Positions 1 to 64,000 of a stretch of 64,000 nucleotides of DNA are shown here, in pieces; position 1 is the stretch's first letter; every line of letters begins with the position of its first letter. The stretch is from positions 95,604,001 to 95,668,000 of the forward strand of contig NC_042999.1 in assembly GCF_006345805.1 (NCBI RefSeq), given 5' to 3'. A program made the position numbers and the translations under genes. Origin of the DNA: Octopus sinensis. Its lineage: Eukaryota. The notes beneath the pieces were generated by a model. That model did not search any database. It was not told where the DNA came from and saw only the letters and a list, made by a program, of their open reading frames with translations.

Positions 1-54
1 CTTTAGTTTTGTTATTTTTTAAATGTGAAATCTCACATTTTCATAAGCTTTTCA

Positions 55-2175
55 CAGTATGAGATTAAATCATTCCATGACAGCTCATTTTATGATTTAC
101 ACATTTTACAAATCAATTTTCCCCATTGAAATTAATTAAAATATGATTAATCCGTTCCAGCCTCACAAAACCACCCAGAAATAATTTTTTAGGAGTTTTA
201 AAACAGAAAAGTTGCAGTTACAAGGAAAATGACAATTATAAAAACATAATAAAAGAGAATGTAAAAAGAAATATGTAAACTGGTTTTATTACTTAAATTA
301 CCTTAAAGACGGGACAATTTGTGCACGAGAAAGACGATGGAGTGGGGAGGAGGAGGATTATTGTTTGGAAGGAGAATCTCCTTCCATTAAGACATCAGGA
401 AGAACAATTTCTGATATTTTCTCATTTAATTTAGGCTTTTTGGACATACTTTCTTCACTTTTCACACTTGCAAGTCATTTCAAGAGAAGTCTGATTTTTC
501 CTGCCTTTCAAAATGTTACGAAAATGCACCAAGGCAGTGTCATTAAATAAAGCAGCTGCATAACCTTAAGATACTTTTACAGGATGAGATTTTTCTATAA
601 ATTCTATCTCCTCAACTACAGGTGTATCAGACTCAAACCCCTCAAAGTCCCTTTTGGATATGCAGTTAGGTCACAGTTTCCTCCACGCAGAATTCAGTGT
701 TCTCATGACACCCTGTCAGGCTATAATGATGATTTTGAGGCAGTTAATGTTGTAGTGCTTCTTTCAAAACTAACAACGGGTTAGATTTGTATTTTCGGTG
801 ACTTCAAAGTATCAACAAAACAGGTGTTTGGTGTACAATTTCTTAAAATTAGAAATCACTTGTTGGTCTCTGAACTGCAAGACAGGAGTAGTGTTGTGTG
901 AAAGAAATAACACTTTTATGAATGTAAATTTGTCCAGGATATCATCTTCGAAGTTAGGAGGGTGTGCAGGAGCATTGTTGAGGATGAGGAGAGCCTTGAG
1001 AGGCAGATCGTTCTCCAGAATGTACTTTTTCACTGCTGATCTGAAGATAAGGTTGGTCGACTTGGTGAAGAATTGACTAGTGATCCAGGCTTTAACATTT
1101 GCCCTCCACATGACCTGCAGTTTCTCCTTCAGGATTTTCTGTGACTTGAACATTTGTGGGTTTTCGGCATGGTAGACAAAGAGCTGCTTAATCTTCAAGT
1201 CTTCACTGGTATTGGCACAAAGGGTGAGAGTTCACCTATCTTTCATAGGCTTGTGGCCTGGCATTTTCTTCTCTTCTGCATTATATAGGTTCTTCTGAGC
1301 ATTTTTTCCAGAAAACGCCAGCTTCATCACAGCTGAATACCTGCTGTGTGATGTACCCCTTAGCTGTGATGAGCTGATGGAATTCACACATGAAACCCTC
1401 AGCTGCTTTCAAGTCAGAACTTGATGCTTCTCCATACTTGTGATACTATGAATACCAGTCCACTTCTTGAAATTATCGAAGCAGCCACAGCTAGCCTTAA
1501 ATATGTCTGCTGATGTCTTCTCCATTGATATTCCTGGGTTCGCTTCAGGAGATCCCCATACAGCACTTGTGTTTTCTCACAGATTATGGTCTCCGTAATT
1601 GTATCTCCTGTGAGCTGCTTCTTGTTGATCCACAGGAGAAGCAATTTTTCCATCTCTACATGGACAGATGTACGTTGCCTGAAGAGCCTGGAGAAACCTT
1701 TGCTGTTGTAATGGCCTTGATCTTGTCCTTTCTCTTCAGGGTGGTTGATGTTTTTCAGTCGTATTGATGTGCTATGTCCACTACATGCACTCCTCTCTCA
1801 TGTTTACCAATGATTTCCTTCTTCATTTCCGTCATAATCAGCATTTTCTTCTTCACAGCACTGTCCTTTGCATTAACTTTCTTAGGACACATGGCTAACA
1901 CATGTAATTATTATAAAATAATAGCAAAAAATGCACAAAACTAAGAATAACACTTAGAAAACACAACAGAGATGCTACTACAACAAGATAAACGTAAACT
2001 GAGCAAACTGAGGCTGTACTTGTTGGAAGAGCATGTTCAAGCTAGTGGTCACGTGTATGAAACTTACTTGTACTACAGATTTCCACTCATACTTCACTAC
2101 AAAATTTCGCACAAGTTTTGTCTTGTACGGCAAATTACTTGTACAATGGTACACTTGTACTCTGAGGTTCTACGG
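55..2175 (-). mobile_element. Tigger/pogo-type (TIGD1-like) DNA transposon, near full length, decayed
   Basis: Minus-strand frames give MCPKK..KKEIIGKHERG (ATG at 1892), the CENP-B-type HTH MEKLLLLWINKKQLTGDTITETIICEK (1414-1653) and DDE_1-like WRANVKAWIT..ALLILNNAPAHP..NTTPVLQ..DQQVISNFKKLY (812-1198). Terminus TA|CCGTAGAACCTCAG at 2177-2162. Subterminal GATTAATCCGTTCCAG near 145-160. The other TIR is eroded and the frame has many frameshifts. Confidence 0.9.
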
Positions 2176-2492
2176 TATTAGAAATTCTTGTTATTTTTCT
2201 AAGTTAAAATAATGACTGCAGTGTTTGTCATGATAAGAATTTAAGTTTCAACAAGATAAAAAAAAATAATAATAAAATTGCATTTGCTTTAAGCAAATTA
2301 TATGCTACTTCTATAATTTTTGTTCTCTTACTTTCTCTATCAGTTTTTGGTGAATATATTTATCTCCACCCTTTTTTCTGATTCTCATTTACTCATGCCT
2401 TTACTTATCTCTCTTAACTTTCCTCTTTCTTTCTCTGTGAAGCTCTCTCAGCAATTTAACTTCTCCCTCTCACTCTCTGTCATGCCCTTTCA

Positions 2493-2517
2493 ATATATAC
2501 ATACATACATACATATA

Positions 2518-2548
<31 letters not shown>
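2493..2548. repeat. (TA)n/(TACA)n microsatellite
   Basis: Direct inspection. Confidence 0.9.
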
Positions 2549-2551
<3 letters not shown>

Positions 2552-2869
2552 CTTCTTTTGGCTACTTTCATCTCTTCTTATAATTTATTTATTTATCTGA
2601 GCAATTTCCATGGTGCATCTGAAATATGTTTTGAATTTTAGTTATGACAGTTTTAATATTTTCTGGCTCTTTAATTATTTTACATATTAGCTATATTTGA
2701 CAGGATTTTACTTAGTTATATTTTTATGCTGGACTGAAGTATTTATGTTCTTGAAAATGATTGACCTTGTATATCTAAATTTTTGTAATGTTTTAAAGTA
2801 ATTAATACTGCACAGGTCACTTTTTTTAGCCTAACTATGTTTCCCAAGTAAAAAACCTTAAAATCCATT

Positions 2870-3405
2870 ATTCTTACACATGCTTCATACAGCCTGGTTT
2901 TGGTATGAAGAGAAAAGCCCTAGGTTGGCAACAGAGGTAATAGCTCCATAAACTTTTACTTTTTTTCTTATTCAAGCAACTATATTATTACTACATGCAG
3001 CACAAATTAGACACACTAAACATAGTAGCTACCTACTATGTGTAGTGAGTCTCTTAGCTGTAGAGGTACTTCACTTTATGGGTACTCTTACAGCTATCTA
3101 CTCTTGGGCATTTCTGGCATCTGAAGTTCTTGGGTCATGAACAGCCTGGCAGAAATTCCACTGTATCTGTTGTGCACCTAATCACTGCATTGAAGACACA
3201 TTATTGAGTTCTTCCAACTTCCTATCTACAAATTGAGCAAGGTAACTTCTCATATATCACTGGATGTTGTGTTCTCAGTAACTAATCTGTGTTTGTTATG
3301 TTGACCTTCAGTTCTTTGACCATTAAACTATTTTTCTGGATTTTGGAATATTTGCTGTGGCCCTTTCCCAGATTCAGCAATGAGAAACAGGTTATCAGCA
3401 TAATA
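2870..3405 (-). mobile_element. Old RTE LINE fragment (RT C-terminal half)
   Basis: Reverse complement reads YADNLFLIAES, KELKVNIT, PCSICR, CSD*VHNRYSGISARL, ELLPLL and RLYEACVR, in the order expected for RTE ORF2 after YADD. Frameshifted. Confidence 0.7.
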
Positions 3406-3947
3406 AAAGTTAATCATTGTATAAGATATCATTTATGTAACTGCATTAATTAAAATTTAAAGTCTAACATTATATGAATGTGAACTAAATGAAACTTAAC
3501 TAGTATGCTACAATTTGCTTTGGGAGGTACATATATAATTATGAGTATATAATACACACTGTTTATTTGAGGTTTTTGGTAAAATATGATTGCCATAATT
3601 TAAGATGACTGAAGGACTAATATAACATTATTTGGTTGTGAAACAAGGTGTAGATTTCCTTTTACTATTTGAAACTTACCTCCAACCTGAATCTGATAAT
3701 TAATATTTTTGTATGCAAAAATATGCTCCATATTAGAAAAGAACCTAGTAACAGCTTGAACATTGATATAGAGACACAGATACTGTTCAGAACAATTATC
3801 TTGATTCATCATCATTAAATATGACCTTGTATGAATCAGTGAGAAAACCTCTATATGGTTATGTAAACTAAGAGAAATCACAATAAAATTTTCTTCAAAT
3901 TACATTATACCATATTGATCAGGAAAGCACACTGTGGATTATGTACA

Positions 3948-4062
3948 AGATGGTCATTTGGCAAATTGCTAGAGAGTTGGGCAAATCCCTTCCATTAGAT
4001 GTTTCAATGCTTTCCATTCAAATCCTGCTGAGGTCATTTTTGCCTTTCATCCAACCAAGTAC
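3948..4062 (+). mobile_element. Degenerate SINE fragment (same family as 29212-29446)
   Basis: TTCAAATCCTGCTGAGGTCATTTTTGCCTTTCATCC resembles GTTCAAATTCCGCCAAGGTCGACTTTGCCTTTCATCC in the intact copy. Confidence 0.55.
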
Positions 4063-4608
4063 TTAGATAGATGTCCTTCAACCTTTTGTCTCAGAATTGA
4101 TAGTGAGAAGAACTTAGAAGGTTGCTTAAAATATGCTGCTTCTTTACAACAACTATTTCTTCTCTACTGCAGTGGAAGTATGTAGTTACTGAGCTTCAGA
4201 CAGTATGTGATACATAATGAGTATAAGTTTAAGATATGCAATGTCTGAGAAAATAACAGATTGGTTATTTGATCATTAAGCTTCCTCAGTCAGGAAAGAT
4301 TTGGAGCTACAATAACAATAATATATGACCTTATTTTGTAGAATTATAATCAATTCTCTGTTAATATTATTAAATTTAATGTAGTAAGTTTATAATCTTA
4401 TTTTGAGAAGTCACTATTTATTGTCCAAAACAATCTTAGAATTCTGTTGTGTAAAGATATTCAAACATAAACCAAACAAATTACAACTTCATTTATTAAC
4501 AAAAACTTCAATATCCCTACATATCTTGCATTTATTTTCTTTCCTCCACCTCACTCTCTATTTTGTATCACATCTAAACTAACTATGACTTAGCCATCCT
4601 CTCACACT

Positions 4609-4659
4609 GTCTCGATGAAGGGATATAATTAATAAATATCCTGGAAACAGTTGTAAGAC
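4609..4659 (+). ncRNA. Degenerate type I hammerhead ribozyme motif (probable Penelope-like element terminus)
   Basis: GTCT-CGATGA-AG GGATAT[loop]ATATCC TG-GAAAC AGTT GTA-AGAC. Stem I is GTCT/AGAC, stem II is GGATAT/ATATCC, stem III is near-palindromic ACAGTTGT, with a GUA site. The core lacks one U of CUGAUGA. Confidence 0.6.
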
Positions 4660-7543
4660 CATCTATCTATAAATGTTCTAATATCAACACAGCCTTGGTT
4701 TTTTATCTCATTACACAAAAAACTCTTAAAAATATACATATTTTGAAAGATTTTCGACTAATGGTCAAGAAATGAGACAATTTTAAATGTATTACTTCAG
4801 ATAGACTTCTAGGAGTAAAGTTTTAGTTTCCTACTCTGAAGTTAAACTTTCTAGACATATATGCATACTTACACTATCTTAAACACAGCAAAAATAAAAT
4901 GCATATTTCCTAAGTATTCAATCAACAGAAAAAGACAAATATTTTCCTATAATTTATTTTTCTTTCGTATAACAATAAATAACAGACAATCTACAGTTTA
5001 GCATCCTTCTTTGGGGAGGCAATTAAGTAATGGCTGTTATACATTACTGTGCAAGATATGACAAGGAAGTGAAACATAAACCAAGAAAGTATAAATACAC
5101 AATAAATACTTATCCAATTTTAGGTGGAAAAGTATTTGATAAATTAATTCAACAAGATATTGGATAAATATCTGGGAAATATCTCATTGCAAGTTGTGCA
5201 ACAAAGATTATTTTATATTAATGTACTCCAAATCAAAAACATGAATGTCAACATATTGAATGATCTTGTAGAGTGTTTACTTTATTGTCCATTCTGTGGT
5301 AAAATATATGTTGATTAATATGTTCTTCATTCATAGCACATGAAAAAAATACTCAGTTAAACTTTCTTAAAAATGATTTCATGAAATTAAACAAGAGTTA
5401 TCAATTTATTTTGTTTATTTTAAATTTGTAAGTATTAAAATATTTCAAGAGTGTTTTCATGGAAAAGTCTTAGTGCTTTGATAATTTCTTTTCGTAACTT
5501 TTTCTGTTCTTTTACAATTTGAAAAATGAAGGTTTTTCTGTATTTATGTTCACTGTCTTTTCCTTTCTTTTCATTTTGATTACATTATATTTGATCATAT
5601 ATTTTTTATTCAGATGGAGATGTTTACTTCAAAATATTGCTATTTTTAACTGTTAAATTTCTACAAATACATATATTTTAGATTTATGATTATCTCCTGG
5701 ATAGACTTTTATATTTGTTCAGCAATTCTTTATGCTAGCCTTTAATGACATAGTCAGCTTCTGGTTGGTTAAGGTTAATATTTAGAAGTTGTTTGAATTA
5801 TAGTTACCATTATTTATCTAAAACAATCTTCATAGATTGCACCAATAATTTTTAGAATACTGAATTGATACAGGCTAATTTTTAATATTTCAGTTTATTG
5901 AAAGAAGATTACCAAATTTTTCGACTTCTAGTCAAGTATATTTGAACTCACATTTTTTTTGTCATTCATTTTTTAACTGATCAGAATTCAGTCTTTCATT
6001 AAAACTACATAAATTTTGATTCATTGATTAAATTATTTAATTATTTACTAATTTATGGAATTTTCTAAACTGCAATTATGTACTTAAGCTTTCGTGTTAA
6101 TATGAAGTAATAAATCCTTGAGCTTGTGATTTTTTTATTCTAAACATTTCCTCTATTCAGTCATGAATGTTATCAAAAGCTGGTATTATTCAATACTGGG
6201 CCTAAAATTTGAAGTTGAGATAATTTATTTTATAATATACTTATTCAAGTTGTTTTGTTCCCCTTTAATTAAAATCTCTTTTTTTATCAATATTGTTGAA
6301 GTTTTGAATTTTCATCTTTTATCTCTTATAGCTTTTTAAGTAATAAGTAAAAATTGCATTCTGTAAAGAATTGTTTTATCAGTCTCGATATAAAAAAGAA
6401 AACTATTAATAACTGTTCATTAAAACTTCAACTCATCATTTAGCTATTGTTCATTTGTCCTTTCATTGTGTTGTCCTCACTTTTTATCATTTCATTCTTT
6501 TTGTTTATGGTTGTCTAAAAGCCAGTTTTCTTTTTCATGCCACTGTAATTATTTTGGTTTGGATCTATGCCATAACTTTTCCGCAGCCATTCATCTATGT
6601 AATATTGCCATAGCAAAACGGATATATAAGTCACTCGGGAAAAGAAAACATATTCTAATGTGATTATTGTCATTTCTATTACTTAAGTAAAACAATTGTT
6701 CCATTGGAATAATTTTTAAAATTCTTTTATTCTTTTATTGTTACTTATATGATATATTCAATAGTGCTATAGCAAGGTCATATAATACAAATGCCACACA
6801 CACTTTTACTTACTGAGTCAATCTCAAAATGGCATTTTCCCATTGTAATTTAAAGATTTACACCAATTTCTCCAGCAAATTCATAGTGAATTACTACTCT
6901 GAGGGAGAAAAATATACTATTTTATGTAAAATGTCCTATTTTCTTCTAAGGATCTTCATAACATGTGATGACTTCTGATCATACTCTGAATCAAAACTTA
7001 AATTTTACAGTAAAATGGACGAGAACTTTGTAAAGGCTGTCCAAGTTACATTGAAAATGTCTCAATAAATTCTGTAGGATCTAAAGTATCATGATATCAA
7101 AACAAAATCTTTTAGCAACACTTGATAAATACTCATAGTATCTTTTTGTTTTTCATTGAGCAGATAACACCTTTCATATCCTTGTCTGATGCATCAAAGA
7201 ACTATTTTCTCTATTTGGAACACCTGGTGCTATCTGTAGTGACAGTATAGCTCAATTCCTATCAGTGGAAATCTTACATAACAAGAAATCATGCAAAAGA
7301 GAACCATTTTCAAAAATCCTAGAAGTAATGGGTAATGCAAGAACACCATCAGACAACGTGAAAGTCAGTGCAGTTAGCTTTAGAATTGCAGAATCTTCCA
7401 GAGTATCTTTTGGAAAATCTTTTTTTCAGAGTATTTCATTCAATTCATTCTTTGCTATGAATGTTATGCTCCAGATGGTGTGTCTTCTTGGATAATTTCA
7501 CTTAACTCTGACCTTATAAAAAAAATCATATACATATATGTAT

Positions 7544-7707
7544 AGGTGCAGGAGTGGCTGTGTGGTAAGTAGCTTGCTAACCAACCACATGGTTGCGGGT
7601 TCCGTCCCACTGCGTGGCATCTTGGGCAAGTGTCTTCTGCTATAGGCCCGGGCCGACCAATGCCTTGTGAGTGGATTTGGTAGACGGAAACTGAAAGAAG
7701 CCTGTCG

Positions 7708-7738
<31 letters not shown>

Positions 7739-7946
7739 TTGTGTGTCTGTGTTTGTCCCCCTAGCATTGCTTGACAACCGATGCTGGTATGTTTACGTCT
7801 CCGTCACTTAGCGGTTCGGCAAAAGAGACCGATAGAATAAGTACTGGGCTTACAAAGAATAAGTCTCGGGGTCGATTTGATCGACTAAAGGCAGTGCTCC
7901 AGCATGGCCGCAGTCAAATGACTGAAACAAGTAAAAGAGTAAAGAG
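7544..7946 (+). mobile_element. tRNA-derived SINE, full length, internal (TA)n(TG)n
   Basis: A box-like TGGCTGTGTGGT, B box-like GGGTTCCGTCCC, then TTGGGCAAGTGTCTTC, a central microsatellite, and a 3' module ending GACTGAAACAAGTAAAAGAG. Near-identical copies at 18361 and 43166. Confidence 0.9.
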
Positions 7947-10900
7947 GATATGCAAAAATGATCTGTTAATAGAAGAAACTGGGATGTAATTATGTGTTTT
8001 TTTTTTCTGAAAAGTAATGGAGTAATAGACACTATTTAACTTTGTGATTTGCCATTATGTCTGATATCTCAAGATCAAATAGTTAAGCTTACAGAATCAG
8101 ACTTATAATTGCTAATTCAATTCTAGATTTCAGTAACACTCCCAATCCTCTCTTTTCCCACAACAATGCTATTTTTCAAATGGAAGAATTTCTTAGAAGC
8201 AGCAAAAGTAAAATTATTTCTACTGGGTTCAGTTTTCACTATGGCTTATTAATGATGATTAACTTCATCATTTACAGGGAACTACTTTTACCATAAAAAC
8301 TAATTTCGGACTTGAGTTACACTTTTATTGCTAACTTTTGCTAATTTTTCAATTTCATAGTTCATTGCTTTTCTTTAAATAGTTAATGCAGTTTTTAATA
8401 ATTAGTGTATCATATGATGGGTAAGTTCTCTCGGTACTTAAACCAGAGGTTGAACTCTGGTATCAGTCATTAAAAAATCACTTTGATATGTGGATCTCTG
8501 TGTTTTTTGTGACAGTGGTATTAAACAACTTTTCTGCTATTTGAGTCAAGTGTTACAAACTATGATTATTTCATTTATTATATAGCATCACAGAAACAAA
8601 GATCATATTAGAAATATATACAGAAAACCATTAGTTGTGTTCTGTCCAACCTGGAGCGTATTCTTTATGTTTCAATGCTATTCTTTTATACATTATTGTT
8701 GATACTCAAGATTGAGCTTCTATCCTTAAGAAAAGAAGCAGCCAATTCAAGACAATATTTTACTTCAGTGATGTCTGGATTCTAAATAAATGAATTAAAA
8801 AAAAAAGAAAATAATGGAGACTTATTCCTGCATTTCATAAAGTTTAGTTTTTTTCTTTTTCTTTTTCATTTTTCTTTATCTACATTATTCACTCTCATAT
8901 TGTTTGGGTAAAATTATAATGTATGTACCTAATTACTGTAAATAGTAGTAAAGGAAACCTTTTCTGTTTTATTCATCCTACCAAAAAAAGAAAAAGAAAA
9001 TCTGATTGATTTCTCAATATATAATGTTTTGTTGATAACAATAAAAATTTTAGGTAAAGAATTCCCAGTATTCTCACATTTGCACTACTTTATTCTGCAA
9101 CTTATAAAGGTTTATGTTTTCTTATGGGTTTTTTTTTTTTTTTTTTTTTTGCTTTTGTCTGTCTTATCATCCATCAATAACATTCATTCTAACTCTTGCT
9201 GTTCCACTTTCGTCTTTTCTAATAAAAACTGGAAAATATATCTTTATTGCACCACTTTTATCAATACTATAATTCATGGATATCAAAAGAAATATTCTCA
9301 TAGACTCATACTTTACATATACACATGGAGCCTTAATTGTAGAAAGTATTTGATAAAAGTATGGATGTAGAGACTATTATAAAATTTTGATTTTTATAAG
9401 TATATACATAGCCAAATATATAATTTAATAAAAACTTTCAATTCAATCCTTGCTCATAAATGTAATGTGTACATGTATGAGTATGCAGAGATTATTGTAT
9501 AGTATATGTGTTTTGAAAGTGATGTTACTGACCAGACATTTTGTAAATTATACATTTTTATACAACTAATTAATCGATTAAAGATATAAACAAAACATTG
9601 AGAACAGAGAAAAGGAATTTGAATTATTTATATTAGATCATCTTTGAGTTATTACTTTCCATATAAATTCCATATATATTAAGATAAATCAAAATATACA
9701 ATTTCAGCTTCAGAAATCTGATTGGTTTAGTATTTCATACTGTTAGTTTCTCTTATACTCAAACTCTTTTATTCTCAACAGAATATACTTGAGCATTTTA
9801 ATGAATTAATTTGTTGCTTATTCATGTGCTGAGATCATAATTTTATTCAGAATATTACTTCCTTATCACTACAAAATGTTGTTTTGTTTATTTAAGTATG
9901 ATTGGTTTCAAGGTATATTCTGATTCTTATAAGGCTGTTGAGTATTTCATAATAAAATTTGCTACTGTTCATTTTACTTTATGCTCACCTGGAAAATTGC
10001 TTTCATTTAGGATTCATTTATTGAAGATATGCTGGTTGAATTTGTGAGGGTTGTTTAAACTTAATACTTTAATAATTCAATCCAGATTACTTGTTGTGTT
10101 AGAAATAGGTGTGTGTGAGAGAGAGAGAGAGAGTTCTGTATAAATACATTCTAAAGTGTAAGGTATAGTGTTTACAAAATTTCATGCATTTTTTTTTTTT
10201 AGAAATGGCTGAAATAATAGCAAGATGACACAATTCACTGTGGGGCCTGTGTATAGAGAGAATTGGTGAATGAAGGCTTGTCGATCAAACAAACTGATTT
10301 TTGCTTTAGTATTCACTTATTAGGCTTTAATCATTTTATACTACTGTGATATGTTGTGATTCTTTAATTATTTTCCTGAGATTTGATGATTGTTGTAAGA
10401 TTGGAAAATATTATTTGGCTGAATGCAAGTTGTTTCTAGGATTATTGTTGACTGCAAGAATGGACTAAGGACTTTAAGAATTAAATAATAAATTTTAAGT
10501 TGAAATTTTCAATTTCAGTTTCATTAATAGATCTTGTTTAGATAATATTTAGATAATAGAATTCCTATTAGAAATGTGAGATTTTGAAGAACTGTGGTTG
10601 ATCGCATATAAAAATTGTAAAAATATAACTATTATATAAATTAGCATGAATTTTGATGATGCAATATAACAATTGCTGATGTCTTCTGTAACTGTAATTT
10701 TTGCCAGATGTTTTGGCTTTTTTTTTTACCTGTAGTCATGTCACTTTTACCTACTAAGGTATGTTGAGTGCAGTTAAGTTGATTACACATATGTGTTTCA
10801 ACATATATTTACATGATATTGATTCTGGGGCATCAGTTTCCTGTCTCAGTGCTGAATTTGTGCACCACTTAGTCTCCGTAACTTGGAAACTGCATAACAC

Positions 10901-13802
10901 CCATTAGAAAAAGAATTCTAAGTCATGTTACATCACCTCCATTCAAAAGTTTTGTAGCTTTTGTTTCTTTATTGTTAAAAATTATTGTTATTTTTTTGTT
11001 ATTACAATAATCATACTCTTTCATTAACCCAGCAGTATGAAGTGATCTTATATTTAAAATATATCAGAAAATTGTTTCTTTTTTATATCTTTATATTTTT
11101 TTAATCTTTTTTATATGCCAACAAAAGCATTAATGCAATATCAAATATGTAATAACTCCACTCAAGCTCAGAATCAATAAATCACAATATCACTTAGTTG
11201 GTGTTTACAATCTTTAATAGATAAATTAGAGTAAAGAACTCATTAATAAATGATACCATGGAATTTTAGCTCACCTCTTGAGGTATTAACTTCTATTAAG
11301 TTTGAAAATCAATGGAAGAAAATATCTAGGGAAATCCACTCCAAATGCAAAAGTAAACCCAAACAGTGCAAAAAGGAACTCTTTTGATAGGAATCTCTTT
11401 CTAAAATGTGGTTAAACTTTGTTTCTCATGCAGAAGAGTGTTTAGCTTCAGTTTTTGTCTCCAAACAACAACACTCAAACTGCAGTTTTGTGTAGTGTTG
11501 CAGATATTTGTTGTATAAGACTTTAACAGTTAAAATATAACTGTTTGATCTAATTATGTCATGTAGGTAGTGTAAGCTACCTATCATTTGCATACCATAA
11601 AGCAATCGAAAGGCTACATCTTGCTATTTCTATTTATCTGATGTATCTATTAGTCTAATGGCCAGTTAATCTGCTGAGACTTGCAGTTGAACAAATATTG
11701 CATACTTCTTGTGGGCTTTGAGTATGCAGTATTGAACTCAAATGAATCAACTTCTTTATTTTGAGCTAGGCCACTTATGAAATGTTTTATTTTTGTTGTC
11801 TGTTAATTAGTTCTTTGACATGATGAACTTTTATTTTACCTCCTGATACTTTCCTGTAGGTTCTGCAATATAAATTTGGTCATCACAACATAATTTTTTG
11901 CAAGGACATCCAATTCTGAGCTCTTGATTATAGTCAAAAGATGACTACAGGGGTATACTCTTTTTATATATTTTGTATTCTTCACATTATTCGTTAGCTA
12001 ATCTTAACTGTGTGCATAAAAATTGATTTGAATCACTGATACAAAATTACTCCCACTTGTGAGACTTATTTTTCATCCTTCTGTTTAGTTCTAAAAATTG
12101 GTTGCAGTGTGTATTATATGGTATATGAGGTTGGGCAGATAGGCTAATGAGAAGAAGAAAGGCAAGTCTGTGAGTAAGCTTAGATGGAAGCAGTTCTCAG
12201 AATGTTTAAAGGAAAGTTGGGTAGAAAAATATACTATGAAATAAAGTAGTTGGATGCTATGTTAGTGAAGAGGGAAAATTTTGAACTTATCCATATAAAT
12301 ATGAAAAAAGGAGATATAATACCTATGATAAAATTATCTTCAATAAAACATTAAACCATTATTGCAAATATTGCCAAGCTTTTACTTTGTTTATAGAAAA
12401 TAAAAATATTATTTGCTGTATTTTTCATTTGATTGACAAATGGTCAGAATATATTATCACTCAAAGTTGGGTAAAAAAATAATTATTGCCTGCTGTATTG
12501 ATCTGAGATGGAGGTTTTGAAGATATATTGATATTATGTAAAGTATCAAATATTTACAGGTATTGGGATTAATACATGGATTATTTAGTTCTTTTGTTGT
12601 TGTCAGATATCTTTCCATTGCTTATTTTTTTTATTATTCATCATATAAATTTATAATAATCATGTAATTTTCGTGATGTGGTAAAGAAACAAATTGCAGT
12701 TCATAAAGTAGACAAAAACAAAAATAGGAATAAACTATATTGCTGTTTAAGACCAATCTGTTAGTTTTACTTCTATTTTAACTGCAAACCCTAATTCTAA
12801 AGCTTCTTTATCAAAAGGAAATGTTTTACAAAGTAATACTTAAATGATTCAAGTTATGTCTATAGATACATTGCTTCAGAAAACCGACTACTATGCATAT
12901 CCCAGTTTTTGAATTGGTACACCATATCTTGCTGTTATAAGACTACATGAAGTAGCATCTTCTCAATGTTTGTATATGTAACACATTGACTTATTATTTA
13001 TCAATTACTCTATCAGTTGCAAGGTATTGATTTAAAGTCCATACAAAATTTGTAATGCACACATTGATTATTTAAATACTCTCTAGTTTTACTACATATA
13101 CTGTAGCTAGCCATTTTTACACCAGAAATCATTAAAATCCATCAAATTTTCCTCACTTTGTAATACCTCATTAAAATCAAACAAAACAATTTAATCAAAA
13201 TAATTTGCTGAAGTCTTTTAAACTGAGAATCAGGAACTGTATGCTATTTGTCTTGTATTCAAGTTCTTTTCTGTTATAGACATTTAAAAGAAGGTTTTGG
13301 AAAAAAGTCCACAATGTATTTACTGTAAACAGATGTAGATATATAATAATCTTTTAAATAGTATGTCTTAATTTATTAAACCAGTATATCATCTGCATTG
13401 AAGTTGCAAGTCATGTCTGTTGCTTATTTAAATAAAACATCTGCCCACTTTTTTTTTTCAATATTTATATATATCAGATATTAAAACTGTGCTTCTACAT
13501 AAAATACTATAATCCAATTGAGTTACAACGTTTAGTAAGAAAGTCATACTTGAAATCAGTTTACTTTTTGATATCAGAAGATAATCAGATAATCAATTGA
13601 AAATAAATAGATGAAAAATGCTTTTCTGCTTTACTTGACTGCCTTTAAATATTTATCATCCATACTGCAATCAACATTGTTGTTGTCCACAGTATAACTC
13701 TTATTTAAATTTGTTTATATGATTAAAATAATGCCTTTGCCTAGCATTATTTTACTTTCAGTTAGATTATAAATCTTGAGACTTCTCACACTTTTATGAC
13801 AA

Positions 13803-13960
13803 TCATCATCATCATCATCGTTTAATGTCTGCCTTTAATGCTGGCATGGGTGGGATGATTTGACAGGAGCCTGCCAGGTAGAAGCCTGCACAGGACTTCT
13901 GTGACTGTTTTGGCTGGATTTTTACAGTTGGATGCCCTTCCTAACACCAACCGCCCTACA
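13803..13960 (-). mobile_element. RTE LINE 3' end fragment with (GAT)n tail
   Basis: (CAT)n-CGTTTAATGTC..GGATGCCCTTCCTAACACCAACC. The same module follows RTE ORF2 coding sequence at 51450-52113. Confidence 0.8.
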
Positions 13961-14043
13961 TATTTTAATACTGCAATCTCATTTGTTTATAGAAAAATGG
14001 TAAGGTGTCTGGGAGAATTAAAAACATCCATCTAGAATGAAAT

Positions 14044-14551
14044 TCATCATCATCATTTAACGTCCGCTTTCCATGCTAGCATGGGTTGGACGGTTCAACT
14101 GGGGTCTGGGTAGCCCGAAGGCTGCACCAGGCCAGTCAGATCTGGCAGTGTTTCTACAGCTGGATGCCCTTCCTAACGCCAACCACTCCGAGAGTGTAGT
14201 GGGTGATTTTATGTGCCACCGACACAGGTGCCAGATGAGGCTGGCGAACGGCCACGCTCGGATGGTGTTTTTTATGTGCCACCGACACAGGTGCCAGACG
14301 AGGCTGGCAGACGGCCACGCTCCGATGGTGTTTTTTATGTGCCACCGACACAGGTGCCAGATGATGCTGGCGAACGGCCACACTCGGATGGTGTTTTTTA
14401 TGTGCCACCGACACAGGTGCCAGACGAGGCTGGCAGACGGCCACGCTCGGATGGTGTTTTTTATGTGCCACCGACACAGGTGCCAGATGAGGCTGGCGAA
14501 CGGCCACGATCGGATGGTGTTTGTTACGTGCCCACAGCACGGAGGCCAGTC
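14044..14551 (-). mobile_element. Young RTE LINE 3' end with internal tandem expansion
   Basis: (CAT)n-TTAACGTCCGCTTTCCATGCTAGCATGGG..GGATGCCCTTCCTAACGCCAACC, CpG-rich. Closely matches 42871-43121. Confidence 0.85.
14207..14535. repeat. 63-bp minisatellite, 5 units plus partial, A-B-A-B-A alternation
   Basis: ATGTGCCACCGACACAGG starts at 14211, 14274, 14337, 14400 and 14463, with a variant at 14526. Confidence 0.95.
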
Positions 14552-15244
14552 GAAAAAGAAAACTGTTTGAAATTCTTTGCCAAAGTTTAGGAAGTAAACT
14601 TCAACCAGGAGAAGGAAGACCTTTTAATTAAAATGATGCTTTCCATTAAGAAGAGAAAGGTAGCTATTGTATAGGAGTTAAACAGAAACCACAATGGTTC
14701 TGTAGACAAGCAAAGTTCCAGTCAGAAAGTGAACAGCACTATGGTGCAGTAGTAAAGTGGTTTGGGGTATTAGTGCTATATGCCAATACCAGAAAAGATA
14801 GAAGACAGGTTGTAGCAAGAAGTAATAGAGAACTAGAGAATATAAAATATATGCCATGAGAATCAGAGGTATGAAGTATTTTAGATCCTAAAAAAGGGAG
14901 CTACATATGACTTTTAATGTCATTAAATATGCAATTTCCCCTCTGTGATAATGAAAAGAAAGAGATGTAGAAATGTTTCTATTATGAGAGTTTATTGAGT
15001 AAATTCATAAATTACTATGCAAGTTAATTGTATTCAGAAGCATCAGAGAAGGGTGGTTACAAAAGTTTACTTCAAACTGATAGAACAAATTTTGAAAAGA
15101 GATGGGAGATTTAGCAAAAATATTACAGGATAGAGCTAATGTAAGCAGGTTAAAATTGCATGATCATGGGACCTTTTATATAGTGATGACTTCATAGCAG
15201 TCTAGGGAGGAAATTCATTAAAAAATTACAGTTACAAACATGAA

Positions 15245-15920
15245 GTAAAGGTCCAGAGCTTAATTTAATGAAAGTCAACTTTGCAAACACTTAACCCATT
15301 AAGTTTCAGAGTACTTAAATTTCTGAATATTACTTTTAAATTTTTACAGATGATTGAAAATAGGTTAAAATGGAAAAAATAATTATTAAAACTCCTTTAC
15401 TTCAAGTAGAAATGGAAATACTCAGTGTCCTATAAATAGGACACTGAGACAACACGATATGGCTTATATGTTCTCATTTAGTGTTCTAGTTATAGGACAG
15501 TGGTACTTAATGGGTTAAGTGCTTGTTAGTAAGGAAGAACACAAAATGCCAGTTTGATACAGGAAAATGGTCTTGCTTTATTTGAGGAGATAAAGTACCT
15601 AGGAACTCATTACTGTTTACTGAATGTAAATAGTATATGTGCAATAGATGCAACAAGATCTTTCTTTGAAAGAAGGTGGGAGAAGGCAGGGGGTCATAAC
15701 TTTAAATGCTCTGGGATAAAAAATGGTTAGAAGTATGAACTTTTAATAAATAAAATTTTCAAATTTCTTTGACAGTTTGGTAGATTTAATAGCTAACTCC
15801 TGTGCTGAATATAGAAATGGGGAGTGTAGAAGTTTGAGTAAGTAAAAGATGGAAGTTTATCTGTAATGAAGTGTTTCTCACACTTTGTTAAGAGAAGACT
15901 GTATGAAGAATTTGTAATGA
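15245..15920 (+). mobile_element. Very old RTE LINE fragment interrupted by a MITE
   Basis: MKVNFANT | (K)VLVS flank the MITE. GKWSCFI..RNSLLFTECK..CNRCNK resembles the RTE Cys-rich segment. KRRLYEEFV lies near 15890. Confidence 0.5.
15295..15514. mobile_element. piggyBac-type MITE, TTAA target duplication
   Basis: TTAA(15291-94)-CCCATTAAGT ... ACTTAATGGG-TTAA(15515-18): a perfect 10-bp TIR starting CCC. Internal perfect palindrome CTCAGTGTCCTAT-AA-ATAGGACACTGAG at 15421-15448. Confidence 0.85.
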
Positions 15921-18246
15921 GACATGAACATTGAATACAGGAGATAATATTTGAATGGAGAAAATGAAAACACAAACTTGTATGAAACAAGAGGATAAGT
16001 GAGTTGACTGAGTAGCTGTTAGAAAATTAGTGGATGTATGTAGGAAAGAAAATTGTCCTTAACTGCCCTTATTAGAACACATAATGCAAATTAATATATG
16101 GTAAAGGAAGACTAAAGTATAGAAATATGGTGAGATTAGATCTCACAAGCAAAATGTTATAGTATCAAGGCAAGTTAGTAATATAATGTGCAGTTTACCT
16201 TGATATGTATGGGAAAATGGCAGTTAAGATAATTTCAATGATAATGTTTCAAAGAATTTAATGATTATTTGTATAGAATATTTATATTATTTTAGACTTC
16301 ATGAATTTACAAACTTGCATTCAAAATAAATACTCTACACTGAAATGTTATTTGTCAATGTTGACATTAACAAGGAATATACAAAGTTAAATCAAACATT
16401 AGTACAGACATCATACTTGCTAAAATTAATCCCACTTCTAAAACAAAATTTATTTTTTCTGTATCTGTTGTATTTTATTTCATTTTGTTTTATCAATTTC
16501 TTTAGTATTATGCTTTGTTTATATAAAATTTCTGGGTTTATTGTTAATTTTACAAATATACAAAATTTTAAATATGATGGTTAAAATATGACTTGATTTT
16601 AAAAAACATTTGGTTAAGAAAGCATTACAAATAGAGTTTTACTTTTTAGTCATGTCTTCTTGACAATAAGTTTTCATGAAAATTAGAGGTTGACATGTAT
16701 AAAAAATAATGTACACAAATTTTACACAAAATTCAGTTTCAGTAAAATTATTTGAGGACAATTCTAGAACTAAACAGAGTCTATGCTTATATGTTAAATC
16801 AGGTATAGATGAAAAGGCACATTATTTATAGAGCTTGATCAAAACGAGTATCCAATAGGACTTAAACCTATGTACTCATGCAATCTTACAATTCCACTTC
16901 TAAAAGTCTTATGAATTTACCTCAATAGGATCATAGCTTTGATCTTAGGAGATATATTATCCTATGAATTATTTGTTTCCTTTCATCACTTGTAAAGTTT
17001 TGATTTATTGATTCAATATGCCATCGAAATGCCCTAACTCATGATTAATGAGTCACATCTAATTTGCCTGGCCAGCTAAGCAATATATTAGTAGCCTCAT
17101 ATTTGATGTGTACATTACATGATTGAATTAAAATCTTTGCAGTCTTCCTAAAGAATGTGTTTATATTTTTAAATTAAAAGTCTCATATATCTAGAATATA
17201 TTTGAACTGTTACACAAATAAAGTCCATATTCCATTTACTTTGAATAAAGTAAAATTGGCAGATATTGAAATGAATTAGGCTATCTTCATAGCTACATTT
17301 GAATAAAATGTTTAAATATTTCAACAAAGGTAGAAATCAATTTAAATTAGGGTAAAACATACTGAGCTGCTCTTTCTAATCAACACATAAATAGGGAACA
17401 AATGTTAAATGGATAGATTGATTGCAATTCTAATCCCTTGTCTGTTTTAAAGCAAATTTATTTAAGCAATGCAGCTTATTGTGTATGAAAGCAACACTAA
17501 TTTGAGCAATTACTAATCGAGCAATGATAATGTTAATGAAGCATTGCATTCACAAAGACATCTACATCTGTAATGATAGAAGAATAATTGATCAAAGAAA
17601 AAAACATTTATACTTCTTTCCTTCTTGACATTTTCTTCATTGTAATCAAGTTGCTTATTTTTTACATGAAATTCTATGTTTATTATACATTTCTATGTCA
17701 GCATTTTAGAATTCCAGTATGCTGTCTTTGTGTTTGTTTCTTTTCTCAACAAAGGACATATTTTCAGATGAACTCTGTCATAGTGTTTAATTTTGTGCTC
17801 CTTTACAGTATGCACAATATTTATGAAAATAAAAGACAGCTGTGGAACTTGCTACTATTCTTGAAGTCACAGATTAAACACTTTACACAATAACTGTTTA
17901 CCTATATATATAAAACTGAGAATGTGTGTCTGTCTGTCTGTGTATCTATATGTGTGCATCACTAAAACTTAAGAACTACCCAACTGATTTTCTTCAAATT
18001 TTACACATGCCTTATTTTATGGTCCATGCAATGTCATACACCAAAAGAATTATCAACTTTATGCCTAATGCAAGCCAGAAGCAATCTCTTATCTCTTACA
18101 CTATTTCAGTATTATGTGTCAAAAGTAAAACAATACGATCTCTATTGTATGTGAGATAATACTTTCACTGTTAATACTGAAAGTATTAAAAGTGAAACTA
18201 TTATCTCACATATATAAATGTATATATATATATATATGTGTGCGTT

Positions 18247-18287
<41 letters not shown>

Positions 18288-18360
18288 ATGTGTGTGTGTA
18301 TATATATATATATATTACATATATGTATATATATTATACATATGCATAGATATATATATA

Positions 18361-18781
18361 TCTTTTACTCTTTTACTCGTCTCAGTCATTTGACTGTGGC
18401 CATGCTGGAGCACCACCTTTAGTCGAGTAAATCGACCCCAGGACTTATTCGTTTGTAAGCCTCCTACTTATTCTATTGGTCTCTTTTTGCTGAACTGCTA
18501 AGTTACAGGGATGTAAACCAACCAGCATCGGTTGTCAAGCGATGTTGGGGGGACAAACATGGACACACAAATATACACACACACACACACATGTACATAT
18601 ATATATATATATATTTATGATGGGCTTCTTTCAGTTTCCGTCTACCAAATCCACTCACAAGGCTTTGGTCAGCCCAAGGCTATAGTAGAAGACACTTGCC
18701 TAAGGTGCCATGCAGTGGGACTGAACCCGGAACCATGTGGTTTGTAAGCAAGCTACTTACCACACAGCCACTCCTATGCCT
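18361..18781 (-). mobile_element. tRNA-derived SINE, full length (family of 7544-7946)
   Basis: Reverse complement of the 7544 element over its whole length, embedded in (TA)n/(TG)n. Confidence 0.9.
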
Positions 18782-19059
18782 ATATTATGTATATGTATAT
18801 ATATATTATGTATATGTATATATATTTTATGTGTGTATATATATATATATATATTAGGTATGTGTATACATATGTTATGTATATATATATATATTTATTT
18901 ATGTATGTGTGTATATATATATATATGCAAGAATATTTCCTAAGTGTACCACAGGAAATAGTGCAACGATTATCATGGGTACTGACTAAGCTGAGCTATA
19001 TACCCTCACACAAGACTGCCACAATTGATGGACCCCGGTTGGCCACCACCAGCACGGAA

Positions 19060-19248
19060 GCCCCCACCATTGGTTGGCAACTGATGTTACTGTGTTTACA
19101 TCCCTGTAACTTAGCTGTTTGGCAAAACACACCGATAGAATAAGTACTAGGCTTATAAAGAATAAATCCTGGGGTCGATTTCTTCGACTAAAGGTGGTGC
19201 TCCAGCATGGTTGCAGTCACATGACGAAAACAAGTAAAACAATAAGAG
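19060..19248 (+). mobile_element. 3' half of the same tRNA-SINE
   Basis: CCGATAGAATAAGTACTAGGCTTATAAAGAATAAATCCTGGGGTCGATTT..CGACTAAAGG..CTCCAGCATGG. Confidence 0.85.
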
Positions 19249-19409
19249 AACTATGCCATTTTAATCCCGAGCAACACCAGATATCTCTGCTAGTCTTCAA
19301 TGTAAAATGTTATAGAGTTTAGAACTTTTCATTTGATTCTTTTTGAATTTTATTAAATTGGAATTTTGTTTAGAGTTTGAAATGATAAATTATTCTAAAT
19401 TATTGTATA

Positions 19410-20100
19410 TTCTACTAAAGATACTGCTATGAGTATGAGGTTATTAGCATAAAAGAGTTCCCAAATGTAGCTGGTCTTAAATTACTCTGTTATAGCTTGA
19501 AGGAGTATAATGAATAGGATAGGACTGAGAATTAATCTCAGATGCATACCATCTTCTGCTCTAAATTCATCATTGTACTTATGTCTAACTCTCACCTTAC
19601 TGACAGCACCCCTGTACATAGCTTGTATGGCTTTCATCAGCCATTTATCTACCCCTAACTTCTTCAGGGAGCACTAGAGGATGTAGCAAACATTCTCCAG
19701 ATCAATGAATGCCAAGTACACTGGATTACATTTTAACTTAAATACTTCTGTAGTTGTTTCTTTAGGGAAATGGCATTAATAGTACTTCCCCATGACGCAA
19801 AACCAAGCTGCATCTCTTCTAGTCTAAATAATCAGGCTATAACTTCCTCTGTAACTTTTATGACATGCTTCAGTAATTTTATGTCTCAGCAATTACTCCT
19901 ATCTAAGGCAGCTACTTTATCCTTGTAACAGCTGACTAGGATGCTACTACATTAGTCATTGAAAGGGTATCTTCCTTCATACCTTAATTAATTATACAGG
20001 TGGCTCAGCTGAATCCTACACTGCCAACTATTTTAAGCATCCTGATAGACCAGAGTTTTTCCCTGGCTTCATAGCCTTAATTGATTTATCCATCATACTG
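19410..20100 (-). mobile_element. RTE LINE reverse-transcriptase fragment, decayed
   Basis: The reverse complement aligns by eye to 49150-49710 (GCTATGTACAGGGGTGCTGTCAGTAAGGTGAG) and continues through ILSPILFIILLQAITE..WELFYANNLILIA (YADD region). Confidence 0.85.
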
Positions 20101-21849
20101 TTTTTGTCTTTCATGTCTCACGCCCTAAGCCTATACTAACTACTTTATCCACTCCTCTTCCCAGAAAATCAACTCTAGAATTTTCTACTAGCCTTACAAT
20201 CATCAAACTAAAACCTGTAAGCTAAACATCAACCATAATGATTTAGTTCAGGATCTGTAAAGATCATATTCACTGTCCCTTCTCTAGAGTATGATATGAA
20301 TGTTTTTTTTTTATGTCCAACCAACACTCTTCTAATTCTACTTTTTACCTACTAATAATGTTGAGGTGTCATTGGTGATAATTATATTATGATGTTGTAG
20401 TTTAAGATTTTATTCAAAACTATCATCATTTCATTTACTGTGTCATTATGCTGAGCACTGTTTAATTTGCAATCGAAAAATGTTTTTTCATTTTTATTAG
20501 TTGTCATATCTTATTGTTTTTGTCATCATTATTATTATACCAATTATCATATATATTCACTTAGTTCTATAAGTGTTGGCAGCTATGAGAGTGTTTACTT
20601 TATCTTTACAGTAATTGCTTTCTTTGATCCCATAAAAATTTACAATATGTCTACAACATCTTTTAAGGATGACAGTAAACATAGAATTATTTGTTTGTAA
20701 ATGAAAATATTTTAGCATCTATATCATTTAAGTCTGTCTCACTTTAGCTGGGTTTAAGATTCTATTTGTAACTTCACTTAACTGTGCATATCAGCTTATT
20801 GATGGTTGGAATTTGCAGTGTCAGATTAGGCTGCAGATTTAAGAGAGAAGATAGCCACATTTACTATATCATGGTGATAAACTCATCTTGGGGAAGCATT
20901 CATTAGCTTTCAGACTCATTATCATCATTAGTATTGTTAGGGGAATTAATCTTGGTTCCTCAGTCTAGTGGTTGATCTCATCTATCTAAAGTCTATATAA
21001 CCTAATAGTTTAATTATTTCCATGCAAATGAATTCGTGTTTTAGCCAAATTATTTTCTTCTTGTTTTAGCTTGGAATAAAAATTTAAACAAATTTTAAAT
21101 TTTATAGAAATTATTGGTGTAAGTTCTGTTGAATTTAAGTTCATGATAATTTTATTTCAAGTTTTGACAAGTAAGTTGTTGTGACTTCTTTGAGCATGCA
21201 CAAGTAACATCAGTGAACCAGTCCTTCAAAATTTTTCACATGAACTAACCAGCCTGCATGTTTCTCAACAGCTGCCATTGAACTTCATTTCAAAATTATT
21301 TCTGTTCAACAATACATTACAATTTACACACACACAAACTAAGTTTATCCAAATGAAATTATCACTTACAATGCTATAAAGATTTTGATTAAAGACTTCA
21401 CTCAATATTTCAGTCAGTTAATTGGGGTTTAATTAAGTCATTAAATGTTTTGTTTAAAACATCTGTTGAAATGATTGCAACAAAGTTGAGTAATTGTTTG
21501 CCCTTCAATGCCTTTAACAATGTAAGCACTCAGAACAAAAACACAATTTCTGCATATGTTCACAGAACTTATGAGCCATCCATATGTAGTAGAAGAAAAT
21601 TGGCATTAAGATGATGTTGATTATCTTCCAAATATAAATGTATGCTGAGTTTCTAATGTTGAAGTTTTTCAAATTACATTTATCATAGGTGCATAGAATT
21701 ATTATTTTATCATTTTTTAAATTTGAAATGAATGTGTTCCACTTAAAATCTACATCATTGCTACAGTTATTAATACTATAACTACTACTACTGCTTGATT
21801 ATATTTTAGGTTAGTAGTGATATATTTAATGCTTTAAACATTAAAAAAC

Positions 21850-22715
21850 TAATGCCATTTTCCATTCAACGCAAAAGTAGAAGACAGTTCCTGACATTTT
21901 TGCCTTATTCTGACCTCGTCACTGAAGCATAGATCTCACATTACTTACCAAATAGAATATGAATTTATCATTTTGCAAATATACAAGTTGTACATTTCTT
22001 GGCATAGAATAGTAGAATTCTTTGGCGATTAAATAATAGAGATGCAGGCTATGGGAAAATAAAAACTAAGTTAAGGATAATTTATTTAAAGCATTGATCA
22101 TTTGAAAATTAAAAATGCAGTGATTTAAAAAAATGAATATTAGTTTTTATCTAGTATCATTTGCATTTTCCTATCAGATATAGGAAACCACACTGGAGCC
22201 ATTTAATCTGTCAAGAATTTTATTTTCATAAGTTTATCCAAATGAAATTACTTAGTGATTCAGTCCTCATATTTTCAGCAACTTCAAGGAGGGTTATGTT
22301 TTGCTGATGAGGTTGAATTTATTCTGAGGTATAGTTCAAGGTAACTTAGTGGTGATTTGTGTTGCTAAAAATTATATAGTGAAATTTGTGAGTTTGGTAG
22401 AAAGAAATAATCCTTTGGCACAACATTTTGAGGATTACCAAACTGGTTTACTTAACTGATATTTTTTGGCATTCTTAATGATTTAAACATGAAACTTCAA
22501 AGAAAAAGTAGCAATACTGAGTAAAAAGGTTATTCTATTATTATTTCCTTTTGCAACTGCTTACTTATGTGAACTGGGATTTTCGACATTAACTCAATCA
22601 AAGATGAAGGACACAAGCAAGCTCAACACTGCGCTTGATATGCATATAATATTGTCTTCTGTTCCCAACTGGAATCAGGTGCTTATGAACAAACAAGAAC
22701 ATCAATCTCATTAAA
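21850..22715 (+). mobile_element. hAT (Charlie/Buster, ZBED5-like) transposase remnant, internally deleted
   Basis: PFSIQ; KLVYLTDIF..ILNDLNMKLQRK; LLLFPFATAYLCELGFSTLTQSKMKDTSKLNTALDMHI; PNWNQVLMNKQEHQSH*. These match the Buster C-terminal signature PF.TTYLCE.GFS..KQ.H.SH. Confidence 0.85.
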
Positions 22716-23399
22716 TGAATTTGCCAAATATCATTTACTTTACCTTATGTTGGAATTTCTTTTAAATTTATTTTTCTAAAAATAATATTTTTACATTCAT
22801 ACAGATAGAAAAATACAATTCATTGTGTGCGGAATATAAGAAATATGCATATAAATTGTCAATGCTAAATAAATGAACCTGGTGAATAGAGTTTGTCTTT
22901 GATTTATTACATGTAGGTATAACAGATTGCAATGCAAAATGTGGTTCTTGCTGTGGTTGCAACAAAAACAGTTTGAAAAATGCTGGGCTAGACTATATTA
23001 GGAAAACTTGAGAAATAAAAGTAGTTCGTCTGAAAGAACCTCTGAAGTACTGTATATTTAATGTTTAATTTGGAGTGTAAAGTACTTAACAACTGCACTT
23101 TGGAAAATTGTCAGTCTTATAGATGAAGTCTCTGTATGATGCATACTTTCAAATCTGTAGTAAATGCATTAACTGGAACTTGAATCATGTTGGTGTATTA
23201 CTACAAGTCTAACTTTTAGACATAACTGCTTTTCTTCTGTCATTATGGTTTTTCAATTTTCTTCACTAATATTTATGATTGTTGAGAGAAGCATAGCATT
23301 AGCTAGAAAAGAAATAAGAAAATAGATTGCAAGTGAACCAATATAAATCTTTTCCCCATAGTTATTAACTACAAATGAGAAATACGTCTATATTTCAGT

Positions 23400-23745
23400 T
23401 AGACTCGGTAGAAATAGTAGTCAAATCTCCATCACACTATGCTCTACTGTCTAATTTATGCATGCTTGAGTCAATAAAGTAAACCTGTATATAGTAGCTA
23501 AACCTGAATGAAATAGCAGTCATCTCCTTAAAGCCACTCTTCATTGATTCATGTATGCATATATGTATGTATAGAGCAACAAGAAAGAACACTATGTTGT
23601 TTGATTGATCTGCTAGAAATAGTGACCAAATCATCCTCTAATTATGTTTTGTTGTTTTATGTATGTCTATACATATGTGTGGAAGAAGATTTTACATGTT
23701 ATTTTAACCTGCTAGAAATAGTAATCAGATCCCCTTCAATCCCTT
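23400..23745. repeat. Degenerate ~100-bp tandem array, 4 units
   Basis: Core (CTGCTA)GAAATAG..CAAATC.CC, with GAAATAG at 23411, 23510, 23616 and 23715 (spacing 99, 106, 99). Confidence 0.7.
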
Positions 23746-23799
23746 GCTGTCTCATGTATGTATGAGCCAACAAGACTATCATTAAATGGTTGCTAATTT

Positions 23800-24200
23800 C
23801 TGTCAAGCAATAACCTGGATCTTCCAAAACTTTGTGATAGCATAGAAGTCACAATCTAAAACATGATAACCATGTCTTGGTTGTCACAATCATTTTGAGA
23901 AAATTTTCTGAATACAAGTTTTTTTTGTTTTAGAATACCTCTGAAGCCCACTGATTTGCTACTTGTACATAAAAGGCTTCAGTTTTTTTGCTTTTTTAGT
24001 CGGACTCTGTTTCACATGACCTACAACACACCTCAAGGGTAAATAACAAAAGATTTTGGGCTGGATCTAGTGGATAAACTGGCCTTGGTGAAAGCTCACT
24101 TTTCACAAGATCAGCTTCATCTTGGTATTTCAAAAACTGGAAAGCCTGGTGTTCTCTACCACAGTATCACAGGACAAAATTAAGACTATTGTTCACCTTA
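23800..24200 (+). mobile_element. Helitron RepHel PIF1-type helicase C-terminal fragment (pseudogenised)
   Basis: NLDLPKLC; RIPLKPTDL..KRLQF; FHMTYNTPQG*ITKDFGLDL; FSQDQLHLGISKTGKP. These correspond to NL.PPKLCNGTR, PRIP..RLQFP, FAMTINKSQGQ and FSHGQLYVA.SR. Confidence 0.8.
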
Positions 24201-27200
24201 AAAGTTTGGGATTGAACAAGTGACCAAGAAATTTTTCAAGTAATTCCTACCATAGTGAAAGTAGACTGAGTTCCTGTTTTATTGGTCTGTTTATATGTGT
24301 CAAAATTAGTGTGTCATGCAATAGCTGAGCAGTGTTTGGTGCTTCTGCTGGAGTAGACACACACTTATGCACACACATACACATGCAGGCATAAACATGT
24401 GCACGCATATAAGCATATATATTTACATACAAACCCATATGTTTAAATAAAAAAAGTTGCAAATTCCATCAACAAGAAAACCTGGAGATAATACCCCAAA
24501 ATCTAAAATGTAGTGTAATTTTTGCCACAGTATAAGAAACTAGCAAGAAACATCAATAAAGAATGTGTTATTCTTACTGCTATACACCTGCTGAGATCAA
24601 TATTGGATCATTAAGTCACATTTCTGCTATTGGAATTAACTAGGCTAAATGAAATGCTTATTGAAGATATAATTGATCAAGAAGGGAAAGAAAATGTAAA
24701 TGGTTCAAAAAGCATGTTATATTTTTTTGTAATGGTTTTAAAAGCAAAGGAATATTGTTTGTAAGTCTGAAAGGAAATCAAAGAATAATGTATTTTAGAA
24801 AAGTGTGCCTAGATATAGATGTATTGAATTTAGTTTTAGAAGATGGTTTGAATTTCTGTATAATGAGTGCATAAGATATATTGATAATATACACAGAATA
24901 TTATCCATAATCTGCATTTGATATTCTAAAATCTTTATAACAAATAAATACATTAGATTGTTCTCTTGTTATCCAGGCTTTTGTTCAACCTTTGGATTAT
25001 ATTTGTACAGACTAATAATAATAAATTAATTACTGTAAAAGTTATTTAAATTTTGACAGATAAATTGTCATCCATTTGCTATCTTCCAATCTTTTTCTTC
25101 TTGTTTAAATAAGAATGCATACTTTACCTGTTTAGGCTATTACTGCCATCTATCTTAATTATTGCAATACAATTCAAAGAATAAGAATGTCAGTTGATAA
25201 TTACAAAGACATTAACTTCCAGACAAAATAGCAGTTTAATGAAGTGCATATTGAAAATATATTGTATGGTAAAGCTATGAAAATTAGAAAGTTAAAATCA
25301 AAATATGAGAAGAAAACTTATATTAAGAATAAAACTTCTAGCTTCAAGAATCATATGGTTAAGCTTTGCATTTTACTCTGCTTGCTTAGTATAGCATATT
25401 GAAATTGAGTGCTATTGCAGGTTCATATTGAAGTGGTTATCTGCAAAAAGAATATTTTTAAGGTAATATCCAGTACTGCCTATGCTAGCTTGGAATGTGG
25501 AATGGAAGATAATTTTTAAAATTATGTTAAAAACATTTTAATTTCAATATGGAAAGTAGAAATAATTAATGTTTACTTGTTTAATCAGATCAGTGTTATC
25601 AATAAATTGAAAACATTTGAATCCAGTTCTCTGTGAGAGGGAACGTGTACACAATGTAATAGAAACTAATATTATTTAATCATTTTCTCATGTTTTCACA
25701 TAAGGTTTCTAATTTTTAACTTTTTAAAGTTCAAACTTGAAAAAGATAAAATTTTTATGTGGTTAAGACCCTCATATCTATGATATTTTCACAACCAAAT
25801 CATTCCAATATTTCAATTTCTTAAGCCAAAAGGTCATCCTTATTAAATCTGTATTGCTTCAGCAGAAGCTCCTTCATTTCTGTAAATTATGAGTGTGAAT
25901 GTCACACAAAAGATATGATGTCTGGCAAAACTGATTTCCATGCAAGAAACTGTAGGTTTTTGGATTCTTAAGTTTTTGCCTTGGTTTTCAAAATCCTACT
26001 GGCATAACACTCATAATAGCTATTTCTGGTAGGGTAGTATATGGTTAAATAGTTAGTTGGGACACTCCATCATGCAAGAAAGATTTCTGTTCAGATGCCA
26101 TGAAAGAGTTTCTTAGATTTGAGTAGACAATATGAACAACATCAAGGTAAAAATTAAAAAATAACATAATCAAGAAATGACTCTCAATAGTGATTCACAA
26201 AGCAATGATTTTTATAATGATTACCTTAACTAATCTTTCTTGACAGAATATAGTTTAGTTAACTCCAAAACAAGATATTTGATTGTGAGCAATCTCTGAT
26301 TTTTATTTCAATTGTTTATGGTAGGAAGCATTGTATTCACATTTTCTTTTTTTTTATAAAGGTATTTTTGTTAACTCATAAGGGTTTACTTTAATAAACC
26401 CTTATGTGTTAATATGTAGAAGAGAGGAAATTCTGGACATCATGTAGTTTCAATCATAAATGTAATTTGTATAAACAAAAAAGACTGATAAAAAAGATAC
26501 AAAATTTGAAATGAAAGGGAATCTTTGTACTGTATTAATTTTTCAATGATTCTCCAACAAGAGGTTTTAGTTAGTAGCATATAGTAGCTTAGATTCTTTG
26601 AAATATATTTGCTTCCCTTTTACTTACCTATCAAATATTAAATTCTCTTATTTCATTCTAATTCATTAATTACTCAACTCTGAAATTTATGCCTATAACT
26701 GGTTGTCACTGTTTAATTTACTGCATTTTATTGTTAATGAATTACATATGAAAATAAAGGAACAGCTTATCTATTTCATATTTCTGTCATAAATTGAGAC
26801 AATTTCAGAAATTATGACTGACTTTCATAGTTATAGACATTTCAGTGACATTGGGTATTGTAAGATACAACTATCATTTGCTAAGGTTTATAAGAATTTC
26901 AACTCATGCTTTGTTATGATCAAATGTTCTCTTAGTTCCCACAAACTTTAAACATTAAAATCATTGTGATTTATGATTAATCATTTCTATCAGAGCTTTT
27001 GTTCTTCCACATGTACTCTTGGGAACTATTTAATTTCGGTTGTGCTCCTTCTAACCAATAATTTGCAGTAAATATGAGATCAGTTGTTCCACCTTGATAT
27101 TTAAGTGAAATAGTAAAAGATTTATACACATTTGAGCCGATATTTGAGTGTAACAATACAATTTGATTCCCAGATAAAATATTCATTTATCCCACATTAA

Positions 27201-27721
27201 TATATTTAAGGGGAGTAAAATATAAATATTAACTCTAAAACATTGTAAAGTTTAAGGTTTATTTTCTATACAATTACACAGTCCTGCAATCGAAGAAAAG
27301 TATACCTTTATGTAAATCAAAAGAATTCCAGTCAGTATGCAACCACCAATAATAGCAAGGGACTAGCAAACAAATATGATGCGATTAATCATCAGAAAAA
27401 AAATTTAAATAGTTAAAGCAAGAGGTCTGGAAATGAGGATGAAGCTGTTTTCCTGTAAATCGCTCTCCCTTGAAATCCCTCTTTTGTCATATCTACATAG
27501 AAACATCAAATCTAGTTTTTTACAGTCAGAGAAATAAAGTTAATACTCATGATTTTTTTCAGAAACTCTGAGAGTGATGTAAAGAAAGGAGAAATAATTA
27601 TTTTCAGACTGAAGTTGTAGCCTGGGTGCTTGTAACTGAGTGGGTAACTCTAACAGCACTCATAGGCATGTTGGTATTGTGAAATCTGATATGGATTAAG
27701 CTTACTACTCCAATATAGGCA

Positions 27722-27862
27722 TGATTCTTCTGATGAGCTTTTACATAGATCCTATCTATCAAATTTTGTTCACAAGGCTTTGTTGACCCAATTTTGTATA
27801 GGGGGATTAAACTTGAAACCATCTTGTTGTGAAGTGAACTTCTTAGTCTCTCAGCCATACTT
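27722..27862 (-). mobile_element. Degenerate tRNA-SINE head fragment
   Basis: CTATCAAATTTTGTTCACAAGGCTTTGTTGACCC..TGAAACCATCTTGTTGTGAAGTGAACTTCTTA resembles the SINE head in reverse. Confidence 0.6.
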
Positions 27863-28536
27863 ATGCTTAGTTGATTTGAACAATACCCTTAGAGTCAAAC
27901 TTTCCTTCAAGTTGTTCTCAGACATTGTCTTTTCTTATGGAGATCTGTAGTAACTTTGTCTGATACTCTTCTACAATTGTTTCCAACTTTGTAAATAATT
28001 GTTATTAGAATCTAGTATTGAAAAAAAATAGATAATGCTTCATATTATTTTACTTGTCATTGGACTTAATCTTTGGTACTCATAGTTGGTAAATCAGGTG
28101 CTGTTTATTTATTTAAAAAAAATTTAATCTTAAATTTACAATACCACATACTGTTAATAATATCTTTAACATTGCTCTATATTCACAAGCAACTTACAAA
28201 TTACAATGGATAGCACTATATTCATAAATTTTTATATTATAAATTAACAATACCCCATTTTCCGTTTTGTAGCATTTCTAACCCTCTTAATAGCTTTTGA
28301 CAGTAAGAGATGTACATAAAATGGAATCATTCCTATACTTTTTCGTAATGCAACATAGTTTAGGTACTTGTATTCATACCACTTTCTCTAAAAGTTTTAT
28401 GTTCTTAATCATGATTGATGTTTTTCTTTGGGTAGTAACATAATGCATGTATTTTAGATAGTTATTTTTTTTATTTATATATTAAATTCTTCAATAATTC
28501 TGATGATTATGATTATGATCCTCCTCCTCTTCTTTC

Positions 28537-29040
28537 TCATCATCATCATTAAGGTCCATTTTCTATGCTGGCATAGATTGGATGGTTTGACAGGACTGAG
28601 AAGTCAGAAGACTGAGCCAAGCTCTTCTGTCTGCTTTAGTATGGTTTCTACAGCTGGATGCCCATCCTAACACCAACCACTTTACAGAGTGTACTGGGTG
28701 TTTTTTATGTGCTACCAGTAGCAGTGATATCACCAAATAATTCACTAGACAAGAGCCCCTCAACTGAGGGTGGAGGGAGTTGTATTGAGGGAAGTGGCTT
28801 TGTGCCTAGTTATGAGAGGTTAAATCATTAACAGAAGGACAGAAATAGGTGTCTTGCAGTTAAAAAGATATTGGGCATTTTAAAGGATCTTATATTCTAA
28901 TGCCGTCATCATCATTTAACATCCATTGTCCATGCTAGTATGGGTTGCAAGGTTTGACCAGGGCTGGCAAGCTGGAAGGCTGCACCAGATTCCAGTCGGA
29001 CTTGGCACGGTTTCTGTGGTTGGATGCTTTACCTAATGCT
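28537..29040 (-). mobile_element. Two adjacent RTE 3'-end fragments (28537-28860 and 28905-29040)
   Basis: Each begins with (CAT)n-TTAA..TCCATT.T.YATGCT and contains the GGATGC..CCTAA motif. Confidence 0.8.
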
Positions 29041-29211
29041 GTAACCAATAATTCATATTTGTCATGATGTTCAAAGGCAGTTACAGAAACTTTTTATACC
29101 ATTGTATGAAGAAACTGCAAATGAGAAGTGCTATTTCAACCTGTCAATTATAATTTTACATTTTATTAAATGCTTTGATGATGGATACCTTCAACAGTAT
29201 TCCTATAATCC

Positions 29212-29446
29212 GTAAGGCGGCTAGCTGGCAGAAACGTTAGCACGCCAGGCGAAATGCTTAGCGGTATTTCGTCTGCATTACGTTGTGAGTTCAAATTCCG
29301 CCAAGGTCGACTTTGCCTTTCATCCTTTCGGGGTCGATAAATTAAGTACCAGTTACTCACTGGGGTCGATGTAATCGACTTAATACTCATATCTGTCCTT
29401 GTTTGTCCCCTCTGTGTTTAGCTCCTTGTGGGTAATAAAGAAATAG
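29212..29446 (+). mobile_element. Intact SINE with Meta-domain-like core and 15-bp TSD
   Basis: Perfect direct repeat GTATTCCTATAATCC at 29197-29211 and 29447-29461. A box-like AGCTGGCAGAAACG, B box GAGTTCAAATTCC, core GGTCGACTTTGCCTTTCATCCTTTCGGGGTCGATAAATTAAGTACC. Confidence 0.9.
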
Positions 29447-29642
29447 GTATTCCTATAATCCAATTGTTCACCTTGCGTTGTCTACTTGCCTGTGAATTGT
29501 ATTATTGGGATATAAATTCATTTTGGCTTTTGTAAAGTTGTTTTCTACTTTCCAGCTTGCTTTAAAATATTTAGTAAATATCATTGTTACTTTCTTAGTA
29601 AAAGTACATGAAATGAATTTGACTTCTTTAAACTTTCTATGT

Positions 29643-29890
29643 GAAGGCGTGTGGCATAGTGGTTACAGTGTCACACTCATGATTGCTATCAATTTCCAAA
29701 CCAGGTGGTGTGTTGTTTTCTTGAGCAAAACACTTCATTTCACATTGCTCTGTGAATGAGCAGAATCGTTGGTGCATTGGTAGAGATGTTTTATGGTATA
29801 TCTTTTGGCTCTCTACATCCTGAGTTCAAATCCCGCCTGCCTGGAGGAGGCAGTGGGAAACCACTCGAGTATTCATCCTTTGTCTAGAAT
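29643..29890 (+). mobile_element. Composite degenerate SINE sequence
   Basis: tRNA-like head GGCGTGTGGCATAGTGGTTA and CTTGAGCAAAACACTTCATTTCAC, a second B box GAGTTCAAATCCCG, then RTE-like CCTGGAGGAGGCAGTGGGAAACCACTCGAGTATTC. Confidence 0.55.
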
Positions 29891-30125
29891 GGTAGCTGAA
29901 GTTCCTGTAATCTATGTGTGAGGGTATACAACCAGCCCGGTTTTATAGAGAGTCCTGGAGAAGGCTCACATGCACAGGACTTGCCCAAAGACAGACCACT
30001 GCTAGAGGAATTTACTATAGATTTTAATACATATTTTGGAGACTTTTGATATATATAGTTGTTTTTGTTCATTTGGTTTCGCATAATTTGTAGATAAAAA
30101 TAGACTAAAATACAGCAATATTTAA

Positions 30126-30321
30126 TCTTTTAGTATTTACACCAGCCATATCCAACCAAAGTATCCTATCTGTTTTATGTTCACACCTACTCTACAATGT
30201 CATTCTAAAAATATACAATTACAACATTGAAAAATCAAGTAATAAGATATAATGCATGATTAATTCAGACAATGTAAATAAATAGGTATTACTTTTGATA
30301 AAGTAATCTGAATGCTAAAGG
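30126..30321. mobile_element. piggyBac-like MITE (TTAA flanked)
   Basis: TTAA(30122-25)-TCTTTTAGTATTTA ... TGAATGCTAAAGG-TTAA(30322-25): imperfect TIRs. Confidence 0.65.
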
Positions 30322-31999
30322 TTAACATAGTAAATTTTTGACTGCTACAACAAATCAATTAATGAACTATGTGAAATATTTAACCATAAAATGCTGAAAT
30401 TAATATTTACCCTAATACTTAAATTTTCAAGTGCACCTGAGCACTGTATACAATTTTATTATTATTATAATCTAGAGCAAATGCAAAATATATTAGCAAA
30501 GATATATAATTCCTATGAAACCTCTTCTAAACTAACTTCTTCAGATTCTTATATTCTATCTTTCTTTTACTTTGTGTAATGTCTTTTGTAGATCGTGTAG
30601 ATTCCCTGACTGTTTTTGTCCTATCAACTTTTTTAGTGGAAAGTACACAGCCTTCCCTTTACAGAAATTTCATGTTTTTGTACTGTTAGCATAACACTAC
30701 AGTTAGCCATACACTACTCTTCAAAATCTTAAACCACTTTACACATTGTTTACACTTTATTGCTTGAAAATATCTTTGAAGCTTCTTTTAATGTTTTTAC
30801 TTCTCATCTAGAGCAAATGCAAAAGTCAGTGCTCTAATGAAACATTTAAAACTTATCTGTTCTCGAAGAAATGAAAGTGTGTCATTGAAGCATGTATTCT
30901 CTCCAACTCACATTATTGCATTTATTTTTATCTACTCTATCTTCACTAGAGTTTGGTTGACTTGTCCATTTTTCCTTGTACAGTAGCTTTTGGGAATTGA
31001 GAAAATAATGTATGCTTTCTGTCAAGTTAATTACTTTTGGCTAACTATAGTAACTATAGTTTGTAGTAAATATAATCTTACAGTTTATCAAAATTGATAG
31101 AAAATAATTAAAGCATAATCCAGTAAAAACTAACTCTAAGAAGTATCCACTTGGAAACATTTAAAATTTTTATTTACGAGTATACTAAAAATAACATATA
31201 TTCACTTGGAGATTTCTTCTAATACTATATGCCATCTATAATTAGCATTAAAAGTAGTTATATCATAGATTTAATATTCTTATGGTTCAGCAAAAAAGAA
31301 CTAGTTTTTATCTATATCTTTACTATTAAGTTTTGTTTTAAAACATTTTCACATATAATTGCTACATGTAACAATGTATTATTCTACATAATAACCATGC
31401 TAATGTATCCAAAGCAATAGATTTTGTTCTTGTTCTTGCCTCCAAGAATAATCATTCTAATAGAATCAATGTCAATTTTAAGCTAGGCTTACCAAGAAAA
31501 ATAAAATGTGCTTTGTCTGATGGCAAAATCCACTTTCAGAGGGTTTCATCACATCTTTTCATTTGAAAATACACTAATTTAACAAGTAAAGCATGGCTAA
31601 TGTTCATAATTTACTTGATCTCTTCATTACAATTCATTATAATATAAGAATCGACATTTGTATTTTCAGAGACTGATCAGTTGGCAAATATAGTAGCACA
31701 CTAGATAAAACACCTTACAATTCAGATTTCCTATGTCCAAGATTTATATCATAAGTACAAATAGTAATACTTTTCTATTAGAAATATGATATTTATACTG
31801 TTATATAATTTAACATTCAATTAACTGTAATCTGTGAAAATTAATTTTGTACATTATTACTTTAGTACTACATACATCTACAGATGTAATACATGGACAC
31901 AACATCAGTGTTGTATCACGGATTTAACTAGGTGTTTCTTATATACGTGACCCAACCTAGTCATATTCTTTACTGATCCAATCAAGTCATATCTTTACT

Positions 32000-33065
32000 G
32001 CCCTCCTCCTATCCTCTCTTTTAATCCATTGCTACCTAGATGCTTTCTCATTTGCCTATCCATTGCTTATTAGTCTTCTATTTCTTCCTGTAATGCCCAT
32101 GGTTCCATAACCATTATTTAGGGAACAACTTGTGAACTTTCCTGTACTTTCTCCATCCTCTCCTCCCATGAAGTATTTAATTCCAGTAGGATTAGCTGTT
32201 TTGTTGTCTCAAAAACCTATGTGATATTTGATCTCAACAAACTTCTGGCGATAGTTGCTTCACTAGATCAATATCCATCACCTAATCACAAACTGTTGGA
32301 GTCCTTGAGTGATTTGTTTGACCACTTTCTCTCCTTAACAAAGGCTATCTTTCTGGCTATAGACATTTTTGCTGTTGCTGATCTCTTTGTTGATTGCCTC
32401 AGCAATGAACAGAAGAACCTGATCATTTCTCCAGCAATAGCATTGCTTGTCCAGTACCTTGAAGCAGTTGCTTTGGATTTGTTTGAGGGTCCATATTTTT
32501 GAACTCAGAAGGGATACAAGTGTTTTACTATGCCCTCAATGCTCTCAAGCTGTGTGGCTGATCCTGCCATCAGCAAAGATGACTGCTTACCATGCACTCC
32601 AAGCCTAACACTCCCATCTAGACGCTTCACTGGTTTTTCCTTGACATATGGGATCTAGGCTTCTACTTTGAAAATAAATTTAATAACTTTTCCTTTCTTC
32701 AAAACCATACCCTAGAACTTTGTAGAGCTAGATCTTACACTTCTTAATACTTCTTTCACATCTCTCAGGTAAGGCTCCTACAAGTTGTATTCTGCTGTTG
32801 GTTCTGATAATGTTATAAGTTCATTGTATTAACCCAGCAGTTGGTCACCCTTTCTCTCTCTCTCTCTCTCTCTTGCTGTAAGTACTCCTGAGGTATTCAT
32901 TGACAGTGTCTTTCAACAAGTCAAGCAACTAGTCTATTTCTGACTCAGAAGCAGTTTTAGCAATCTAGTAGTTAGCCAGGAATGCAGTTTTCTTCCTTTT
33001 TATCTCCCTCCACCTTCTTCTTTGACTATCCATTCTTGTCAGAATCTGGAGCTCTTTCCTGAGGA
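32000..33065 (-). mobile_element. Hero-clade-like non-LTR retrotransposon remnant (restriction-like endonuclease), internally deleted
   Basis: Reverse complement gives IPYVKEKPVKRL, CYCWRNDQVL, IAFVKE, LRSNIT*VFETTKQLILLELNTSWEERMEK, MGITGRNRR and EKASR*QWIKR. These match the RH(D/N) and RPD..ELTVPWEE RLE signatures. Confidence 0.7.
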
Positions 33066-33190
33066 TTGTATGAAGATCAGCTGGGCCAGCCTTTTAAACT
33101 TTTCCATTTTGATTTTTTTTTTTTACTGCTTTCTGAACAACTTGTGTTCTCTGAAATTTTGGGTGTGTTTGTATTTGAACAGCAATGCTA

Positions 33191-33240
33191 TGAGATATGG
33201 ACCCTAAATTCAAGTACTGAGATATGGACCCTAAATTCAA
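33191..33240. repeat. Tandem duplication, 23 bp identical, period 27
   Basis: TGAGATATGGACCCTAAATTCAA at 33191 and 33218. Confidence 0.95.
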
Positions 33241-34044
33241 AGGACATGTGAAGACTAGAAAGGAATGAAGTTAGTACACTTCATTGGATGTGCAATGTCA
33301 GTGTTCATGTGCAACAGAATGTTAGTGTATTGTGACCCACCCACCACAGCAGAGTTGATATCCTAAAACCATCTTGCTAAATGCTGGGCTCTGCTCCACC
33401 TCCATTCTCTCTGCCCTGTCAAGCATTCCACTCATACCTTATCCCTTAACACTCATCAGTTCTCTATGTATGGTATTATTTAGCTACTAAATCACCTGAG
33501 AGCAGTATAGGTACATGCTTCATCCTCTCTCCTTGGTTACCTTCCTCTTCCTCACCCCAGAACTACCTCCATTTATCATTATCTTCCCTGCTCACATTCC
33601 ATTTCCTTCCTGTGCCTTCAGCCACTGCTCTCTTTCCATCTGCTATAATCCATCCTTAAAACCTAACACCTCGCTTATCTGCTATCACTCCCAATGCCAT
33701 GATATATCTATTATGATAACTCAAGCTACTCCTATATTTCTCACCTTTACTTACTACAGTCACCTGTATCCCATTTCAAACACTCCTCACACTCTGTCTC
33801 CTCTGCCCACTCACCTAATCCAATCCTCTATATCACTTCACCTACATCCACCCTCAACTGTACCTTAGGATATTCCCTGACACATCTCCACCACCATCTG
33901 TCACTTTCTCTCCTTCTCTATCTCTTCCTTTAAGTCTCTTTTTTTCTCTATCCAACTGGACTATCTGTGTATTTCTTCTATTGCAAGACTCCTATCTCTA
34001 TTTCTCCAATTATACTTTTAACTTCTCATCAACAAGCACAAAGC

Positions 34045-34212
34045 TGCACCCAGTACGCTCTGTAAAGTGGTCAGTGTTAGGGAGGGCATCCAGCTGTAGA
34101 AATCATGCCAAAACAAGCAATAGTGTTTGGCACAGTTCATCCTCTGAATTACCGGCTCTTGTCAAACCATCAAACTTATGCCAGCATGGAAAATGGATGT
34201 TAAATGATGATG
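34045..34212 (+). mobile_element. RTE LINE 3' end
   Basis: GCACCCAGTACGCTCTGTAAAGTGG..GAGGGCATCCAGCTGTAGAAA..GGATGTTAAATGATGATGA. Confidence 0.8.
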
Positions 34213-35482
34213 AATATATATATATATATATATAAATATATATATATATATGAGTTTAAAGGGATATATTATCTGGACAGATACTGTATTATCTCTCAGT
34301 TAAGTTCCAGTTAACAGCAACAGCTAGTAGTTGCTACAGTGGAAACATATGTAGGTCATTATACTGAACTAGTAGGTCATTATGTTATATATAACTATAA
34401 AATAAATTTTGTAGATGTACAAGTCTCCATACTCTTTATTATTATTAATATATATATATATATTCAGGGTGCTGCCAAAAATCCTCCCAGATTCATTATT
34501 ATCGATAAACTTTTCAATACCAAATGTATTAGTCAAAATCATCATACAAACTGAAAAAGAAACATAAAACATTAGCTATATGAAAACATCATTATCTCCT
34601 GTCTAACTTCACTTGCAGCAGGGTGTTGCAGAAAAACCTATAGTTTTAAAAGCATATGTGTGTGTGTGTATACATTAATACATATATATGTGTGTGCGCA
34701 TGTGTATATATATCAATACATGCATATATATATGTGTGTGTGTGTGTGTATTAAAGCATGCAACACATGTGCATGGTGTATGTGTGTATAAATGTGCCTT
34801 ATGTATGTGTATATATGCATATATGTGTGTTATAGGAAATGTTTTTAGTCTTCATAATGCTTAAACAATTCCATTTCCTGATGCTGGACTGAGTCAATGC
34901 TTTCTGAATATTTTCTACCCTTATTTTCTTAATTTTCTAGTTTCTTTTCGCACTTTCTTTTTTAATTCATTTTATATCCACAATATCCCTTTTCTCATTA
35001 ACTTTACTGAATATTTCCTGTCAGATTGGTTTTATGTTTACTTTTGTTGGACAAAAGCTTTGAAAGTAGACAAATAATTTTAGACTTTCATGAATACAAA
35101 GTGCTTCTTTCATTATCGTTAATCATAGTTATGCCCAAACTCTTGCACAGTTTCCAAATAGCCATTCACCTTCATACATATTCACAGGCTGATACTAAGA
35201 GAACGCACTTTTGCAGATTTAAAATGAACATATTTCAATATAAAAATGATGCAACTGGTCACTTAAATTTAGACGCATATGTTAAATTCTGATGTATTAA
35301 ATATTTTTTTCTGTATAGGTACCATTTTGTGTTTGTATATATATATGCCCACACATACATCATCACCATCATCATCATTAACATCTGTAGTAGCTGTAGT
35401 TTTTGTCCACTTTCAATGGTGACATGGATCAGGTAGATCTTGGGTATGTGAGAGTGTTTAATGTTGAAAATGTTGACCTGAA

Positions 35483-35896
35483 TCATATCTATAAAAGGGA
35501 GGATGTGTGTGCATGTATGTGTGTACGTGATTGTAATTTATGCATGTCCACAAATTAGCACGCATGTCGCTCAAATTTTAGGAGGACATTTGTCAACATC
35601 TTATCTGGGTTTTGTCAACTTATTTTTTTCTCCGAGGCACAATTTGCAAGGCTTCCACCACACCCCATTCTGTTTTATGGACCACAAAAAGGGTTTTGAG
35701 GCCAGAGTAGTTGATTCCACGCAAAAAAAAAACCGATTATTTTTCTTAGTGAAAATTGTGCGAGTGTTAATCTGCAAATTTAACAACATTTTTTCCATTC
35801 ATTTCTGTTTATGAACATGTATGCGTGCACAAAATAGGTGTACGTACGTACGTGTGTGCATGTGTGTTCGTGTCTGTTGCCCATATATATTTATAT

Positions 35897-35936
<40 letters not shown>

Positions 35937-36088
35937 ATATATATATAACATATACATATAATATAACTAATTTCAATGGATTTCACCCAAATTTGACGTC
36001 TATATTACTTAGTTTGGTTTGAGATAAAGAACTTGATTAGCTTAATAATCGTAACTTAATCCCGAGCAAGGCCGGGTTATACTGCTAG
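35483..36088 (+). mobile_element. Non-autonomous Helitron
   Basis: 5' end A|TCATATCTATAAAAGGG. 3' hairpin CCCGAGCAAGGCCGGG then CTAG|T. Confidence 0.7.
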
Positions 36089-37002
36089 TACTCACAAAAC
36101 TGAAAGAAATTGTTTGTTTCTATAAATATCAAAATCTTATAATAATTCTGCTTGTCATTCCATTACTTAGCCCATCAGTAACGCTTTCACGTGATTAGAG
36201 AAAAGAAGAGAAAAAGAGAGGGAAGCCTCCAAGACGTGAGGTCGAGTGAATGCAATTGTAATGCTTTCATCTGATTAGTTGAAGGAAAAGAGAGGAGTGA
36301 GAAAAAGGGGATAAGGCAAAGAGTGAGACAGAAAGAGTGAGAAAAAGACAGAGAAAAAGGAGAGAAGCATCCATGATGTGAGGTAGGGCGAATGTAATAT
36401 TTATTACATGGTTAAAAAAGTTAGTTGAAGACAGTGATAATATAGAGGAGGAGAGTTAAGAATATATTTTTAGGAGAGGGGTGATGTTCTGATTGTGAGG
36501 TTAAAGAAAGGCAGAGTGAGGTGGATGATGGTGGTGGAAGTTTTTGGTGGTGGCGATTGCATAGTGAAAAGTGTATTTTTGCTTTGAATTGAACAAAATT
36601 CTTTATATCACCTATCACTTAATGCATGTACATAGGTACAGTTCTGGAAATATTCATGCTTATTTGTGTAGCAGATATATGCTATTTAACTAAAGGTCAT
36701 ATGTACAGGAAATTTTGTTTTGTTTATGGGGAAAATGGAAAAATAAGAGTGAATATCATTTTATGAGTGCTGTGTATTAAATCTATAAAATTGTGCATAA
36801 AGTATTTAAAGTGTATATATAATGTGCATTAAGTAATCATTGTATTCCAATTTCTTTCACTTTTCGATGAGTTGCAGATGAGCAACTGTCTTTCCATACA
36901 GACGCAACACAGGCTACACTTTCATGTTTTTTGGATAAAGTTTTCAGAAATAACCCAGTAGGTTTATCATTAATTCCGTGAAATGTTCGCAGGTCCCGCT
37001 AG
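36089..37002 (+). mobile_element. Second Helitron-like element abutting the first
   Basis: 3' CCGTGAAATGTTCGCAGG (degenerate hairpin)-TCCCG-CTAG|T. Purine-rich internal repeats AACGCTTTCACGTGATTAG / AATGCTTTCATCTGATTAG. 5' end unclear. Confidence 0.5.
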
Positions 37003-40000
37003 TTAATATAAATAGAGAATTGATATAACTTGTATATTTTACAGGTATTTCACAAGGGATGCTAACTTCTCATTTCTTTGTTATACATAGAAATCAAATA
37101 TCACAAACATCACTAAAAGGAATTATTTTATTCTGCCAATTTCCAGAGTTCAACATTTTACTGGCAATCATTTCTAATGCATGTTTTTCCATAATGGCAT
37201 AGATTGGACAGTTCCATACATCAATTCTTATTTGGAGTTATCAACCTCCTCGGTGGGTTGGGACCTTTTCTCATCCATATGTTGCATTTTGGGCACATTT
37301 CTATGGCTGAATTTTAAAATTTTGATTTATAGTGTAAATTTTATAATATGTGTTTATGACTTAAGAAAAATATGTAGAAACAAAGAGAATTTTCCAAAAA
37401 GAAATTCTTACAATACAAAATTGCATACTATGTTTTGTATGAGTCACAGTATGAGTGAAAGTTCAGCTAAACACTATTATTAAATTTGAAGGATGAAGAA
37501 TAATCAAATTTAGAAATAGCTGCTGTAAATTAAGTCAGAATAAATACACTATGTAATATTGTGCTAATTTCAAAATATTACCATGCGTTGTTTATAGTTA
37601 GTAAAGATAGTCTCTTGTAAAAGTGACTCTGTAGAAGCTGCCATGGTTTCTTTACTGAGAATGATATTATCTATGCTTCTTCCCTAAATGTTATGCTAAA
37701 TGAAACCACTACATGATAGTCTTGGACATCACACACTGATTTTATCATTCAATTTGGTTGGTTAGTTTAACTTTTTAAAGTTCTACCCAAAATACCTATT
37801 TGAGAAATAGTGTTTCAGATCTCAGCACTGAGACAGTGGCTGTCTTTTGACATGTCATCAAATATTTCTTCCACTCTGAAAGCCTATCATTTAACTTCCC
37901 TAATTGATCTATTAAGCATGCATATGCATATTTGGACTGATAACAACTCTTGGAAGATACTGTCTGTTGTCCTTAAATGGAATCTATAGTTTCAATTTGA
38001 AAATGAGGAAGAATGCTGAAAGTGTCAGTGGGTAAATCAGGAAAACAAGTAAAATATCATTTGCAGATATAAGCTTCTGAAAATGTCACGTAATTTGTTG
38101 GGAATAGAAGCGTTAAAAAAGAAATTAGAAGCAAAAGAGGTAACAGAGCAGTTGGCCTAGCTGATGAGTTAAATGATTATTAGATCAAACATGATTTTAT
38201 AAAGAAAGAAAAAAATCAATAGGAAAAAAAAGATCATAGCAATAGACCAAAATGTGTGTATGCAGTGATCAAGGGAATAGAACTCTTGATAGAAAAAAAA
38301 ATGTTTCAACATTGCAATGAAGAAAATCAAAACAAAATTTTTCTTTGAGCAGAGTATGATATCGTCCACAATGCACCATATAATTTAATGAACAGATTTT
38401 AGTTTTTAATTGATTGTTTTATTTAATATAATTTACTAAATCTCTGTCCCTTTTTTATTGGTGTTCTTAAAGGTCTTGTGATTTTGTGCCTTTTACCCAA
38501 ATAATGCCATAAACCCTGAAAAAAAATTTAATTCTAAAAGAGATGCTTACATTCCAAAAGGAGTAGAAATAATTGAGATTAATTATATTGCTATCCACTT
38601 TGAAATGAAGACAAATTTTGTGATGAGATATGGCTATTGTTCTTAAATTTCTGTCAGTATGTAACAAAAACTAGTATTAATGGTGCACTGTGAATATATT
38701 TGCCCATACTTAATGTACAATTATATAAATACATAAAAGAAACTGGTTGATATTGAAATGTAGTCATTAATAAATGACAGATATTTAATTGAAACAGTTA
38801 TGAATGCTAATTAAGTGCTTAAGACCAAAGTGGATATTGCAGGTGTAAAGATAGAGAGAAGGGGAAGTAGTGAAAGTGGGTATGAAATGTAGTAATGGCA
38901 GAGTTGATAAGCAGGCCAAAAGTGGATAAATAGGCTAAAAATATAAGACAAACAAAAAATATTACAAAGGTCTGGACTACTTGAAATATGGGGGAAAAAA
39001 TGGGAAAAAGTTACTAATTGAAAGGAAAAGGGGAAAGAATATATGCTGAAATATGCAGCTGGAGATAATAAGATTGGTTGAAAAATAGTATCAGAATAGT
39101 AGTGGTAAAACTACAAATATATTACATTGCAGATGTATAAGTGGTAGCTGAAGTAAATGTTGCAGGCTTAGTAAAAGTAGTATATGCCAATATGTATATG
39201 ATTTCTTACATTTTTATTGGCAGATTAAGAGAATTTTTACTATCATACACTATATATTTGGTTAGTGTGCGGCTGCAATCATATATTTTTGCTAATTGAA
39301 TTCATTTCAGTTCACTCTTTCTTGCATTCAAGTGTGAATCAAGTAATTGTGCATATTAAATTATTGTTATTGTATTTACTATAGGAGCAATACATATGTA
39401 GATAGGCAGATATATATATATTTATTGTGTTTCTTCACAAATATCTTCAACATTGTCTCATATAGTTAAAATATTGGAAAAGTGATTTAGTTTATTTTCC
39501 CTTTATGTAAAAGTATTCTGTATTATTGACTTTATTAATATGACATTATATTACTATATGTTACTTATTGTAATTTGTATGTGACTATTCATTATACCCC
39601 TGACTTGGAGGAATTCAATAATTTTACAAGCTAATATTGCATTTACTTCATGAAAAAAAAATGATTGATTTCAGTTTATATTCATATTTATTAGGTATGT
39701 ATATATGTATTAGTTTGAATCACATCCTCACTCATTTAAAAATCTATAGCTATTTTTCTTGCAATCTGTTAAATACATCTGCAGTATAGCATTTTCTAGA
39801 TTGTGCAGTATTTGGTTAGTTTCTTCTTTTTTTTCTGTAAGCTTCAAGCTGTTTTAAGGGTTGACATCTGGCTATCATAGCTACCTTCCCAGTTGCCAGC
39901 TTCTACAGCTGTTTATAAAAGCCTTAACAGTAACTTCACTAGTTTTTAATGCCAATGTCAATGTGTAAAAATATATTAGATGCTACAATGAATGTAAATG

Positions 40001-40454
40001 GGGATGTAAAGCTAAGGACAGTGAAAGAGCACAAGATCATTGCTTAGTAATTCGTAATTTTCAACTATATCTAGAGTTTCATCAAGATAGTAGAGAACTG
40101 TAAATTCAACCAAAACAAACAAAAATGTGTGATAACTGTTAAAAAAAGTGTTATTCATATTCATATTTATTGATAAATCAATTTAGCTGTGATAAGTTAT
40201 ATCAACCATGGTCAAATATAAATGTGAAGTAAGATTTATTTTCTGCTTCAAGAAAATAATACACAGAAAAGATGACTGCCACAGATATATTCAAAAGGAG
40301 TGAATATTATTGATATAGTCAAAAGAAGTGAATGCTGCTGATATAGAAATGAACACATCATTCTGCAAACCTGGTGGTGATATCTGTTCATTTGATTTTA
40401 TGTCCATCTTTGTATGCTGTTGTAGGTTAAACAAATATATTATTGATGCATTGT

Positions 40455-40798
40455 TTCACTGCTGGATACCCTTCTTGTTACCAACACTTACCTGTTTTCC
40501 AAGTAAGGGATCTCTACTTTTGCATGGTTTTGAATGCACAAAAGTAACAGATAATCTGTTGCCAGGGGAAATGACTAGAAAAATACAGCTAATATTCAAG
40601 CAATTTTCAGATAAGTGAAAATGTGAGTACACACGTACACACATGACTTCTTTCAGTTTCAATCAATCAGATATACTCATAAGGCTGTGGTCAGTCAGAT
40701 GCTTTACTAGAAATTACTTGCCTGTACCATATAGTAGGACTGAACCTGAAACCATGTAGTTGAGAAAGAGCTTCTTAACAACATAGCTATGCCTGCAC
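40455..40798 (-). mobile_element. Degenerate tRNA-SINE with RTE-type tail
   Basis: SINE head in reverse (GGACTGAACCTGAAACCATGTAGTTG..GCTATGCCTGCAC) joined to the GCTGGATACCCTTCTTGTTACCAAC tail module. Confidence 0.6.
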
Positions 40799-40801
40799 TT
40801 G

Positions 40802-42002
40802 CAAGGTGGTATCAAAAAGTTCCTGGACTAGTTATGTTTGAGAGAAAATAACTTAATAAAAAATTCTTTTTGAGCATTGGGCCTCAGGAAGGCAAAGTGA
40901 CTGAGTTCCTTTCAAGAGTTGGGCCTCACAGAGGCAATGACTGAGACGATTGGAATTATGTTGTGCTTGAGAAGACCCGTCAAGCTGAGCAAAATCACAG
41001 TCATGGAAGATACAAATGTCATGCAAATGACACCCACGCCTGTGGCATGTAAAAGCACCCAATACACTCTCAGAGTGGTTGGCATTAGGAAGGGCATCCA
41101 GCCATAGAAAACCATGCCAGATCAGACTGAGGTCTGGTGAGCCTTCCAGCTTACCAGCCTTGCTCAAACCACCCAACTCATGCCAGCATGGACAACAGAC
41201 GTTAAATGATGATGATGAACTTATTTACCCAAGTTTTAACATCATCCCCTTTGAAATAGTTACATTATGCAGCAATACATTGGAATCCAGCCTGAAAATC
41301 ATTTTCCGTAAGCAAGTTGAGGACCTTTACAAATTCACTCTGAATCTCAACAACAGTGGTAAAATGGTGACCTTTGAGCTGCATTTTCATCTTGGGGAAA
41401 GCCTGAAAGTCTGCAGGTGCTAAATCTGGCAAATACAGCAGGTGTGGAAGCAATATTGTGTTGTTTTTGGTGAGAAACTTGTGAGTGAGGAGAGCTTGGT
41501 GACAAGTGCATTGTTGTCATGAAGAATGCAATTCTTCACACTCCACAGATCTGGTCATTTTCACTGAATGTTCCCCCTCAAACATTTCAAAACATCACAG
41601 TAGAACTTTTGATTGATGGTCTGGCCTTGGGGGACAACTTCTATGTACAATACCCCATTTCCAAGGATGATGCTTGTGGCAACACTTCTAGATTGCCACA
41701 AGCTTTTCAAGCACCCATGCTACTTGAAACATTGCATACAACCTGTTGCTGCACCACCGTAAGCTTGCTGAAGCATGTTCAATGTCCCTATAGCAGACTT
41801 CCCAAGTTGAACACGAGATTTCATGTTAGCTCTTTGTTCCTGTCCATGACAAAAAATCACAGACTACAGCATACACATGATAAAAAGAAGCACAAATTTC
41901 ACAAATTGTGAAGTAAACGCAGCAAATTCACTTGGCACACTGCCCCATGAAGGTCACTGCTAGCAACTGCATACTGCCATCTGTTAGTGCACTACAGAAC
42001 TA
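40802..42002 (-). mobile_element. mariner transposon remnant, internally deleted, interrupted by RTE insertion
   Basis: ORF 41265-41453 LPHLLYLPDLAPADFQAFPKMKMQLKGHHF matches the HPPYSPDLAP.DF motif. ILHDNNA upstream. N-terminal LGKSA..TLNMLQQAYG near 41760-41810. TIR-like CAAGGTGGTATCAAAAAGTTCCTGGACT at 40802. Confidence 0.85.
40856..41217 (+). mobile_element. 5'-truncated RTE LINE (ORF2 end, 3' UTR, (GAT)n), AACTTA TSD
   Basis: LGLTEAMT end of ORF, GGAAGGGCATCCAGCC, GACGTTAAATGATGATGATG. AACTTA at 40850-55 and 41218-23. Confidence 0.85.
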
Positions 42003-42870
42003 ATATATATATATATGTCCAGGGCTGTTGCATGACTTTTAGAGGCCCCCTGCAACTTTTTGTTTCAAGGCCTCATCTCTTCACTCAAAATTCATAATTT
42101 ATGCACCTTTTATTCATACCTATATTTTACTTAATTCTAACTGAAGTTCAATATTTCACATTATCCTAAAGAACATCTTTAAAAGTACAAGTTAATTTAT
42201 TTATGGCTTGAACTATCATATTATTTCATATTTAGAAAGGCCAATATTTAATAGGGTTGAATATTTATCCAATGGACTCACAAATATCAGAAGGCAAGCA
42301 TTTCAAAATAACAACTGTGAAGCATAGTTGTCTCAGCTTTTGTATGCAAAGAAGTTTATTTGAGGATGTTACAAAAATTTTCAGTCCAAAACAAAAGCAA
42401 ACTATTTCAAATTATATATTTTTGAAAAATTATTGTGAATGTTCTCAAAGACTTGATAACAGTAGAAAAAGCCTTTTTTTAATTCTATATTTCACTGTTA
42501 GATGTTGCAATATTTCAATTGGACAGACAATACTACAATTCAAACTGCAAAGTCAAAATAACGAAGATGAAAAACATGAAGAATTTCTTACTTTTCTCTG
42601 AAATCACAAATTCAAGGGAAAATAGTACCTTACAAAATAAAATACCTCAATCCACAAACTAGTTACAACTGAAGAATTGAGATGCTTGGTGACAGTGAGC
42701 AAACAATATCTGTATCCCTATATATGTACACAGATAGATACACACACACACAAACTTCTGAAGAAACTGCACCTGTATTATAGTAGGGTTTCAATTGCAA
42801 TAGATACTAATTGATGTAGTAGAAACATGTAGGTCTATTTGAAGCTGTGTATATATATAAATATACATCT

Positions 42871-43119
42871 TCATCATCATCATCATCGTTTAACGTCCGT
42901 TTTCCGTGCTAGCACGGGTTGGACGGTTCGACTGGGGTCTGGGAAGTCAGGGGCTGCACCAGGCTCCAGTCTGATCTGGCAGTGTTTCTACAGCTGGATG
43001 CCCTTCCTAACGCCAACCACTCCACGAGTGTAGTGGGTGCTTTTTATGTGTCACCGGCACAGGTGCCAGAGGAGTCTGGCAGCAGCCATGATCGGTTGGT
43101 GCTTTTAACGTGCCACCGG

Positions 43120-43121
<2 letters not shown>
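42871..43121 (-). mobile_element. RTE LINE 3' end
   Basis: Close match to 14044-14270, with a single copy of the ~63-bp unit. Confidence 0.85.
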
Positions 43122-43165
<44 letters not shown>

Positions 43166-43168
<3 letters not shown>

Positions 43169-43532
43169 TCTGCTCTTTTACTCGTTTCAGTCATTTGACT
43201 GCAACCATGCTGGAGCACCACCTTTAGTCGAGCAAATCAACCCAAGGACTTATTCTTTGTAAGCCTAGTACTTATTCTATCGTTCTCTTTTGCCGAATCG
43301 CTAAGTTACAGGGATGTAGACACACCAGCATTAGTTGCCAAGCGATGTTGGGGGGACAAACACAGACATATATACAACGGGCTTCTTTCAGTTTCTGCCT
43401 ACCAAATCCACTCAAGGCTTTGGTCGGCCCGAGGTTATAATAGAAGACACTTGCACAAGGTACCATGCAGTGGGACTGAACCCAGAATCATGTGGTTGGT
43501 AAGCAAGCTACATAACACATAGCCACTCCTGT
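43166..43532 (-). mobile_element. tRNA-derived SINE, full length (family of 7544-7946)
   Basis: Reverse complement of the 7544 element. Confidence 0.9.
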
Positions 43533-43539
43533 GGAATTA

Positions 43540-44362
43540 AAGGTAGGTCCCACTCCTGAGCTATATGGTTGTTATATTAGTGACTGTATCAGTGTGACCT
43601 CACTCTCTCACGAATAACTGGACTCCTTCCTCTCCTTTGTCCTATCCTTTCATCTTGCTCTCGAATTCTTCTGCACTATCTCTAATACATCTGCACTATC
43701 TTTAACTCTTCTGTCAATTCTTGACATTTTTGTCAGCACACACTACTCCAATTTCAGTACCTGCATCCACTACAAACAAACTGATGCACTCTTACCTTAA
43801 CTTCTCCTCCTCTCATCCTACCCAAACCAAGTTCTCCATCCCCTACTCCCAATTCTTCCATCTACGCAGGCTCTGCAGTGATGATCATGAATCTAAGACT
43901 CAGTTTCAACTCATGGCTTGCCACTTCATCCAACGTAGATACCCCCTCACCATTATCTACACTGCCCTTGCCCAGGCATGATCTGTGTACCATGCGTCTG
44001 CTCTTTCTCCTTGCACCTGCCCCACCCTTATCCATCACCCATTTCCCTTCACCTGCCACCCTTCTAATGCACTTCTACCCTTCCAATGCACCATTCTCCA
44101 AGTCTTCTGGCAACCCCAGTCTGACCCCTCCACCTCACACAGCTTCCTTAACCTATCTATTCCCTCCTTTAAATGAGCCCACAACATGCATGACCACAGT
44201 TTCTTCTCTACCCCTGCCTCCCAGCTTGGCTCCTTCCCTTGCTCATGCCCACACTGTCACACCTGCCCCTACCTTTCCAACACTACCATCATCACAGGCA
44301 CCTATCACTGCCCCTGTCACATCACTGATTCTTTTACTTGCACCTCTAGTAATGTGTATTCA
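43540..44362 (+). mobile_element. Penelope-like retroelement fragment (RT thumb, Cys linker, start of GIY-YIG), Neptune-like
   Basis: HSYLNFSSSHPTQTKFSIPYSQFFHLRRLCSDD (ORF 43721) and GSFPCSCPHCHTCPY..ITDSFTCTSSNVY (ORF 44186) are typical PLE motifs. Frameshifted. Confidence 0.9.
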
Positions 44363-44859
44363 GATATAGAAAGCATGTCAAAGTAGACATTGGAGTGTGA
44401 AACAGTCATCCAACTTGTTGGACCCTGCCAAATTCTCCAAACCATGCTGTCATGGAAGCCAGGTATTAAATGATGATGACGAGTGAGCTGGATGCAAGAG
44501 AATTTGCTTTATGTTTGCATGATCCACTGGCAAATCTGCAAGTTGTGTGTACTTTCATACAAATGGGTCTAGAGATAGTCCAATGTGTTACACATTATTT
44601 TATGTTTCTGACTACCACATGTTCTCATTGAGTAATGGTATCAATATATAAAATAAACAGATTGTTTATAGAAAACTATAGTCAGTCATATCAGCATTGA
44701 TGGCAATTCATTTACACTCAGCTGCAACTCCGCTAGTTGAAAACATGATTATTGAGCTAGTTACTATTCTGTATGTTAGAATAAAACTACATCTTAATTA
44801 ATGATTTCATAACTGGTCTGCTGTTCTCATTAGCAGAACTGCTGTCCGTATTATGTCTG

Positions 44860-45005
44860 ACACTTTATAGCTAAACAACTGTTTATCACTCTTAAAGGTA
44901 GTACTTCATAGCTACTCTACTGTCTATCACTGTTATGGGTAGTACTTCATAGTTGGTCTGCTGTTTGTTACTGTTAGATATAGTACTCCTGATCTAGTCT
45001 GCTAG
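44860..45005. repeat. Degenerate 41-bp minisatellite, about 3-4 units
   Basis: TAGTACT at 44899, 44940 and 44981, with shared CTGT.TATCACTGTTA context. Confidence 0.7.
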
Positions 45006-45799
45006 CCATCTTTACTATGTCTGTTACAAGACAGCTGATAACACTGCTGCTCAGCTATATTGACTATTCTTGCCACTACAGGTTAGACTGAATCCTGGAA
45101 AACCAATACAAACAATTGTTGTAGTCATCTCTTCTCTGTCAGCTCTTTTACACTACTCTATTTTAATTCTAACTTAGGCAATATGTATGCCTGTTAATAT
45201 TGCACTGGTTTAAGTTACTGTTTTGTTAGAGATAATGACCATGTAGATTGAGTTGTTGACACCATTGAGTATAAGCAGATGAATGAGATGGCACATTGGT
45301 CTGAAACTGATCAGCGAGATTGCAACTATTGTTGATAAATTAAATGTACCAGTTTTGTTCCAGAAAGTAATGATGTACAGTAGTATTGATGTCAATTAGT
45401 TACCAAGGAAATTAGACTCCAAAATTTGGGGTTTATGGTCACTTTACTGACATGCTGTGAATTTGACAATATGATATCATTATTGTAATGATAATAGGAC
45501 ATATATCCATATGGTATGACATATTTTAGTCTTTAACAAAAGAAGTAGTCTTTAATGGAATACAGTGGACCTTAATAGAACTGGTTTTTCAGTAGTATAT
45601 GCTTTAGTCATAGTAAGTAGCCTTTGACAATCAGATTCTGTTGCACATTCCTCTGTATGACACTCACTATACTTTTTCTGTCTTTCTCTGGATGTGTGTG
45701 CACATGTGTCTCTGTATATATGTTATGTATGTATACATGTTTCTGTGTAAACACATATATACATATATGTATGCATGCATATATCCATCCATCCATCTT

Positions 45800-46205
45800 C
45801 ATTGTCATTATCATTGTTTTAGATGATATATATTTAGGCAGATTTTCTATGGCCAGATGCCCTTCTTGTCACCATCCCTTCACTTGTTTCCAAACATGTT
45901 AATATTTCCCCATGGCCAGACATATTTTCACTGATTATTCAAAATGAATGATTTTTATTTACAAAAATCACATGATGTCAAGACAAAGAGATAAACATAC
46001 AAACATTGACACCTGTCTATATCTAGCTATCTATCTATACTTTCACTCATACACATCCACACACACACACACACACATGACAAGCTTCTTTCAATTTCTG
46101 TCTACCAAATCTACTCAAAACTTTGGTTGGCCTGGGGTGATAGTAGAAAACATTTGTCCTGAATGCCACACAGTGAGACTTGAACCCCAAACTTCTTAAC
46201 CATAC
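45800..46205 (-). mobile_element. Degenerate tRNA-SINE with RTE-type tail
   Basis: GATTTTCTATGGCCAGATGCCCTTCTTGTCACC..CCCCATGGCCAGACAT, then (CA)n and the SINE head GCTTCTTTCAATTTCTGTCTACCAAATC..TAGTAGAAAACATTTG. Confidence 0.65.
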
Positions 46206-46584
46206 ATCCACATCTGTACACAAACACACACACACACACGTATATACACATCTACACACAGACATGTTTATGTATTTACGTGTTTGTGTACATAAAGGCT
46301 ATATATGTATGTATGTGTGTATACACATACTGTAGAAAACTTTTTAATAAAATATTTTGTATGTGAATAAATCTCCACTCTCCTCTTGGTTTTCAGTTAT
46401 ATATATATATATATATACTTGCTATACATGTACATCTCCGTAATTTTTATTGTTTATATGCCATTACCAGAAATATATTACTAAACTATATAAAAGTAGT
46501 GCTCAGAATATCTTTTATAATGTGATTCTTTTCAGCTTTATGGACAACTGACCAATATAGATATATATACACACACACATATAT

Positions 46585-47257
46585 CAGGGGCGTGCAGTGA
46601 TCTTTCTGGCTGGGGAAGCAATGACCAAAATTTTCTGTAACATAGATATTTGAATCAAATTGACATGTTCATGTTATATAGCTATTTAAAAAATTTTTTT
46701 AAATGACATTTTCTATTAGGGGTGTTCCGTAATTTGAAAAAGTATAAAATATTAGTTAATTAAACGCAGAAAACTACACGCATTATCTTTCCACCATTTT
46801 TTTTTATGGAAGCCGAATGTTGACTTGCTTCCCTTTTCCTCTGTAAGTGTTACATAACATAAGATTATATATATCATAGGTATTGTGAATTGACAGAAAC
46901 TCAATCTAAGAGTATAAGTATTTATTAGCATCTAAAACTATTCATTATCAGCTCTTACTAGGAAAAATTGTTTTTGTGGCATTTTTATCAGAAAAAATGT
47001 TAAAATATTACACTGCAAAGGCTGCAACAGCTCACATTGCTTCCCTTGCACAGATTTATTGTGTCGTCTGCCACTGCTTGTCATCTCATGCTAATTCTGA
47101 CGAAGTCTGAAGCCTGTGATGTCATGTAGTTTATACTAATTTTACAGAACATTACAAGAACGATCTTATGGAAAATAAGAAACATAGTTTCAATTTTGTT
47201 TCTATAATTTTTAAGGGAAGCATTGCTTTCCTTGCTTCCATGGACTGCATGTCTATG
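46585..47257. mobile_element. hAT-like MITE
   Basis: Ends CAGGGGCGTGCAGT / ACTGCATGTCTATG (imperfect TIR). Flanks ACATATAT / ATATATAT (7 of 8 match, low complexity). Subterminal GGGAAGCA/TGCTTCC motifs. Confidence 0.5.
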
Positions 47258-48185
47258 ATATATATATACATACAGACAGACACATGATCATCATTTCATA
47301 CCTGCATTTCCACGTAGTTATAGGTTAGTGGGTTGGAAGATCACATCATACTTCAGTGTCTCAGTTTTGGCATGGTGTTTACAGTTTTCCCATCAATCAA
47401 ATTTATATATTTTATTCAACTTTACTTCTGTCTACAACAAAAGGAATAATATTTTTATAACATTTCTTTGATGAATTTTCTTTACATATTCTCCATCAAA
47501 ATTGATAGTGTTTGCATACTAATGAATGATGCACACAACCAATTACTAAATCTTGATCTTTGTGACTTCTCCACTCCTCAATAGCCATGTTTACTTACAT
47601 CCAGAAATTTACAGTGTTTCAAAGGATTAACTTGAAAATATCTTTCAGCATTTAGCTATGTCATGTATTCACCACTCAATAAATTGTTAATGCCAAGAAT
47701 AACCCCATATTTGATATCAAACAAATTACAGGAATATTGCTGTAATATTTGTATTTTTGTATTTGTAAACTAGAAAGCATGGGATACTTACTGTTTAAAA
47801 TTCAGAAAATATTTCCTATATACTTCCATTATTTATTTTCTTATGGTTATAGCCACAGTATTCTTTAAAGTGTTTATTGTTTCTTACATTATTTAATATT
47901 TACTTCTAAGTTCATTGAAGATTTGAATTTTAGCAGTCTACATTTAAAAAAAAATTTGACTTTTTTTTGTCATAATGCATATTGTACCATCTGTTTATTT
48001 TTTAGTTTTGATTCTTCTCCAATATCTCACTTTGCACATTTCTACATTTTCATTTCGTGCACACTTTTCCTCTCTAAGTTTCTCATACCTCTGCACTTCA
48101 CTTTCATATTTCAACATTTTCATTGTCAATATCTGTTGTTGGGCTACTCATGGTTTCCTTATAACAGTTATTCTTTTATTGTTAT

Positions 48186-49710
48186 TGGGCAACATACAGG
48201 GGGCTTCCATGGTGTACAGGGAGGCTACGGTTTTGGTTCCCGCAATGAGGAGGGAACCAGACTACTAGAGTTCTGTGATGCAAATGATCTTATGGCTTGC
48301 AATACTAACTTCAGGAAACCTGCCAGTCACCTAGTCACCTACTGTTCTGGCAGACACACTCACCAAATTGACTACATCCTTGCCAGAAAAAGGGAAAGAT
48401 GGCTGCTTATAAATGCTAAAACCTTCCCAGGCAATGAATGTACCCCACAACATAGACAGGTAGTTAGTGACTTCAGGAGCAGGGCTAAATGGATGTCCAG
48501 AAGACGACCAGCATGGAGGAGAAGGGTCTGGAAGCTTAAAGATCCTGCGAATGGACAGAGATTTAGAGATGTATTACTCGAAGCTTTTGACAAAATAGAA
48601 AGGGATATAGCTTCACACGATGTGGAAGTCAACTGGAGGTTTCTACGGGACAACCTGCTGAGGGCCACTGACCAGATCTGTGGATGGTGCAAAGTCCCTT
48701 CTCGACCTAAAATAATGTGGTGGTGGAACAATGTTGTTGACAGGGCTATTAGAGAAAAGAAACAGGCTTGGAAGGACTGGAAGAATGGGGGTAGTAAGGA
48801 ATTGTATCAGACTACCAGAAGGGAAGCTAGGAGACAGGTTTATTTAGCCAGAGAAGAAGCAGATAAGAAAAAATTTGCCAATGTTCTGCACCATGAGGAC
48901 CAAAGACTTGAGGTGCTTCTTGTTGCAAGACAGTATGTGAAAGAGAATCATGATGTCATAGGAGAGAAATGGATCTGCATAGATGATGGTTCACTTGCAC
49001 TTAACAAGGCTGCAAAGTGAGAGGTCTGGAGACGCTACTATGAAAGGTTGCTCAATAAAGAGAATAAATGGGAGAAAGAGAATCTGCTGAATGTCGACCC
49101 AACAGAGGGACCAGCTATCCAAATTGAGAGTACCTTCTAGATAAAGCAATTAAGAGTATGAAGACAGGGAAAGCCCCTGGCCCATCAGGAATCACCGCAA
49201 AGATGCTCAAAATATCTGGCGGTGTTGGCTATAGCCTCGTCACCTGTATAGTTAATCAGGTGATACATGAAGGAGTCATACCCAATGACTGGTGTAGCAT
49301 CACCATAGTCAACTGCTACAAAGGTAAAGGTAATGCTTAAGATACAAATAATTACAGAGGTATCAAGTTGTTGGATCAGGTAATGAAGGTCACAGAGAGG
49401 GTCATAGCCCAACTAATTAGGGAAAGAGTCAGTTTAGATGAGATGCAGTTTGGGTTCATGTCAGAGAAAAGCAACACTGATGCTATATTTCTGCTAAGAC
49501 AGCTGCAAAAGAAATACCTAGCCAAAGATAAACCTCTGTACCTGGCTTTCATTGACATGGAGAAAGCCTTTGACAGGGTCCCCCGATCCCTTATCTGGTG
49601 GCCAATGAGGAAACTAGGGATAGATGAATGGTTAGTGAGAGCTGTGCAAGCCATGTACAGGGATGCTGTCAGTAAGGTGAGGGTTGGCAACAAGTACAGT
49701 GAAGAGTTCA
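48186..49710 (+). mobile_element. RTE LINE ORF fragment (AP endonuclease C-half to RT N-half), pseudogenised
   Basis: GGYGFGSRNEEGTRLLEFC..NTNFRK..QIDYIL (APE); MKTGKAPGPSGIT; QFGF..TDAIFLLRQLQ..LYLAFIDMEKAFDRVPR (RT). Contains stops and frameshifts. The ORF N-terminus 47923-48185 is flanking read-through. Confidence 0.95.
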
Positions 49711-50035
49711 CAGCTAACTCCTTTATTTTTCTACACTTTCAATTCTTCCATTGTGTACTTTTTATAGAAAATCAACTTATATCCTATTTTTACTTTATAT
49801 GAGCATTTCACTTCATGTCAGTTGAATTTACTTACACAGCTCAGACACTTAAACAAACAGAAAAGTAGTGGTACCTAACAAGTTACATATCATGTCACTA
49901 TATACATATCTATATAAGCTCTCACCTTCCCATTTTTAGAAATGTATATTTTAGCATATATTTCACTGATATGTAATTGTCTACTTTTATAAATCTACCT
50001 GAGATCAAGGAATGCTCTTTTTTATGATATAAACA

Positions 50036-50412
50036 ATCATCATCATCATCGTAACATACATTTTCCCATGCTCGTTTGGGTCAAACAGAATATGTGGTGG
50101 TAGATTTTCTACAGCTAGATGCTCTTCCTGTTGCCAATGCTCACCAAGTAAGGTGATATTCCCACATTGCCAGACATATTTCCATGGAAGATTGGAAATG
50201 CGATACTGCTTATATGAGGGTTGCACTCATTTATGACGATCATGCAATGTTAAGACAAGGAGACACTAACATAGACACATACAGATGCATACATGTACAT
50301 ATATATTCTTTCAGTTTTTTTAGCCCAGGGCTATAGTAGAAGACACTTGTTCAAGGTGTCTGCTATGGAACAGAACATGAAACCATGTGGTTGGGAAGAA
50401 AGCTTCTTAGCT
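50036..50412 (-). mobile_element. tRNA-SINE with RTE-type (GAT)n tail
   Basis: (CAT)n..TTTCTACAGCTAGATGCTCTTCCTGTTGCCAA..GCTATAGTAGAAGACACTTG..AAACCATGTGGTTGGGAAG. Confidence 0.7.
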
Positions 50413-51449
50413 GAAATAATTAAACTCACAATTAAAATAATTGACAATTTTTCTTTATTTTCTTTCAAATTTTGACATTGAAATAATTAAAATGTTAAAG
50501 AATTGAAAGTTCAAACTAAATTTTGGTTTAATAATAGGTGGTGTACAAACATTTTAAAAGTATTGATTTGATTACCAAATATCTGAATATAGAGATTACA
50601 CAAAAAGTGCCTTTTGAACAAAATTTCTGAAACATATTTGCTGTATGAAAGTTTTATGTAGGCCTATACAATTTGTTTAAATATACAACTAAATGAACCA
50701 GATACTAGAATAAAATTAAAGATGATCTCAGAATGTGAAAAAAAAAAAAGAGTAGATCTTTTGTTTTGATATTTTCATTAGTATTATAAAGTTAAATATT
50801 CAACATGTATGTGTGTACAGTGTGTGTTTCTGCGCATGCACACATGCATAAAATATGAGCTAAAGTATGTAGGCTATAACTACTTGAAGAAAAGACAATA
50901 TACAGATCTTGACTGAGAAGATGGTGGCAAATTTGGGGACTTTTATGTTAACAGGGGAGAAAGAGCAATGTGCAAAGCTTTTACAAAACTACCTTATTAC
51001 TGAGTTTGACGTGACTGATATTCAACATGAACTGCTGTAGGTTCTTGCCTGTGGCAAAGCATATGCGGATAGTGGGTTCCAGAGAACTACAGTTTTGGAT
51101 AGAAAGATTGAGAAAAGTGCTTCATGTCAGGTTTATGAGTTGTGACAAGTGATGGAGAGGCAGTTGCAGTTTGCTGGTTTAAAGAGCATGTATTTAATGT
51201 GAATGTAACAGAGAGAGAAAACAGTATATTTGTGAGCCAATGATTGTAGATTACTGGTGTATGTGAATCTTTATGAATCAGCTGGACATTTTATAATTTA
51301 AATATTTTATTTATTTATGTTTTTTTTATATGCTATCATATGTTTGTATATTTAGCAGATTTAAGAGCAAAACTCTACTCCTTGCACTTTGCATTCACAT
51401 ACATGTCACAAAGTTTTAAATATTTCAGTATGGATGACAGCCACGATTG

Positions 51450-52113
51450 GCACTCTATTGAAGGCAGATTGAATGTCTATGTAGATACAGCTATGCTGCA
51501 TGGCTGTGAAATGTGGGCTATGAGTACAGAGGACCTGTGAAGGTTTGAAAGAAATGAAGCCAGCATGCTCCACTAGATGGGTAATGTCACTGTGCATGTA
51601 CAACAGTGTAAATTATTTAAGAGAGAAAACTATAGTGGTATGGTCATGTGATGTGTATGAATGAGGACAGCTGCATAAAGAAGTGCTGATCTCTAATTGT
51701 GGAGGGAACCTATGCAAGGGGTAGACCAGAAAAATGTGAGACGAAGTGGTGAGAAAGGATTACTAAATGTTGGGCCTCACTGAGGAGATGATGAGGGACC
51801 AAGACTTCTGGTGATCTGCTATGCTTGAGAAGACACATCAAGCTAAGTAAAACTGTGGTCATTCATGCATACAGGCATGTCTTCTGTGGTGTGTTCTGGC
51901 ACCATGTAAAAAGCCCTCATGCCAGTGCCACATGAATGCACCCAGCACACTCTGTAAAGTAGCTGACATTAAGAAGGGCATCCTGCAATAGAAACCATAC
52001 CAAAACAGACATTTGGAGCCTGGGAGCTCTCTGGCAGGCCAGCTCCTGTCAAACAGTCCAACCCATGCTAGCATGGAAAACAGACTTTAAATGAGGATGA
52101 TGATAATGATGAT
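51450..52113 (+). mobile_element. RTE LINE 3' portion (ORF2 C-terminus, 3' UTR, (GAT)n tail)
   Basis: EGRL..VDTAMLHGCEMWAMSTEDL*RFERNEASML, WYGHVMCMNEDSCIKKC, RGRP, then AAGAAGGGCATCC and CCCATGCTAGCATGGAAAACAGACTTTAAATGAGGATGATG. Confidence 0.9.
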
Positions 52114-52126
52114 GTATATGTATATA

Positions 52127-52717
52127 TCTATACATATAAATTTGACATGGGCAATTCTTACTTGTCTTGGGATTCATGGTCAAACGGATGGGTGGAATTG
52201 CATGAAAAATTACACCGATGTGATGAATGATCCAGTGGTGATGCTGAGCTTTGTATTTCTTCATAGCTTACATAGTTACCAGGATAATCTACCATAATAA
52301 TACTCTTGTGTTTATGAATGAGAAAGGAACGGGTGATAGATGGTTAAGGAAGGGGTGATGTCATACTTGGTAGTGTATGCTGAAAAAATTAATCAAACAG
52401 CATTTCAACTCTGTGAATATACGTGTGTGTATGTAAAAGAGGGGTAAGTGTGTGTGTGTGTGTACACGTGCATGCACAATGGAAGTGGGATGGTTCATCT
52501 TTGTTCGCTTAGTATTTGGGTTTATTTTTTGATTTGGTTGAATCTTGGTTGTTTTTTTTTTTTGTGTGGTCAGTTATTTTTAGCGTTTTGACAGAAAAAG
52601 GTCATTCTAAAATTATGTTTTAATGTCAGCATGCCCAAACAAGTCGAATGCTTACACAGAGCAGGTTTTACAGCCACATCATCCAAACTGACCGAGTGAA
52701 AACGGGCTTAGTTGCTA

Positions 52718-52718
<1 letters not shown>
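52127..52718 (+). mobile_element. Non-autonomous Helitron-like element
   Basis: 5' end A|TCTATACATATAAAT. 3' CCGAGTGAAAACGGG hairpin remnant then CTAG|T. Confidence 0.6.
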
Positions 52719-52757
<39 letters not shown>

Positions 52758-53159
52758 ATCTTTGGAATAATTTTATAAGCATCCTCAAAGGTTTCAATCT
52801 AACTATAACTCTTACTATTGACAAATTAACAAAGGTCAACTTAGATGTGACCATATACAGCAAGGCAGGTATGTGTCTGAGGTCACCACTCTTATGTAAA
52901 TTTTGCAATTCCTTTGGAAAGACATTGAAAAGTTGAGGGCATTTGAACTCTTAAGCTATTGCAGAATGTGGTCTTGACTTTCAATAAGGAGAGTGAAACT
53001 TTTGGAGACTATGCAATGACAACTAGTTCAGGGATAGGTATATATATAAATGGAAAAAAAATGCAATAGAGGACATTAAAACATTTGGACAGATAGCCGA
53101 TACAAAGGCAGACAAGAGAAACAACAATTAGAAGGACAGGCAAAAAAGACAGGTCATTT

Positions 53160-53303
53160 GTGGCTTTCCTCTCAGTCCTTTCTGCTAAGCAGTGCAGGTT
53201 CAAAATGCCAAAGACTTTTCCATTCTCCCCAAGCATCAACCTAATACGCCTGTTTGTTCTTCCCTCACCCATCTTCGTCTTTTGCTTTCTGTAAATTTGA
53301 AAG
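53160..53303 (+). mobile_element. Degenerate copy of the hammerhead-bearing short repeat at 62971-63160
   Basis: AAAGACTTTTC..CTAATACGCCTGTTTGTT..TCTTCGTCTTTTG matches the reverse complement of 62975-63063. Runs directly into (TA)n. Confidence 0.65.
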
Positions 53304-53370
53304 ATATATATATATATATATATACACACACATACATGTATGTATGTATGTATGCATATATATATATGTA

Positions 53371-53413
<43 letters not shown>

Positions 53414-53443
53414 ATGTATGTATGCATATATATATATGTATGC

Positions 53444-53475
<32 letters not shown>

Positions 53476-53664
53476 ATATATATATGTATGTATATGTATG
53501 TATGTATATGTATGTATGTATGTATATATATATATGTATGTATATGTATGTATGTATATGTATGTATGTATGCATATATATATATGTATGTATATGTATG
53601 TATGTATATGTATGTATGTATGCATATATATATATGTATGCATATATATACATGTATGCATATG

Positions 53665-53698
<34 letters not shown>

Positions 53699-53700
53699 TG

Positions 53701-53732
<32 letters not shown>

Positions 53733-53840
53733 TGTATGTATGTATATGTATGTATGTATGTATATGTATGTATGTATGCATATATATGTATGTATGCATA
53801 TATATGTATGTATGCATATATATATGTATGTATGCATATA

Positions 53841-53873
<33 letters not shown>

Positions 53874-53875
53874 GT
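53304..53875. repeat. ~570-bp compound (TA)n/(TATG)n/(TATGCA) microsatellite
   Basis: Direct inspection. It explains the six overlapping low-complexity ORFs at 53009-53981. Confidence 0.97.
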
Positions 53876-56574
53876 TTGTAGGGTGGAGTCTTCGACTTGG
53901 CCTGAGCATGGACTCAAATGAAATGAAATGAAATATATATATATTTACACATATACATATACTGAAGTTTGAAATTAGCATTTGGAAAATCTGTTAGATA
54001 TATATAAATCACTGCATATCTTTCCCATCTTTTGTCTTAGTTGCTTAGTTGTTGCATTGAAGATATTTTTTTCATGTAGCATCATTGTATTGCTTCAACA
54101 TCTGCTGTTAGAGCATTAGAATTTGATGGCCATTGTTGTGAGCAGTAGTTCAGGCAGCTGAGGAGATATTCCACAAAAGCAGTTCCACAAAAAAGAGGAC
54201 AATTATAATGTATAATTACTAAACCAATATTATCCTATTTTTTATTAATTGACAAGAGAGAGATGTGTGACAGTAGTGTTTTACTACAATATTAATCAAA
54301 CAATAAAATGTTAGCATCACAAAGCCAAAATGACATGAAGCATCATCAACTGAAACCAAAGTTCACATCATCTTGTACGACTGCCTGCAGAGTTTAGGTC
54401 ACAAGAAAGCAGTGTTCATTAATGTTAATGCTCACTTCTAAAATATAACATGAATTTGGTTTGCACAAATGATAATATCGTCTGTATTTATCATCAACCT
54501 ACCCTGTCTCTTCCTTATACTAAAAGCTATGTGGGATGTAGAGTGTGATTCTGGAGAGAAGTTCTTTTTGCTTTTTAATTTCTCTGAAACTAGAGATGTG
54601 GCACATGTCAAAAGTAGGTTTTAACATACCTGCCCACAGAGACTGTCTGTAGAAAAGCAGCAAGAGGCTATTTGCACTTATTTATAATTGCATTATCAGC
54701 TTACATTCACTATTTTCTAAGCTATAGTTCATTGTTAAGTTAATTTCAGATTAATTTGCTACCACTTTTAAATTAACAATGTTGGCAAAGTACAACTTTT
54801 CTGAACTTAGAAGTAAGTCCTTCTTTGGTAAGCAGCTACTTAAAAATCAACAATATTTACTTCTAGAATGGCAAATAGACTGTCAGCAATGATTTCCTGA
54901 AAGTTGTTTCCCTTCATGTGAAACGCACTTATACTTATCCTCCTTTTTCCAGTGTGGAATATGCAATCATGGTTTATAGCACTTCATAAATAAGACTGGA
55001 TCTATTTAATTGAAGTTTATTATTACATTTAGCAATTTTATGACTCTTAGCTTCTATGTAACATCAGTTCTAGCAAGGTACAAATGAGACAATAGCAAAC
55101 TCCATACTATGCTTTCCCTTGAAAATTTTTGTCACTAGTATTATGTCAGAGACTAAGCCAGTGAATCCCTTGTTTTCACTGCAACATGACTTGTGACTGT
55201 CCACCTGAAATGAGATGATTTAAAAATAGCCCATGGACTAGCAGGTAAATAGTTTTTAAAATAAGTTTGTTGTTGACACATCAACACATTTTTAACAAAT
55301 GACATTAAAATCTAGAAATTAGTAAATTCTTATAGTGTGCATGTAGATATGCATTTGTATATATTTATGAAGTTATTTCATTAAAAGTTGGATACAACTT
55401 ACCTTTCTATTTAGTTTAGTCTGCAGAATGTCTATGACCTCAGCCTTTTTTTTCAAAGATCTTCTCTAATTGAGCAGATCTTTGATAAAATATATTCTGT
55501 CCATGGTAAATGTGGTTTGTATATTTTGGATTACATGTGTATGCTCTTTATGAGATTACAGAGTGTAATCTGGGAGAATTTGAATACTATTTCCTGCAAG
55601 TCAAGTATACAGACTCCTTTCTTGGTTTGTTTCAAATGTAGTTTACCAGTTTGGTCTTGTAACTATTGTTTAATAGGTTTTGCTTTATAAGCCACTTTTA
55701 TCTATGTAGAATAAAGTGTACAAGGATAAGTGTGTTCTTCAGAATGAATTATTAGTAAGTATCACTGCCATCAGAATTAAGATCAAGACATTTATTCTGT
55801 TATAATTATCATCAATGTTGCTGCCTTAATCATCATTACTATGGTCACCACAGTCACCTTCTTAATTTTTGTTTACCATTAAGATTGCTGATGCCATCAG
55901 TGATCACTTTAGATTATTAAATCTGAATAATTTGTTAATAACACTTAATTAATTATGACATCATTAATATTAATACTGATGATTCAAATCATTTATATTT
56001 GACCTACATGTTTTAAATGTAGAACATGAAAGTTGAGACATTTTGTTGGATAATAAATTGGAAAATTTTATTTCTATCTAAGTTTTTCTCATTCACTTTT
56101 GGATCTAATAATTGTAAATGATTTTAAGACCAGAATATAATAGTAGGCTATTGGCTGGTTGCTCCTAAAAATGAGACGCAATTATTTTCTCTGTGTTTTC
56201 TAACTAATATTTTTTAATATCTGCATTCATTATCTTAGAATTCATACAATTCTTGGGGATATATCGATATTAATGTCCTGTTTTGTTCTCTTTGATACTT
56301 TGTTTGCTGTCTTTATTTGCCATTTCTTAAAATATATTTTGATATTGTTTTTGATATTATTTGTTTATGAATTATTTTTTATGATTTTTAATTTATGTTC
56401 ACATGTTTATTTTATTAATATTTTGTTTATTTATAAATTATATAACCCCTTTCCTTATCATTTATTTAATTTTATATTTTCATACAATAATAAATTTTTT
56501 TAAAAGTGAGGTTATTTCTTTGAAAAAGAATTTTTGATGATTGCCATTTTGTTTTTCCCCCTTTGACCATTTAG

Positions 56575-56943
56575 TCTTTGAGTGACACTGTGAGACAGTT
56601 GGTTAAAGCTTTTAGCCAAAACAGTGGTCTGGCACATTCTGTACGTGTTCACTCTTGGAATCAACGTCATACAATAAGTGGTCATGAATTCTCCATGAGT
56701 TCAAGCAGCATAAGTACCAGAGTGACCAATGCTACTACTTCAACCATCACATCCACCAATAATGCTGCTATAACTTTAGCAGCAAATAAATCCACCACTG
56801 CTGTTGCTACCACCACCACTACCACCACCACCATCGCAGCAACAACAACTACTGCTGATCTTAAACCTTCAACTGATGCTAAGTTAAGAAAAATAACTGA
56901 AGATAAGGCTTCAAGACACAGCATCTGTATAGATACAATTCTG
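56575..56943 (+). CDS. Probable coding exon of an unidentified host gene (Ser/Thr-rich); may extend to the stop at 57084
   Basis: Polypyrimidine tract TTTTGTTTTTCCCCCTTTGACCATTTAG| with an in-frame TAG at the acceptor. Open frame SLSDTVRQLVKAFSQN..RHTISG..RHSICIDTIL. Donor CTG|GTAGGT gives a 369-nt phase 0-0 exon. GC is higher than the flanks and there are no TE motifs. Confidence 0.65.
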
Positions 56944-57388
56944 GTAGGTGAACAGCACATTACTTTCTCCTGCCTGAGAAATACCAGCATTCAATCATTC
57001 TGCATTGTGGCATATGTACCTTACCTATCAATACCTACCAATATTGTATCTGACATACCTTTCCTTGACTCACAGATTCCCTAACATTAAAACTAAACAT
57101 TTAAAATTTATAAGAAAAAAAAAGAAAAGATGAATTGATTCATGTTAGACATGGATTTCAATTGTTTGGTTCTAACAATTTCTTCATATGATTTGGATTA
57201 TTAACATGATGAAGTTCTTGCTTTGGATACATTTTACTTTTTGTTTAGTGGTGGTTTATGGTTTTCGTTTGGTTTCTTTGTTTCTGCTCATTTTCATTTC
57301 ATTTCCTTTGTATTTCTGCATTTGACAACGCATGATCAGTTCATTTCATGTTAATTTTTTCCTAACTATTGACATTATTTAAGGGTTG

Positions 57389-57417
57389 TTACTACTACTA
57401 CTACTACTACTACTACT

Positions 57418-57472
<55 letters not shown>
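57389..57472. repeat. (CTA)n microsatellite
   Basis: Direct inspection, one interruption. Confidence 0.95.
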
Positions 57473-58744
57473 ACATTCTAATAATTGTTTTATTTCATTC
57501 AGTTTGTTAATGTCTTTACTTCTAATCAAGCACAATACTGGCTAATAGTCACTAAATTTGAAACGTGCAATGAAAGCAATTTAGAAAAAAAATTGATTTT
57601 TATCATGCAAAAGCATTTATTATTTAGGTCACTTGCATTTGTATTTTCTTAATATTTTCCTAAAATCAATCTATGTCCAATAAACTGACAAAAGATGGGT
57701 AATAGAATGAAATTGCTTACTACTGGAACACATTAATTGGGAACACACATTCTAGAACAACATGAATTATCAATTTATGTGTATCCCTAGTTAAATATTT
57801 AGAAAAATAACTATGATAACTACAGTAACTAAGTCATGTTACAGTTAAATTATACAAAGACAATTATTTGTAATAATTCTAATCTACTGTAGCAAAACTG
57901 CATAAAGTATTCTGCTATAATGTTGTATTTGTATATTTCAAGTAGTTTATTCTCTAACAAGGATGAAATACTCAGGTAGGTGACTATAGGTTAATGGATT
58001 GGGAGTAGAGTAAAAATACATTTGATGGATAGAATACCAGACCTTTGCAAATTAGTTCTGAGATATTTTGATATTAATTTCTTATAGTTAGATGAACTGA
58101 CTCACCTAGAATAAATTTTTCTGCTCAGAAATACAATTAGAATCCTGCATTGGATTTCATCTTGTGAATCATGGACTCTGAGTTTAGTAGTAGATGTATT
58201 TGGTCATTTTGACCTTTAATAATATATACTGAGCTGTGATATATCATCATGATAGGCAAACTAAAGCTGTAAATATTACCTATCAATTATAAAAGTAAAT
58301 TATTTCTAATTCAATATAAAAATGCTAGAACCTACACTAAGTATTTATTCATGGCACATGACTGATTCTGATTATGTGGTATATTATTTAAGTTACTCAA
58401 TCCTTACATAGATTGGATAGGTCATCTTCAACATAGTGTTATGTCACTTTTGTAAGGTTCAACCACTTCAGATCAACTTTCACAACTTTGTTCTGTCCTC
58501 ATTGATCTTCCATTTCCATAGATTCCTTTCTCTTGGATCATTAATTAATTCATTACTCACTTGTGATCCTCTATAAGCATCATGCCTTCTTTACCATCTC
58601 TCTAGTATACTATAATTGATTCTTTTTATAATCTAGTACGTAGTTTTGCTCTAAGTTTGTGCTCCTTCATTAGCATTGCCAATCCAGCAGAAAAAGCTTA
58701 CTTGATTTCTTTGTAGCCCTTGCACATACTCCACATCCAATGTC

Positions 58745-60530
58745 CAACTTGCCTGCATAGTGTTGCCATCTGAGCAATGTGCACATGGAAAGTTGCTTTG
58801 TTGCTCACATGGATTCCCAGGTTGCACACCAACTCTAACTCTGGGATTACATTGCCTGCTGGTCCCATGTACTTCAGTTGTAGTTTGTATGTGGGTTGAT
58901 TGTGGAGCGCTTGAAATTTTGCAGCATTGAACTGCATATTATTCTCATCTGCCCACTTATATATTGCATTCAGGTCATTCTGCAGTCTTAGGATGTCAGT
59001 AGGATCTTTGATCGCCTGCAATACTTTTGTATCATCGGCGTGGCTGGTAAGTGTGGCTGAGGGCATATCCAAGAGAGCAACCACAAACTGTAGTGGTCCA
59101 AGCTCTGTTCCCTGGGGGACTCTGCTGAAGATTGTTGTCACTTAGAGAGAGCACCCTTTGCTGTGGCAGCCTGACTTTTGCCCTTCAGGAAATCATGCAG
59201 TCACTCTGCCAGTCTACCTGCAATACTGAGGTCATGCAATTTGTGACACACCACCCCATGCTCGATCTTGTCAGAGACCTTGGCAAAGTCAAGATATATC
59301 ACATTTGAATGGTTGAGCTGTTGTTTTAGTACCCAGTTGAAGTGCTGTAGTAGCTGTGTTAGGCAGCTCCTTCCAGGACAGAAGCCATGTTGCATGCCTA
59401 AGCAAGTCATTTTCTTCTAGGAATGTGGTCAATTTTTTTCTGACAATGCATTCCATGATCTTGATAACATGTGAGGTCAGAGAGATAGGCCTGTAGTTTA
59501 TAGCATCTGCTCTGCTTCCTCCTTTGTGGACAAGGCAGATTATTCCTTCTTTTAACATTTGAGGAAATGTACTGCATTCAAGGGAACTCTGAAAAAGCAT
59601 TTGCAGTGGTTTTGCAAGAGTTTTCTTGCATGTTTTTAACAGAATTGCAGGGAGTCCATCTGGGCCTGTTGCAGAGTATGAGTTTATCTCATCAATGGCT
59701 GAGAATACATCCTCTTCTGTAATATCAATGTAATTGATGGTTACCTTTTTCTCTTGTAGATTAGGTGTTGAACTCATCAGGTCTGCTTATTTTCATGTTT
59801 TCCAGTGAAGTGAAAACACTATGGAATTTTTTATTGAGTGCTTCATTTATCCTCTTGGGGTCTACAGTCAATGAGCTGTTTTCATCAAAGGGTAGCCCTA
59901 TCCTGTAGTGCATTGAAGCAGACTCTTTTGTGAACTTGTAGAAGGCTTCAGGGTTCCTTTTTATATTTTCCACCACCCTGGCTTCTCTGTTTACCCTTTC
60001 TTTTTCATGGGAGAGTCTGATTTTATTCTCAGTCTCTAGGGATGCCATTTTGAGGTAGGGATTTTTGCTGTGTTTAAGTGATTTGAGATCTTTATCCTCC
60101 ATCTCATTAGGATACTCCTATCATGGGGTATAATTTTCTTATGTGTAGTAGCTTTCTTCTCTGGGACAAACACATATGGTTCATATTATTGACATGAACT
60201 CATTGAATTTCATGTCAGTATCTTGCATGGACAGACTTTTAAGCCAGTTTTGCTGGAGTATCTCTTCGTTGATAGACTTCCAGTCAGCCTTGTAGAAGTT
60301 CAGGTTGGCTAGTGCTTGGGATCCAGCTGTGTGATATGATTCTTTAATTAGCTTTGGACCATATATTTAGTGAGTTGATGGTGAGAGTTTTATGTTGTGG
60401 ATAAGGTTCATATTGTTTGTGAAGCAAAGATCCAGGATATTGTTATTTCTGGTTGGGGAAAGTTTGGTCAGCTCCATGAACATTATTTTTGTGATATCTA
60501 CTAGAGATTCTGCCTGATTGCATTCTTACT
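58745..60530 (-). mobile_element. CR1-group LINE ORF2 fragment (endonuclease end to RT), pseudogenised
   Basis: PTRNNNILDLCFTNN; SATGPDGLPAILLK; NYRPISLTSHVIKIME; QHGFCPGRSCLTQLL; YLDFAKVSDKIEH; VPQGTELGPLQF; HADDTKV. Frameshifted. Confidence 0.93.
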
Positions 60531-61864
60531 TATAAGTAATATTTTGAACTATGTTTAATCATTCTGAATGTCCTTTATTTTGAAGTTCATGAATTCATCT
60601 GATGAAAAGGGTTTCTTTACAATGATATGATATTTTCATTAATCAATTAAAGGAGTCATTAGAAACAGATGTAATGGATTGACAGCTGTACTTCTATTGT
60701 TATTCATGTATGTATGTATAAATTTAAGTCACAGTATATGAATTCAAGTAATCTGGTGGTACTCATAAAAAAAGCTCATTAATGCATCATTGTACAAAAC
60801 ATGAAATATATAGCATGATGTAAAAATGACAAGGAGTGCATAAAGTCATGAATGACAGAAATAGTTTGATGAAATTTTATTTAACAATATTTTCTGCATT
60901 TTGCATTAATGCAGACATCTAAGTAACTTATTTATTATTAAATATATTAATATAAATTTACATGTTTTTATGTTATGAAACAATTTTTTTCATGTTTAAA
61001 TTTTCTTATTGTTAAATAAACTTTGTCAACAAAATATTTCTCTGTCATATTATTATTTTTATAATAGCCTTTACATAAGTAATCCTCCTAATTTTGTACC
61101 TCTAGAAATTTATATTAGCTTGTATATAATAGCACTGGTAACTTCACAACTTATAATATACCTCTTAGATTATAATTAATATATAGTTAGCATGTTCTAT
61201 CGCCCCAGTATTCCTTTAGTAAATGCCAGTGATCAGTTTTTATAGATTCCACCTAATAAGAAAATAATTAAGTATATGAATGAATATCAAACTAATTCTA
61301 TATAATTTTTTTCTCTCTCTATTCTCGAAAAATTTGGTATATATTCAAAATTTATCTTTTTGGTTATAATATTCTTTTTGATAACCATAAATTTTATTGT
61401 TATACAATATAACATTATTGTTTAAATCAATCACCTATAGTATCCCATGATAAAATTTCCTCTGTATTATCCTCATTGGTCTTGCCTCTAACTGGTAATT
61501 AACATCTTGATTTGAGGTCTTCCACTACCCAACCTCATTATAGCCAGTTACTTTATACTACTTCAAAAATAATCTTGACAAGTTTTATGACTATACCCAC
61601 TATGATTCTGTCAACTCCCTCATGCCCTTTCCTAACAGATACTATTCCCTAGTCTCAGATTTGATAAACAAGACTAATAAATTAAAACTGAACCAAAATC
61701 AGTGACAAGCTATGACCCAAACAGAATTTTTCCTGATGTCTTAGAAACTTCTAAGCTGAAGTGACAATAGCATGGATTTTGTCTGTCTTCTTACCATCTC
61801 AGAGGATTTAAGTAAAATTATACAAATGTATCCATCTGATTAAAAAAATTCTATCTATGTATTT

Positions 61865-61952
61865 ATGTAGCTGAGGATAGCCCTGCATTTAACTTGATGC
61901 AATGATTGCATTGTTCAATTAAATGGGGCTGCTTGAAACGGTCATACTGCAT
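61865..61952 (+). ncRNA. Type I hammerhead ribozyme motif, degenerate stem III
   Basis: ATGTAG-CTGAGGA-[long stem II TAGCCC..GGGCTG]-GAAA-CGGTCA-TA-CTGCAT. Confidence 0.6.
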
Positions 61953-61977
61953 TACCTCTGGATATCCTGTTATTTTG

Positions 61978-61982
<5 letters not shown>

Positions 61983-62052
<70 letters not shown>

Positions 62053-62079
62053 ATATATGTGTGTGTATATATATATATA
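61983..62079. repeat. (TA)n/(TG)n microsatellite between inverted repeat arms
   Basis: Direct inspection. Confidence 0.95.
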
Positions 62080-62114
62080 AAATCAAAATAAGCAACAAGG
62101 ATATCCAGAGGTAA

Positions 62115-62206
62115 TGCAGTACGATCGTTTCATGCAACTCCATTTAATTGATCAATGCAATCATTTCATTACATCATTTTAAAATGTAGAGCAATCTTCA
62201 GCTGCA
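62115..62206 (-). ncRNA. Type I hammerhead ribozyme motif with intact catalytic core
   Basis: Minus strand TGCAG-CTGAAGA-[63-nt imperfect stem II]-GAAA-CGATCG-TA-CTGCA: CUGANGA, GAAA, palindromic stem III ACGATCGT, GUA site and a 5-bp stem I. Confidence 0.75.
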
Positions 62207-62325
62207 CAAAGAGAATTTAATTAAATTAGAACAAAAGGGCACATTAATATAATTTTACCTAAAATCTCCAAGGAGTTAAGGAGATGGACAGAGAACATGT
62301 TGTACCAACAACATCATAGTTGTAA

Positions 62326-62365
<40 letters not shown>

Positions 62366-62368
<3 letters not shown>

Positions 62369-62825
62369 AGCTCAAGCATCATCAAACTCACCAAAATATT
62401 TGCTGGTGACTCCAGGGTCCAGAAAATCATCAACAAAGAAGACTGAATTGAAATGCATTCTGATCTACATGCTGTAAGCCAATAGGTAGACAAAAACAAA
62501 TTAAAGTTAAGGGAAAATTTTGAACTGATGCATTTTGGAAAAAAGACTACATTCAAACAACCATTTTCTCTTCTATCAGAGGAACCACTTACAGCATCCA
62601 ATAATGTCAGAGACCTAGGGGTAATTGTTGACAATAATCTGAACTGGAGTGTGCACATTAACAAAATGTTGACATAGCTCCATAATGAGTTTCTAAGGTG
62701 TTCAAAACTTTCTGGTCCAGGGAGCAAGATGTCATCATTCCTGTCTTCTCTTTTGTGACAACATCCAGAATATTGCTACCCCTGTGGTCTCACTACACAA
62801 AACAAAATATCACGAGAACTAAAAC
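62366..62825 (+). mobile_element. CR1-group LINE RT C-terminal fragment
   Basis: KIFAGDSRV (FADD-like), DLHAVSQ*VDKNKLKL, FELMHFG, NVRDLGVIVDNNLNWSVHINK. Confidence 0.8.
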
Positions 62826-62970
62826 ATTGAAACTTTATTCTCTCCAGCTCTACCATGAGTGCTGCACCAGTTGCACAATGGGGAGAATACACCACTATAC
62901 ATATATATATGTGTGTGTATATATACATACACACACATATATATGTATATATGTATATATATATGTGTGT

Positions 62971-63160
62971 GGAGAATTCACGAAAGAAACAAAAGACGAA
63001 GACAGGTGCTTTAGAAAAAAAACAGATGTATTAGTATAACGCTCAGGAACTGAAAAAGTCTTTTACGTTTCGAGCCTACACTCTTCTACAGAAAGGAACA
63101 TAGAAAGAAATGAGGAGAGAAAAAAAATGTGTGTAGTGGCTACCGATCTATCATGGCGAC
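62971..63160 (-). mobile_element. Short Penelope-terminus-like repeat with minimal hammerhead-like motif (63060-63095), inserted in (TA)n
   Basis: Minus strand CTTT-CTGTAGA-A-GAGT GTAG GCTC-GAAAC GTA-AAAG. Microsatellite on both flanks. Sibling copy at 53160. Confidence 0.65.
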
Positions 63161-63187
63161 TCATATATATATATGTGTGTATATATA

Positions 63188-63233
<46 letters not shown>

Positions 63234-63888
63234 ATATACACATACATATGGACAGACAGACGGACGGACAGATGGATTGATTGATTATGAAAATTTGTAT
63301 TTTTATTTATATGTTGTTCAAAGAGTTCCTGCCCTATCAGTTATGTGTGATGTAGTAGTAATATTTTTCCTTGTCCAGGAAATTTACAAGTAAAGTTATA
63401 AACCTTGATAACAGCTAGTAATTTTTCAGAATTATTCAACAGCTTGACAATAAAACCTTCAACTTAAATTTGTGTGAAAATAGGCTACAGTAAAGGTATT
63501 AAAGATATTATGTAACATTAGGAAACATCTGAGAATTAAAATTTGTTCTCAGATTTGCTATTCCAAGAACTTAGCATTACACCTCAGCTTTCAAAATAAT
63601 TTCTCCAAGTGTAATTGTGTCTCTTTACAAAGTAACAATATAAAGTGTTTGCTACTGTTCACTAATGTTCAGTGAAGGCATTCATAAGGAGGTATAGAGG
63701 AAATTGTTACCTGTATTATCTTCTAAAATGTAGTGCAAATAACTCTTCTGAGTAATGATATAGTGTTGTGAGTAGTGGACTAAAATATTCAGCATAATAT
63801 TTTGCCATCACTGTCATAGTTTCATCTTTCAACCACAGTTTATTGTTGGTACATTTTAAAAAACACAGTTAATATTAAAAGTTGAATA

Positions 63889-64000
63889 AAGGCAGTGAGC
63901 TGGCAAAATTCTTTGTATGCCGTGTGAAATGCCGAGTGGCAGTTCCTCCATCTCAAATTCTGCTGAGGTTGACATTGCCTTTTATCCTTTTGGGGTCAAT
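63889..64000 (+). mobile_element. Degenerate SINE (family of 29212-29446), runs off the window
   Basis: AAGGCAGTGAGCTGGCA..TCAAATTCTGCTGAGGTTGACATTGCCTTTTATCCTTTTGGGGTC. Confidence 0.8.

What the first reader, a model, noticed from the sequence alone, without database searches (positions are those of the whole stretch)
61865..62206. Tail-to-tail pair of hammerhead ribozyme repeats bracketing a (TA)n tract
Seen: ~120-bp inverted arms (61865-61983 and 62078-62206) converge on a ~95-bp (TA)n/(TG)n spacer. Each arm consists mostly of a type I hammerhead with an unusually long (~60 nt) stem II. The minus-strand copy has an intact CUGAAGA/GAAA/GUA core and palindromic stem III ACGAUCGU. Both arms appear to end just outside stem I. 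Known: PLE hammerheads have short palindromic stem III and are thought to cleave as dimers, and PLE termini occur in inverted arrangements. Inferred: either two insertions of a (TA)n-targeting ribozyme-bearing retroelement into one strand-symmetric target, or a mobile foldback unit. Transcription from either strand would give a long hairpin containing one sense ribozyme. This is the best candidate here for an undescribed small element system.
Basis: partly seen in the sequence, partly recalled or inferred. Interest (0 to 1): 0.72.

Follow-up and report, generated by a model that had tools for sequence, protein, structure and literature searches.

The report
Two Hydra retrotransposon tails, one microsatellite
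The mirror-image pair is the cut-off tail ends of two different subfamilies of a known kind of jumping gene (a Hydra-type Penelope-like element), likely inserted at different times into the same TA repeat; each tail carries a hammerhead RNA motif with an unusually long side arm, predicted but not shown to cut itself.

Summary
The hammerheads, spacer and inverted layout are real, but the arms do not stop at stem I. The left arm ends a ~940-bp copy (61045-61983); the right is a 250-bp copy (62078-62327) with (TA)n on both sides. Both belong to a family with thousands of copies. Walking upstream reaches a reverse transcriptase and GIY-YIG-type endonuclease with the diagnostic motifs of Hydra-clade Penelope-like elements, known to insert in (TA)n and carry 3' hammerheads. 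The arms are 72% identical and fall in separate subfamilies (100/100), so two insertions explain the pair, not a foldback unit. Across three subfamilies stem I, basal stem II and the palindromic stem III covary, fitting a dimer-dependent ribozyme; cleavage is untested. New relative to the papers read: a 57-63-nt stem II (Hydra relatives up to about 26), a 1.2-2.8-kb non-coding 3' region, and 16 other tail-to-tail junctions, about half of them local copies of one arm. This scan noted the long-armed Hydra hammerhead before on other DNA. Ordinary locus; modest variant.

The parts
61045..61983 (+). 5'-truncated copy of the Hydra-type element, subfamily B: part of the non-coding 3' region plus the 'short' 3' end
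   Evidence: 81-86% to subfamily-B loci over 950-1010 nt, alignments stop at 61045-61052; 90.1% to the B majority, 76.4% to the A majority
61866..61951 (+). Type I hammerhead of the left copy, 57-nt stem II region, stem III damaged (ACGGTCAT, triplet ATA)
   Evidence: sequence; subfamily B normally has ACGGTCGT
61984..62077 (.). (TA)n/(TG)n target tract between the two 3' ends
   Evidence: sequence; 59 of 68 short ends in the family have TA repeats within 40 nt vs 9.3% background
62078..62327 (-). 5'-truncated copy, subfamily A, 250 bp, with (TA)n on both sides
   Evidence: 89-94% to the 39 other full-length top matches, 2383 first-look candidates; 95.8% to the A majority, 76.8% to B
62115..62206 (-). 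Intact type I hammerhead: CTGAAGA, 63-nt stem II region, GAAA, palindromic stem III ACGATCGT, predicted cut between 62120 and 62119
   Evidence: covariation across subfamilies
62328..62365 (.). (TA)19 at the 5' junction of the right copy, the likely other half of the target tract
   Evidence: sequence; family sequence continues differently upstream in L004, L005, L021
60541..60711 (+).
   Evidence: core scan; 927 first-look candidates, 84-89%; alignment

Best explanation
The locus holds two 5'-truncated 3' ends of a Hydra-clade Penelope-like retrotransposon from two subfamilies, facing each other across a TA repeat, which likely got there by two separate insertions. Shown: each arm continues into the family's 3' region; the family encodes RT plus a CxCX5C linker and endonuclease; its 3' ends sit at (TA)n; the arms belong to different subfamilies. 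Inferred: the endonuclease nicks (TA)n on either strand because the repeat reads the same both ways; the older subfamily-B copy went in first; the younger subfamily-A copy later primed on the other strand of the same tract and split it. The hammerhead is a 3'-end motif kept by selection in the active lineage; with only 2-3 bp of monomeric stem III and a conserved 8-nt palindrome it would cleave as a dimer (tandem copies or two RNAs in one particle), perhaps with help from the element's protein. The tail-to-tail pair itself likely has no function.
For: Family size and 3'-end pattern: (1615 exact short ends on one strand, control 0). Walk to the ORF; RT 35% to P0003, E 2e-66; 13 of 23 endonuclease-bearing loci have a same-strand hammerhead end downstream, 11 subfamily A and 2 (near-duplicate) subfamily B. 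Hydra motifs as defined in PMC8557442 section 11: ADKT in L100 and L104, RRMRW in L104, CxCX5C in 19 of 23 loci, CELC and SC[VI]H around the E and N. Arms 71.7% identical, A/B split 100/100 in a 100-row tree. One-event insertions look different: all 23 head-to-head pair rows are within one subfamily and 15 of 16 classifiable ones have one short and one long end; the window pair is mixed and short+short. Other mixed tail-to-tail pairs exist (L200 73%, L195 88%, L190; a C-end facing another subfamily in L180); about 1-5 are expected by chance (1615 squared over 0.5-2.1 million TA tracts). Ribozyme fold: 92.2% of cells paired, two-sided changes in stem I, basal stem II and the palindrome centre (AU/GU/GC).
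Against: No intact ORF was found; copies are 7-8% from their majority sequence, so activity is past. Pfam hits are below cut-off (GIY-YIG E 0.003-0.01, no RT hit); clade placement rests on motifs and on by-eye comparison with the paper's Hydra proteins, not on a tree with named references. Subfamily B is tied to the ORF by only one independent same-strand locus. Order of insertion is inferred from divergence (90.1% vs 95.8%) and geometry; no empty site was seen. About half of the 16 other tail-to-tail junctions are not independent insertions. Distal stem II shows few two-sided changes and RNAalifold predicted only stem I; the two-sided changes reflect about five events between three subfamilies.
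Confidence: 0.9

Rival explanations
1. One arm is a local inverted copy of the other, made by fold-back and template switching at the self-complementary TA tract (or by conversion between arms).
For: This fits 8 of the 16 other tail-to-tail junctions: arms share private changes (L191 84/86 with a 7-nt duplication, L199 137/139 with an internal deletion, L194 45/45, L188 31/31, also L193, L197, L202, L203) and the shorter arm is usually bordered by (TA)n, as the right arm is here. Those arms are closer than head-to-head partners (89.6% pooled) or random same-subfamily pairs (88-89%).
Against: Here the arms are 72% identical and each is 90-96% like a different dispersed subfamily; a local copy cannot produce that.
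Confidence: 0.03
2. The pair is a mobile foldback unit or a MITE-like DNA transposon whose inverted arms are its termini.
For: Inverted arms around a simple-repeat spacer; 16 other exact tail-to-tail junctions with 10-70-nt spacers, control 0.
Against: Arm lengths and subfamilies differ at every junction; outer ends here (61045, 62327) share no terminal repeat or target duplication; arms continue into an RT-bearing element; only 2 of 29 pair rows in the homology sample are tail-to-tail.
Confidence: 0.02
3. The second insertion was not by chance: the element's protein prefers TA tracts next to an existing element end (self-homing).
For: PMC11167929 (parts 1-2 read) reports PLE protein cutting AT-rich DNA at its own ORF-pLTR junction and cites recognition of the tail; three family ends lie within 1.8 kb in this window; mixed pairs recur.
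Against: Mixed pairs number 3-4 of 16, within the rough 1-5 expected from random tract sharing.
Confidence: 0.12
4. The arms are monomers of a non-autonomous retrozyme that circularises by hammerhead cleavage.
For: Type I hammerhead with palindromic stem III; subfamily C copies found were nearly all ~200 nt and were not tied to an ORF.
Against: No tandem arrays of a 170-400-nt monomer; subfamily A and B ends continue for kilobases into an ORF; copies do not begin at the cut site.
Confidence: 0.03

Closest known systems
Hydra-clade Penelope-like elements, incl. Hydra-1_Obim (Craig et al. 2021, PMC8557442; seen: passages, section 11, supplement part 2 and look-ups)
   Same: C-terminal endonuclease, DKT, RW motif, CxCX5C linker, CxxC and CxH, no CCHH, (TA)n targets, sense type I hammerhead near the 3' end, inverted 5'-truncated copy at the 5' end, optional tail. 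The U before stem II and before GAAA matches the Penelope-N_HM hammerheads of File S2.
   Different: 57-63 nt between the core boxes vs up to about 26 in the listed Hydra hammerheads; hammerhead sequence unlike Hydra-1_Obim's; element about 5-6 kb vs <3 kb because of a 1.2-2.8-kb non-coding 3' region with ~335- and ~835-nt internal repeats and an Asn-rich insert before the linker; tail ~85 nt or more vs 30-40.
PLE hammerheads that work as dimers (Cervera and de la Pena 2014, PMC4209133; parts 1-2 of 4 read)
   Same: Short palindromic stem III, extra nucleotide at the base of stem II, mostly solo truncated copies; that paper already reports pairs on opposite strands ~100-700 bp apart in Schistosoma.
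   Different: Much longer stem II; that passage does not say whether the pairs face tail-to-tail.
Poseidon PAc element in vitro (Frangieh et al. 2024, PMC11167929; parts 1-2 of 4 read)
   Same: Two RT start sites explain short and long 3' ends; both strands cut in AT-rich DNA; protein-assisted hammerhead; no RNA-seq ends at the cut site.
   Different: Different clade; here the two ends are ~85 nt or more apart and segregate to opposite ends of inverted insertions (15 of 16).
PLE-X1_sMoe hammerhead (File S2 of PMC8557442)
   Same: A PLE hammerhead with about 52 nt in stem II plus loop, so a long arm is not without precedent.
   Different: Spike-moss, endonuclease-less, rDNA-targeted element; long loop rather than a long hairpin.
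Metazoan non-LTR retrozymes (Li et al. 2026, 10.64898/2026.07.22.740005, part 1 of 5 read; PMC7229834 search listing only)
   Same: Type I hammerhead derived from PLE ends.
   Different: Retrozymes are tandem non-coding monomers; these are truncated ends of a coding element.

Membership tests
Penelope-like elements | Single ORF with RT and C-terminal GIY-YIG-type endonuclease | tested here: met
   L100 RT 35% to P0003 (E 2e-66) followed by the endonuclease; weak Pfam GIY-YIG (E 0.003); ORF is broken in every copy seen
Penelope-like elements | 5' truncation with an inverted 5'-truncated copy; optional tail at one end | tested here: met
   23 head-to-head pair rows; 15 of 16 classifiable pairs short+long; L100 has the inverted arm abutting the RT
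Penelope-like elements | Direct pLTR upstream of the ORF (partial tandem) | tested here: inconclusive
   No copy with an intact 5' end was recovered; 4 tandem pair rows of ends only
Hydra clade | DKG changed to DKT | tested here: met
   ADKT in both loci that reach this region, L100 and L104
Hydra clade | RWK-type N-terminal motif | tested here: met
   RRMRWI in L104, aligned to KRMRWR of P0003; one locus only, third residue differs
Hydra clade | CxCX5C linker; CxxC and CxH flanking the E and N; CCHH absent | tested here: met
   CxCX5C in 19 of 23 loci, CELC-type in 18 of 23, SC[VI]H common; CCHH absence judged by eye from the alignment to P0003
Hydra clade | Insertion into (TA)n | tested here: met
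   59 of 68 short ends and 27 of 43 long ends vs 9.3% background
Hydra clade | Short element (<3 kb) with canonical hammerhead | tested here: not met
   3' non-coding region alone is 1.2-2.8 kb; stem II region 57-63 nt in 77 of 82 core-intact copies; descriptive in the paper ('generally'), not a clade-defining character
Hydra clade | RT phylogeny groups with named Hydra families | not tested
   Named reference proteins were seen only as paper text and compared by eye
Type I hammerhead ribozyme | CUGANGA, GAAA, NUH core with stems I-III | tested here: met
   82 of 108 full-length copies keep the core; covariation; right arm intact, left arm stem III broken
Type I hammerhead ribozyme | Self-cleavage at NUH | not testable with these tools
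   Needs an in vitro assay
MITE / foldback DNA transposon | Terminal inverted repeats at the outer ends, target duplication, dispersed copies of the whole unit | tested here: not met
Non-LTR retrozyme | Tandem non-coding monomers each with a hammerhead | tested here: not met

The most novel reading that the evidence does not exclude
The palindromic stem III, kept as ACGAUCGU, ACGGUCGU and ACGGCCGU in three subfamilies, clamps two element RNAs together in one particle, and the long stem II plus the conserved last ~35 nt is the docking platform for the RT; the pair of RNAs is then copied from two start sites at nicks on opposite strands, which is why 15 of 16 two-ended insertions carry one short and one long end. 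Separately, element ends next to (TA)n are duplicated in inverted form by fold-back at the repeat, giving a recurrent class of tail-to-tail twins.
Probability: 0.15. Interest if true: 0.6.

Novelty: new variant of a known kind. Interest (0 to 1): 0.24.

Why it matters
The locus itself is two dead retrotransposon ends. The family is a usable natural series for the open question of what PLE hammerheads do: thousands of copies, three or more subfamilies with compensatory changes in stem I, basal stem II and the stem III palindrome, and a clean short-end/long-end pattern. It also shows that Rfam misses these long-armed hammerheads and that Hydra elements can be about twice the published length.

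Tried and rejected
Rfam scan: no hammerhead family at E<=10. My first clade guess, Neptune (recalled motifs), was dropped after reading the Hydra definition. An antisense or repeat-coding ORF in the 3' region: longest stop-free stretch 57-72 codons in L099 and L105. RNAalifold gave only stem I. Run search: no RNA holder listed. Three raw RNA runs of another organism gave 312, 408 and 233 family-level reads at >=82%, both strands about equal, no pile-up of ends at the predicted cut; standard RNA-seq of mixed copies cannot test cleavage. Linking subfamily C to an ORF: no same-strand ORF upstream in the 16 C loci fetched. Whether inverted flanks are a general property of TA tracts: 0 of 782 tracts, too few to separate a general from an element-specific rate of about 0.25%. 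Print searches: octopus + hammerhead ribozyme, Penelope-like/Neptune/hammerhead/microsatellite/GIY-YIG (32), hammerhead/retrozyme/dimer (33), Penelope-like/Hydra/pLTR/hammerhead from 2022 (60), foldback terms (81), Penelope + tail-to-tail (82, passage in PMC9977147 concerns Replitrons): none of these listings or passages described this family or tail-to-tail PLE pairs at (TA)n. Repbase, Dfam and subscription papers were not searchable; bioRxiv supplements are closed and could list such families.

Full report
Observation. The window is G000:C3:95604001-95668000 of a 2.72-Gb animal genome (earlier scan notes call it likely an octopus, not tested here). The minus strand at 62206-62115 reads stem I, CTGAAGA, 63 nt, GAAA, the palindrome ACGATCGT with the GTA triplet, and stem I again; the plus strand at 61866-61951 has the same plan with 57 nt and a G-to-A change that breaks stem III. 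The spacer is (TA)n/(TG)n at 61984-62077. Rfam finds no hammerhead at E<=10. The claim that the arms end just outside stem I fails: the arms align at 74% over 196 nt, the right arm matches other copies to 62327, where a second (TA)19 begins, and the left arm matches its relatives back to about 61045.

What the family is. A search with the right arm gave 2383 first-look candidates, 40 scored; an exact end-plus-TA pattern occurs 1615 times on the forward strand, control 0 (the reverse count is inflated by overlapping matches). Walking upstream crossed a non-coding region with internal repeats and reached an endonuclease and an RT. L100 holds an inverted 3'-end copy, RT, Asn-rich insert, linker, endonuclease, 3' region and hammerhead end; its RT is 35% identical to P0003 (E 2e-66). 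Pfam support is weak (GIY-YIG E 0.003-0.01, below cut-off; no RT hit). Of 23 endonuclease-bearing loci, 13 have a same-strand hammerhead end downstream within the fetched stretch: 11 of the right arm's subfamily, 2 near-duplicate loci of the left arm's. The motifs are those given for the Hydra clade in PMC8557442 section 11: DKT, an RW motif, CxCX5C (19 of 23 loci), CxxC and CxH. The paper's supplement lists (TA)n targets for nearly all Hydra families and a 3' hammerhead in most, including an octopus family whose hammerhead differs from this one. No tree with named references was built.

Ends and pairs. Among 122 distinct copies in the loci then held, 113 had the 3' anchor: 68 short ends, 44 long ends, 1 cut by a locus edge; 59 of 68 short and 27 of 43 classifiable long ends have TA repeats within 40 nt, against 9.3% for random window positions. 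Of 29 pair rows within 10 kb, 23 are head-to-head, 4 tandem, 2 tail-to-tail; all 23 head-to-head rows are within one subfamily, and 15 of the 16 classifiable adjacent pairs have one short and one long end. That is the known PLE insertion structure and fits the two RT start sites shown for a Poseidon element (PMC11167929). The window pair differs: two short ends, 71.7% identical, in subfamilies split 100/100 in a tree of 100 of the 113 copies (13 shorter ones dropped); the left is 90.1% from its majority, the right 95.8%. The sample is biased to close relatives of the queries.

How common is tail-to-tail? Exact patterns found 11 junctions with 10-40-nt and 5 with 41-70-nt spacers, control 0; longer spacers, as here, were not searched. 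By eye, 8 of 16 are twins sharing private changes, 3-4 are mixed (73-88% or different subfamilies), 4-5 are too short to call. A rough null (1615 squared over 0.5-2.1 million TA tracts) expects 1-5 chance pairs, which covers the mixed class; the twins are the excess. Twins (93-100% in most) are closer than head-to-head partners (89.6%) or random same-subfamily pairs (88-89%), which points to later fold-back duplication or conversion rather than co-insertion; the exact-match pattern and the short conserved arms bias this comparison upward. The window pair belongs to the mixed class.

The ribozyme. 82 of 108 full-length copies keep the core boxes; 77 of these 82 have 57-63 nt between them. A third subfamily, one decayed end of which lies at 60541-60711, adds divergence. 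On 42 hand-picked copies (14 per subfamily, from 103 plus 21 references), my structure had 92.2% of cells paired and 11 pairs with two-sided changes against 6.3 in shuffles. The informative events are few: two in stem I, two in basal stem II, and the centre of the stem III palindrome (AU, GU, GC). The distal stem II is mostly invariant or changes on one side, and RNAalifold predicted only stem I. Monomeric stem III is 2-3 bp, whereas the right arm's 8-mer self-duplex is -10 kcal/mol; dimeric cleavage follows from PMC4209133, which also reports opposite-strand hammerhead pairs 100-700 bp apart in Schistosoma PLEs. A readthrough RNA over both arms folds into one hairpin (-248 kcal/mol over 511 nt), so this arrangement would hinder, not help, cleavage. 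RNA data were uninformative.

Novelty. Shown: Hydra-type coding element, (TA)n ends, two subfamilies, hammerhead fold. Inferred: order of insertion, dimeric cleavage, origin of twins. Different from the papers read: long stem II (up to about 26 nt in listed Hydra hammerheads, though a spike-moss PLE has about 52), element length, long tail. This scan already noted long-armed Hydra hammerheads at other places in this genome; my reading was fixed before that look-up. Verdict: an ordinary by-product at this locus, in a family that is a modest variant of a known kind. Interest 0.24.

Noticed in passing
window 60541-60711 (+): A third family end (subfamily C) with a decayed long-stem-II hammerhead; family form has different stem I, basal stem II and the palindrome ACGGCCGT; copies seen are mostly ~200 nt, often in head-to-head pairs.
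   Followed up: partly
L188, L191, L193, L194, L197, L199, L202, L203 (about 1500-1600 in each): Tail-to-tail 'twins' whose arms share private substitutions or indels and are closer than co-inserted head-to-head ends; likely later fold-back duplication or conversion at the TA tract.
   Followed up: partly
17 head-to-head pairs, e.g. L095, L100, L111: 15 of 16 classifiable pairs have one short end and one end with a tail of ~85 nt or more, as expected from two RT start sites.
   Followed up: partly
L180:7079-7400: Subfamily-C end facing a fourth subfamily's end across a TA tract: another mixed tail-to-tail pair. Further subfamilies appear in L190, L193, L194, L200.
   Followed up: no
L099, L105, L115 (between endonuclease and hammerhead): Non-coding 3' region with nested ~335-nt and ~835-nt repeats at 66-77% identity, 26% GC; origin unexplained.
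   Followed up: partly
L097, L098, L100, L113 (between RT thumb and CxCX5C): Long Asn-rich, (AAT)n-derived in-frame insert absent from P0001-P0004.
   Followed up: no
L109:2-808 and L061 (oriented 1859-2975): Other PLE families nested nearby: one Hydra-like at 39% to P0003, one with a YLDD RT and a CxxxxCxxC linker.
   Followed up: no
window 58698-60500 (-) and 62400-62780 (+): Fragments that translate like LINE reverse transcriptases flank the cluster of ends; not classified.
   Followed up: no
L114/L115, L038/L039, L148/L168: Near-identical locus pairs (segmental or assembly duplicates); counted separately in some tallies.
   Followed up: no
runs X16-X19: 777-3153 contigs at >=85% in runs of four other coded organisms: the family is shared beyond this genome.
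   Followed up: partly
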